A DNA stretch of 64,000 nt. Source: Isurus oxyrinchus (lineage: Eukaryota). The stretch's first letter is position 1; each line of letters opens with the position of its first letter. Under the pieces are notes generated by a model. That model made no database searches and was not told where the DNA came from. It was given only the letters and a program-made list of their open reading frames with translations. The position numbers were made by a program, and so were the translations under genes. The stretch lies in assembly GCA_026770705.1 (NCBI GenBank), contig JANJGN010000026.1, forward strand, positions 31,310,001 to 31,374,000, in the 5' to 3' direction. Below are positions 1 through 64,000 of the stretch, piece after piece.

Positions 1-300
1 GCAGCATTGACTTTAATGACTTGGAGGAGCTTTCTACCAACTGTTCAGAATGGCGACAACTTATCCATCAAGCAGCATCACACTTTGAGTCACAGTGTCT
101 TCATGATGAGGCACAGCAGCAGCAGAGAAGTGGAATCAGATGCTGTGCTCCAGATCCCAATACTTCATGGATGTCCTGCCCCATGAGTCCAAATATCTGC
201 AGGTCAAGAATCAGTCTGTTCAGTCACAAGAAGACCCATGGCAGAAACTCACCACCCTGAGTAGACATCATCCTTGAATCGAGAGGCTGCTGACGAAGTA
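1..300 (+). mobile_element. RTE-like LINE 3' fragment
   Basis: Translation W..LIHQAASHFE...CP.SP.ICRSRISLFSH.KTH resembles the RTE C-terminal zinc knuckle; a second diverged copy lies at ~6160-6445. Confidence 0.6.
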
Positions 301-1314
301 TTAAACAACAACTAACACAGGCACTTGAGCACTGAGAGAATACACATAGACGGACAGGTTGTTTAACAGAATTCTGACCACAGAAAGTTCATTTCAGTGA
401 AGCCAGACTGAACATGAAGATGAGGCAGAAATAGAGGCAGACATGATAGCCCAAGATTAAACATAATGCAAACTGAATTAGAATCACCATTGGAGCAGCT
501 TTATTAGATTCACAATAACTAAGCATAATAAACAGAGGCCTTTCATTGTAGGATAATGAAAATACTGGACAAAGATAGGAATAGTTTGATTCTGAGGGGT
601 TGAGGAGAGGCTTGGTAGAGGATAGACAAAGGGTGTGGCTTCTGCAGCTTCTGTAGTTCTGCACTCTCACAAGGAAGGAGGTGGTTAGATTATGCAAGTG
701 TCACCATTAAGCTGCAAACATAAAATCAAGGCTTTCTTTAAGCAATGAAATGGATATAGAAATGAAGAGGCTCTGTCGGTTCAATGGAACTTGAGGGATT
801 TAGGGTCATTAATAAAAATGAAACATTCCCGCCTCTGAGCCAGAAACTCCTCTGCAGACAGTCCTGGTGAGTGAAGACGGCTCTCCAGCTCATTCTGGGT
901 TGACATCAGGCAGGATAGGTGTATCCGGCAGGTCTGGCTGTTCTCTCCCACTGTGTGAGCTGATCAAACTCTCCCGGCTAATGCCGGAACAACAAATCGG
1001 CTGGAATTAAATGCTTCCAGACACGAAAGTGGGGTTAAGCAGCCTGCGAATTCTTCCACTAATTCATACTGTTCTCCAAGGGATGAATTCAAAGAGAAAC
1101 AATCACTACGCCCTGTAATTTCCCGAAATAATTCCTGCTGCCTGTCCTGACTGAATCCATTTCAGCAGCAAATGTTGAAATGTTTGCTCCACACCCACAG
1201 GTGTAGACAGTTTCATCTGTTTAAAGCCACAAACAGAAAGGTCCAGTTTTCTCTTGGAGTTTGAGACGAATCAACTTTCAAAATGATGCCGTTTCTGGCA
1301 ATGAGGGAGATCCG

Positions 1315-1480
1315 GACTCAGCCCCGCCCCTCATTCACTCCAATTGCTTGGAGGACCAGCCACTTTCGCAGGGTCCTCCAGTCCCGCCCCGTCTTCCTAT
1401 TGGTCGCGAGTTGCCGTCAATCAGTCTCGGGCATTGTGATCTGAGCATGCGCACGCCATGGCGACGGACGGTAAGAGAGC
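1315..1480 (+). promoter_or_regulatory. CpG-rich promoter / non-coding first exon, probably of the downstream ZNF gene
   Basis: GC box CCCCGCCCC (1322), CCAAT/ATTGG boxes, NRF1-like TGAGCATGCGCA (1442), YY1-like GCCATGGCG, candidate donor GTAAGA at 1471. Confidence 0.5.
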
Positions 1481-2529
1481 TCGAGCGAGCGGGTTTAAAA
1501 TGGAGGGTTTACAAAGACCGAATGCGGATCCAGAACCCAAAATAAAACCTGCAACATTTTCTACTTAAGAGGCGACTAGAAACCGTAAACATTATCCCTG
1601 ACTTCCCGGTTTCTCCCGCTCATGTCTGACTTTGGAGTGAGTCCGGCGAGGCCCCAGCCCATGTGCAATGTCAGCTCATTCAGGAAGCGTCTGTAAATGG
1701 AGAGAAAGTGGTAAAAGTTAGGGAGCGTCTCTAAAAATGGTGATTGTCAGGAAATGTCTGCAAATGAAGGAAATAATGACTGAGCATGGAGTGCTTAAAA
1801 AGCAAGGGAACGTGCTGATGAACAGGGAATGTCTGTAAAGAATCATTGAGTCATAGAATTGTATAACGCTGTTACCAGAGAAGAAGATGATGCTTGACCT
1901 TGAACCTTTGCAGTCTGTGTGGTGAAACTGCTCCCACATTTCTGTGAGATAAGGAGTTACAGGAATTTCACTCAGTGATGATGAAGGAATGGTGACATGT
2001 TCAAATCATCAACAATAATGTGTGTTTATATGGCGCCTTTCTTGTAATAGAAAACTCCAAAGTGTTTCACAGGAGTTTTATGAAGCAACTTTTGCCACTG
2101 AGCCCACAGAAGGAGATGTTTGGCTAGATGACCAAAAGTTTGGTCAGAGATAGGTTTTAAGAATTATCTTGGAGGGTATGCGGCTGGAGAAAATCACAGA
2201 GATAGGAAGGAGCGATATCCTGAAGAGATTTGAGAACAAAAATTATAAATTTAAAATTTAAGTGCTTCTTAGCCTGGAAACGTACCTCAGCGAGCATGAT
2301 GGTGATGAGTAAACAAGACTTGGTGGAGTAAGCACATGGGCAGCAGAGTTTTGAATGACCTCAAGATCACAGGGAGGTTTAATGTGGGAGGCCGGCTGGG
2401 ATTCCGTTAGGATAGTTGTCTATAGGTAACAAATGAATAGATAAGAATTTCAATTGCATAGCAACTGAGACTAGGATGGAGTTGGATGATACTGAGGTGG
2501 AAATGGGCAGTCTTGGTGATGATAAAGGG

Positions 2530-3720
2530 GAGCCTGTAGACAAACTGTACTTGGATTTCCAGAAGGCATTTGATAAAATGCCACATCAAAGGTTATCACG
2601 ACAAATAAAAGCTCATGGTGTGGGATGTAACATGTTAGTATGGATAGAATATTGGCTGGCTGGCAGAAAACAGAGAGTATGCATAAATTGGTCTTTGTTG
2701 ATTGGCAGGATGTGATGAGTGGAGTCCCACAGGATCTGTGCTGGCACCTCAACTTTTTACAATTGATATCAATGACTTAGATGAGGGGAGAGAAGCCATT
2801 GTAGCTAAATTTGCAGATGACATGAAGATATGTAGAAATGTATGTTGTGAAGAGGACATAAGGAGGTTGCAGACGCATATAAATAGGCTGACTGATTGGG
2901 CAGAGATCTGGCAAATGAAGTTTAATATTGGAAAATGTGAAGTTGTTCACTTTAGCAGGAAGAATAAAAAAATAGAGTGTTACTTAAATGGAGAATGACT
3001 GCAGAATTCCAAGGTGCAGAGGGATATAGGTGTTCTAGTGCATGAGGCACAAAAAGTTAGTATGCAGGTAGTTAAGAAGGCTAAGGGAATACTTTTCTTT
3101 ATTACGAGAGGAATTGAACATCAAAGCAAGGATGTTATGCTTCAGTTATACAGGGCATTGGTGAGACCACATATCAAATACAGTGTGCAGTTTTTGGTCT
3201 CTTATTCAAAGAAAGATGTAAATACATTGGAGGTGGTTCAAAGGAGGTTTACTAGATTGCTACCTGGATGAGCGGGTTGTCTTTTGAGGATAGGTTGGAC
3301 AGGTTGGGCTTGTTTCCACTGGAGTTTAGAAAAGGGAGGGGTGACTTGATTGAAGTATATAAGATCCTGAATGGTCTTGACAAGGTGGATATGCAAAGGA
3401 TGTTTCCTCTTGTGGGTGAGTCCAGAACTAGGGGCATTGTTTTGAAATTAGGACACGCCCTTTTAGGACAGAGATGAGGAGAATTTTTTTCTCTGAGGAC
3501 TCTGGAACTCCCTGCCTCAGAAGTCAGTGGTGGTGGAGTCATTAAATATTTTTAAGGCAGAGTTAGATAGATTCTTGTTAGGCACAGGAATCAAAGTTTA
3601 TCGGGGGTAGATGGGAATGTGGAATTTGAAATGCAAGTAATCAGTCATGATTATATTGAATGGCGGCGTGGGCTCAAGGGGCTGAATGACCTAGTTATTC
3701 TCCTATTTTGCATGTTCGCA
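2530..3720 (+). mobile_element. CR1 LINE, 5'-truncated (RT to 3' UTR), degenerate
   Basis: ORF fragments YLDFQKAFDK, PQLFTIDINDLD, KFADD, LYRALVRPH, RGDLIEVYKIL; several frameshifts. Confidence 0.9.
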
Positions 3721-3874
3721 TGATGCAGATATGTGGTTTGAAGGTCAGTTTGGGGTGAAACATGACACCAATGTTGTGAACAGTCTGGTTCAGTCTCAGA
3801 CAGTTGCTGGGGAAATGATGGAGTCTGTGGCTGTGGAGTGGAGAAGAGACTGAAGACAATGGTTTCAGTTATCA

Positions 3875-4700
3875 GGGAGACATTGGCATAATGGTATTGT
3901 CACTGGACAAGTAATTCAGAGATCAGGGTAATGCTTGAGGGACCCAGGTTCAAATCCCACCACAACATCAGGCTTTCACCAAGACACCTTACACAGCACC
4001 TTCCAAACCCACAGCCACACTACCTAGGAGGACAAGGGCAGCAGATAGATGGGAACACCACCACCTGGAGGTTCCCCTCCAAGTAACTCATCATCCTGAC
4101 TTGGAAATATATTGCCGTTTCTTCACTGTCACTGGGTCAAAATCCTGGAACTCCCTTCCTAACAGCACTGTGAGTGTACCTACACCACATGGACTGCAGC
4201 GGTTCAAGAAGGCAGCTCAACCCATCTTCTCAAGGGCAACTAGGAATGGGGAATAAACACTGGCCCAGCCAGCGAAACCCATGAGTGAATAAAAAAAACT
4301 TTACAAGACAGATGGTGGAATTTAATTTCAATGAAAAGTCTAATGTTGGCAACAAAATCATTGTCGATAGTCGTAAAAACCCATCTAGTTCACTAATGTC
4401 CTTTAGAGGAGGAAATCTGCCATCCTTACCTGGTCTGGCCTACGTGTGACTCCAGACCCACAAGAATGTGATTGACTCTGAAATGCCCTCAGTAGTATCA
4501 AACCACGACTGGAAAATGATTAAGAAATGAAACCAGACCACCCGGCATCGGCCCAGGCACCAGAAGCGACAAAGGCAAACTCAGCCCTGTCAACCCGATG
4601 AAGTCCTCCATACTAACATCTGCAGGCTGGTGCCAAGAATGAGAGAGCTGTCTCATAGAGGAGTTAAGCAACAGCCTGACATACTCATATTCACGAAACC
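3875..4700 (+). mobile_element. tRNA-headed SINE interrupted by a LINE 3' tail (~3970-4298)
   Basis: A/B-box-like GGCATAATGG...GGTTCAAATCCCACCAC; the inner segment ends in AATAAAAAAAAA; related pieces recur elsewhere in the window. Confidence 0.5.
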
Positions 4701-5378
4701 ATAGTTCTTGTGGAGACAAAGTCCTGTCTTTACATTGAGGATACCCTCCATTATGTTGTCTGGTATATAACCCTAGATCTCAAACAGATCATGCAACCAT
4801 GAGGTGCTGTGAGCCATCGGCAGCAGCAGAATTGTACTCAATCACAGTCTTCAATTTTGCCTTGAATCATCATCCTCTTGATCATTTACTCAGTCTTCCA
4901 TCCTATTGCAGACCATTTGTTCTTTCCTCCTCTCCCCCTCTCTTTTACCTGACCCTATATTTGCTGGAAAAGTATTAAATCTTTCACTCTTTCCTGTTTG
5001 GATAAAGGGTCACCGATGTGAAACATTCACTCTGTTTACCTCTCCATAGATACTGTTTGACCTGCTGAGTGTTTCCAACATTTTCTGTTTTGAGGTCAAT
5101 TTCTAGCATCTGCAGTATTTTTTGGGGGGCCACTGTGTTTTCTCTCACTTATCGTTACCTGTTTAAAGGTGAAGAAGAGCTTTTAAAGAATGAAACAGCT
5201 GTAATTGTCTTGAAGGGTCATTCGGACTCGAAACGTTAACTGTGCTCCTCTCCACAAATGCTGCCAGACCTGCTGAGTTTTTCCAGGTATTTTTGTTTTT
5301 GTTTTAGTAAGTATCACCCTGTTCAACATGAAACTAAACTAATTGTTAATTCCTCATCGGTAATAATTTTAAACACAA

Positions 5379-5449
5379 AGTTTTGGCCGGGATTGAACCG
5401 GGGACTCTCTCATGTAAAGTCAATGTGATAATCACTGCACTGGGGAAAT
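5379..5449 (-). pseudogene. tRNA-Val pseudogene (TAC-like anticodon)
   Basis: Reverse complement ATTTCCCCAGTGCAGTGATTATCAC...CTTTACAT...GTCCCCGGTTCAATCCCGGCCAAAAC aligns by eye to vertebrate tRNA-Val; stems contain mismatches. Confidence 0.75.
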
Positions 5450-5559
5450 GAGTGTGAATCTCCCCGGACAGAGGGGAACTGACCATCCATCTCTAGCTCT
5501 AATTCCCAAACAGAAAATGCTGCCAAGAATCAGCAAGTCAGGCTGAGTCTGTGGCCGCT

Positions 5560-5810
5560 CTCAGCGTCTGAAACCGTTACAATTGACGGTTGCTCCGGAC
5601 CAATAGGAAAAGGGGGCAGGTCTGGGGGACATGCGTGCGCGAGAGGCTGGCCCTGCAACCAATGAGGAGGTGGGGCTGACTGAAGCATGTGCATTGTGGG
5701 TAATGGGGGTCCACAATGGGTAAAGAGGGGGGATGGCGGGGCGGAGGGAGCGATGGACGAAGACATGTTGTGTAAACCCGCAGCCGTGTTCAACTCGGGC
5801 TAAAGGCCCC
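5560..5810 (+). promoter_or_regulatory. second GC/CCAAT-rich promoter-like island
   Basis: Two CCAAT boxes, GGGGCGGAG GC box, NRF1-like CATGCGTGCGC, local CpG enrichment. Confidence 0.4.
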
Positions 5811-6159
5811 AATGTTTTTTATTCATTCCTGGGATGTGGGTGTCCGTGGCTGCAGCCAGCAGTTACTGGCCATTCCTAAGTGCCCTTGTTCAGAGGGCAG
5901 TTCAGGATCATCACATTACTGTGGGGTCTGGGGTCACAGATAGGCCAGACCAGGTAAGGATTTTTATAACTATCAACAATGGTTTCATGGTCATCTTTAG
6001 ACTTTTAATTCTGGATTTTTATTGAATTCAAATTTCACCATCTGCTGTGGTGGGAATTGATCCCAGAGGCCACAGCATTACTCTGGGTCTCTTGAATATG
6101 AGTACGTCACAATGCCACTATGCCACCACAATGGGCACATGTAGGGGGCAATGTTTTAA

Positions 6160-6445
6160 TGACTGGGAGGAGCTTGTTACCCATTGTTCAAAATGATGAC
6201 AACTTGTCCATCAAGCTGTATTAACCTTTGAGCTGATCAATAATGTCTTATTGATGAGGCAAAGCAGCAGCAGAGAAGGCAAGAAAAGGAAGAAAATCCT
6301 GCTCTCCTGATCTCACTACCTCATAGACGACCTGCCCCATGTGTCCAAAGATCTGTGTGTCTGTTCAGTCACATGAAGACCTATGGCAAAAACTCACAAC
6401 CCTGAGTAGACATCACCCTCTAATTGAGGGACTGCTGACGACAAT
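6160..6445 (+). mobile_element. RTE-like LINE 3' fragment (copy of 1-300)
   Basis: Shares GACT.GG..GAGCTT...CTGTTCAGTCAC..GAAGAC...CCCTGAGTAGACATCA with 1-300. Confidence 0.6.
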
Positions 6446-6689
6446 GAGGGACAATGTGCAGAGGACGCATGTGAGGTCAATCTGGACCAGGAAGGAGGAG
6501 GAGAGAATGTTGTGAATTTCTATCCTGGGATGGATTTTGGAAACTCCTTTTACAGGGGGTTAGAAGGGGAGGATTTATGCACAGCAAACTCAAAGCAAGA
6601 AAAATATTTGTCTCCTCTGAATTTCCATCCTGGACTGATAGTGATTGTTTCTATAAACTCATGGGGTACCGGAAGCAGAGGTCTTTTTT

Positions 6690-7250
6690 AAGGAGTATCT
6701 TAAAGGAGGAAAGGAAGATAGAGAGGCAGACAGGATTAGTAATGAAATCTCAGAGTTTATGGCCTTGGCAGCTACAGGTACCAAATGTGGAGCAAATGAA
6801 ATCAGGAATTGTCAGGAAGTCAGAAGTAGAGGAGTGCTGATATCTCAGAGGTAACAAAGGAATGGATGATGATTTCAGCAGCAAATGGGCTGAGACTTGG
6901 GTGGAGCCTGGTGATGTTACTAGTCTTCATGATGATGCAGGTATGTGGTTGGAGCTTGTCTTGGGGTCAAATATGACACCAATGTTTTGAAGGATCTCCT
7001 TCAGCCTCAGGCAGTTGACAGAGAGGGGGCTGGAGTCAGTGCCTAGGGAGTGAAGTTTGTAGTGGGGACTGAGGACAATGTCTTCAGCCTTCTCAATATT
7101 TAAATGGAGGAAAATTCTCCTCATCCACTGCTGGGTGTTGGGCAGGTCAGGATGGTGTGTGACTTGGAGGGGAACCTGGAGGTGATGGTGTTCACATACA
7201 CCCGCTACCCTGGTCCTTCTAGGTGGTGGAGATTGAGGATTCATGAGATT
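6690..7250 (-). mobile_element. L2-like LINE fragment
   Basis: Minus-strand FLHLNIEKAE...CLRL...NIGVIFDP; a similar fragment lies at ~2000-2520. Confidence 0.65.
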
Positions 7251-7662
7251 CTGTTAAAGTTCTGGTCGATTTGCACAAAAGTAAATAATATTCCTCTCCT
7301 CTGATTCTGCTCCCAGCTTCTTTCACTCTTCTCCCCCCATATTCCAGAGTCTTGTGTAGGACGAGACTGGGTGGCATGTTTCCTGAAGCATATTAGTGAA
7401 CCAGCTGGGGTTTTACGACAATCCAGCAGTTTTCATGGTCATATTTTCCTAGTGTCAGCCCCACAAATCGCCAGATTCATTCAGCTCAATTTCACAATCT
7501 GTCTTTGTGTTTTTGTGGGGTCTCTTTTTTCTGTTTTAAATTATTTTGATAGGTTTTTAGAAGGGGAGGTTTTCGAATCCGGAAACTCAAACCAAGCATC
7601 ACATCAGGATCTGACAGAGTCATCCAATTTATCATAATCTTAAACATCATCAGATTTTGAAC

Positions 7663-8445
7663 ATGGAAGGAGAAAGCACCATTCACAGCAGAGAGAAACC
7701 GCACATGTGCCCTGTGTGTGGACGAGGCTTCAGCCGATCATATGGCCTGTCGAAACACAAGTGCAGTCATGCAGGGGAGAAACCATGGAAATGTGGACTG
7801 TGGGAAGGGATTCAGATCCTCTTCTGAGTTGGATACTCATTAACGCACTCACACTGGGGAGAAGCCGTTCATCTGCTCCATATGTGGGAAGGGATTCATT
7901 TGGTCAGCAAACCTGCTGACACACCAGCATGTTCACACAGGGGAGAGACCGTTCACCTGCTCCGAGTGTGGGAAGGGATTCACTCATTTATCGTCCCTGC
8001 TGAGACACCAGCGAGTTCACACTGGAGAGAGGCCATTCACATGCTCTGCGTGTGGGAAAGGATTCACTGATGCATCCAACCTGTTGAGACACCAGCAAGT
8101 TCATACTGACAAGAGACTTTTTAAATGCCCAGACTGTGGGAAGTGCTTTAAAAGTTCTGGGGTCTGATGTCGCATCAGCATGTTCACACTGATGAGAGAC
8201 CTTTTAATTGTCCAGAATGTGGGAAATGCTATAAAAGGTTCTGGGAACTAATGTTCCATCAACGTGTTCACACTGACAAGAGACCGTTCAGGTGCTCTCA
8301 CTGTGGGACTGGGTTCAGGAGATCACCTGAACTCACTGTACACCAGCGAGTTCACACTGGGGAGAGACTGTTCACCTGCCCCGAGTGTGGGAAGAGATTC
8401 ACACGGTCATCCATCCTGATGAGACACCAGCAAGTTCACAACTAA
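7663..8445 (+). pseudogene. C2H2 (Kruppel-type) zinc-finger pseudogene, ~9 fingers
   Basis: [23 protein letters not shown]... followed by repeated HTGE[KR]PF.C..CGK.F; frameshift near 7795, in-frame TAA at 7841, second frameshift near 8162. Confidence 0.88.
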
Positions 8446-8769
8446 CTCTTTCGAGTACAAACACGTTTCCATCTGTTTCAGATGAAGTTACATTGTTTCA
8501 TAGTTTGTCATTGTGAGATTTGAACTCTTGATCTTGGGGTTACAAACCCAGTACCATAACCACTTGGCTATTTAGGCCAAACCCCACAAGTAACTACAGT
8601 GATTGGATTTCGCTGTTAATCACATTCACGACTGAACCATGTTCTTTGGGGTCTATTTCTGCTGAATGTTAATCAACTCCAAACCAGTTGTAGTTGTTAG
8701 TATTGTTGAAATTTAAAAAAGATTAGTTTTGTGTAAAGTACACAGTGAGGCGAATCTTTTTAATCTCTC

Positions 8770-9890
8770 TAACTCACGAAGTTCCTTTTGAAGGGCTCTC
8801 CCTCTCCTCTGTCTTCTCCATACTCACCCCCAACAAGTGTGAGGAGCTCATGGAGCTTCTTTGTCACTAAGGTTGAGACAATCCCATCTGTTGACTCTAC
8901 TGCTTCCCTCTCATCCACTGGCCAATCGGGCAAAACTATCTTTAAAGCTCCTCCTTGTCCGAGCCCTGAACTTACATCTTTCCCCAGTTTCTCTTCTATC
9001 TCTCCCTCATTCCCTTCAGTGCTCATCTTATCCATGAGACCCACCTTCTGCTCCACTGACTCTAGTCCCACTAAGCTGCTGACCATTCAACTCTCGCTCT
9101 CTCCTGGTACTATCCCTCTATCTTTAATCCACCATCATCACCCATTCTATAAAAAAAAAATCTTTAACCCCATCTCCAACTCCCTTTCCTCTCCAACGTC
9201 CTTGTACTTGGTGTCCCCCAAGGATCTATCCTTGGACCCTCCTGTTTCTCATCTACCCACTGCCACTAGGTGACACCATCCAAAAGCACCACATAAGGTT
9301 TCAAATGTACACTGACAACTCTACCTCACCACCATCCCTCTCCATTCCTCCAATTACTAAATTATCAAACTACTTATCCGACATCCAGTACTGAAATAAG
9401 CAGAAATTTCCTCCAATTAACAATTTGGAAGTCTTCAGTCACCATAATAAATTCTGTTCCCTAACTACCAAGTCCATCCCTCTCCCTGGGAACTGTCTGA
9501 GGCTGAACCACACTCTTCATAATCTTGGTGTCATATTTCACCCCAAGATGAGTTTCTGACCACATACCCGCACCATCACGAATACCAGATATTTCAATCT
9601 CCATAACGTCACCTGTCTCCCCCCGCACCCCAGCTCATGTGCTACTGAAACCCTCATCCATGCCCATGTTACCTTTAGACTTGACAATTCCAATTGACCA
9701 ACCTCAATACATTCACCCCACCCCCACATGGAACCGTGAGATCATCCAAAACTCTGCTGCCTGTGTGCTTTCTCACATCAAGTCCTGTTCATCCATCACC
9801 CCTGTGCTCACTGACCTACATCGGCTCCTGGTCAAACAATGCCTCGATTTTAAAATTCACATTCTTGATTTCAAATCCCTCCATGGCCGT
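8770..9890 (+). mobile_element. L2-like LINE fragment
   Basis: GVPQGSILGP-like, NLGVIF and IQNSAACVL...ITPVL.DLH.L.V motifs in broken frames. Confidence 0.75.
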
Positions 9891-10006
9891 CTATCATCTG
9901 AATTATATCTACATCAATATAACACTGTCTGTGAACTATTGCTGTCAGTTCAGTTCAATTGAAGTAATACTCTCTGATTTCCTCTTCCTTTGACCGTGTG
10001 TTCCAG

Positions 10007-10310
10007 ATCTGAGCGATGGAGATTCTGTTACACAGCGCGAATCCTCGCTCACACAGGCAGAGCGAGAAGATGTCGCTTTAACCTGCATCTTTACTGGCGA
10101 TGGTTATTACTTATCCTGGTGCTGTCAATACCCAGACAGACAGCCCGAGTTTGCACTCCAGAGACACATGGGCGGTGATTCTGAATTTAAGGCGGATTTT
10201 GCTTAGAGCCGGTTTTCTGATACATTCCAGCAGACAGACAGATTGTACCGATTGACCTTCTCGGATCTGCGGCTGTCTGACACCGCAGTATATTACTGTG
10301 CACTGAGTCT
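10007..10310 (+). pseudogene. TCR alpha/delta V pseudogene (V exon; leader not found)
   Basis: TTCCAG acceptor, then DSVTQRESSLTQAEREDVALTC...LSWCCQYPDRQPEF...KADFA*SRFS...LRLSDTAVYYCALS; TAG at 10204; degenerate heptamer CATAGCG at 10311. Confidence 0.9.
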
Positions 10311-10479
10311 CATAGCGATTGTTCCTCGTTCAATAACTGCTGCAGCTTTCTGGGTTACAGCTTCTCTCTGTTGAGGGCTGTTTACCACAGCGGGTCAGAC
10401 ACTGTCACGTGAATCCATTCCTACTAGCAATAAAACAAGCACAAGAACAAGTACAACAAAAACTGCATCTGAAATCGGT

Positions 10480-11335
10480 CCCTTTGATTGCTGACCCTCT
10501 TCCTGATGATTGCATTAACGTTATGGGGGCTGAATTGGCTGCTCGCCATTCCCCATTTCCCAAAACTATCTCCAGACCCTTTCCTGGAACCGTTCTACTA
10601 GTTTAGCTTCAGAGGCAGTTCGTGGCAAACAGAAAAGGAATAATTGTTCTGAAACATCAGTCTGCAGTGGAAACAGCAGTACTCCAAGCTATAAGGGCGT
10701 AATAATTATATGAACCAGTAAATGTTCCTAAATGTAAAAGAAATTTGGACATATTAAAACAGAGCATGTGTAATCTGAGCAGTTCCTGAAAGTGTGCTGC
10801 CATCTTGCGGGAGAAATCAGAATTGTCCCCGTCATTGTTTCCTTCAGTTCAGAGAACTGTTGTTCAGGAATTATCTTCCGAAGACACTCAAAGGGCACAA
10901 ATCCCTACGGCAATCCTCATAAGCACCATCTAATTACGTTCATGTTGAACAATGGCTCTCTCTTTGATGATTGCATGAACGGAATGAGGGCAGAATTGGC
11001 TGCTCCTTATTCCCATTAAGAAAACACACTCCCACCCGCTTTCCTGGTGCCAGTTCAGTTGGTTTCCCGCTTCTTCTGACATGGCTGCAATAATTGGTTG
11101 TTTCTACCGGCCTGCAGGGGAAGCAGAAGTCCGCCAGCTCGAGACGATTCGAATAATTTGATGAGCCTGTTTAAATGTCCCTCAGTGTTAAAGACTTTCG
11201 GACATATTGAAAAGAATTATCCGTTTCTGAGGTGTTGCTGCCACCTGGTGGAAGCAATCAGAATGCCGCAGGCAATATTTTCTTCAATTCAGAGCGACTG
11301 CTTAGGAGTAATATTTCTAGGAGACTCAAAAGGTA
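10480..11335. repeat. diverged ~450-bp tandem duplication, each unit with a CTCF-like motif
   Basis: GATGATTGCAT.AACG...GAATTGGCTGCTC at ~10505 and ~10967; GGACATATT.AAA...TGCTGCCA.CT.G.GG at 10795 and 11236. Confidence 0.7.
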
Positions 11336-11609
11336 AGTAAGATCGATTGTTGTAATTCTATATCGTGATATTACTATAGTTGCTGCACTAGGGTGTACCT
11401 CTTTTTATATCACATTACACTGAGTGGTCAGCATTGATTGTTGCCTGAATATACAATGTGTGAAGGCGTAAGTTTGGTGAGTGAGGGTGTTCAGTGAAGA
11501 TACAAATTAATTAATCAAAATAAATGTAATTCGCTCAATAAAGATGGCAGGAGAGGTGATGTGTCTCGGCTGCAGCATGTGTGAGCTACTGGCTTGCACT
11601 GCAATCCAT

Positions 11610-12370
11610 GGCAACCACATAAGACCATAAGACTTAGGAGCAGAAGTAGGCCATTCGGCCCATCGAGTCTAGGTCCGCCATTCAGTGAGATCATGGCTAT
11701 TCTGATAATCCTCAACTCCACTTTCCTGTCTTTCCACTATCACCCATGATTCACTTACTTACTGTATTTCTCAACCTTGGATATATTTAACGACCTAGCC
11801 TCTTTGGTAAACAATTCCACAGATTGACGACCCTCTGAGAGAATAGATTCCTCCTCATCTCTATTTTAAGTGGGGGGCCCCATTACTCTGCGATTATGCC
11901 CACCCCCACCCCCCCCCCCCCCCCCCCCCCCGCCAATCCCACGTGCTAGGAAACCCTGTGCCACTCTGCGTAACATCTGTCGCTTGTAAAATGCTAGAGT
12001 CAATTATTAAGGAAGTAGTAACAACCTAACTAGTGTCTTACAAATGTTCAACATGACATGTTCAACTCTTTTACACAATGCCCCTATTAATAAAGCCTAA
12101 GATACTGTATGCTTTATTAACTGCTCTCTCAACATGCTGTGCCATCTTCAATAGCTTATGTACATATATATACGCAGGTTCCTTTGTGCCTGCATCTCCT
12201 TTAGAGTTTGTCCCTTTATTTTATACTATTTCTCCATATTCTTTCGGCCAAAATGAATTGCATCACACTTCTGTGGCATTGAACTTCTTCTGGCAAACCA
12301 CCCACGTCTCTATGTCCTTCTGAAGTTCAAATCTATCCCAAACAAAATTCACAAAGTTTCCAATCTTTGT
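11610..12370 (-). mobile_element. CR1 LINE fragments
   Basis: 3' tail CATAAGACCATAAGA...GGCCATTCGGCCC (minus orientation) and RT-region remnants. Confidence 0.7.
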
Positions 12371-13027
12371 ATTATCTGCTAGTCTTGGAATCTATCTCAG
12401 AACAGCACAATCTAGTTTCTTACATCCAGGTCACCATAAGAAGACAAGTGTTATTCGTGGGAGCGTTGCTGAGCTGGAAGTCAGTGAATAGAAGCAGCTC
12501 GAGCTGCGCTGCAGCCAGTGTCCTCATTGTGGGAATAGTTCAGCTGCTAGAGACCGGGGTTGGGCATAAGAGTCCGGTACGTTCATTAGGGACTGTCTCG
12601 ATGTCCTGGGCCCACATCCCACCTTTAACAAACACCACCCAATACGAACTCATGCACCGACCTCCCGGTTCATCACTGTGGGGTAAGGAGGGCGGCAGCA
12701 CAACTGGCAGAAAGAAAAGCTCCCTACCCCCAGCCCTGTACAACAGAGTATTGTGGGAGGGGATTTCACATCCGGATCACAATCCCAATGTAGAGTCAGA
12801 AAATTGCAGCCTCCTTTTATAAACCTGTCTCTTATTCACAAAACATTTAGCCAGCGACCCGAGAACCGTGCGGCCCATCAATGATCTCAGCTAAGCTGCC
12901 CTTTGTAAATCAACTCGATCCCCTAAGGTGTTTCAGTCCAGCCCTGAAGTCCGGTCTCCCAGGGCAGTCCAGGGCTGCAGTCTCCAGCTCCCCGTCACAT
13001 AAACCCCCAGCTCTAGGCAGCAGAGCG

Positions 13028-13070
13028 ATGGGAATCCTCCTTGTTTTCACCCTGTGTGTCTGTATACCCC
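13028..13070 (+). CDS. NAR-TCR V leader exon (cassette A)
   Basis: MGILLVFTLCVCIP, phase-1 donor GTCAGT (GTGAGT in the paralog); in frame with the V exon. Confidence 0.88.
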
Positions 13071-13218
13071 GTCAGTACCGATCAAACAAACCGACATTGT
13101 GTGGGTTTAATATAAAGCTGCTTGAGTCCATCCCAATTACAGACAATGTCTGCGGGTTTAACCCCGCTCCGTGGTTCGGCTCTGATGGTCCATTACACTC
13201 TCTCTGTTTAATTTCCAG

Positions 13219-13506
13219 GCTCTTTCAGTCAGTCAGTGACACAGACCCCAGCAGCGGTGACCAGGAAGGAGTGTCAGTCTCTCACCATCACCTGTGTTTA
13301 TTATGGTTATTATTATTTACAAAATGGACACTTCTTCAAACAAACCCAGACCGGGACAGAGTGGGAGCGGATCTCCAGCGGGGAGAGATTTGTTGTGTCG
13401 GTGAATAAAGCAGGAAAGACATTTTCACTGGAAATTCGGGACATGAGAGTTGAAGACACCGCCAACTATTACTGTAAAGCTCAGTACAGATACAACATTG
13501 GTTAAT
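13219..13506 (+). CDS. IgNAR-like NAR-TCR V exon fused to D (cassette A)
   Basis: SVTQTPAAVTRKECQSLTITCVYYG...TEWERISSGERFVVSVNKAGKTFSLEIRDMRVEDTANYYCKA; short CDR2 region as in VNAR; extra FR1 Cys; ends in ATTGGTTAAT directly before a 12-RSS. Confidence 0.92.
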
Positions 13507-13534
13507 CACAGAGGAAAAGGCCTGAACAAATAGC
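13507..13534 (+). other. 12-RSS (3' RSS of the NAR-TCR D)
   Basis: CACAGAG + 12 bp GAAAAGGCCTGA + ACAAATAGC; downstream flank is homologous to the D 3' flank of cassette B. Confidence 0.85.
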
Positions 13535-13848
13535 TCTGTACAATTAAAATATATATTCTCCGGGCCCAGATAGTGAATTGTCGGGTTGATGTTATCATCG
13601 CTGGAATCTGATTACGTTTTATTGTAATTTCCACCATTCCATTATCTTTCTTTGATATTTGTCTCGGTTTATATGAAGCGAACATCTCGTTCCCTGGACC
13701 AGTTACTCATCCCTCAGGGCCTCACAAAGCACAGTGTGAGTCAGCAGACATTTTGAAACATTGAATATTGTTTATTTTTTTCAATCCGCTGAATATATGG
13801 CAGTTTCTACTGTCTGGTGATGATTTCCCGCCAGGTTGAGTTGTCGGT

Positions 13849-13940
13849 GGTTCTTGTGCCGGGGAGACTGAGAGCAGTGTTACTGTGGTGGAAATATGAT
13901 TCTGTGGATGGATCCGGTACGATGTTGACTGTCATAGCCG
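13849..13940 (+). other. NAR-TCR J segment with 23-RSS (cassette A)
   Basis: GGTTCTTGT + 23 bp + TACTGTG (13881-13887); J 13888-13940 = WKYDSVDGSGTMLTVIA; phase-1 donor GTAAGT. Confidence 0.92.
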
Positions 13941-14599
13941 GTAAGTGACTCCAGCCACCCTCCCCCTCACACCTGTTGCGGCCTGTCCTAGCTAATGTTC
14001 ACCCGCTGCTTTTTATTGTGATCAGTGTCAGTTCAGTCCCACGAAAAGGAAAACAGATGGTTTTCATAAGGAAACCTCTCTGTTGGCTTTTTCGATTTGG
14101 GGGCAGAATATTATTCAGGAGCCGGGTCGAATGTCTAGGTGAAACTATGTGTGAGATCTGTCAGACTAGGTGGTCAACGGGATCAGGGTGGGTGGAGGAT
14201 GGAGTGTGGGGACGTGAGGGAGGGGATTTTAAGTTTGGAGGAGCATGAGGGTTCGCTGCATCTGAACCATTATTAGTTTCACTGGTACATTGGGGGCCAT
14301 CAATCCCTCTGATTCACAATACTAATCATTTGTAAGTTTGGAATTGCTAACATTTATCTCTTTTGAATGTAGATTTTTGAGATACTGGATTGCTTTAATT
14401 TATCTGTATCTGTGATTTCTGCAAATTAAAACAACACAGAGCAGTGGGAGAGTGAGGATGATGCACTAAACTGCTAGAAGGGAACAGGAACATAAGAGAA
14501 CAATAATAATCGAAACCAAGAGAAAGGTTGGATGATTTCTGGGGGCCGTTCAAAATTCTTCCTGGCACGAGGGTGGGAGGTGAGGTTTATGGAGGGAAA

Positions 14600-15640
14600 G
14601 GCTGCAATGGGTCCAGTCTGGAATGCTAGGTAAACGCTTGGCCTCTTTGTTAGGGAAAGATCTAAATCCTTTGGAGTGAGTGCAACAAAGTTTCATCAGA
14701 CTGATTGCTGAGATAAAGTCTTACGAGAAGAGATTGAGTTGTCTGGGTCTATATTGCCCCGGGTTTCGAGGAATTGAGATGTAATCTCATTTGAAACATG
14801 TAATATGGAAGACAGGGCAGATTCCCGGTGGATGTTTCCCAAGGCTGGTAAGTCTATAACTATGGGTCAAAGTTTCAGAATAAACATTCGGCCATTAGAA
14901 CTCAGAAGAGGAGAAGTCAAACCATTGTTGTGAGTCTGTACCTCAGAGAGCTTTGGATACTCAGTGTTGACTGTACTTAGGACGGTATTTGATAGATCTT
15001 TGGATACTAAAAGAATGAAGGGATATGGGGGCACTGCTGTAATGTGATTTTGAGGATGGAGATCAGCGACGATGGTATTGAATGGCAGAGCAGGTTTGAA
15101 AGGTGCTATAGCGGCCTCTCCATCTCCTTGTTAGGTTCTCTGCTTTGATTTCTTACATTCCTGAGAAATGCAATCAGCAACAATCCACGTCTCTCTAGAA
15201 CGATTGAACAGGCTGGGCCACTTTTCATTGTAAAAGAGGAAACCGAGGAGATATCAGAGAAACCTTTTAATTATGAATGTGTTCAATCGGGTGGATGTGG
15301 AGCAACTGGTCATTTGTGGCTGAGTCCAGAGCAATAGGAGATTATTATAAGGTAGCCACTAATTGAACATAAAAGGCATTAAGAAAAATACATTTGCATG
15401 AACACGTGTCAGAATGTGGAACTGGAGGTCACATGGAGTGGCTGGAGCAGGGAGCATTGATAGATTTATGGGAAGACTTCAAAATACAAGAGGAAGAGCG
15501 GAATAAACAGGCAGAAGGATGTGGACCGAATTGGTCATTTAGATTTCGGGCAGGAAGGGCTGGTTTGGAGTGTAAACATAGGCATCAATCAATTAGGCCG
15601 AATGGCCTATTCCTCTTCTGCAGATTGTGTATAATGTAAA
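14600..15640 (+). mobile_element. old CR1 fragments in the J-to-supporting-V intron
   Basis: CR1 3' motifs; homologous fragments sit in the cassette B intron (~54350-55400). Confidence 0.6.
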
Positions 15641-16555
15641 ACCTTCGAGAATACTCCGCTCAGAGAACCAGGGACAGAATCAGTCAATGAGCGGAAAGAA
15701 TTGAAATTGTCAGAGAGCCGGAACAGACAGCTCCCAGTGAGTAACAGGGAAACCACTGCGGAAACTGAACAGACTGATCCCAACCGACAACTGAGAGAGA
15801 TTGGGACAAGTTCCCACGATTGCAAAAAGCGCAAACAGCACAGTAACGTAAAATAAAGTGAGAGTAACTGTAAATATTTCAAATTAAAAGGACACGGAGA
15901 AATTTGGGCCCTCATGTTAGATGAATATAGAGAAACAGATCAAAAAGTTGATAGAAACTCCCGAGCAGTGGTCAACTCCAGCAAATGATTAACCTTTGAC
16001 CACCTATGTTCACTATCGGTTTGGCCCAATCAGTGCTGATGAATCTCATCAAGTTATTATGGATCTTGCTTTGATGCTAAATAGTTCGGTTAGTCTCGGG
16101 CAATCATTTTGGAAACTGATTGCTTCGCTGATAATAAAATGTTCCTTCTGGAAAAATAGAAACAGAAATGTAATATACATTACATGCTGCACTGCAGTTG
16201 AAATCCGGTCCATCCTGTCGGTGCTGCCCCTGTAAAAATGCAACCCAATTATCCCCACTACTCTCTTTCCCCGTAGCCCTGTGTTTTTCCATGTTCCAAC
16301 ATTTATCCATTACTCGTTTGGAAAACACCCTTAACCAGTTTCACCGTCTGTTCAGACAATGCATGCCAAATAGTAAGAACTCGCTCTGAAACACAAAATA
16401 ACACCTCATCCTTTCACTGCTTCATATTCCAATAACAGTGAATGAAGTTAAAGCAGGTTATAAATTAAACAAACTCACCCAAAACCACAGCATCTACTGC
16501 GATTAACAAGTTTCCCAGTCTCTAAATAGATTAAGATCAAATTTTTCTCCTGCAG

Positions 16556-16861
16556 ATTCCAGTTCCATTGTATCCCAGAATCCGCCTGTCCAAACCTCTG
16601 CTGTGGGTGACACCGTTACTTTAAGCTGTGAGTATTCAGGTGTCTGTCAGTACACAGTACACTGGTACCGTCAGTCCCCAGGACAGGCTCCGGATTACTT
16701 GCTTCAGAGACATGCTTCAGGAGAAGAGGATAAAGAAAACACTGTTGGGGGGAGAAGTTCTGCTTCTATCGATCCTGCCGAGAAAATCAGCCGGTTAAAT
16801 ATCTCCAAACTACAACTGAGCGATTCCGCTGGGTATTACTGTGCACTGAGTCAGCGCACAG
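16556..16861 (+). CDS. leaderless supporting TCR-delta V exon (cassette A), open frame
   Basis: CTGCAG acceptor, phase 1; DSSSIVSQNPPVQTSAVGDTVTLSCEYSGVCQYTVHWYRQSPGQAP...LQLSDSAGYYCALS; CDR1 Cys; no leader exon found upstream; consensus 23-RSS at 16862-16900. Confidence 0.93.
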
Positions 16862-16995
16862 CACAGTGATACAGAGCACGGAGGGTGCCATACAAAAACC
16901 TGAACATGGAGGGATTAGACACAGTGATAAAGAGCAGGGAGAGAGCTGTACAAAACCTGAACATGGTGGGATTACAGACATATAATGACACAGAG
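16862..16995 (+). repeat. tandem 23-RSS array (two complete units plus a remnant)
   Basis: CACAGTG-23-ACAAAAACC (16862); CACAGTG-23-ACAAAACCT (16920); degenerate TATAATG unit (16981). Confidence 0.9.
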
Positions 16996-18499
16996 TGCAG
17001 GGATATTGGGAACTCAAACATTATTCACGAACATTTTCTCAAAGGTTGTCCGCATTTTACCGCACAGGATAAAGTGCTTAAACTGATCAGGTCTGCATTT
17101 CCTTCTCGCTCCTCCCACCCTTGAATTTTCCTCTCTGCCCAATGCTCCTGTGAATATACTTCATGAAATTATTTCACATTCTCACACTCCATTATTTCCC
17201 ATGAATCGGTATTTTACCGATTCATAATAACTCAAGTGAGTTTATTGCCACCTTTTTCTACGGGGACCGGGAGATTTTTTTCTCTCTCTTGTTTGGTCCA
17301 GTCCGCCTTTTACCGATTGAGTTGATAAGAAGTCACCGCCTCCTGTGATTTCCCGGATTCTGCCTACGATCGGCTGAGAGATTCTCTCAACTCAACAGGA
17401 CATTTACTGTCTGTTGGAACCGAAAACTGGGGCACCTCTCGACTAGAAAGGATTTAGATCCAGACATGTAAGATAGCATTTCCCACAATTGAGCGTAGCT
17501 GGGAGTGGCCTCTATCTGTGACACGGACCGCTCTGACTCGGGACAAACGGGCCACACATGCGGACTGGAACAACACAGCCTCTTACAATCGGCCTGTTCT
17601 ATTTTAATCAACCGCCGCAGCCGCGCAGCGGGTTACCGGCCTCAAACATGACCGAAATCAAGTTTTATGAAGCTGATCAATGATTTCCCCATAATGGATG
17701 ACGTCAAAATGCCTTCTATCAGTCACAGCCCATGTTTCACCCAATCAACCAGGGCCAGGGGGTCGGGGACCGGTGGGTGGGGGAACAGCCGGGAGTGGGG
17801 CGCCTCCAGCTCAGCTGATAGCCTGGGCATAAGAATGGAGGCTATTTGACTAAAGGATGTAATCAGGAGCGAAATGGTGCTGGGCAAATAAATTACAACT
17901 GTTTCAAAGTCTGGATTTAGCTCAGTTTAGGGCCCCATTGTTCATAATTGATATTAGAACATGCCTGGAGGCCGGATGTTACGTCACTATCCGTGTTCTC
18001 CTCTGTCTCCCCTGAGAAATTAGAGCTGCTCCGTCTGGTCTCACTACCTTCTCCCATTCCTCACTTAGATCAAGGGGGCGCTAATAAGATGATTTTGACC
18101 AGGTTCTCTCTTTCACCTGGTGACTCCTGTAAAGGGTACAAAGATATGAAGTCGAGGTAACTCTTTTTAGGCGAGGCCCCCAGAAGAAGTCCAGAATAAG
18201 CGTTGTCCACAAGTTGTTCATGCCCTGACAAGGTGTCTCAGGGAGTCTCCCAATGTGGTTCACTTCACAGGTACAGCAACAATGAGCATGAAAGGGTGAC
18301 CCCCTGTCAGTGGCGAGCGTCCCTTTAAACTGCGTTTGCAATTAACACCAAGATCGTGTTTTTTCCCCATCACCTGGACTCTGTTGGAGAGTGCTTTACT
18401 TGAAGCATTTGCACCAACCGCTGTGCAGCATCTTTAAGTAAAGCGAGCAGACATTTTTGCAGCCTCACTGCGGCTCCCAGCTCTGACTTCAACTTCTTT

Positions 18500-19390
18500 A
18501 TCGACATTACCTCGTGACACCGAGTTCCATACTCCTCAGTTTGGGGAAACTTCCACCCAGTATCTGCCCTGTAAAGCCCCTGAAGAATACTATTTGTGTT
18601 CATGAGATCACCTCTCATCCTCTTAAACTCTAGGGATTATAGGCCCGGGCTACTCAATCTCTTCCCATTGGACAATCCATTCATCTCAGGAATCACCCTG
18701 ATGCACCTTTGCTGCACTCCTTCCAAAGCATCTTGATCTCTCTTCTGTAAGGACACCAAAACTTTACACAGTATTTCAGACTGGAGTCCATTTCAGTCCT
18801 CTCCTGCATAAAACTCACCCAACATCCTGGGGTCGGATTGCACTTTGAAAGGCGGCCAGAGATCATCCAATCCTTTTCTCCCTTTGGACGAGCTATTTCT
18901 TGCTGATTGTCAATGAACATGCCACCAATTTCTAATTGTTCCCTTATGTTCATGTTCTCCTTTATAAGATTAATGCATCATCCTTATTCTCTCACTGCAC
19001 TATGTTGTTTCCATTAACATTAATCAGGGATACAGATAAATTACAGCAATCCCAACTCTCAACATCTGCTTTAAAATAGAGAGAAGTGTCTGCAGTTCCA
19101 AACTTTCACGTTTCAGCCTGAGGGCTGAAAAGGAGGAGAGTGATTGGTTCTACGAAGACAATTGAAAGATATGGCGGGGGCAATGTCGCTAATTTCGTGA
19201 TTGATTGTCCAGTAATAAAATTCCATATTTACCCACATCAGGATCACTTATATCTGAAGTCCGTTGTGTCACTCTCCCGTTTTTCTCCCGGGTCAGGTAT
19301 TGAACAAGCCACTGCAGGTATCCAAACTTGCCGCAGTTGTGTTGAGTTTATTCACCTGGTGCCTCATTCACATTGTACGGCTTGAGAGAC
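18500..19390 (-). repeat. orphan third copy of the NAR-TCR J-to-V intron
   Basis: Colinear with ~55170-55935 (TTATAAGATTAATGCATCA, AGAAGTGTCTGCAGTTCCAAACTT, GTGTTGAGTTTATTCACC) and inverted relative to ~14250-14900. Confidence 0.8.
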
Positions 19391-19599
19391 TTGCAGCTGT
19401 TAACCGTTTACACTGTTCAGTTTCTGAATTCCAAACAGAACGGTTAAATGAGTGGTTTCTGCAGTGCGGCCGCCGACAGCTCGAAGACCGTTGATCAGCG
19501 GAACCGGTTTTAGTCACGTTGAAATCACACAATGGGACAAAATTAAAACACAATTTGCTGGAATTCAGAAATTGAACCGGATTTTATAGAATGAGCTGT

Positions 19600-19950
19600 T
19601 GGCTCTCTCTCTCTCTCTCTCTTTGCCTGTCTATTTCTCCCTGCCTCTATATCTTTCCTTCTTTCCCTGTCTCTGTCTGGGCCTCTCTCCCTTTGTCTAT
19701 TGCATTCTCCTTCCCTTTCTAAATTTCTGTCTTTGTTGTTGTGTCTCTCAGTTGTCTCTCGCAATCTCTCTCTCTCTCTCTCTCCCTCTCTCTCTCCCTC
19801 TCTCCCTCTTTCTCTCTCACCCCCTCCCGTCTCTCTCGCACACACACTTTCTGCTCTCTGCGTCAATCTTTGTCTCCATTCTGTGACTCTTTCTGAGTGC
19901 CTCGGCATATTTTCCTCCTTTTCTCTCCCTCATCTCTCACTTTCTCTCTT
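19600..19950. repeat. CT-rich low-complexity tract
   Basis: (CT)n and derivatives. Confidence 0.9.
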
Positions 19951-20629
19951 TCATTCTACTTTCCTTGGCTTTCATGCTCTACTTTCATTGCTTCCAATCG
20001 AAAGTGTCACTTTTCCCTTTTTTGTTCAGAATCCGAAATATTCGCAAACTTGACTTTCTGTCAATAAAACGTATTAACTTTGGATGCAAATTTACAGCCG
20101 GAAAGCGTCGGTTTCTGATTCTGGTGCTGTCAGAGGTGAAGATTCAGTGTTCACAAAATGAACTCCCACCATTCAGGTTATATGGCAGCCTAGCGATATT
20201 TTCCGTACAGTGCCTATATCGGTTTGTATCACTGAATATTCAGCACACAATAAAACATCCCACTGTCACTCAGTTCTACATCTTTCAGGATTAAACTGAA
20301 AAAACGATCTGATACCAGGAGTGTTGAATAGATTCGGCCGCCCACACGCTCTGCTTACTGCCCTCCCTCTGAATTCATTTTGATTTTCAGTGTCAGCGCC
20401 TTCTTGTTTCTTTGGTGCCAGAAAAGATCATATCGGCGGCGACCTGTGGAGTTTCAACAGGGCAATACCATTCATCCTTTCTCCAAACATGATACTGATG
20501 ATGCAGGTTGCTTAATTGTATTTGAATAGTACAGACTTTCGAATAGTCAATGAACAGAAGACAAATGGATGTTTAGATACTGGAGGCAACAATAAATCCT
20601 CGTTCCTTTCCTTCATCGCACCAACATTG

Positions 20630-21340
20630 TATGAGGCCATTCAGGTCATCGTGTCAGTGTAGCCTCTTTGGCAGAGGCACCAAATTGTTCGCACTTCACT
20701 GTTCACCCTGCTTTGTCTTGTAAAGGTTTCCATTTCAAGTAGTTACCCAATTATGTTTTTGACATTTGTTATTGAAACTGCTTCCACCAACCTATCCGGC
20801 AGTGCATTCCACAACTCAACAACTTAGAGTGCAAATAAATGGCTGCTCAGGTTGCCTTTGATTCTTTTGCGAATTAATTCAAATCCAAGTTCTCTGATTA
20901 CCGAGATTTCCGCCGGTGGATGCAACTTCCCTTATTTATTCAACTAAAACAGTTCATAATTGTTAATATCTCTATCGCATGTCCTCTCAATCGTTTCTGT
21001 TCAACACAGAACAACCGCAGATTCTCAAGTCGCTCCACAAAGCTAAAGCCTCTCATCAGTTGAAGCTTCCTAATAAATCTCTCCCGCACATTCTGCAAGA
21101 CCGTCAAATCATTCATCAGGTGTGGTTCACATATTTATACACAACAGTCCAACTGAGAACGTAACAGCTTTCTAGAAATGTTTAGCAAAGCATCCTAATC
21201 CTATTGATAAAATCAAGAATTTAAATTCATTTTTACAGCAGTCCCAGCCTCCACTACCAACTTCAAACGTTTGTGCACTTTGCAAAGTCTCCATCTCTCT
21301 GTTCCGACAGCGCCAATGAACTTGCATCATTATGTTCATA
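20630..21340 (-). mobile_element. old CR1 LINE fragment
   Basis: Degenerate CR1 3' region on the minus strand (GGCCATTC.G..CATCG, GGCAGTGCATTCCA). Confidence 0.55.
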
Positions 21341-24269
21341 TCGGATATCCTCATCACCTTCAGGCATGAAGAAAGTCAAACAGATAGGTGAGCAAAAAGT
21401 ATCTGGAGAGGTGCAGAAGGGCGAACTGCAAGATACAGAACCATATGTAGATAACTGTTGAATACCTTTAACAGAATGCACATCACTTAACTTGCTGGGA
21501 TTGGGGGGTCTGGTGGTCGGGGGTTCCAAACAATTACATATTGTGTGGAGTCAGGATGTCACATCGGAAAGACAGGGATAGTTTTTTTGTACGGGCCTCT
21601 CGTTGTCTGGTGACGTTCTGTTTCCTAGAACCTAGCTATCCACAGTGCTGTCAGACAACTTCGCCTAGTGAATGGTTAAATGGACCGTTCTTGCAGCTTT
21701 ATGTAAGGTAGCATATATCACATGCTTCCCAAATATGTTTGTTATGACTTGGCAGGCCTGGATGTGTGCCAGACGGACCAAACCCACAAGGGAAACTTGG
21801 CCACGTTATCACAGTTTTGCAATTTGTTTTTATTCCGAGAAGTTTTGTGCACTGAATTCAGAAATGATGAGCCTACTGGAACCTTTAGAGATTTTTTAAA
21901 AACCATATTTAAACATATATTAACAACAGGAAATATTTCAAACACACACACATACGTTTAGAGTTGCTGAGTACTATAACAAATATCAAACTTCCTAATT
22001 TACCTGATTTCAACCTGCACACACCTATTGGGGAAATATTCTAAAATAGATTTTAAATTAAAATAAATACAAGCAAGCAAGGTTAGCAAAGGACACACTC
22101 GACAGCAGAATTCCAAAGGCTTTTACCCAACTTTAGCTCCTCGACACAGTTGACGTTTGCTCACATGGTTAGAGGCTTCCCCAAGGCTATTTCACACACT
22201 CCTGTTAGATCTTACATACTTCCTGAAACACGGGCCCCATTACCTCAGTGGGTTGAATGATTGTGTATATCGGTGTCAAGCAGATGAAAGGCAGCATGTT
22301 ATCAGATTAAGAAACACACCAGCAACAGAGGCTCAGGCCCACAGCAAAAACTTCATAAATCCTGAACAATATGGTATTGGGCACAATCCACCCTCCGAGT
22401 GAACAGTGGAGTTACATGAGTCAGCCACCTGAAAAATTCAAAGGAATTTAAATCTCTGCGATCCATGTGTGGAAATGGCAGCTTCGATGACAGGCTGACA
22501 GGTTGTTCGACATATGTCAATTTCCATTACCCCCCGAATCAACATCACTGAAGCAGATCACCAGGTCATTATCACCTTGTTCTTTGTGGGAGCTTGAGGT
22601 GGTAAATTGCCTGCCATGTTTCCCACATAAAGACACTCCAAAGCCTTCTTTGGTTGTAAAGTGCTTTTTAAAGTTCTGATGTCATGAAAGGCACTGTATA
22701 AATACATGTTCTTCTTTCCTTATTGTTCTTGAGAGGCATTTTGAGAATCAGAGCCAGAAGATGGGGTTGAGTTCTTTATACTAAGTGCAGTGTTAAACGT
22801 TACAATAAAACTCACCATCTGGACTCTCTCTCCCTCTGTATTTTACTCTCTTTGTGTATCTTTGTGTCACTCTCTAGCTCTTTATTTCCATAACTCTATC
22901 TCTGAATTGTTGTGTGTCTTGAAGGAAGTTGAAGAAAGAAATATGCACACAAATTAAGGAATTTAGTAACTAACAGATTAATAATAATGGGTCTTGCGCA
23001 ACGTAGTATTACGTCAGTAGAAGAAGTATGTAAAGGGGCTAAGGGAATTGAGTTCCCACAGTGTGCACTGTTGTCTTTATAAAGCAAAATGCAAATAAAA
23101 AAGAAAGGCAAGGTAACGGCGAATGAAACTGATCAGGGTGAGAAGTAAAGGCAGTGGAGCATCTAGGCATTGATGACTATAACAAAATATGCTCCAAGAT
23201 GAGGATAGGGATTAATAAAATTTTGAGGGAAACCAACTAACCATCTGGTTGATTGAACGTTAGGCAATTCCAGTGAAGCGGGATGGTCGAGTGATTGAGG
23301 TAATGGGCATAAAATAGAATAAATGAATGCTCACGTGCAATTGAACTCCATTCCTGGGAGTTTGTTTATCAGTGCTGCTCCTACTTTTGTTGATTAAAGA
23401 AAATGGAGGTAAGGTACTGAAGTTGATGGACAGAGCAACAATTCTCTTAGTAAATGCGGAGCAAGCTCGAGGGGCTGAATAGCCTCCTTCTGTTCGTGTA
23501 CGGAAATATTATGTCTCCAGATGCAGAGGTTAAGTTTGTCCCAGGGAGGGAGATGCAGAGAGGGGGACCGAAAAATAGAATGTTGGGCTGACAGGGAAAT
23601 AACAAGCAATTTATTTAAAGCAAAAAGAAATTTTGGCACAGTGTGTGACAATGACAGATAAGTTCAGGGGTTTAAAAGACGCTCTTGGAAAGTCAGTTGT
23701 TGAAGGCGATTGCGATTTAATTGGGGCAACTGAAGGCAATTGGGATTAAAACCATTAAATACTGTAGTGTTTAACAAAACAATGTTGTAGAATTGGCGGG
23801 TATATGAACTCCTCGTATTTCTGTCTTACATCTCCCCATCTTTTAGCAGTTTAATAAAAACAACTAATAAATAGTGGAGGTGAGTGGGGATGTTAGAGAC
23901 TGCCGCTCTCAACTACCACATTTTCTAACCACCTAGCCTCAATGCCTGAGGGACGTGCAGCTGTTAACCGTTCTCACTGTTCAGTTTCTCCAGTTCTAAA
24001 CAGCAGTTAAACGATCGGTTTCTGTACTGCGGTCGCTGACAGTTCGATGTCCGTTGCTCAGCAGAACCGGATTTAGTCAGACTGAAATCGCACAATGGGA
24101 CAAAATTAAAACACAATTTGCTGGAAATCAGAAATTGAACCGAAGGATTTTATAGAATGAGCGGCAGGCTCTCTCTCTCTCTCTTTGACTGTCTCTGTTT
24201 CTCCCTGCCTCTATATCTTTCTGTCTCTGTCCTCGTCTGCCCCTCTCTCCCTTAGACTAACAGTTGCGT

Positions 24270-24520
24270 CAAATCTGGGTGTGATTTACAGGGACATTAT
24301 AGAGGGAGCTTTACTCTGGATCTAACCCCGTGCTGTACCTGTCCTGGGGGTGTTTGATGGGGACAGTATGCAGGAAGCTTTACTCTGTATCTAACCCCGT
24401 GCTTTACCTGCTCTGGGAGTGTTTGATGTGGATGTTATAGGGGAAGCTTTATTCTGTATCTAACCCCGTGCTGTATCTGCCCTGGGTTTCTTTTTGACAA
24501 CGTAGAGGGAGCTTTACTTC
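24270..24520. repeat. ~59-70-bp minisatellite, ~4 units
   Basis: Repeated AGAGGGAGCTTTACTCTGTATCTAACCCCGTGCTGTACCTG...GTGTTTGATG. Confidence 0.9.
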
Positions 24521-25974
24521 GAGAGGGAATGAAATAGAGAATGGACGCGCAGAGAGAGGACGAGAGAGAGATCGGGAGCATTAACTTTTCATATGTAACT
24601 TTAAAAATTATATTATTGTTCTAAAATGAGTTGGTTTTGTAGTTAAACAGACTGTCTTTTTTTTCCAGACCTGTTTGGCCGGACATTCAGAAACACAAGA
24701 TCTTTTTTAAGAAATTGCTTTTTTACTGAAATAATCCTTTTCGGTTCAATCAAAGAAGTTCCTCGGGATTATTTTCCTGTCGAACTTTTTAGCTTTTGAT
24801 CTTTTATGCGCCCTGGCATTTGAAAACCAACTGCTAACTGAATCCTAACGGAAAGTTTTCTGCTCGTGTTTGCACCGACTGTATTACGTTCAATGTTACC
24901 GTGCATAACTTCGTTTCATCTAGTATGTTTCACTTTCAGTTAGGTTTAAACATCATTGCGTCAGATAGCTTGGAAATTGAAAATAAGATGATTTTGAAAA
25001 TAACTTGATTTCTTTCACTATGTTGTCTGCTATGTTCCATTCTATTGCAGTTTTAGCTCCTTACTTTGCTCAGGAGTATTATAACAAATTATACGCATCT
25101 TATGAAATTTATCAATCGGTTTACTTTGTCTCTTTCTCTCTGTCTAACTTCATTGGATTCCATGGATATGTTTTGTCCAAGTAGAGATTAACACCATATC
25201 TCAGCAACTGTAATTTTTGATGATTCATATTTGGCACTAATTCCGATGTGTCAATGAAGAGAAAATGTCCACTAAATGGAAACAACATCCTGTGCAGTGG
25301 GGAATTTGTAATCAACATGGGAGATAAGAGTGACTGATGATTTAGTAGAAGTGCCAGCGAGATTTGATTTAATCACACGACACTTTTAAATGCTGCGTTA
25401 AGAGGGCAGCAAAGAGACCAAATATATCAGGGAATAAATGAATACAGCCAGAAGTTGCTTCCCAACACGAATTACCTTGCTAGGCCATTCTAGAGGGCAC
25501 TTAAAGCTCAACTACATGGCTGGGGCTGTGGAGTCACATGCAGGCCAGACCACGTAAGGACTGCAGGTTCCCTTCTCTAAAGGACATTAGAGAATCAGAT
25601 TTTTTACGACAATAGATGATCGCCATTGGGACTAAGCTGTTTTCAATTCGAGATTGGTTTTATTAATTAATTGAACAGATTCAATTCCACTAGTTGCTGT
25701 GGGGGGCCGGGGTGGGGGGTAGGGGGGGGATGGGGAGATTGAACCCAGTCTCCACATCAGCACTGCCTGAGAGTTGGAGAAGTTTTGTAAAGCGGGGAGA
25801 ACAGAATAGAATCAGGAGGATAACAATCCTGGAAATATTGCACCACATCATAAAGTAATCACGATGTAATACAACGCAGTCAACATCTGTAAGTGACAGA
25901 CACCGGCAGGTCAACGCGTTCCTAAGTGACCTAAGGCCTTACAGGGACCAGTGACATTGCAGCTACCCCACCGT

Positions 25975-26610
25975 CTTCAGTGAAGCCCAATGCAAACTGG
26001 AGGAACAACACCTCATCTTCCGATTAGGCACCTTACAGCCTTCCGGTCTGAATATTGAGTTCAACAACTTTAGGTCGTGAGCTCCCTCCCCCATCCCCAC
26101 CCCCTTTCTGTTTCCCCCTTTTTCCTTTTTTTCCCATAAATTATATAGATTTTTCTTTTCCCACCTATTTCCATTATTTTTAAATATTTTAAAATCTCTT
26201 ATGCTCCCCCCACCCCCACTAGAGCTGTACCTTGAGTGCCCTACCATCCATTCTTAATTAGCACATTCGTTTAGATAATATCACCAACTTTAACTTTAAC
26301 ACCTATGTGTTCTTTTGTACCATTGTCGCTGACATCTTTTGATGATCTGCTTCTATCACTGCTTGTTTGTCTACACAACCACCTCTCTCTCTCTCTATCT
26401 CTCCGCCCCCCCCCCCCCCCCCCCCCCCCACACACACCTTAAACCAGCTTATATTTCAACTCTTTCTTGGACTCGAAATCAAGTTCTGTCGAAGGGTCAT
26501 GAGGACTCGAAACGTCAACTCTTTTCTTCTCCACCGATGCTGCCAGACCTGCTGAGTTTTTCCAGGTAATTCTGTTTTTGTTTTGGATTTCCAGCATCCG
26601 CAATTTTTTT
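25975..26610 (+). mobile_element. Penelope-like element 3' end (GIY-YIG tail plus terminal repeat)
   Basis: QCKLEEQHLIFRLGTLQPSGLNIEFN then a terminal repeat with a hammerhead-like motif; near-identical inverted copy at 60675-61050. Confidence 0.75.
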
Positions 26611-27590
26611 TGTTTTTATCTTGGTAGAAACATTTGCTCAAGTTTACAAACCGCCAGAAGAATTCGCTGGAATGCATATATTTCACTGTGGATTTTTTTT
26701 TCTGACTGGTATAACTGCCATCCTGCGGTTTTTGTTTTCAGCTCAAAAAATAAACTAGGTCATCAAAACCCTGTTGTCTCAGATATAGATAAAGGGAAGA
26801 TGGAGGAGAGCAGATTAATGAGTCAAATTATCAGAAAAGTGAAGGCGAGCTGTTTTAAATCCAGTCCAATATTCTTAGTGTGGGAGTAGAGAGCCTTTTG
26901 AGGGGCTGCGCTCAATAACTGTTCGTGGATTGGTGCACAGAATATCCCATTTGCTTACGCAGCGCCGCAAAGGCCAGTCCTGAGGCCAAGTCGAGTTACA
27001 TACACCATTTGTACCAGTGTTGGGTGAAAAACAGAAAAAGATGTGGACAGGCCCACAAGTTGCTATAATTAATTTACTATTTCCATCAACAATTACAGAA
27101 ATCAAAGGACGGCCCGGTCCATCCAGACTGCCCCGTAGTAGGAATTAAGTAAATTGGAATTGCAGTCACTATGGTAATGTAGGAAATGGTCAAATTATGC
27201 ACAGCAAGCTCCCACAAAGAGCAGTGTGATCATTTGTTTCATTGATATCGTTTGAGGTTTAAATGCACGGGAGATTTGACCAGCTCTTTTGTGCAATAAG
27301 TGGTGGGGTGTTTAAGGTCCTCCTCGGGGAGGAAGGCGGGAGTGCGTGAGAGGCAGAATTTCCATTTAATAGCTCATCCGAAAAATGCCACCACGGACAT
27401 TGCAGCACTCCCTTCATACTCGCAGAAGTGTCAGCCTGAGTTATGTGCTCACGCCTCTAGAGTGGGGCCTGAACACACACATTTCTGATAGAGAAGCAGA
27501 GTTGTGAGATGGAACAGTTAAACTGAGCCGCGGATAGCACTTACCCACAAAGGGTGGGTTTCTATGAGCTGGTAGTTCTACATCACTGCG

Positions 27591-28062
27591 GGTTTTTTTA
27601 CAGCGACAGATGAGTTTTAAACCAGTGTGTTGCGGCTGTGTCCTGGATTTCCGCTCAAGTGATCGTTAGAGGAAACTTCTTTCCTTCGTTAGTCTGACCC
27701 GCCTCGGATTTCCCTTTGGTAAAATCTGCATCTCTTTTACTGCTTCTATCTCGATACAAAATAAAACGCAGAACCTGATTCGTGTGCTGTCTGTACCAGT
27801 ACAGGCCGGGATTACTATGATTTGTTGTGTAGCTACAGTCTATTTTCTTGCTGTCTCCTTCAGTAACATGCAGTGAGGTCTCAGGTTGGGACACAGAATC
27901 TGCCTGAATCAAACCTGAAATAAAACGTAACGAAAAACGAATGCAATACTGAGTTTAAAAGTCTATTAACATCACATAACTGCAAACGGATAAAATGATC
28001 TGGCTGCACCTACCGAACATCAGCCACAATAAAATCAGATGACGATGTGGCATAAGCCACAT
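27591..28062 (-). pseudogene. TCR alpha/delta V pseudogene with leader and 23-RSS
   Basis: Leader 28062-28014 MWLMPHRHLILLWLMF|GTAGGT; V from 27914 ADSVSQPETSLHVTEGDSKKIDCSY...LYWYRQ...FPLTIT*AEIQDTAA (stop; YYC deleted); CACACTG-23-AAAAAAACC. Confidence 0.9.
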
Positions 28063-29424
28063 TATATCCTGAGCAACAATCTCTTCGAAAAGCAGATATA
28101 TTTACTGTTGCAATCTGTTACATTAAGAAACAGTTCTCCAGAGAGCTTTAACGGAAGGGGAGTAAGGGGCGGGGGCTTTTGTAATTCTTCTGTAATTCTT
28201 TTCCAATAAGAAGTAGCGAATGAGTTAACTCGGTCACCACATTTTGACACGAGTGCTGACTGGCCAAATATAGTTCCTCTACTTCCTCCTACGCCGTCTA
28301 ATGGCATCACTCAGTAGATGGAAGGAGGAGGGGACAATGTTTGGCGGCTGGGGGGAACTATTCTGGATGGAGTTTGTGTTTGGCAATTCGCCCCTCCCTC
28401 CCCTCCTCAGACCTCTTGGTCAGGAGAGAAAATAATGAGGTAATTTAAAGAACAACTGTACATTCTTCATGTTGCAGGAGGAAAATAGCGAACCAGAGAA
28501 ACTCGGAGAGAGAATAACAGGACTGAAAAAGACGGAAGAGACACAAATAAGGAAGGGAAGGGTGAATAAGAAACACTGAGGAAGAAATCACACGATGATT
28601 GCCATAAGGGAACAGCTGCTTTTCCTAGTGTTGTTCTAGCCATTGCCCAGTTATGGGCGATGGTGGCAAGATCGGCATTTATTGCCCATCCCTCGCTTCA
28701 CATAAGGATCTTATGATGAGCCTTCTCCTCCAACCACCAGTGTGTGTATGGCGAAGGTGCTCCACAGTACAGCTTACACCGGAGTGAGAATTGACTGTGG
28801 TTTGTAGGATTAATTGATAACACAGCACATAAAGAGGTCATTTGGTTAAGCGTGCATGTGCTTGAAGCCTGCAGGAGTTATCCAATAAACGCGAGGCTAT
28901 TTTCTGTTTCTGTAGACCTGCATGTTTCATTTTGAAACATTTATCCAATTGCTTAATATTGTATCTGCTACCATCATTCTTTCAGGAAGGCTTTCAAGAT
29001 CACAATAACTCGCCTTGAAACAAATCATTAATCCCGCCCCCCCCCCCCCCCCCCCCCCCCCCCACCACCACCACCACCCCCCACCCCTCGTCCCCGCCCT
29101 CCCCGGAATGATTAACTTGAATTGATACCATCTGTTTATCGACCCTCCTGCCAGAAGAAAAGGTTTCTCCTCATGTACTTTCTAAGGAAATTTTCATAAA
29201 TTTGGTCACCTCAATTAAAATTCCCCTTACTTTCTCTGTTGCAAGGGAAAGAAAAGGTTTCTCGATTCACTCGAGCTAAATGATATCCGTAATCCTTGAC
29301 ACCATTGTGTTAGAACATGAAAAATGTGTTTTTCATCATTTTCTTAATGACAGATTTTATTTTTGAAGAGTTGCTCCGTGGCAGATGCCTTTGCTTATCT
29401 CTCCAGCTTTTCTCTGGTATAACG

Positions 29425-29998
29425 ATGATTTATACGGAGTAGAGCGGCTTTGAAACACTGTGACTTTCAATCCGCAGAAATAGATGGCGCTGTCTTTAGG
29501 CTCCGCTGCAGAAATTGACAAAGGAAAAACTTGATATTGACGGAAATCACGAGCATCGAATTTTCCGTTCCAAACTCGCATCCCTGCGCCTGGTTTTATC
29601 ATAGTACAACAGAGACTGGGATGCCTGGTTCGGGCACAGCCAGTACCAGCAGCAACCCGGATCATGAGAACTGGAGTTGTATTTACAGTTCAAAAACGGA
29701 TTATCTCCCTCATGTACCTTCAACTCATATTGACTCTGCATTACCGAACTCCCTTGGGTTTTATCTGTAAAATAATATAGAAACTTCAGTTAACACACTT
29801 ACTGGTTACGAACATTCCAGTCCACAATTACGGTATAACTATTATAAGGGACATTTGGATAATTCACACTAGAGAAAGAAAGACATTTTAACATTTACAG
29901 ATTACAAGGGGTAGAATGATAAGTCATATCAACACAGGGCTCACATGTCCCAGTATACCTATTACAAAGGAGATCAGGAACAGCTCAACAGCCGTCAT
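29425..29998 (-). pseudogene. TCR alpha/delta V pseudogene
   Basis: Leader from 29998 MTAVELFLISFVIG; V 29764-29463 SVMQSQYELKVHEGDNPFLNCKY...WY, frameshift near 29570, then FPLSISAAEPKDSAIYFCGL; heptamer CACAGTG at 29462-29456, weak nonamer. Confidence 0.88.
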
Positions 29999-30215
29999 CT
30001 CTAAAGTCCTGGCAAAATATTCCTGACTATAATGTTAAAGTCTTACCGGGCACGTGCTTAATCAAGGTTTGTTTCCTTGGCTCATGATCACCACAATGAT
30101 ATCCCGAAAGTTGCTCTGTTACAAACAGCAGAAATGACCAGGTGATAGACGTGAGCAAGAAATAAACACAGTTAGCGGCAGTCTGGTTGGGCTAGCAAAG
30201 ATCACTTGTGTGCAT

Positions 30216-30228
30216 GGTTACGTCACTC
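30216..30228 (-). promoter_or_regulatory. CRE-like decamer upstream of a V leader
   Basis: AGTGACGTAA ~220 bp 5' of the ATG at 29998; TCR V promoters characteristically carry CRE-like motifs. Confidence 0.45.
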
Positions 30229-30249
30229 TAGTGGAGTACTAGGTGCCAC

Positions 30250-32030
30250 AAAACCCACTGTAATATAAATAGACACATAATCTGGAGTATTATAAAAAAA
30301 TGTTTAGTTTCGTAATGCAATAACTGAGGCAGGCCTTGTGCAATATAAATGAAAGCAATGTTTCAGATATTTTAACCAGAGACATATTCTAAGTAAGTGC
30401 TAACTCAGTGCTTTGCGAGGTAAGCATGGCATACCGAAGTAAAAACTGAAACAAGCATCTAGTGTAATTCAAACGAAGACAAGATTTAGTGCTGATATAA
30501 CTGCACAACCAGTGGTGAAGTTTAAACACTGACGGATCGTGGTCTAACATAAAGAAACAATTTCTTCAGTGCAGTGATTCCTTCCTCTGATACAAGGTCT
30601 AGTGTAAAATAAAGATAGAAATGGGCTACCGCGGTAATAACTGACGCAAGCCGATGGTAAACTAAAAGGATACACGTCTATTTTAAAATAAGCAATGACA
30701 TTGACTTGTGCGATGAAACCTGAGATAGGGTCTTGCGTAATATAAGCAACCACGTGATTTGAAGCAGAGCATAGAGAAAGCGCTACGCATAAGATAAAGA
30801 GTTATATAGTACAGTGCTAACAAAGAAAGGTCATCTAATGCAATAATTGCTTGGACACAGTCCAGCATAATACAAATGGCGACATGATCTACTGTCGCAA
30901 AAACAGAGGCAAGGCCGAGTCTTTAATAAGTTGAAACACACATTCCTGTGCATTAATATCTGTGGCAGAGTTTTGTGTAATATGAACAGAGATAATATTC
31001 GTACACCAATAACTGAGATAGGAATAGTGTAACTTAAACAGTTGAACAGTGTAATGTAATATGTAGAACAGCATCTACTGCAATATAAACATGGCTGGGA
31101 GCTTGTGTAATATGAAGAAAGACAGAGTCTAGAGTTGCAGTAACTGGGCAGGCCCTCAATTATTGTGAACAGTAACTTTATCCAGTCCAGTTATGACCAA
31201 TACAGCGCCCAGAGCAACAAAGGAAGTGTCATGTTCTTGTGTAATATAAACAGGAACAGGGTCTCCTGGCATATAAACTGAAACATGGCCGTTTGCACGA
31301 TTAACTGAATCATCCCCCAGTGTAATATAGCTGAAGCAGAATTTAATTCATTAATATCTAAGACCTGGCCGACTGTAATGTCAGAAGGGATGTGTTGGAC
31401 GGCAATGATAAACTGACGCCGGTTCCGTCCGAAAGCAAACAGACACATGGTTAAATGGAGTAACAATTAAGAGATGGCCTAACACATGTTAAAGAGTAGA
31501 AGGAGCTGAGATCGACACGGATGCAAAGGCACAAGAGACGAGTCCAGTACAAAATAGAATAATAAGTGATCTCGTGCAGCAATTAAGGAATTGCACTGAG
31601 ACCGAGTCTGTAGGAGATAGAACAATGGCATGGTGTTCTGGGATATTGAGTCAGAAACATGATCTAGTGTGATATGAAATCAGATAAATGTGTGGGGTAA
31701 TATGGACAAACAGAGATCTAGTGTAATGAAAACTGAGATAAGGCCTGGAATAATCTGCAAAGGGACATTTCGCATTTTACAACAAACAAAGATAGGATGA
31801 AAGTTAACAGAACTATAGTCTGGTGCAGTATTAAATAAAATAGGACCTAGTGTGAAATAAGCAGGGGACGAATCTCATGCTGTAATAAAATGCCACTTAG
31901 TCCAATATAAACAGAAACATGATCTGGTTTAAAATTATCAGCGGCATGGTCTAGTGCATTAAAAACTCATAGAGGACACCATTTAAAATCAGTGGCATCG
32001 TCTAAAGCATTTTTTAATAAAGCCTGCTGT
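30250..32030. repeat. highly decayed ~30-bp satellite
   Basis: Recurrent TCTAGTGTAATATAAAC[T/A]GAGACA-like words, the reverse complement of the array at 63700-64000. Confidence 0.7.
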
Positions 32031-32149
32031 AATCGAAAGGAAGGTATGGTCCTACTGCCACCAGGTGGACGCTGAATGCAATGTCCCCAGTTCGCCGATG
32101 CCAAAACGTTGATGGAAAAGATAGCTCTCAGGAGGACGCTAAGATTCTG

Positions 32150-33750
32150 AAAAGGAATACAAACTGGTTAAATGTGTGGAAGCACCATAAAGACGGACTA
32201 AGCATGAAATCCTGCACTTGGTGACGGTGTTGGATGGATGGGGGGGTGGTGGTGGTGGGGGCGGGGGGGGTGGTGGGTAGGGACAGGATATTACTTATGG
32301 ATCACGGAAAGTTAAAATTCTGGCACAGTCTGCAGTTAGGAAATCAAATGGTATGTTAGCCGATTTAGAAACGGATTAGAGTAAAAGAGTTTAGAAGCCT
32401 TACAGCAATTGTATAATTAATTGTATATATCCCAGTGAGATTTCCTAGGGTACTGTACACAGTTTTGGTTTTCAAACCTAAGGAAGGATGTATTTGCCTT
32501 AGAGAGGATAAAACAAAGGTTGACCACATTAATTCCAGGGATGAGGTGCTTGTCCCATGAGAAGAGGTTAAGTCGGCTTTGCACACGTTCCACTGAAGTT
32601 TTTTTAATTCTTTTTTTAAGGGATGTGGGCTCCTCTGCCTGGGCCAGCATTTTTTGCCCATCCCTAATTGCCGTTGAGAAGGGGTTGGTGAGCTGCCTTC
32701 TTGAATCGCTGCAGTTCCGGTGCTGCAGGTACACCCAAAGTCCAATTACAGATGGGATTCCAGGATTTTGACACAGCGACAGTGAAAGAGCAGTGATATT
32801 TTCCCAAGTCAGGATGCTGGGTGGCTTGGAGGGCTGATTCCTGATGTTGGTAATCCCTTGTGTCTGCTAGTCGTGGTCCTGAGTTTGGAAGGCGCTGTCT
32901 AAGGAGCCTTGGTGAATTCCTGCCGTGCAGTTTGTAAATGGTACACACTGCTGCTATGTGCGTCAGTGGTGAAGGGAGTGAATGTTTGTGGATGGGGTGC
33001 CAAATAAGTGGGGTGTTTGATCATGGGCTGTGTCAAGCTCCTTGAGTGTTGCGCTCATCCAGACAAGTGGACATTATTCCACCACACCCGTGACTTGTGC
33101 CTTCTGGATAGTGAAAAGGATTTAGTGAGTCAGGAGGAGAGTGACTCGAAGCACGATTCCTAGCTTCTGGCCTGGTCTTGTAGGCATACTTTCATGTGCC
33201 TAGTCCAGTTCAGTTTCTGGTCAATGATAACACCCAGGATCTTGATATTGGGGGGATTCAGAGATGGCAATGCCATTGCACGTCAAGGGGCGATGGTCAA
33301 ATTCTCTCTTGTTGGAGATGGTCATTGCCTGGTACCTGTATGGCGTGAATATTACTTGCCACTTATCAGCCCAAGTCTGGACATTGGCTAGGTCTTGCTG
33401 CATTTGGACATGGACTGCTTCAGTACCTGAGGAGTCGTGAATGGTGCTGAACATTGTGCAATCATCTGTGGACCTCGTCACTTCTAACCTTCTGATCTAA
33501 GGAAGGTCAGCAGCTGAAGATGGTGGGGCTAAGGGCACTACCCTGAGGAACTCCTGCAGTGATGTCCTAGAACTGAGATGATTGACTTTTAACAGCCACA
33601 ACGATCTTCTTTTGTGCTGTGTATGACTATAACCAGCGGAGATCTTTCCCCCAAATGCACATTGACTCCACTTTTGCCAGGGCTCCTTGACGCCACAGTC
33701 AGTCAAATGCTGCCTTGATGTCAAGGGCAGTCATTTTCAACTCCCCTCTG
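32150..33750. mobile_element. CR1 fragment (+) interrupted by a CR1/L2-clade LINE (-, ~32610-33750)
   Basis: Minus-strand ADDCT.FSTI-like, MQQDL.N.Q.WADKWQV.F and GVPQGS motifs; plus-strand YC.QFW-like remnant. Confidence 0.75.
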
Positions 33751-34784
33751 ATAATAACGAGAGAGGATCTCATATATAATTCTTAAGGGGCTGCAAGGAT
33801 TTCGGCTTCACCGTGGAATCTAGTACCAAGGCTCACAGTCTCAGCATACGGGGTCGACAATTTGGTACTGATGGTTCTGTACCCATTGAGCTGTGGGGCT
33901 TCTGGTGACAAAAAAGAATGAATGAATATGGGGATATTCCTGTAACATGGAATTGAGATAGAATATGAACCATGAATTCACTGCTTGGTGGTGAAGACTC
34001 GAATGGTCGATTGCCTAATACATTCCTAGATCGTATATTTTTATGTTGAACCATCTCCTTATTTTTACATAAATAGAGAAACGTGGTCTAGTGCATTCAT
34101 TCGTGTTCCAGTGTCTAGTGTAATATAAACAAAAATATGACTTGGTACAGTGCAACTGAGATAAGTTCGAGTGGACTAAAGACAATGACATGTTCTTGTA
34201 CAGTAATGACAGAGATAGGTCCTTGTGCACTATGAGCAGAATCTCCGTTCAGCTGCCACTACGTGTCTACAGATTTCCAAAGCGCCACTACAACACTGCC
34301 TCTTTATTTCTATTGCACATTTTTATTTTCAGCACTGTTTGAAAGTTTGACATTGTAGTTAATGTAAAAATGGTGGGTGCAAGTTACTGATTCTCGTACT
34401 AGCAGGTCAGCAGACACTGATGACCACCTCATCACGTTCAGCAGGAGGTAAAATGGGTTTTATGTGCACTAATTGAAGATGAGCTTATTTGATTTATGCA
34501 CAGAAACATCAACGGCAGAGGAAATTGGCTTGGACCCCAGCAATCTTTCTTCGGTTATTTAAGGTCAAGAGAGGGATATTGACCAATATATAGTGTAGGA
34601 CCATGAGAACTTTAATTCCTCCCAGAACAGCCAAGGTTCATGATCTCCCCAAAAAGATAGCATCTTTTCAATAGCCCGATTAGAATTCTGATATTTGTGC
34701 TCAGGTTCTGAAGTTGAGGTGGAATCCACAATGTAATGACACTCAAATCAGAACAATCAGAAAGGAATAATTGGTATTCTAGTT

Positions 34785-35010
34785 GTGCGAGGCTTCTTGA
34801 GGATGAGTGACCAGAATATGACAGAATTCTTCATCAAGATGGAGAGTGACATAGTTGATTCTGAGACTAGGGCCCTGAAACTTAATAAAGGAAACTACGA
34901 TGGTTTGAGGCGCGAGTTGGCTATGATGGATTGGGAAACGATACTTAAAGAGATGACGGTGGATAGGCAATGGCAAACGTTCGAAGAGCACATGGGTTAA
35001 CTGAAACAAT
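34785..35010 (+). mobile_element. CR1 ORF2 fragment (EN-RT linker)
   Basis: SD.NM.EF.I..E...LNKGNYDG.R.ELA..DW...L....VD.QW.TF. Confidence 0.7.
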
Positions 35011-35867
35011 GTCACTTTAGCTGAAAGGCTTGAGGTAATATCTTATATTTACATATATACCATTGCATTCGCTAATGTAGTTCCTGTTAAGCTTCCCGAT
35101 GTTAATATCACATAAAGCAGCCTGAAGAATACAATTACTAAACTTAATTCATCCAATTCCAATTTATGGGCTCATCAAACCTAAAGGAAAGACGGGGCAC
35201 ACTCACCCCATCAAAACTGTGCCCGCTTTCTGGAAAAAAGTGCCTATAATTAGTTGTACTCTCTTTCTCTTTTTCCAAACTCCTGCACGTCTTCCACTTC
35301 CAAGCATCCGTACAATTTCCTTTTGAAGGTTACAACTAAATATGGTCCCATCTCCCTAAAGGAAATAAAGCCCAGCTCACAGCAATTCGCTGCATAAAAA
35401 ATTTACCTTTTCCCCTTTATTCCTCTACGAATTGTCTGAACATTGGCTAGTGATCCTTCTGCCAGTGGAATTAGCATCTCACTAACAATTCTGTAAAACA
35501 AACCTTCAGAAATTTAGAAACCTCTATTATAATCCCCCTGTAAGATTCTTGTCCTTTTTCTCTAATTTCTTCAGATACCCGAGGTGTCTCATCTCTGGTT
35601 CAATTTGAATAAATATCTTCTGGGCCTGCTCCAAAACTATTGCATGCTCCTGAATGTGTGGTTTCAAATAAATTCAATACCTTTTTTTCCCTTCAGATAA
35701 ATTCTAGCGATATATGTTCGCTTACAACTAGTCTAAGCAATAATTTGCGTAATTCCAGTCTCTGTACTAAGACTATTACTTTCGCCGACAGCGCACAGAA
35801 TCACCTGTATGCTCAACAAAATTGGTTTGTTTAGAATCACCTGTATGCTCAACAAAATTGGTTTGTC

Positions 35868-36005
35868 TAGTTCTTTCGAAGGGTCATGAGGACTCGAAAC
35901 GTCAACTCTTTTCTTCTCCGCCGATGCTGCCAGACCTGCTGAGTTTTTCGAGGTAATTCTGTTTTTGTTTCGGATTTCCAGCATCCGCAGTTTTTTGGTT
36001 TTTAT
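35868..36005 (+). mobile_element. solo Penelope-like terminal repeat
   Basis: Near-identical to 26482-26610. Confidence 0.75.
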
Positions 36006-36936
36006 ATTATTGGTTTGTTTTCAATGTCCGTTAGATCACTGCCGCCACCTGCTGACCAACATCCTCTACTACAGGCCCTGGAGTTTATCTAAAATGATTC
36101 AGAATTCTACACGTAACATGTCCATTTGCTAGTGAATTTCAGTCAGTGAAGTTTTTCAGCGCAAACCACGAGAGACAAGAGATGAAAAGGATTTAAGACG
36201 GAAGTGCCAATATTACTGTTATGAATTTCGAGAAGTTTTCCGTGAGAAGGTGTGCAGTTACTGAGGAAGAGACTGGCAGTAAAGAAAGGAACAAAACCAT
36301 TTCTGCTGGTGGAGTGGGTTGAACAGCTGCTGCTCAGTTTCTTCTGGCGGAGGCTCACTTGCGCCCATTTTATAGCGCATTCCAAATGTCTGCAACGAGC
36401 ACAGGGCGTATCGAAATTTTAAAGATATTTTCAGTGCACAGTTGCAACACGGAGATGTTTGCGCCATCTTTTTACTTATATTTTCATTACGCTAGACAGA
36501 CGTTCATGTGATAGAATCAGAGGCATGGCGTAATAAAATATAAGCAGGGCAAGGGCCCAATATAATAAAAGTCCAGAGACAGCGTCTGATGTAATATAAA
36601 CAAAGATATGCATTTATGCAGCAACATCTGACACATGGCCAAATGTAATATAAATTATTATATTATAATATAATGCATCGTATTATGAAATACTATAATA
36701 TAATAACATTACATAATCAAATGTAGCTACGTAGGACAATCCGTTGTGACACTATTCTATGCATGGGTAAGGCATTCAAAGTTTGTGGGCTTGAATCCCA
36801 CCAGGGTCAAATTTTGAAGGGGCGAATAGAGACAAACTCAGCTCTGATTCTGCAGCAGTGATAACTGCGACGGGGTTCTTGTGTAATGTCACGTGAAATA
36901 GATGCAATGCTGGAATAAACTAGACAGGCTCTTCTG

Positions 36937-37470
36937 TTGAGGCTACAGCAGGAGTACTGTGTGCAGTTCTGGTCGCCACATTATAGGAAGGATGTGATTG
37001 CACTGGAGGGGGTGCAGAGGAGATTCACCAGAATGTTGCCCGGGATGAAACATTTAAGTTATGAAGAGAGGTTGGATAGATTTGGGTTGTTTTCGTCGGA
37101 GCAGAGAAGATTGATGAGCGATCTCATCGAGGTGTACAAGATTATGAAGGTTAGCACCCCTTACTTGAAGGGTCAGTCATAAGGGGGCATAAGTTCAAGG
37201 TGAGGGGCAGGAGGTTTAAGGGGGATGTGAGGAAAGCTTTTTTTTTGCCCAGAGGGTGGTGATGGTCTGGAATGCATTGCCTGGGAGGGCGGTGGAAGCG
37301 GGTTGCCTCACATCCTGAAAAAGTACCTGGATGAGCACTTGGCACGTCATAACATTTAAGGCTATGGGCCAACTGCTGGTAAATGGGAGCAGTTAGATAA
37401 GTCAGGTGTTTCTCACATGTCGGTGCAGACTCGATGGGCCAAAGGGCCTCTTCTGCACTGTGATTCTGTG
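36937..37470 (+). mobile_element. CR1 LINE 3' end
   Basis: EYCVQFWSPHYRKDVIALEGVQRRFTRMLPG...DLIEVYKIM; 3' terminus CTGTGATTCTGTGA. Confidence 0.9.
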
Positions 37471-39085
37471 AATATAAATAGATGTTTCATCAGTCCAGCA
37501 ATAACAGAAACAGTGTCTCATATTGTATAAATGGAGAAAGAGCTTTGTGTTACATACGCAGTGATAGAGAGCATATATACGGTTCCGATCTAAGATATCC
37601 ATTTGCTTGAGGAATCGAATGACCTCAACTATCACTAATCTATGAAAATTCAGTCACCGGAGCTTACATTGATTAGACGTACGGCCACCTCCATTTGACC
37701 TTGCATGGCATGACCTATAGTCAATTCCCCACTAACAACATCCTGAACACCCGTGGCTACAGCAGCCCAACAGAGTTTGAACATTATGCGGATTCCCAAT
37801 CGTAGCTGTTGCATGTGAAGCCCATAAGATACACTGCAGCAGCACACAAAGGCTCTATTTTATTAATTTATGGGATGTGGGCTTCGCTGGCAGGGGCAGC
37901 ATTTATTGCCCACCACAAGTTGCCCTTTGGAACGTGGTGGTGAGCTTCCTTCTTCAACCACTGCGGTCTATGAGGTGTAGGTACACCCGCAGTGCTGTTA
38001 GGGAGTGCCAGGCTTTTGGCCCAGCGATAGTGGAGTAACAGCGATATATTTCCAAGTCAGGATGGTGAGTGACTTGGAGGAGAACTTCCAAGTAGTGATG
38101 TTCCTATCTCTCTGCTTCCCTTGTCCTTATAGGCTTTAGAGGTCGTGGGTTTGGAAGATGCTGTCGATGGAGCCTTGGTGAGTTCCTGCAATGCACCTTT
38201 AGGTGGTACACACTGATGCTTCTGTGCATCGGTAGTAAGTACCGCCCAAACCCATGATGTCAATCACTTAGAAGGGCAACTGAACATGGTAGAAGCATCA
38301 CATCCACTTTCCCCTCCAAGTCAAACATCATTCCAACTTATTTATATCGCCGGTCTTTCATCGACCCTGGGTCTTAATTTTGTAAATCCTAGCTAACAGC
38401 ATTGTGCAGACAACTTGCGCAGAGGGGCTGATGTGGTTCATGAAGGTTGCTCACCAGTGGGAAGTAGAAAACTGCATTAAATACCAGCCTTGATACTGAT
38501 GTTCACATCATGAGTATAGAGGCGAAATAATACGAGGAACAGCGGATACAGAATCACAAATACCTGGCGTTATCTTTCTTGCTTTTGTTAGTTCTTTCTT
38601 TCATTTTTACTGTATATTTGAATTCTTTCCTTTTTCTTCTTTCTCTATTTCAGATTTTCTCTCCTCTCCTCCCTCTTCCACTTTGATTCATTAATTCTCT
38701 TTCTGCTTTTGGAATATGATGAGTTACCTTGCATCACAAGAGTATTACTTTTTTGAGCATGACGATAAGGCAGTGATGGAACGGCGAATTTTTAAACACA
38801 AACCCCGCCCAGCACGGTGTTCTACGCAACCCGGGTCTCTCCTCCTCCTCTATGAATGACATTGTGAGCGATGCCGTCAAATGCGGCAGGAGGACGAGAC
38901 AGTTCTCCAGTTCAAACCCAGATAATTGATTCGTTACGTTTTGATAACAGCAGAATTGCACGAGACGCTTCCTCCTCTCTAGATCTACATATATGCAAAC
39001 CCGTTTTTCCACGGTACTCTAACAGATTACAACAACAAATAGAACTGCTCTTCCAAGGGGCTGTTATTGCATCATAATAGATCCC

Positions 39086-39574
39086 ATGTCGTACCGCTGT
39101 CCCGTTATATTCTGATTGGTGTTCGGCAAGTACGGCCAGGCCTGGTATCTGTTTACACTTTTGTGGTGCCATGAGGCGTTCTAACACAGTTAGGGTTATA
39201 GTTGCCCCTCAGTTCTGTTTTATTTCAAGGGAGATTCGGGCAGATTCGGTATAACAAGCTCAGATAACACTCTACGTGGCTGAATGAGATGGTGTGATAA
39301 AAGATTGTAGATAATAGACGCAACAAACTTCCGTGACCCCGATCTGTAGTGGCACTGACAGCGCACAAAGGCTCCCCGTTTTATTTTTCATCGGGATAAC
39401 AATAGGAAAATTGACATGGATTTTGCCAAGAGAAGATTCGAGGCCAAGCAGACTAAGGCAGAAAAAAAAGTTTCCTTTATCGATCACTGGAGAGGAAATC
39501 TAGGACACCGCCGCATCTTTCTGTGTGCTGAGGATCACAATTGTTTCAAACTCATCTGTCGCTGTACAAAAACT
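39086..39574 (+). pseudogene. TCR V pseudogene, inverted paralog of the 27.6-28.1 kb V
   Basis: Broken leader ...GTTCG|GCAAGT; V remnant ADSV...FAKRRFEA...FPLSITGEEI*DTAASFCVLR with several stops; CACAATT(39536)-23-ACAAAAACT; spacer AAACTCATCTGTCGCTGT shared with the 27.6 kb RSS. Confidence 0.85.
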
Positions 39575-40529
39575 TCAGCGATATAGAACTGCCATACGCT
39601 TTCTCTCCAGGTCAAACGAACATGACCTACTCTGTTAGTGCCATCCGCTGCTCAGTCGGTCTGACTCCTGCATCTGAATTATAAGCTTATAAATTCAATT
39701 CTCACTCCAGAGAGTTTAGTCCACAATTCAGGCTGATTCTCGGGTGCCAGAGGAGACGTTGAACCGAGGGTCCAGCGACTCTCTTAGATAAAAAGATTCC
39801 AGGCCTCCATTTGGTAGAACGATAGAGGATTTCTCGCAAGTTTCCTGGACCTATTCTAATGTCTAAACCGACATCACTAAAAGAGCTTACCACGTTGCCT
39901 TTTTGTGGGAGCTTGTTGTGTATATATTAGTTACCGCATTTCCTACATTTCAACAGCGGCTGCCCTGCGAATTGCTGCATTAAGGTTTTAAGGTGTGTAG
40001 GGAAGGCTGGATTTGCTCACTGCCATTGTTCGTATGTGTAACATATTAAATATTGCAATTCCTGGAACTGTCTCAACTTCTAGAATCACTTCGATGATGT
40101 TAGTTACTTGACTGGGTCTCACACCTGCACAATGGTGCGCTGTGCCTTCAAAGGAGCTGAGAGGATTTGCAACAATTTGCAAAAAATATTTGAGCAGAGA
40201 CCCGAAACAACTCTTAATATCTGAGCGATCAATGTAAGGGTGAACACAGAGCAGCTTACCGCTGATTTCAACGAGCTTCATTAACTTTCATCCGGCTTTC
40301 TCCTCCATGTTTTGTTTACACACATCCTCCAAATCAAGATTTTGGATAACTCAGTGTTATTTGGGAAAGTCAGATGGGAAACTCAGGATGGCAGCTATTT
40401 TCAGTAACATGTTAAAAATATAATCCACTATATTAGTCGAAATTCTATTCCCTTGCTCTTTGTGATCTGAAGCAACGGTTTACTTCCAATGCTTGTTAAA
40501 GTCAAAGGTTAACTTCAGTTACCTGGATG

Positions 40530-41600
40530 GCTGACGGACAGCAGAGAGCGTGGAGAAATGGCTCTTCTTCGGTTTGGCAGGATGTAATGAGAGGAGTCTG
40601 TATGGGGCCTCATCTTTTTAACGATTTACATCAATTATTTGGATGAGGTGAGTGAAGTCATGCTAGCTAAATTTGCAGATGACACAGAGATAGGTAGGAA
40701 AGTATGCTGCGAAGAGGGCATGAGGAGGTTGCAGGTGGATATGGATAGGTTGAGTGAGTGGGCAGAGACCTGATAAATTGAGTGTAATGTGGGAAAATAT
40801 GAAGGTGTTCACTTTGGCAGGGAGAAGAAAAAAGCAAAGTATTACTTAAATGGATAATGACTGCATAATTCTGAGGTACAGATGGATTCATGTGTTCTAG
40901 CTCATGAGTCACAAAAAGTGATTTTGCGGACGCTGGAAATAAGTAAGAAGGCTAATGGAATGCTATGATTTATTACGAGAGGGATTGAATATAAAAGTAC
41001 AAATGATATGCTTCAGTTATACAGCACATTGTTGAGACGGCACCTCGAATACTGTGTGCTGTTCTGTTCTACTTTTTTAGGGAAGGTTGTAAATGCATTA
41101 CAGGTGGTTGAAAGGAGATTTACTAGATTGATGTCTGGAATGAGTGGGTTGTCTTATGAGGAAAGGTTGGACAGACTGGGTTTGTTTCCACTGGAGTTTA
41201 GAAGAGTGAGGGGTGATTTCATTGACGTATACAAAATCCTGAACGGCCTTGACAAGGTGGACGTCAAAAGAATGTTCCCTCTTGTGGGTGAGCCCAGAAC
41301 TAGGGGGCACTGTTTTAAAATAAGTGTTCATCCTTTCAGAACAGAGATGAGGAGAATTTTCTTCTCTCAGAGGGTTGTGCGTCCTTGGAACTCTGCCTCA
41401 GAAGGCAGTGGAGGCGGGGTCATTGAATAGTTTTAAGCAGAGGTAGACAGATTCTTGTTAGGCAAGGGAATCACAGTTATCTGGGTTAGATAGGAATGTG
41501 GAAATCAAAACACAAGAAGATCAGCCACGATCTTATTGAATGGCGGAGCAGGCTCGTGGGGCCGAATGGTCCACTCCTGTTCCCAGTACTATGTTCTTAT
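40530..41600 (+). mobile_element. CR1 LINE, 5'-truncated
   Basis: KFADDT, LYSTLLR.HLEYCV, RGDFIDVYKIL; same family as 2530-3720. Confidence 0.9.
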
Positions 41601-42111
41601 GTAATCAGTTCTTATACCTTTGAAAGCCTTTTTTGTGCTCGCTGTGTGAGGGTCGGAGAAGATGTGTTGTTAAGCGCCAACAATGATTTCAACCAGTTCA
41701 CTTGGATATCTCTTAACATATTTTGGGAACATTAAAGCATCAAAAAAAGTTTTTTAAAAATACACAGACTAATCTGACACCAAAAAGCACAAAATAATGG
41801 GGCACGTGACAATGATTGGAAGAGACGGTCTTTGCTTCGGGATCGGGTAACAAGCTCAGTGTCTGCCATCGTCGGCTGCTCTTGAGGAAGACCCAAAGAC
41901 ACGGTTGTGGGGAGGGGGAACCACATAATTTTCAGCAGTTAGCCCAGAGGAACAAATGGAAGAGAGAAACAGTGAGTCAATCTGTTTGTTCACTGACCTG
42001 TAACTAAGGTGCAGATTGTAATTTAATTGTCCCTCTGGAGACTGTCATTTAGAATAAATGAGGGATGCTTTGATACACATCTTCGGTAATTCCTTGAGTT
42101 TCTGAGAGACG

Positions 42112-44562
42112 ATGCACGGGCCAGCGAAAGGCCTCTTCTTCGCTATTTGCTATCCCATTCTCGCTGTTATTGGTGTGCCTGGTAAGTGATGAATCCCGAA
42201 TAAATGTTTGTGTTGATGTAAATCTCCAGATGTTTAGTCTCTTCTCTTCAGAGTCTGCATTTAAGGGAGTTCAATCGAATTATATCGGTGCTCTGTATGA
42301 TATTATACTGTGTTATGTTGGATTATAGCTCTACTTGCGCTTGCATTATGGGGCATTGCAAAATATTATTCAATTTATTATGCTGCATATTTAGAGAAAT
42401 GCTTTTTATTAGAATGCTGAGATATGAATTGTAATGTTTGCCTTTGCATAGACATTAACCTGTTATATTGTTGAACATCGTGTTTTATTCTAATCCAGTC
42501 AAATGCAATGTAGCATTTTGAGTATTGAGCGAGATCATTGCATATCATCATGTACTGACCTGCATTTTCGTGCGCTGGTCCTATCAATATATCAGAAAAC
42601 TAATTGTTACAGTGCAATTATTCAATTAAATGAATTGTAATATAAAATACTTTCAGTGATAATACACATATACAATGCAACCTCTAGAAGTATGTAAAAT
42701 TTACAGTATGATTTCCCACTGGGCAGTCCTAATTGTTAATCTGGCTTTGGGATTTAATTATGGAATCGTTTGAAAAAGGGGAGTGAGGTCTCAACATTTT
42801 TAATGTGCTTTGCTTTGTGCTGGTAGGTCTTATAAATTTTGGATAGTTATATTTTTAATCATCAGCGGGATGTGGGTGTCCGTGACAAGATCAACATTTA
42901 TTGCTCTTCACTAGTTTCCACTTCAGAAAGTGGGGTTGCATATGTTTCTTCAGCCGATCCTGTATGTATGGCACGGATGCTTCACAGGAACTTCACCTGA
43001 TTAATTTCATACTGAACGGCGCAAGGGGATATTTGACCAAAGGGTACTCACAGAGTTTACTTCTAAGGAGCGTTCTAAAGAGGAAAGAAGAGCTGGAGCC
43101 GTAGAGGGAGGGGTTTTCAGAGATCAGAGCGTCGGCAGCTAAACGCTGAACCTCTACAAATGAAAAGATTAATGCCAGGGGCACGAAACTGCAGAATTGG
43201 AAGCATATGATGGATCTCAGACAGTTGCAGTGTGTTACAGGAATTGAAGAAGGCGAGATAACAGAAGAAATTAAAAATAGACGGACGAGGTTATTAAAAC
43301 AGAGACGTTGCCATTCAGGGGGGCATTGGGCTGATGGATGGGCGGAACTTTTGCCGTTTTATGCCAATAAGGGCAGCGGTAGCAAATGTTTCAGATAATC
43401 TTAAATTGGATAGTTAGGCCTGAAGATTGCCTCAGTGTATAGAGAGTGAAGTTTGGAGTGAGAATGAGTGGATTGCCTCATGTTTTGACTAATAGTTAAT
43501 CCAGCATTGGATGTCGGACAATTACCAAAGACTTGACAGTAGTCGCAGCCTGGAGGTGGCAAAATGACGGGTAAGGAGGGTTTAAGTAACAGATTCGATG
43601 AGGCAGTATCTCATGTTTGGAATCCGCTTGGTAACATCTCTACCCCTTTATCCCTCACAGCCAACTTGCTAGCGATCGTAATTCTATCTCGAGGGTGCTG
43701 CGGGCTCTCCCGCTGCACCACCTACTACCTGGTGGCAATCGCGGTGAGCGATTTCCTGGTCATCATCACCGCCGGCATCCTCAACCGGATCGGCCGCATC
43801 TACTTTCAGGACAGTGTCCTCTCCACCACTCCCGCATGCGCACTCAGCAATGTGCTGGTCTTTACCATCCGGGATGTGTCAGTCTGGCTGACGGTCGCCT
43901 TCACCATTGACCGTTTTGTGGCCATCTGCTGTCAGAGCCTGAAGACCAGATATTGCACTGAGAAAACTGCGTTGCTGGTTATAGGACTGGTCAGCGCCCT
44001 GAGCTGCGTGAGGAATGCCCCTTTCTACTTCAGCTACCAGCCTTTGTACATCCTGGACGGAGTGTCCTGGTTCTGTGCCATTAAGCCTGCCTTTTATATT
44101 CTTACCGCCTGGCATGCCTTTGATTGGCTGGACCGCATCTTAACCCCCTTTCTCCCATTCCTCCTTATTCTGCTTCTCAACGCCCTGACCGTAAGGCACA
44201 TTCTAATGGCCAGCAGAGCCCGCAGGAGGCTCCGGGGCACCGAGAGTCACGGAGACCAGGAAATCATCAATCGCAAGCGGTCCATTGTCCTGCTTTTTGC
44301 CATCTCGCTCAGCTTCCTCCTCCTGTGGGCCATCTTTGTTGGACATTTCCTCTATGTGCGGATTACAGGCGAGGGCTATCTTACCAGCCTGAATTTCAAT
44401 GATCCAGATTACATCGTTCAGGAGACCACCAACATGCTCCAGTTGTTCAGTTCCTGCAACAATGTCTTCATCTATGCCGTGGCCCAGAACAAGTTCCGAG
44501 AACAGCTGAAGAAAGTCATGATGTGTCCCTTCACCACGGTCACTGTTTGCTTTAAATGGTAA
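42112..44562 (+). CDS. intact two-exon class A GPCR, GPR139-like (join 42112-42181, 43661-44562; 323 aa)
   Basis: Exon 1 MHGPAKGLFFAICYPILAVIGVP|GTAAGT; CACAG acceptor; ANLLAIVILSRG.CGLS.C.TYYLVA, SVWLTVAFTIDRFVAIC, PF..ILLLN, N.FIY...Q.KFR; seven hydrophobic segments. Confidence 0.9.
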
Positions 44563-45897
44563 AAACAGGTTAAAACACCTTTGCGTTAATTCACTTCCAT
44601 CAGAGTAGTTCATTGTGTCACTATGTCCAGCATAAAAAAGTCCTAGGCTCTGTCTTTCGGACTTCAGAGATGTAAGGCCCGTATTCCAATGGTGACAGTC
44701 CCCCTGTGTGAAGGGATTTTGAAATATCACAGTTGCTGCCTGCCTAGATGAGATACAAAGGCTGATTCTTCCTTTCTCTTTCTTTCTTTCCTTCTTTCTT
44801 CCTTTCTCAGTCATACCGCTAAGTCTCTAACCCCTCGAAGTTTACACCGAATACAGAAAGGAAAGCATTTGAACAAATGGGAAATTCTTCCTTTCTTAGT
44901 GAATCGTGATCTGAAATTTGTTGCCTGAAAGGGAGCTGGGCGCACAGTGGATTAAAATTTTCAAATGTTCATTAATAAATACTGGAACAGGACGACATTT
45001 GGAAAAGAGCAAGGGAAACTAAGTAACTTGATGGATCTATCAGAAACCTGGAATACACATCGTGGCCTACTGATCTCCTCCAAAACTCTATTGTTACACA
45101 ACACTGCAGTGGTATTTCACACTGGATGAAGACCCTTATAAGAAATGCTGCAGCTAATTGCTCAGCGTCAGATCCTCAATCTCATTCGGAACATTGAAGG
45201 CCACCTATCTGCTCATCGGTTGGTGAGAGAGTTTGGGTGGGAGCAAAATAAAGCAAATGCTGGAAATCAGAAATAAAAACAGAAAAGGTTGGAAAACTCA
45301 GCAGGCCTGACAGTGTCTGTGGAAGAGTCATGAGGACATGAAACGTTAACTTTGTTCCTCTTTCCACAGATGCTGCCAGGCATATTGAGTTTTTCCTGTA
45401 TTTTCCATTTTTATTTCAGAGTGTAGATGGATGCGGGAGGTTCAAAACACAGCAAAACAATGACATACCCTCTTATAATATTAACAGCGACAGTGGATGA
45501 TCTAATGAAATGAAAACAAAACAGGTGTCTGCTGTCACATGAACAGAGTCGAAATATGTCATGATGTAATCACAAGATATGAACTAATCTCCTGAAGAGA
45601 ACCGGTTTAATTTAATAGAGACATGTTCTCATAAATTCATACCAGAGAAATGAACTAATCTAATGTAAACGTGTATCTGTTTTACTTCATCAATAACTGA
45701 GCCAGAAATTCACGTTATATAAAAAGAGAAACTCTGAAGTGTAATCAAAGTTTAAACAGGGTCGCCTGTTATTTAAGCAATGGCATGTCCTTGCACAATG
45801 TTAAATGAGACCTGGTGTGTGTAAGATAACCAGTGACTTGCATTTGCAAACGGAATGATGTGTTTTGTACACACATGCGCTTTAGATAGTGTATATG

Positions 45898-47290
45898 TGT
45901 TGTAGTCACTTTGACAAACGGACCACAGGAGTCTCAGGTGCAGGTCACGATCGTTTATTCGAGCAATTGCAAGGAGAGAACCATCTCAATACAGCTTGAG
46001 ATAGCACTCTGCTAAATTACAAGTGTTCAACATATTAATACATTATTGGTCACATACAAGAACAGTTTCCAGATTCCGATCTCGTCAACATGTAGGTTTA
46101 CATTAAACATAAATCTCTGGTAACAGGTACATGCATTGCATGTCCCTATTTTCACCCAGGCAGAGACTTTCCCTCCCATCTAAACTGGGACCATCTGTCC
46201 TTCTCCTATCTGTTGAAGAGCACACATAAACTTCGTTGTTTTCCAACCTAAGTCTCCAGTCTAACTCCCAGGACCTTGCTAGTGATTGCAAACCCTGAGG
46301 GTGGACAAAGTTTGAGAGTGTGTCAGGTTCATCCGGTTTAACTGTTTAATTGTTGATTTACTGGTTTGTGCTGGCCTGCCTATAGATTCTAATTTAAATA
46401 ATTCATTCCCTTATAATGAATTCTCCCTTACCATAAATTCTCATTTACTTTCTTCCCCCTAACAGGCCCTTTTGGCCCATGGACTAGCCCAAGGCAGCCA
46501 ACAATAGTGATACTGTCCGTCCCTTTACACACCGTTGCCCATTGATGCTGGCCAGTCGTCCAGCTTTGGATTGTAATGGCTACTGCCAGGTCACCTGTGT
46601 CATCTGGCCCTCCAATTCAAGCCTCTGGCTTCAAAAACTCCCCCAGCACCACCTCTTTTGCCACTTTTGGGTACGATGAATCAAGTATCTTAAATATGTA
46701 ACTAGTATCAGCTGAATCACAACCAGTGCATAGGAGGTCGTCCGAATCCACGGCTGTATTTGTACATTTGAGCCCCAATTCCTCCACCACCATGTGGAGG
46801 AAGCTATTTGCTCGATATCCTCTTTTAATGCTCCACCCTGTTGCTGTAGTTTATAATATGTTTTGTATATCTGCTGAGCCTGTCTCCGAATTTTGGTTAG
46901 GTGCTCGGGTAAAGTGGGAGTTTCATGGGACAACTGGTTGAAATACTGTGCCTCGTTATCCTTACGGCTTTCCTTGACCTTAATAGTAGTCGTTCTTCTC
47001 TTGTACATTTCAACCAGTTCCACTTACCCTACCCTTGCTGGCGCCTGTGAGTGTTGGCACACTGAATGATTATGTATGGTCACATCGGTTGTTCCCATAT
47101 TGGATCTTCTGCTGCCACGTGGTAATACAATCTCTCCCATTCCCCATGTATGCAACATGTGTCGGTTCTTTTGCATGGTGCTGCCAAAGCTTATTTTGTT
47201 TATTCGAAACTGTGAAATATTGTGGCTGTATTCTGATAGTAAGCAACCGGGATTTTGAACTTTGTCTACTTTAAACAAAACATTAGTGGT
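45898..47290 (-). mobile_element. LTR-retroelement/ERV remnant: env-like 3' end plus putative 3' LTR (46464-45898)
   Basis: TGTT...ACAACA boundaries, AATAAA ~55 bp from the end; upstream ORF with a heptad region, Trp-rich STWWWRNW, a TM segment and a basic tail. Confidence 0.6.
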
Positions 47291-47311
47291 CCCTAACTGC
47301 TTGATAACACA

Positions 47312-50028
47312 CTATTTAAAGCAAAAGGCAAGGGTCGCAAAGGGACATTTCAGCACCTTCTTCACCTCATCCCTGAACTTGGTCTGGGCTACTGCGAAGA
47401 TGAAGATGTTATTGCAGGAACAGAATAACAGGAGCATGTTGGCTGTCTCCTGAAGGATGAAGTGCGGGTCATTGAAATCTAGGCCAGTGAAATAGGCATC
47501 ATCTGCAACCTGCACGTAGAGGAAATGTCCGACATAGGTGACCCACAGGAGGAGGAAGCTGAAGGAGGCGGCAAAGAGCAGGACAATGGACCTCTTGTGG
47601 TTGGCAATATCCGGGTGTCCATGACCCTTGATGTCCCGGAGCGTCCTGCATGTTCTGCTAAGATGTGCCTTACGGTCGGGGCATTGAGCAGCAGAATGAG
47701 GTGGAATGGGAGGAAAGGGATCAAGATGTGATCTAGCCAGTCGTAGGCCTGCCAGGTGGGCAAAATGTAGTAGCTGGACTTAATGTGGCAGAACCAAGGC
47801 ACCCCGTCCAGAATATACCAGGGCTGGTAGGTGAAGTAGAAAGGGACGTTCTTGGTGCAGCCCAGGGCACTGACCAGTCCTATAACCAATAACGCAGTTT
47901 TCTCAGTGCAGTATCTGGTCTTCGGGCCCTGACTGCAGATGGACACAAAACGGTCAAAAATTAAGGTCACTGTCAGCCAGACTGAGACATCCCGGGTGGC
48001 ATAGACAAGCACAGTGCTGACAGCGCACCCTGGAGTGGTAGATAGGACACTATACCTAAAGTAAATGCCACCAATCCGGTTGAGGATAACGGCATCGCTC
48101 ATGACAAGGACATCAGTCACCGCTATCGCCACCAGGTAGTTAGTGATGCATCGGGAGAGCCCGCACCGCCCTCGGGATAGGATTATGATCACCACCAAGT
48201 TGGATGTAAGAAATAAAAAGAGAGAAAAAAAAACTGAGAGAACTCCAGACACCATCTACTGCCTCATCCAATCTATTGCTGAAACTCTGATGATCAGTCC
48301 CTTCACCACCTCCAGACTCCAATTATTCCAAATTAGTTGCTAACTGTTCGACATCCAATGTTGCATTGAACATTTGTCAACACAGAGGACATTACAATCA
48401 GTTCTGGTCACAAACTCTGCCCTCTGTCCACTGATCCCATTCCCGTGGCTCGCTATCTTCTGAGGTTTGAAACACTTTCCAATAGTTATCTCTTGTTTGA
48501 CCGTGAGATAAACTTCCAAACGCCCACTTCCCCATGTCTATCATAAACACCGACACTTTTTCCTTCAACCTTTCTAATACAGCCCATAATATTACCAGTC
48601 TCTAACCTGCCTTAGCTTAACCGCTACTGAAACCCGTATCCATGCTATTCTTATAGCTAGGCTCATGACAATTGGAATAGTTTTTTGGGCGGTATATAAC
48701 TTCGCATCTTTATTGAACTTCAAGTCATCCAAAAAAAATATTTGCTCCCCATACCCTTACCCACACCAAGTCCCGTTGACCAATCACCACTCTGCTCACT
48801 GAGCTGCACTGGACCCTTGTCCGTCAAAGCCTCTATTTCAATATTTTCTTCCTGACTTTCAAACCAATAGTCAGTGTCGCCACTCCAGTTCCCTGTAAAG
48901 TCCTGCAGCCTTACAACGATCTGAGATCACAGCGTACATCCAACTCTGGCCCCACGAGCATCCCTGATATTAACCGCTCCATCACAAAAGGTTATGCCTT
49001 CATCTTCTGAGATAAATAATTCCGGCCCCACCCTCAACGGCTCCGTCTCTCTTTTCTTATTTACAATTGTTTTTAATAACGTACTTCTTTGATCAAACGT
49101 TTGGACATCTGGCCTCATATATCTTTGTGCGATTCCTTATCAAATTTGTTTGTCAAAACTTTTGGGAAACATTTGCACCATTCGTGCTGCAGAGACTCAA
49201 GAAAAAAATGCAACTCAGATTCCTCAAGTGGAAAGGAGGGATGGGCAATACATTCTGACCCTCCCAGTGCCAACCACATCGCGTGATTCAATAAAAAAAT
49301 ATAATTATCCAAAGTAAAATCCAAATGCATAAAAGCTAACACCACACAACAAAATACACAATTGGTTAAAAATCTTGCACCCCCATTCACCTCTGTCAAA
49401 CGTTTCCATCATTCATTCCTATGGTCACATTTACAAAAGGAATTGCCCAGGGGAACGCACAACATTGTAACGAGAACGTGCTTTCAGGCGTCGCCCTGCA
49501 GATTAGTGGAATCATTGAATGAATTTTAACATCACGATGTATCTTGAATAATGATCGCACTTTAGATTTATTTTCAGGTACTTTAATAAAACCAGTGCAC
49601 GGGAATGCATTTTATGGCTCTAAGATACGCTATTGTTCCATCTAACACTAAAACACCAGAATGCATTTCACTACATTAGAATAATTTCTATTGTTCAACA
49701 ACACAGTGTGTGTAAAGTCCCATGCATTATAATTAACATTTCTGCAATCTAATAAACAGTTGATCGCTAAGTGCGCAGTGTAATATGCTGAACATTACAA
49801 GTACAAGTAATGCACTATAATACACCATAATCCAGTAAGTCCTCTATATTCAGACAGTGCCGATTATTGGGAAAGTTCATCGCGATCCACAAAGGGAAGG
49901 GGCAGAATTTAGGAGATTTACAAAACAATAAAGAATTTATTTGGGATTCATAGCTCACCCGGGACACCACTAAACGCGAGAACGGGATAGTAAATGGCAT
50001 AGAATCCTCCATTCGCTAGCCCGTGCAT
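47312..50028 (-). pseudogene. GPR139-like GPCR pseudogene (exons 50028-49959 and 48203-47312)
   Basis: Exon 1 MHGLANGGFYAIYYPVLAFSGVP|GTGAGC; acceptor mutated AG>AT (TACAT|CCAAC); frameshift near 47655; clearly paralogous to the + copy. Confidence 0.88.
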
Positions 50029-50739
50029 GGTCTGTCAGAAACCAAGGAGATTCTGAATGCTGCACATCTTAAATGTGCGGCGCTTTGAAATAGTCCCTCA
50101 TTTATACCAGTTGACAGTCTCCAGGGGGGCAATTAAGTTAGAACATACACTTTAGTTACAGGTCGGTGAGCAAACAGATGAGGCGATAGTTTCATGACTT
50201 TCATTTCTAATATTGGTAAGGTAGATAAATCCATTGCCATTGAGGGTGAACAGTTGCCTGCAAATCCTGCGGTCGCTCCTCCCCAAAAACCATGTCTTAG
50301 CGTCTCCATCAATCAGAGTCCCTGTTGAAAATGCTGAGCTGAAGTCCCATCTCTAATCCAAAACCACCTCTTCCCAGCCCTGTCATATCCCCAATTATTT
50401 TGTGCTTTTAGTTATCTGTTTGGTTTCTTTGCAAGTGTTCCAGTGGTTAGTGCCTTCATGTTATTCAAATATTTAAATAGATTTACAACTGAACAACTTG
50501 AAATAACTATTAGCTAACATGGGAGGACATAAGAAGTCGAGCTCATCGCTTGCAAACCCTGGGCCATGTGGAAACAGCAGAAAATTTGTTAGTCCCGATA
50601 AATCACCAACACTGAAAGTGCATCCAGGTTTGGAGTTTGAATTTAGAGTTTCTAGTGAAGGAACAAGTGACACATTCCCTGGCGTGATACAAACTGGGGC
50701 ATCATTGGGGAAAGTAACACTGAGAGATGGCTTAAAATT

Positions 50740-51280
50740 AATAGCACCAAGTGCAGTAGCAACGGAGACACGACCAACATAATGTAGAACAATGCTTGCC
50801 CTACTGCAGCCGTAACTGAGACAAAGCCTCGTGTGACATGAACAGCGACAGGATGTATTGGAATATAAATGAAAAAACATGGTCTCGTGCTGTGATAATT
50901 AAGTACAATGTAAACACAGTCGAGAACGATAATTCACATTTCGTCTAATATAAACAGAAGATTGTTCTAGTGCAATGATAACTGAGCTGGCGCCCAGTTT
51001 AACACAGGCAGGGAAATGGTCACGTCAAGTAATTACTGGGCAAGAGTTTTATGTATAGAGACAAGTGCAGCAATAATAGAGGCAGCGTCAATGTAATACA
51101 GAATGCTACATCGTTCAGTGTGGTAATATCTGAGACAGCGCCTAGTATAATGCAGACAGGGACATGGGCTAACATTATATAAACAGAGACAGGATCCAGT
51201 GCAATATAAACAGAGGTATGGCCTCGGGTAATATAAACAAAGACAACATGTCCTGTAATATAAATAGTAATAGGTCACAC
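50740..51280. repeat. decayed ~30-bp satellite
   Basis: CTAGTG.AATATAAAC.GAGACA-like words. Confidence 0.65.
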
Positions 51281-51989
51281 AATCATGATTGATGGTGTTA
51301 TCGACATCACAGCTGTGCAGGGTATCCGCAATGTCCTAATGTCCACTCAGATACAGAAATAGCACCAGAAAGTCCTTTGTTCACGTGTTGCTTTGCGGCA
51401 GAGTCGAAGGTCAAACAAATTCAGAACAACTTCTACCTTATTTTAGTTCTGAGTAAAACAGCTGCCCATCTCACATTTTAAATAACTTTTTTCCCTGCTG
51501 ATCGATTAACAGAGAACAACCCGATCTGACCGTGGGAGCCATCACAGAATCAGATTTGAAGACATCCATTCTAATCCCCACCCTCAATAATTTGCTGTCT
51601 TGTCTCACGCTTCTTTCACTTCACTTCTTTGTGTCTCCCTTGGTCTGTGAGATCCATCGGTGATGAGCTGTCTGGCACTGAATGGAAACGTCCCGAGCTG
51701 GGGTCCGGTCAGTGTCCTGATGGAGGAATGGCTGCGCTTTTCGAGACTGGAGTGGGGGGAATGAAACTCTGGTCTGTTCATTATCGCCAGCAAACTTGGG
51801 ATTGTTAATGGTGACAGAAAACATCCCAGCATTAAGGAAACATTCTAAAGCCGAATCTGCACTTGGGTTTTGCTTTAAAGATCTCAGCCACTATCTGGTG
51901 ATAGCTGCTCACTGTGCATAAACACGGCCATGGCCCATTCACCAAGGAAGTAAATCGAAACCCAACCTCCTGTTCTTCCTCTCTACCCT

Positions 51990-52400
51990 TCCACCAACAG
52001 AAACAGTTTATTTTGATCGACTCAGCCCAGACCTACATGATTTTGAACATCTCTATCAGATCTGCCCTGCACCTTCCATTCTCCATGGAGAACAAGCCCA
52101 GTTTCCCCAATCTATCTAATTAACTGAAGTTCTGCATCCCTGAACGGATTCTGGTCAACTTCCCTGCGCCCTTTCTAAACCCTTCACATCCCTCCTAAAG
52201 TGCGATGCCCGTAAGTGGACACAATGCTCCAGTTGAGGGGGAACCAGTGCTTTCCAGGGGGTCAGTAGCACTTCCTCGCTTTTGGCCTCTATGCCACTGT
52301 TATGAAACCAATGATACCAGACGTTTAAGCACAACTTTCTCAGGCTATCAGGCCACCTTCAACCATTTATGCCCAAATAGTGCACATCGTTTGTTGAAGA
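51990..52400 (-). mobile_element. old CR1 fragment
   Basis: CR1 ORF2 C-terminal remnants on the minus strand. Confidence 0.55.
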
Positions 52401-52700
52401 ATGGATAATTGAATGAATTATTTTAGCAGCAGCATTGTAGGTGGCTCGAAGTATAAAAATATTTGAGGCTCTGAGGAGCCAGAAGGAATGTGCGAACTTG
52501 ATGGGTTTAACGGCTTTATCCTGTGCTACAAAATTATAAAGTCAATTGTAAATACATTCTGGAGATTAGGTGATTGCGCATTCACCCCACCTCCCCGCAC
52601 CCCCCCCCCCCCCACCCCTCCCCCCCCCCCTTCCCCGTGCATGTGTTTGTCTGCCTGTGAGCGTTTGAGAATTCTCCTTTCAAATTAATCCTGAAAATGG

Positions 52701-53114
52701 ATAAGAATTTGAACTCTTTCCATGCCTTGTATCACTGTGTGTCTGTAATCCCACCATGTTCAGGTTTTTGTACAGCTCTCTCCGTGTTCTGTATCACTGT
52801 GTGTCTAATCCCCACCAGAGAACCATAAAAGCCATAGAACCATAAAAAAGTTACAGTAGAGAAGGAGGTCATTCAGCCCATCTTGTCCATGCCAGCCCGA
52901 GACATCCAGGTGCCATTTCTAATCCCGCCTTCCTGCACCTGGCCATGTTCGGGCTTTTGTACAGCTCTTTACGTGTTCTGTATCACTGTGTGTCTGTGAT
53001 CCCACAATGTTCAGGTTTTTGTGCAACTCTCTCCCTGCTCTGATTAACTGTGTGTCTTTAATCCCACCATGTTCAGGTTTTTGTATAGCTCTGTCCGTGC
53101 TCTGTATCACTGTG
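52701..53114 (-). repeat. tandem 23-RSS array, 62-bp unit, five heptamers / four complete RSSs
   Basis: Heptamers at 53108, 53046 (CACAGTT), 52984, 52795 and 52733; the first four have exact 23-bp spacers and ACAAAAACC/ACAAAAGCC nonamers. Confidence 0.93.
52818..52942 (-). mobile_element. CR1 3'-tail insertion inside the RSS array
   Basis: GATGGGCTGAATGACCTCCTTCT...TTCTATGG-type terminus, flanked by CCA on both sides. Confidence 0.8.
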
Positions 53115-53420
53115 CTTTGCGCCGACTCAATGCACAATAATACACAGCGGAGTCGCTCAGTTGTGGTTTGGAAATCTTTAACCGGCTGATTTTCTCCGCA
53201 GCATCGATAGAAGCAGAAATTCTCCGCTCACCAGCGTTTTCTTTATTCTCCTCTCCTGAAGTGTGTCTCTGAAGCAGATATTCCGGAGCCTGTCCTGGGG
53301 ACTGACGGCACCAGTGTGCTGTGTACTGACAGAAACCTGAATACTTACAGCTTAAAGTAACGGTGTCACGGGTAGCAGAGATTCTTACAGGTGGATTCTG
53401 GGATATCTTGGAACTGGAAT
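53115..53420 (-). CDS. leaderless supporting TCR-delta V exon (cassette B), open frame
   Basis: TCTAG acceptor; DSSSKISQNPPVRISATRDTVTLSCKYSGFCQYTAHWCRQSPGQAPEY...QLSDSAVYYCALS; CDR1 Cys. Confidence 0.93.
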
Positions 53421-56200
53421 CTAGAGGATAAAGAAGAAAGAACATTATTTTTTTGTTTAACCGTTGTTTGTCCAGGGGAATATGTCAACTGCGTGAATAG
53501 CTCTGCTTTTTGCAGCAATTTTCTTCGTTTGAAACCTGTGTGAACTGTATTTACTGTTATTAAAATATGATCAATGGAGACGTGAGGTGATATTTTCTTT
53601 TCCATAGCGAATTCTCCGGATCAGGGCCGCACTGTCTGAATTGGAGGTCGGAACGGATGCCATAGGAATTTTAAAACGGATGATGGAAATAAAAATATAG
53701 AGCTATGGAGGAAATTCGCGAGTAATGGGAACAATTGGTTTGCACTTTTAAAGGGGCAACACCTACGCGATGGGCCGAATTTCATCCTTCCGTGCTGGAT
53801 AATTCTATGCATTATATTACATTCCCGTTACTATTTTTCTTGGCGAGTAACAAACCCGAAGGAACATTTTATGATCAGTGAGGCAACCAGCTTCCAAAAA
53901 AAAAAGTTTGTCGGAGAGGAACACGTGTGTAGAATCACTGCGCACTGCAAGATCCAACACAAACTGATGGGCTTCATCAGTACCGATTTAGCCAAACAGA
54001 GCATAAACATCAGTGGTCAAAGATCAATCATTTAGTGCGGTTTCAAACAGCTCTGGAATTTTTTATCTGCCTTTTGCTCTATTTCTCTATGTTCTAGCAA
54101 TAGGGTCCAATTTTCTGCAGTTCAGTTCATTTGAAATAATTACAATAAATTCCATTTTTTTATTTCACATTTACTTTATTTCGCATTTACTTTCTGCTTT
54201 TTGCGGTTCTTCCAATCGTGGGAACTTGTCCCAAAGTCTCTCAGTTGTCGATAGGGTTCAGTCTGTTCAGTTTCCGCAGTGGTTTTACTGTTACTCACTG
54301 GGAACTGCCTCTTCCGGCTCTCTGGCAATTTCAATTCTTTCCGCCCATTAACTGATTCTCTCCCGGGTTCACTGGGCGGAGTTTTCGTTCAATTTCACAT
54401 TATAGAGGATGACGAATTTGGAAAGAGGAATGGAGCATACAACCTGTGTAGATAATCCCTTCCAGCCTGACCACACCCGAAACCTAATTGACCATTTCCC
54501 TCCAGCTCGCTGTATCGGTCTCTGTACCACCCTCCCTCCTGTATTTTCAAGTGTTTCGATAAATACTTCAGTACTTTCTGCTCCAACCGCTCCCTGTGGC
54601 AACAAATTCCACATGCTGATGTTTTTTTAATTATATTTATTTGTCTTAATGTTTTTATTTGTTCTTTAACGACTGTCATATGTTGATGACCTATTGCTCT
54701 GGACTCAGCTACAAATAAACAATTTCTCCACATTAAAGCCATTCGTTACTTTTTTAAAAAGTCTATGAAATCTTCATGGAAGCTCGTGGTTCTCCACTTC
54801 CGAGAAGAAAGGAGACTCAGCCTGTTCAGCCTTCCCGGAGACATGTGGATTGCTGCTGATTTCCTTTCTCGGTAGTGTAAGAAATCAAAGCAGAGAATCA
54901 AATCAATAGAAGCAGGAGCCGCCATATCACATTTGAAAGCTGATCCGCCATTCAGTAACATCTTGGTTGATTTACAACCTCAATATCACATTCCCACACT
55001 CTCCCCATATCCCCTGATTCTTCTAGCGTCCAAACATCTATCGAATATTGCCTTGCTTGCACACATATAGTGAAGATCCACAGCTCTCTGAGCTGTAGAA
55101 TGTCAGATTTACTATAGTTCTACTGAATCATTTCTTTCCTTCTCAGTTCTAATGGATGACTCTTTATTCTGAAACTCCGACCCAAGTTATATACTCCTCA
55201 GTCTGGGGAAACTCCGACTCAGAATCTGCCCTGTCATGATCACCAATGATTCTTAAATGCTCTAGGAAATATAGAGCTCCACTGCTCTATGGCCATCTCA
55301 GGAATCAGTCTAATGAACTTTTGCTGCACTCCTTCCAAAGCAAGTTGATCTCTCTTCTGCAAGAAGACCGAAACTTTACACAGGATTCCGGACTGTAGTC
55401 CGTTTCAGTCCTTCCCTCCCTAAACCTCACACACCAGGGGGTCAGATTGAACCCAATCCTTCTCTCCCTTTCGATTAATTATTTCTGCTGATACTAAATG
55501 AACGTTCCCCCAGTTTCTAAATGTTTCCTTCTGTCCCTGTTCTCCTTTATAAGATTAATGCATCACCCTCAGTCTCTCACTGCACTGTGTTGTTTTAATT
55601 CACAGTAATCAGGATACAGATAAATTGCTATCTCTCAAACATTCACATTCAATATAGAGAAGTGTCTGCAGTTCCAAACTTCAACATTTCAGTCTGCGGG
55701 CGGAAAAGGAGGAAAGTGATTGGTTCTATAAAGGCAATTGAAAGAAATGGCGGGGTGAATGTTACTAATTTCAGTCGCTGATTGTCCAATAATAAAATTC
55801 CATTTGGGCCCAGATCAGGATCTCTTATATCTGAAGTCCCTTGTGTCACTTTCCCGTTTATTCCCCCGGGTCAGCTATTGAACTAGCCGCAATTGTGTTG
55901 AGTTTATTCACCCGGTACCTCATTCACATTGCGCGGCTCAGACTGCCGGGATCTAAAGGACAGATAGAGCTCCCTCGTCACAGTTAACACCGGGAGTGGA
56001 GTCCCGAGTGCCGACAATCAACGATTCAGAGTGTGAGAGTCCCTGATGTTGATATTGTCCCAGATGTGCCCGTTAAAACAATAATGGTCCAAATTCCGTT
56101 AACTCCCACATCCCACCCAAACTCCATTGATCACAATAATAAACTGACGGTGAACATTACCGGGGACAGTCAGTAACCGGCGGGGTTTGGAGTCACTTAC

Positions 56201-56287
56201 CTGTGACAGTCACCACCGTCCCGGACCCATCCACATATTTATAATCCACACAATGACACCGCTTTCAGTCTCCCCGGTACAACAACC
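56201..56287 (-). other. NAR-TCR J segment with 23-RSS (cassette B)
   Basis: GGTTGTTGT-23-CATTGTG; J 56248-56201 = DYKYVDGSGTVVTVT; donor GTAAGT. Confidence 0.92.
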
Positions 56288-56598
56288 ACCGACACCTCAA
56301 CCTGCCGAGAAATTATCAGTCAGTAGAAACTGCCAAATTATTCAGTGGATTTAAATAAATAAACAACATTCAACATTTCAAAGTCTCTGTCGGTTCAAAC
56401 TGTTCTTTGTGAGGCTCTGATCTCTCAGTAAATGGTCTCCAGTACGAGATGTTCCCTTCATATAAACCGAGAAAAATTTCAAAGAAAGATAACTGAATAG
56501 TGGAAATTAAAATGAAATGGAACCAGATTACAGCGATAATGACATCAACCGACAATTCACTATCCGGACCCGCAGAATTTATTTTGTGATCGTAGAGA

Positions 56599-56665
56599 GG
56601 TATATGTTCAGGTATCTCCCACTGTGGCTGTCCCATCCACACTGTTATAATTCAGTATAAAATCC
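56599..56665 (-). other. NAR-TCR D segment GATGGGACAGC (56637-56627) with 12/12 RSSs
   Basis: GGATTTTAT-12-CAGTGTG [D] CACAGTG-12-ACATATACC. Confidence 0.88.
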
Positions 56666-56992
56666 CCCGGATACTTAGGGAGATTTGGGGACATTAGTTA
56701 AACAGTGGGGACTACGGTTCCCGGTTCCAGCTGTTAGAACAAGGTCACATCTGGTGTTAGGGGTTTGTAACTGGGATCAGTCATTCCCAATCCCCATTCA
56801 CTGACACCAATCCCGGGAAAGACATCATCATCCGCACACATTCGGCATTTATAAAACTCAAGATGTTAACGGCAATAACCCAATCTCATTGTAAACCAGA
56901 CTGTGGGGCAGACGGTGTGAGGCGGAACTGTGGGGGTTTAACTGCAGATTAACTCCGCTTTTTCATTTGTTGCTGTGATAATCGGCAGTGAG

Positions 56993-57543
56993 AGATTTTG
57001 TATCGCGGGAAGCCGAGACCCATCACTGTGTGTGTTGTACCAGTACTGAGCTTTACAGTAATAGGCGGCGGTGTCTTCAACCCTCACATTCCGAATTTTC
57101 AGCGAAAATGTCCTTTCTGCTTCATTCACCGACACAACAAATCTCCCCACGACCCCCCCCCCCCCCCCCCCCCCCCCAACCTGGAGATCTGCTTCCGCTC
57201 TGTCCCGGTGTGGGTTTGTTTGAGGAAATATCCATCATGAAAATAATAACCCGAATTATGACCATAACAAACACAGGTGATGGTGAGAGACTGACACTCC
57301 TTCCTGGTTACCGCTGCCGGAGACTGTACCACTGACTGACTGAAAGAGCCTGGAAATTAAACAGAGAAAGTTTAATGGACAATCAGAGCCGAACCGCAGG
57401 ACGGGGTTAAAACCCCGGACAGTGTTTGTAATTGGGATGGACTCGGGCAGCTTTATATGAAATCCACACAATGTCGGTTCGTTTGATCGGTACTCACGGG
57501 GGAAACAGAAACACAGGGTGAAAACAAGGAGGATTCCCCTCAT
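56993..57543 (-). pseudogene. NAR-TCR V with leader and 22-bp-spacer RSS (cassette B); frameshifted as assembled by a G25 run
   Basis: Leader 57543-57498 MRGILLVFTLCFCFP|GTGAGT; V 57349-57031 SVVQSPAAVTRKECQSLTITCVC...[G25]...GRFVVSVNEAERTFSLKIRNVRVEDTAAYYCKA; CACAGTG-22-ACAAAATCT. Confidence 0.85.
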
Positions 57544-59049
57544 TCTGCTGCCTGGAGTTGAGGATTTGTATGACGGGGAGTTGGAGACCGCAGCCCCAGA
57601 CTGCACTGGGAGACTGGCCCTCAGAGCTGCACTGAAATACTTTCGCGGGGCCGAGTTGATTTGCACAGGGCAGTGTCGCTGAGATCAATGATGGGCCGCA
57701 AGGTTCCCGGGTCGCCGGCTAAGCGTTGTGTGAATAAGAGACAGGTTCTAAAAGGAGGCTGCAATGTTCTGCCTCTTCATTTGAATTGTGATCCGGATGT
57801 GAAAGCCCCTCCCACAATACTCTGGTGTACAGGGGTGGGGGAGGGGAGCTTTTCTTTCTGCCAGTTGTGCTGCCGCCTTCCTTTCCCCGTAGTGATGAAC
57901 TGGGAGGTCGGTGCATGTGTTTGTATTGGGTGGTGTTTGTTAAAGGTGGAATGTGGGCCCAGGATACCGACAGAACACAGTGGCCAGCCCCCCCTCCCCC
58001 CCACCCCCTCCCCTATTCCAATATTCCGGACATTGTTTAACCTCGTCCTGAACGAGCTGGCGGGACCTCATTTAGATTGCTGACCTGAAGGTTGGCGCCT
58101 CAGACCCGGCATCTTCCCTGGCCCAGCGGCTGGGGGTAAGGTTACAATATGAGGGAGTCCAGTGACATTGCCAATATCCTGGCAGATGTACACAACATAG
58201 ACAAAGACTAAATAGCAGCTGGTCAGCTCAGTTGGCTAGGTGGCTAGTATCTAGTTCGGAATAATGCCAATAGCACGGGTTCTGTTCGCGTTCTGCTTGA
58301 GGCTGACGTGAGTCCTATCTGTCCCTGCTGGTACAAGGCAATGATAAAGCACCACAAAGGAAGCTACAAAGAAAACAGCTCAATAGAAGCAATTGCAGAA
58401 AATGAGCTAAGGACCTGCCCAGGCGCAGAGCACACGTGAATGAATGATAAGAACAAACTCTCCCTGCCATTTAACTACATGCTTCCCTGCACCAACCCTG
58501 CTGTGCGTTGCGTGTAAAAAGATGTTTCATTTCAGCCTTTTTTGAGTTCCAGATTGGGGATATTCAGAATTTCCGTTTGCAGGGACACAGAATGAAACGG
58601 CACTCGGGAGGACAATAGACATTGGGGGACTGTGAGCTTGGGCCTCTGTTTAAAGTTCAAAGTCACCACCTGCTGTTCTGAAACCTGTTTATGTTGTATA
58701 ATTATCTCATCTCCAGCAACAGCAACACTCGATCAAATAAACCCCGTGACAAGGCCGAAGCCTGCGGCTTCATAAAACTGACATGACAGTTAGGGAAATG
58801 TTGCTCAACATTGCGGGCAGGAACGGAAAGGCCATTGAAGGACGAAAGGGAAATTAAGAACAACAAGAAGTCACACAAACATGGCCGACATTACGTCACA
58901 CAAACATGGCCAATGACTTGACCTGCAGTGGATAAAGACATCATTTTTTCTGCACGTCCGGCCAATTCCTGTCAGCTTTTTTTTTAATGTACTAAAGATT
59001 TTGCTATGAGATTAATAATTAGTGTAAATCATTGTTTAGACAACCATAC

Positions 59050-59990
59050 AAATGCGCAGTGCAAGTTAACGAATTTAATATAAATAGGGATAAGGTCTAG
59101 AATAGTATTAGCAAAGACATGGCCTGTGTAATATTAAGAGAGACAGCGTCCATTTCAGTATTAATTGAAACAAGGCCAGGAGTAAAACAACAATAAATGG
59201 GGTCTAGTGTAATGTAAACAGGAGCTTGGTTTAGAAGGGTGAATAGCACCTACTGAAATATAAACAGGATCAAGGCTAATGTGAAAATTATTGAGACAGG
59301 TCTCCTGATAATATGAACAAAGGCTTGACCTAATGTAGTGTACTCAGCGGCATAGATTTTTGTCGTATAATGTGAGTACTGCCTTTTGCTATATCAGCAA
59401 AGAAGCGGCCTAGCATAATGTAAATTCAATCATGTTCTAATGCAATATTTCACAGCGATAGTCCAGTGTAATATAAACCGAGACAGAGTCTCAAGCAGTA
59501 GTAATTGAAGCAAGGCCTAGAGTAACACAAGCAGAGACATGTCTAATGCCGCATAACCGAGACACGGGCTATTGTAATATAAAGAGTGACATTGTCTAGT
59601 GTAATGCTGAGACAGGGTGTTGCCTAACACTAACGGAAATGATCTATTGCAGTTATAAATGAGATATGGCCTTGGGTAACATAGACAGAGGTGCATCCTA
59701 TTGCAAGTAAATGAAAAAAGGGACGAATGCAAATAAAGTGAGATGTGGTCGAGTGTAGTTCGACTGAAGCAGTATCTAACGTAATATAAACATAAGAAGT
59801 AAAATGCTGTCGTCAGTAATAACATAAAAAGAGCCTGGTGTAATATAAGTGGAGGCATATCTAATGCGATAATAGCTAAGACATCATTTAGTGTAACAGT
59901 CCAGTGCGATAATAAATGAGGCGAGCACTAGTTTAATACAAACACAGGGGTTGTACAGTGCACTAATAAATGAGTATTACTTAATTCTTG
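59050..59990. repeat. decayed ~30-bp satellite
   Basis: GTC[C/T]AGTGTAATATAAAC.GAGACA-like words. Confidence 0.7.
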
Positions 59991-60674
59991 AATAATTGTG
60001 TACAACCAGGCACTGAGCTCATGCATTGAGATGGCCGTCATTCAACTGTACATTAAGTTGCTCAAATACCTACACCACGAGTTTGTTTTATTTTAACTTG
60101 CTGTTTATTTCTGTTAGCTGTGTGTTAATTTTTGCCTTTGTTTTCCATTGTTACTTCCAGCTTCACCCCCATTTTCCTTATTAAAACCTCAGGTTTCACC
60201 AATTTTTATGTTTCCTGGCGTCACTGAGGATTCTACAGATTGTGTGCATCCCAGAACTTCAGTGTTAGTCTCTCTTGTCCATTTGTATAACACAGAGCGG
60301 TGATGATCCCTTTCCCGCCGTTCACTGCACCAAAGTGTCATATGGGAGAATAGCCGTTAACAACTGTCTATTTTCTGTACCTTTATATTTATAAGTAAAT
60401 ATCCCCATCAATGTCCTTCTGCAGTTCTCTTTTTGTATCACTAGCTGCCCCCAGCCTCAGCATCATACATCTCGCTCTGTTGAGGTGCCTCTCTACCACT
60501 CAATGTAATCAATCTCACCTTCACCTATGCCCCTCTGTCAGTGTTTCTCTATATACGCACCGTACTGAGCCTCATTTTATCAAACACCCTCTGCATTACC
60601 CATCGTTCTTAGTCACAAGTTTATATTCCGCATGGTCTCAAAGCATACTGACAGAAACAGAGATAACCTATAGA

Positions 60675-61050
60675 CGAAACAAAAACAGAATTACCTGGAA
60701 AAACTCAGCAGGTCTGGCAGCATCGGCGGAGAAGAAAAGAGTTGATGTTTCGAGTCCTCATGACCCTTCGACAGAACTTGAGTTCGAGTCCAAGAAAAAG
60801 TTGAAAAATAAGCTGGTTTAAGGTGTGTGTGTGGTGGGCGGAGAGATAGAGAGAGAGAGAGAGAGAGAGGTGGGGGGGGGGGGGTTGGTGGGGTGGGGGT
60901 TGGGGGTGTGGTTGTATGGACAAACAAGCAGTGATAGAAGCAGATCATCAAAAGATGTCAACGACAATGGTACAATGGAACACATAGGTGTTAAAGTTAA
61001 AGTTGGTGATATTATCTAAACGAATGTGCTAATTAAGAATGGATGGTAGG
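60675..61050 (-). mobile_element. Penelope-like element 3' end
   Basis: Reverse complement nearly identical to 26240-26585. Confidence 0.78.
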
Positions 61051-61640
61051 CCTTATCTCTGTTCTTTTCCATGGTAATGCTAAATCTAACTGAATTGTGA
61101 TCACTGTCCTCGATATGGTCGTCAACTGTCACTTCACCCACTTGCCCTTTTTCGTTCCCCAAGACTAGGTCTAGAATTGCAACTCCTCTCGTTGGTTTTG
61201 TCACTAATAGGTTGAAAAAAATTTCCTGGACACAGTGCATGAATTTTTCTCCCTCAGTGCCTCTTATTTTGTTTGAATCCCAGTTGATATTAGGATAGTT
61301 ATTGCCCTCTTGTTCTTACAAGCAGAAATGTGCTTACATATTTGTTCTTCTATCTCCTTTTTACTATTTGGAGCTCTGTAGTATACTCACAGTAGTGTGG
61401 CTGCCCTTTTTTATTTCTAAGCTCAATCCATAAAGCCTCGTTTGTTGACCCATTTAGTATATTATCCCTTCTCACAACTGGAATTGATTCTTTAACCATT
61501 AGTGCTACCTCACCCCCCTCCTTTTTTTTCATCTCCTACTCTATCGTGTCTGAAGACTGTATAGCCAGGGATATTAAGCTCCCAGTTTTGACCCTCCTTT
61601 AGCCTGGTCTCCGTTATAGCAATGACATCCTGCTGCCATC
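61050..61640 (-). mobile_element. CR1 endonuclease-domain fragment
   Basis: GG.VAL.VKE, EALWIELRNKKG, PTRG.AILDLVLGNE, SDHNSVRF. Confidence 0.85.
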
Positions 61641-61644
61641 ATGG

Positions 61645-62890
61645 ACCGGCAAAGGGTAAATCATCTTTAACTAACTTGCTTGAGTTTTCTCATGACGTAA
61701 CAGAGATGGGTGATGAGGTTAATGGTCTCACAAAAGGCATTTGATGAAATTCCGCACAACAGACTTATGAACAAAGTTGGAGCTCACTGGAATAAAATGG
61801 ACGGTAACATCATGGATAGGGAATTGGCTGAGTGCCAGAAAACGAAGAGAGGTTTTGAATGGCTGTTTATCAGATTGCGGAAAGGATTATAATGAAGTTC
61901 CCCAAGGAGCAATGCTACGATGCCTGCTTTTCATAACATTTATTAATAAAGTGGGCGCTGGTGTATAGGGCACAATTTCAAAATATGCGGAAGATGCGAA
62001 ATGTGGAAGCATTGTGAGCCATGAGGAGGATAGTGCAGAACTTCAAAACGACATGGAGAGGGTGGTGCAAAGGCGGTCAAGTGACAGATGAAATTTATCG
62101 CAGAGCATATGCGAAGTTGTTCATTTTGGTAGCAAGAACGCAAAGTGACAATATAAAAGAAAGGGTAAGATTCCAAAGAGGCTGCAGGAGCAGAGAGAAC
62201 TGAATGTTTATGGGTCTAAATTATTGAAGGTGGAAAGGCAAGTTGAGAGAGAGGTTAATAAAGCATGCAGCGTCCTGGGCTTTATCAACAGGAGAAAAGA
62301 GTATAAAAGTAAGGAGGTTATGTTAAACTGTGACACACTGGTTAGTACTCAATTGAAGAATTGCATCAAATTCCGGGCACCACACTTTTGGAAGAATTTG
62401 AAGGAATGAGAGAGGGCACAGGAAAGATTCATGGGAATTCTTCCAGAGATGAGGAACTCCAGTTATGTGTAAAGTGTGGAGAAGTTGGCTTTAATCTCCT
62501 TGGAGAAGAGGAGGTTGAAAGGAGATTTTATCGAGGTAATCATGAGGGGTCTGGACAGAGTAGATAGGGAGAAATTGTTCCCATTGGTGGAAGGCTCGAG
62601 AACAATTGGGGGGCACAGGTTTAAAGCAACCTGGAGAAGAAGCAATAGAGGCAAGAGGAAAACGTCTGCACGCATTGAGTGGTTAGGGTTTGGAATGCAC
62701 TGCCTGTAAGTGTGGTGGATTGAGGGGTAATTGATGCTTTCAAAAGGAAATTGGATCATTATATGAAAAGGGAACAAAACGCTGGAGCACGGCGAAAACA
62801 GCGGCACTAGGTCAAAGGCTCCTTCAGATGTTCAGCACGGACACGATTGGCCGAATGGCATCCTTCTGTGCTGTAAGAATTCTATGATTC
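61645..62890 (+). mobile_element. CR1 RT to 3' end, degenerate
   Basis: QKAFD.IPH.RL, VPQG, LEKRRL.GD.IEV; TTCTATGATTCTA terminus. Confidence 0.85.
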
Positions 62891-62939
62891 TACCATTAAT
62901 ATCAAAAGCAGTAACTGAAATCGACATTTTCACAGTATC

Positions 62940-62972
62940 TGCAATAGCGGAGCTGGCCGGTAGGTGGCAGTG
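62940..62972 (+). promoter_or_regulatory. CTCF-like site with upstream motif
   Basis: TGCAATAG...TGGCCGGTAGGTGGCAGTG. Confidence 0.55.
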
Positions 62973-62999
62973 AAACAGTGAATACTGACATTATATCAA

Positions 63000-64000
63000 A
63001 CAGGCACTGCATCAATCATTTCTGCATCGAACCTTGTCCTTGTTCTTACTAAACCTGACCCTGTGAATGTATATGTTACACTAAGTCACCTCTCTGATCA
63101 TATTGCAATAGGTTGTGTCTCAGTTGCTTCTGTGATAAGCTCAATCTCAGTTGTCAATGTACTGGACCAAGGCCATATTATATTAGATATTCTGTCAGTT
63201 ATGATTGCGTTAAACAATGTCATGGCTAATATGACAATAGTCCATGCCTCAGTTGTTACTGCACTAGTACTTGTCTCTGTTTATACTAAACCAGAGCATG
63301 TTCCAGTTTGCATGACACAAGGCTGTGTCTCTGTCATTACACTGTTAGACCCTGCCACCTTTATCCTGAACTAGAGGATTTCTTGGCTAATGCTGCACCA
63401 GTCTATGACTTTGTTTATATCGCCCAATGCCCTCTTTCTGTTATTATTTTATAATACCATGTCTTTCTTGTTGCTGCAATTGTCCATATTTCTGTTTATA
63501 TAAATCTAGGCTCTTTGTTGGCAATTACAGCATGAGGCTCTGTCTCAGTTTAGATTAGAGAATGCCCTGTATCAGATAAAACTGCAGTAGACCACGTGAC
63601 AGTTTCCTTTCACTAGATCCTGTATCAGTTATTACTGAGCTAGACCATGTCTGTGTTCATATTACACAAGACACTGTCTCAATTATTACTTCTCTCGGCA
63701 CTGCCTCACTTTTTATTCCACGAGATCATCACCCTCTTTATATTACACTAGATCATGTCTCTGTTTCAATTCTTTTCGACCTATCTCAGTTTGCATTCCC
63801 CTGCCTGCCGCGGTTTATATTACACTAGACCCTGCCTCAGTTTATATTACACTACACTCTATCTCAGTTTATATCATACTAGTCTCTATCTCAGTTTATA
63901 TTACACTAGACCCTGTCTCAGTTTATATTACACTAGATCCTATCTCACTTTATATTACTCTAGATCCTGTATCTGTTTATATTACACTGGACCCTATCTC
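63000..64000. repeat. 30-bp satellite, becoming homogeneous toward the window end
   Basis: TCTCAGTTTATATTACACTAGACCCTG-type units at 30-bp spacing from ~63810. Confidence 0.9.

What the first reader, a model, noticed from the sequence alone, without database searches (positions are those of the whole stretch)
16862..16995. Same RSS array, shorter, behind the cassette A supporting V
Seen: two complete 23-RSSs (16862 and 16920) and a third decayed unit (16981) with the same TGAACATGG.GGGATTA linker. No such array follows the four conventional V pseudogenes or the NAR V segments. Inference: the array predates the cassette duplication, varies in copy number, and within this window is specific to leaderless supporting V segments.
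Basis: seen in the sequence. Interest (0 to 1): 0.7.

Follow-up and report, generated by a model that had tools for sequence, protein, structure and literature searches.

The report
RAG-scarred recombination-signal ladder in shark TCR
Behind one class of shark T-cell-receptor gene pieces the DNA cut signal is repeated head to tail; the spare copies likely drift rather than being selected, but inherited joints suggest the cutting enzyme has used them in germ cells and likely helped build the repeat.

Summary
Observation confirmed: one perfect 23-RSS (16862), a second with a nonamer one A short (16920), a decayed remnant (16981). It is one short member of a family-wide feature: 76 of 91 supporting-V loci parsed in this genome carry 2-10 RSS units (62-bp period), none of 61 NAR V or 32 other V ends does, and a second species shares it. 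This scan noted such arrays before in other shark genomes. New here: (1) heptamer and nonamer are conserved in first units (1.2% vs 8.3% substitutions) but not in distal ones (7.8% vs 8.5%); (2) the linker is an 11-bp short form plus 12 bp that match the start of a TCR D segment, the indel ending at the heptamer border; (3) eight cassettes run from linker 1 straight into a D-J block, like a V-D coding joint at the second RSS; (4) two loci hold an exact 12/23 signal joint on an array RSS, also in the second species. A stop at the first heptamer (54 of 62 open V) would make distal joins non-productive. Best reading: a RAG-seeded, self-renewing minisatellite of cleavable but mostly unselected signals. 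Somatic use is untested; the key NAR-TCR papers were not held.

The parts
13028..13070 (+). NAR V leader exon of cassette A
   Evidence: ATG, 14 hydrophobic codons, phase-1 GT donor
13219..13506 (+). NAR V exon of cassette A, already joined to D in the germline, in-frame TAA at 13503-13505; 12-RSS follows at 13507-13534
   Evidence: V-set domain; a-b loop Cys and no Trp in the WYRK place, as described in PMC1845163
13849..13940 (+). NAR J with its 23-RSS (13849-13887) and phase-1 donor
16039..16095 (+). broken leader remnant of the supporting V (stop after 11 codons)
   Evidence: homologue of the leader-like exon aligned (A-type copies L048, L127 shown there; the window copy scored just under the cut-off)
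16556..16861 (+). supporting V exon of cassette A, open, CDR1 cysteine, phase-1 acceptor
16862..16900 (+). array unit 1: perfect 23-RSS; TGA at 16867-16869 is in the V frame; spacer carries two marks otherwise seen only in distal units
16901..16919 (+). linker 1 (19 bp, 4 bp shorter than the family's 23-bp linker), with the D-like core
16920..16957 (+). array unit 2: perfect heptamer, 23-bp spacer, nonamer one A short
16958..16980 (+). linker 2 (23 bp, the commonest family form): 11 bp plus 12 bp D-like
16981..17025 (+). decayed terminal RSS remnant running into the family's shared 3' flank
53115..53420 (-). supporting V exon of cassette B
52700..53114 (-). cassette B array: RSS at 53114, 53052, 52990, 52801, a 127-bp insertion in linker 3, terminal remnant from 52739

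Best explanation
This is a head-to-tail array of 23-bp-spacer recombination signals that follows most supporting V segments of the NAR-TCR family in this genome; it likely began as a short duplication of the V's own signal, likely took up a piece of a TCR D segment at a RAG cut in the germline, and its extra copies likely persist as a self-renewing minisatellite that RAG can still cut but that would mostly give non-productive joins. Shown: the array, its family-wide and exclusive distribution, unit gain and loss, conservation of signal bases in the first unit only, the stop codon at the first heptamer, a 12-bp linker indel ending at the heptamer border, an inherited exact 12/23 signal joint on an array RSS, and eight cassettes whose first linker runs into a D-J block. 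Inferred: that the 50-bp unit (RSS + 11 bp) came first and the 12 D-like bases were inserted; that the linker-to-D junction is a RAG coding joint at the second RSS and not a homology-driven exchange; that unequal exchange with the selected first unit keeps about half of the distal signals intact without selection on them; that thymocytes sometimes join at distal signals, leaving RSS1 available for a later V-to-J join.
For: First units: 5 substitutions in 413 signal bases vs 87 in 1049 other bases (p 3e-8); distal units: 97 of 1246 vs 260 of 3063 (p 0.47), one cassette per clade, 26 cassettes; same result on all unique units. 105 of 220 distal units still have a perfect heptamer and at most one nonamer mismatch. 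In-frame stop at the first heptamer in 54 of 62 open V. Linker bases 11-22 match 10 of the first 12 bases of the D at C242:590156; 27 of 63,988 window 12-mers do as well; with free offset and strand 206 of 20,000 shuffles reach the score; a second D copy shares the first 8 bases exactly. The 11-bp linker occurs in 21 units over two deep clades plus L104, always ending at the next heptamer. Eight cassettes (7, L157) continue from linker 1 into about 1.9 kb of D-J1-J2; that block is sister to a decayed D-J cluster at C26:29.856 Mb (100/100, 10% apart), younger than the family's intron divergence from the other clades (14-30%), and lacks the D's 12-RSS. L035 and L106 hold NAR-D 12-RSS fused head to head to an array RSS; contigs of organism B from two studies bridge that joint with two units fewer. 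Germline V(D)J joining in sharks is established (PMC2193156 abstract; PMC2193153 passages).
Against: No somatic data: no RNA holder was listed, so use in thymocytes is untested. Units are not independent, and a test on single bases cannot see selection on the array as a whole. Earlier, unchecked notes of this scan say the ladder is old across sharks and rays, which a purely neutral repeat explains less easily and which would make a 10-of-12 match to a present-day D harder to keep; D cores change fast here (7 of 16 bases between two clusters only 7.4% apart). The direction of the 12-bp indel cannot be read from the tree, whose base is unresolved. The linker-to-D junction is 16 bp long like a full D, so a homology-driven exchange or a changed donor D remains possible. 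The signal joint does not show which unit was cut. No C-delta exon was identified, so the label 'delta' rests on RSS layout and V type.
Confidence: 0.55

Rival explanations
1. The array is selected as a whole as RAG bait: several signals raise local RAG binding so that these distant, often inverted supporting V segments are joined often enough, and the join is then made at RSS1.
For: Confined to one V class; kept in 76 of 91 loci and in a second species; 34 of 62 open-V cassettes have at least one near-perfect distal RSS, 49 of 62 by a looser rule; earlier notes report it in several sharks and rays (unchecked).
Against: Distal signal bases vary as fast as spacer and linker; 15 of 91 loci have a single full unit and 13 of 62 open-V cassettes no usable distal RSS; distal signals are not better kept behind open V than behind broken V (33 of 71 vs 17 of 27, p 0.18); a bait that is cut gives a stop-containing join.
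Confidence: 0.22
2. The array is a brake or retry device: joins at distal signals are dead on purpose, delaying the supporting-V step until the NAR V-D-J step is done, and leaving RSS1 for a later V-to-J rescue.
For: Stop at the first heptamer in 54 of 62 open V; J segments with 12-RSS lie downstream of D, so RSS1 could still pair after a distal join; the eight D-J-joined cassettes show the predicted intermediate in the germline.
Against: Same lack of selection on distal signals; a heptamer followed by A gives TGA or not by frame alone, so the stop needs no selection; no transcript evidence.
Confidence: 0.1
3. An ordinary minisatellite with no RAG part in its origin: the D-like linker is chance and the short linker a plain deletion; the joints are separate accidents.
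For: The D match is modest with free offset (p about 0.01); most linker length variants are CA slippage; tandem repeats are common in the window.
Against: The D-like bases are exactly those that separate the two linker forms and abut the heptamer; the signal joint is exact on both sides and obeys 12/23.
Confidence: 0.1
4. The units are germline D-like cassettes that lengthen CDR3 when a distal signal is used.
For: D-like linker; in three cassettes (L106, L111, L113) the V frame runs through the first RSS without a stop.
Against: Stop at the first heptamer in 54 of 62 open V; none of the 8 exceptions combines an open frame through unit 1 with a usable distal RSS; the linker has no 5' 12-RSS, so it cannot act as a D.
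Confidence: 0.03

Closest known systems
NAR-TCR, the doubly rearranging TCR-delta of cartilaginous fish (Criscitiello 2006, not held; features read in passages of PMC1845163, PMC12227049, PMC3457774)
   Same: NAR leader-V-D-J upstream of a TCR V with a CDR1 cysteine, phase-matched splice sites; NAR V within 6.5 kb in 78 of 81 supporting-V loci.
   Different: The passages read describe no RSS array, no D-like linker and no leader remnant.
Germline V(D)J joining in shark Ig loci (PMC2193156 abstract; PMC2193153 passages)
   Same: Inherited coding-type and signal-type joints at heptamer borders, shared between individuals and species; the commentary proposes signal joints with insertions and hybrid joints as germline products.
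   Different: Here the products are in a TCR locus, involve spare signals behind a V, and one appears to have been amplified into a tandem repeat; the published cases are joined genes and one hybrid joint.
RAG-mobilised insertion of excised fragments into breaks (PMC5339680, section 14 read)
   Same: Short coding-end fragments from RSS-flanked donors can insert into a break, as proposed for the 12 D-like bases.
   Different: Shown in mouse pro-B cells at nuclease breaks, somatic, not inherited or amplified.
VH replacement through an embedded cryptic heptamer (established knowledge; PMC3906580 seen as search listing only)
   Same: A signal left upstream of a first join allows a second rearrangement of the same V region.
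   Different: There the spare signal is a cryptic heptamer inside V; here full 23-RSS copies lie outside the coding end.

Membership tests
NAR-TCR supporting V | NAR V (a-b loop Cys, no Trp of WYRK, own leader) with D and J upstream | tested here: met
   definition from PMC1845163
NAR-TCR supporting V | extra cysteine in CDR1 | tested here: met
   present in cassettes A and B and 55 of 62 open V
NAR-TCR supporting V | no leader of its own | tested here: inconclusive
   broken remnant in cassette A (met there); an open leader-like frame with a non-consensus donor in 30 of 91 loci, B included; splicing not testable
NAR-TCR supporting V | expressed as a three-domain chain with C-delta | not testable with these tools
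   no RNA holder listed; no C exon identified
Functional 23-RSS | heptamer, 23-bp spacer, nonamer near consensus | tested here: met
   unit 1 perfect; unit 2 two nonamer mismatches; 105 of 220 distal units near-perfect
Functional 23-RSS | purifying selection on heptamer and nonamer | tested here: not met
   met for first units, not met for distal units
Functional 23-RSS | cut by RAG in lymphocytes | not testable with these tools
   only germline joints seen
TCR D segment (the linker) | 12-RSS on the 5' side and 23-RSS on the 3' side | tested here: not met
   3' 23-RSS present, no 12-RSS before the D-like bases: D-derived at most, not a D
Germline RAG signal joint (L035, L106) | exact head-to-head fusion of a 12- and a 23-RSS, inherited | tested here: met
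   bridged in organism B contigs of two studies
Germline RAG coding joint at a distal RSS (eight D-J-joined cassettes) | breakpoints within a few bases of a 23- and a 12-RSS border, both signals lost, trimming without long homology | tested here: inconclusive
   fits linker minus 2, one extra base, D minus 8 against the nearest D copy, but an exchange through D-linker homology is not excluded

The most novel reading that the evidence does not exclude
The ladder is a structure that RAG made and keeps remodelling in the shark germline: spare signals attract germline cuts that captured a D segment into the repeat, fuse cassettes to D-J blocks, delete cassette cores and promote distal signals to first place, and in thymocytes the ladder is selected as a whole to time or raise the second rearrangement of NAR-TCR. 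It would be a natural multi-RSS substrate for testing RAG scanning and signal choice in vivo.
Probability: 0.2. Interest if true: 0.85.

Novelty: new variant of a known kind. Interest (0 to 1): 0.62.

Why it matters
A V segment normally has one RSS. A whole V class with up to ten raises a direct, testable question about how RAG chooses among adjacent signals and how the two rearrangements of NAR-TCR are ordered; natural alleles with 1 to 10 units and both orientations are ready-made test cases. The inherited signal joint and the D-joined cassettes extend germline RAG activity from shark Ig genes to spare signals of a TCR locus, and suggest that RAG errors can seed a tandem repeat. If the distal copies are passengers, they impose a cost (dead joins) that would help explain how often NAR-TCR chains succeed.

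Tried and rejected
Assembly artefact: rejected; units carry distinct substitutions, and contigs of a second individual (X5 record 18, 16653-16980, 1 difference) and of organism B (X20 records 15 and 16) reproduce the cassette A array. Genome-wide satellite unrelated to TCR: rejected; the 100 listed of 108 junction matches lie on C26 23-39 Mb and six unplaced contigs, and of the fetched clusters only L034 and the second arrays of L035 and L106 lack a supporting V directly upstream. Reverse-strand RSS made from nonamer-linker-heptamer: no nonamer in the needed orientation. CDR3 extension: see rivals. D-J-joined cassettes as the ancestral state of all arrays: considered, then disfavoured because their D-J block is only 10% from a decayed D-J cluster and the other clades' 3' flank is not found behind it. 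A strict D pattern search found nothing; D was found by walking upstream of the J cluster. No RNA holder listed. Two script hunts for a C exon gave no convincing hit. Rooting the supporting-V tree failed: base unresolved, row L131 on a long branch and ignored. The open-frame column used a wrong frame and was replaced. No unit-level tree was built; within-array and between-array unit distances are alike (0.136 vs 0.140). Literature: searches listed no paper whose title or abstract start describes RSS arrays behind V segments; the four most relevant NAR-TCR papers were not held; the one supplementary file of PMC3964593 held as text gave no hit even for NAR-TCR, so its immune supplement may bear on novelty.

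Full report
Observation. The window holds two NAR-TCR-type cassettes. Behind the supporting V of cassette A (16556-16861) lie a perfect 23-RSS at 16862, a 19-bp linker, a second RSS at 16920 whose nonamer lacks one A, a 23-bp linker and a decayed remnant at 16981. Cassette B, on the minus strand, has four RSS units and a remnant. Exact RSS matches: 3 in the window, 0 in 100 shuffles. The gene context fits the published definition read in passages of PMC1845163: NAR V with a-b loop Cys and no WYRK Trp, supporting V with CDR1 Cys.

Extent. The nonamer-linker junction occurs 108 times in G000; the 100 listed places are on C26 (23-39 Mb) and six unplaced contigs. All 21 exact tandem 23-RSS pairs in the genome belong to this family. 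I fetched loci around the listed junctions, around all 58 matches of a V-internal motif and around BLAST hits (which scored 40 of 114 candidates, so the family is not fully sampled). Of 91 loci parsed, 76 have two or more full RSS units, range 1-10 (42 of 47 on C26 alone); by my count from the table, 49 of the 58 loci chosen by the V motif alone. Not parsed: L034 (no V), the second arrays of L035 and L106, L157 and a further single-RSS subgroup seen. A NAR V lies within 6.5 kb upstream in 78 of 81 loci. Controls: no self-repeat of the RSS region behind 61 NAR V ends or 32 other V ends (one further 'other' row, L053, is a supporting V; these sets include close paralogues). Among cassette pairs at 97% identity or more, 89 have equal and 19 unequal unit numbers. 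Contigs of a second individual and of organism B (three studies) carry the array, including the cassette A form.

Selection. In unique first units, heptamer and nonamer bases differ from the majority at 12 of 715 sites against 151 of 1758 for spacer and linker; in unique distal units, 154 of 2036 against 445 of 4936 (eight loci with an internally deleted V left out). With one cassette per clade: 5 of 413 vs 87 of 1049 (p 3e-8) and 97 of 1246 vs 260 of 3063 (p 0.47). The unit caller favours intact heptamers, which works against this result. So only the first signal shows constraint. Even so, 105 of 220 distal units are near-perfect, 35 marginal, 80 broken, about what a 9% per-base drift from a good consensus would leave (inference). 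They are not better kept behind open V (33 of 71) than broken V (17 of 27; p 0.18). In 54 of 62 open V the first heptamer reads TGA in frame, so a join at a distal signal would be non-productive; none of the 8 exceptions pairs an open unit 1 with a usable distal signal.

The linker. Walking upstream of a J cluster on C242 gave one D with a 5' 12-RSS and 3' 23-RSS at 590128-590210; two more D-J clusters lie on C26 at 29.93 Mb (7.4% from the first) and 29.856 Mb (decayed, 15%). I call them delta from the RSS layout and V types; no C exon was identified. The common 23-bp linker consists of 11 bp, which also occur alone as a short linker in 21 units, plus 12 bp. Linker bases 11-22 match 10 of the first 12 bases of the C242 D (27 of 63,988 window 12-mers do as well; the 11 bases that exclude the shared G match 9, as do 95 of 63,989) and the first 8 bases of the C26 D exactly. 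With free offset and strand the match is weaker (206 of 20,000 shuffles). The short linker occurs in two deep clades and L104 and always ends at the next heptamer; a second, 16-bp variant also ends there, with some ambiguity from CA repeats. The simplest single event is insertion of a trimmed D piece at a RAG cut between the 11-bp linker and a distal heptamer; a deletion ending at the cut is the alternative, and the tree cannot decide. Coding-end fragments inserting into breaks are known from mouse cells (PMC5339680, section 14).

Germline joints. (a) L035 and L106: the NAR D 12-RSS is fused exactly head to head with an array RSS; D, J, intron and supporting V are gone. These are the only two matches of that pattern in G000 and share spacer marks, so one event. 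Contigs of organism B from two studies bridge the joint and lack two units, so it is inherited. It does not tell which unit was cut. (b) Eight cassettes run from RSS1 and linker 1 into about 1.9 kb of D-J1-J2. The block groups with the decayed cluster (100/100; 10% apart) and lacks its 12-RSS; the upstream introns of these cassettes are 14-30% from other clades, so the event is probably younger than the linker. Against the nearest D the junction reads linker minus 2 bases, one extra base, D minus 8: a 12/23 coding joint at the place of the second heptamer, with RSS1 left intact. Exchange through D-linker homology is not excluded. (c) The first RSS of the 13 or more A-type cassettes carries two spacer marks found elsewhere only in distal units, suggesting a spare unit moved into first place; two bases are thin evidence. 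Germline joining in sharks is established (PMC2193156 abstract; PMC2193153 passages), and earlier notes on this genome report pre-joined NAR exons (unchecked except as seen).

How it likely works. In thymocytes RSS1 gives the productive supporting-V-to-D join; relative to the C26 D-J cluster 1.4 Mb away on the minus strand, cassette A would join by inversion and B by deletion (inference). Distal signals would compete and give dead joins, after which RSS1 could still join a downstream J. Over evolution, unequal exchange adds and removes units and likely refreshes them from the selected first unit, while occasional germline RAG cuts leave scars. I give this 0.55, selected bait 0.22, brake or retry 0.10, RAG-independent minisatellite 0.10, CDR3 extension 0.03.

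Novelty. NAR-TCR and germline joining are known. I found no description of RSS arrays behind V segments in eight searches (listings only, except passages or sections of PMC12227049, PMC3964593, PMC1845163, PMC9248892, PMC3457774, PMC2193153, PMC5339680 and the abstract of PMC2193156), but the four key NAR-TCR papers were not held. This scan recorded the ladder before in other shark and ray genomes; a look-up for a D-derived linker or germline joints at it returned nothing. The CR1 label for one truncating insertion and the VH-replacement comparison are recalled, not tested.

Noticed in passing
window 13219-13534 (+): The NAR V of cassette A is joined to D in the germline and ends in an in-frame TAA one base before the D's 12-RSS heptamer; trimming at the D-J join could remove it. 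Same in A-type paralogues L046, L049, L067, L148, L149.
   Followed up: partly
window 16039-16095 (+); about 53935-53990 (-); 30 of 91 loci: Supporting V segments keep a leader-like exon about 570 bp upstream: broken in cassette A, open with a non-consensus donor in 30 loci. 'Leaderless' may be reached by donor decay.
   Followed up: partly
G000:C242:590-608 kb; C26:29.91-29.93 Mb; C26:29.856 Mb: Three D-J clusters of delta type; two look intact and are 7.4% apart, yet their 16-bp D cores differ at 7 positions.
   Followed up: partly
L035:9202-9227; L106 (C242:380208-380231): Exact inherited signal joint between a NAR D 12-RSS and an array 23-RSS, deleting D, J and supporting V; shared with organism B.
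   Followed up: yes
L036, L037, L039, L040, L063, L071, L073, L078, L091, L095, L100, L105: NAR J lies directly against the NAR V end: fully germline-joined NAR exons are common in this family.
   Followed up: no
L106-L113 (C242): In the cassettes nearest the C242 D the first spacer base is G, so the usual stop at the heptamer is absent.
   Followed up: partly
L032, L033, L035, L106-L113, L129: Arrays of one clade end at a shared insertion that looks like a LINE 5' end (CR1 label recalled, not tested).
   Followed up: no
window about 57150-57180 (-): A long G run interrupts the NAR V of cassette B: pseudogene or assembly error.
   Followed up: no
window 7849-8440 and 63611-64000: An 84-bp repeat of zinc-finger period and a 27-bp minisatellite.
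   Followed up: no
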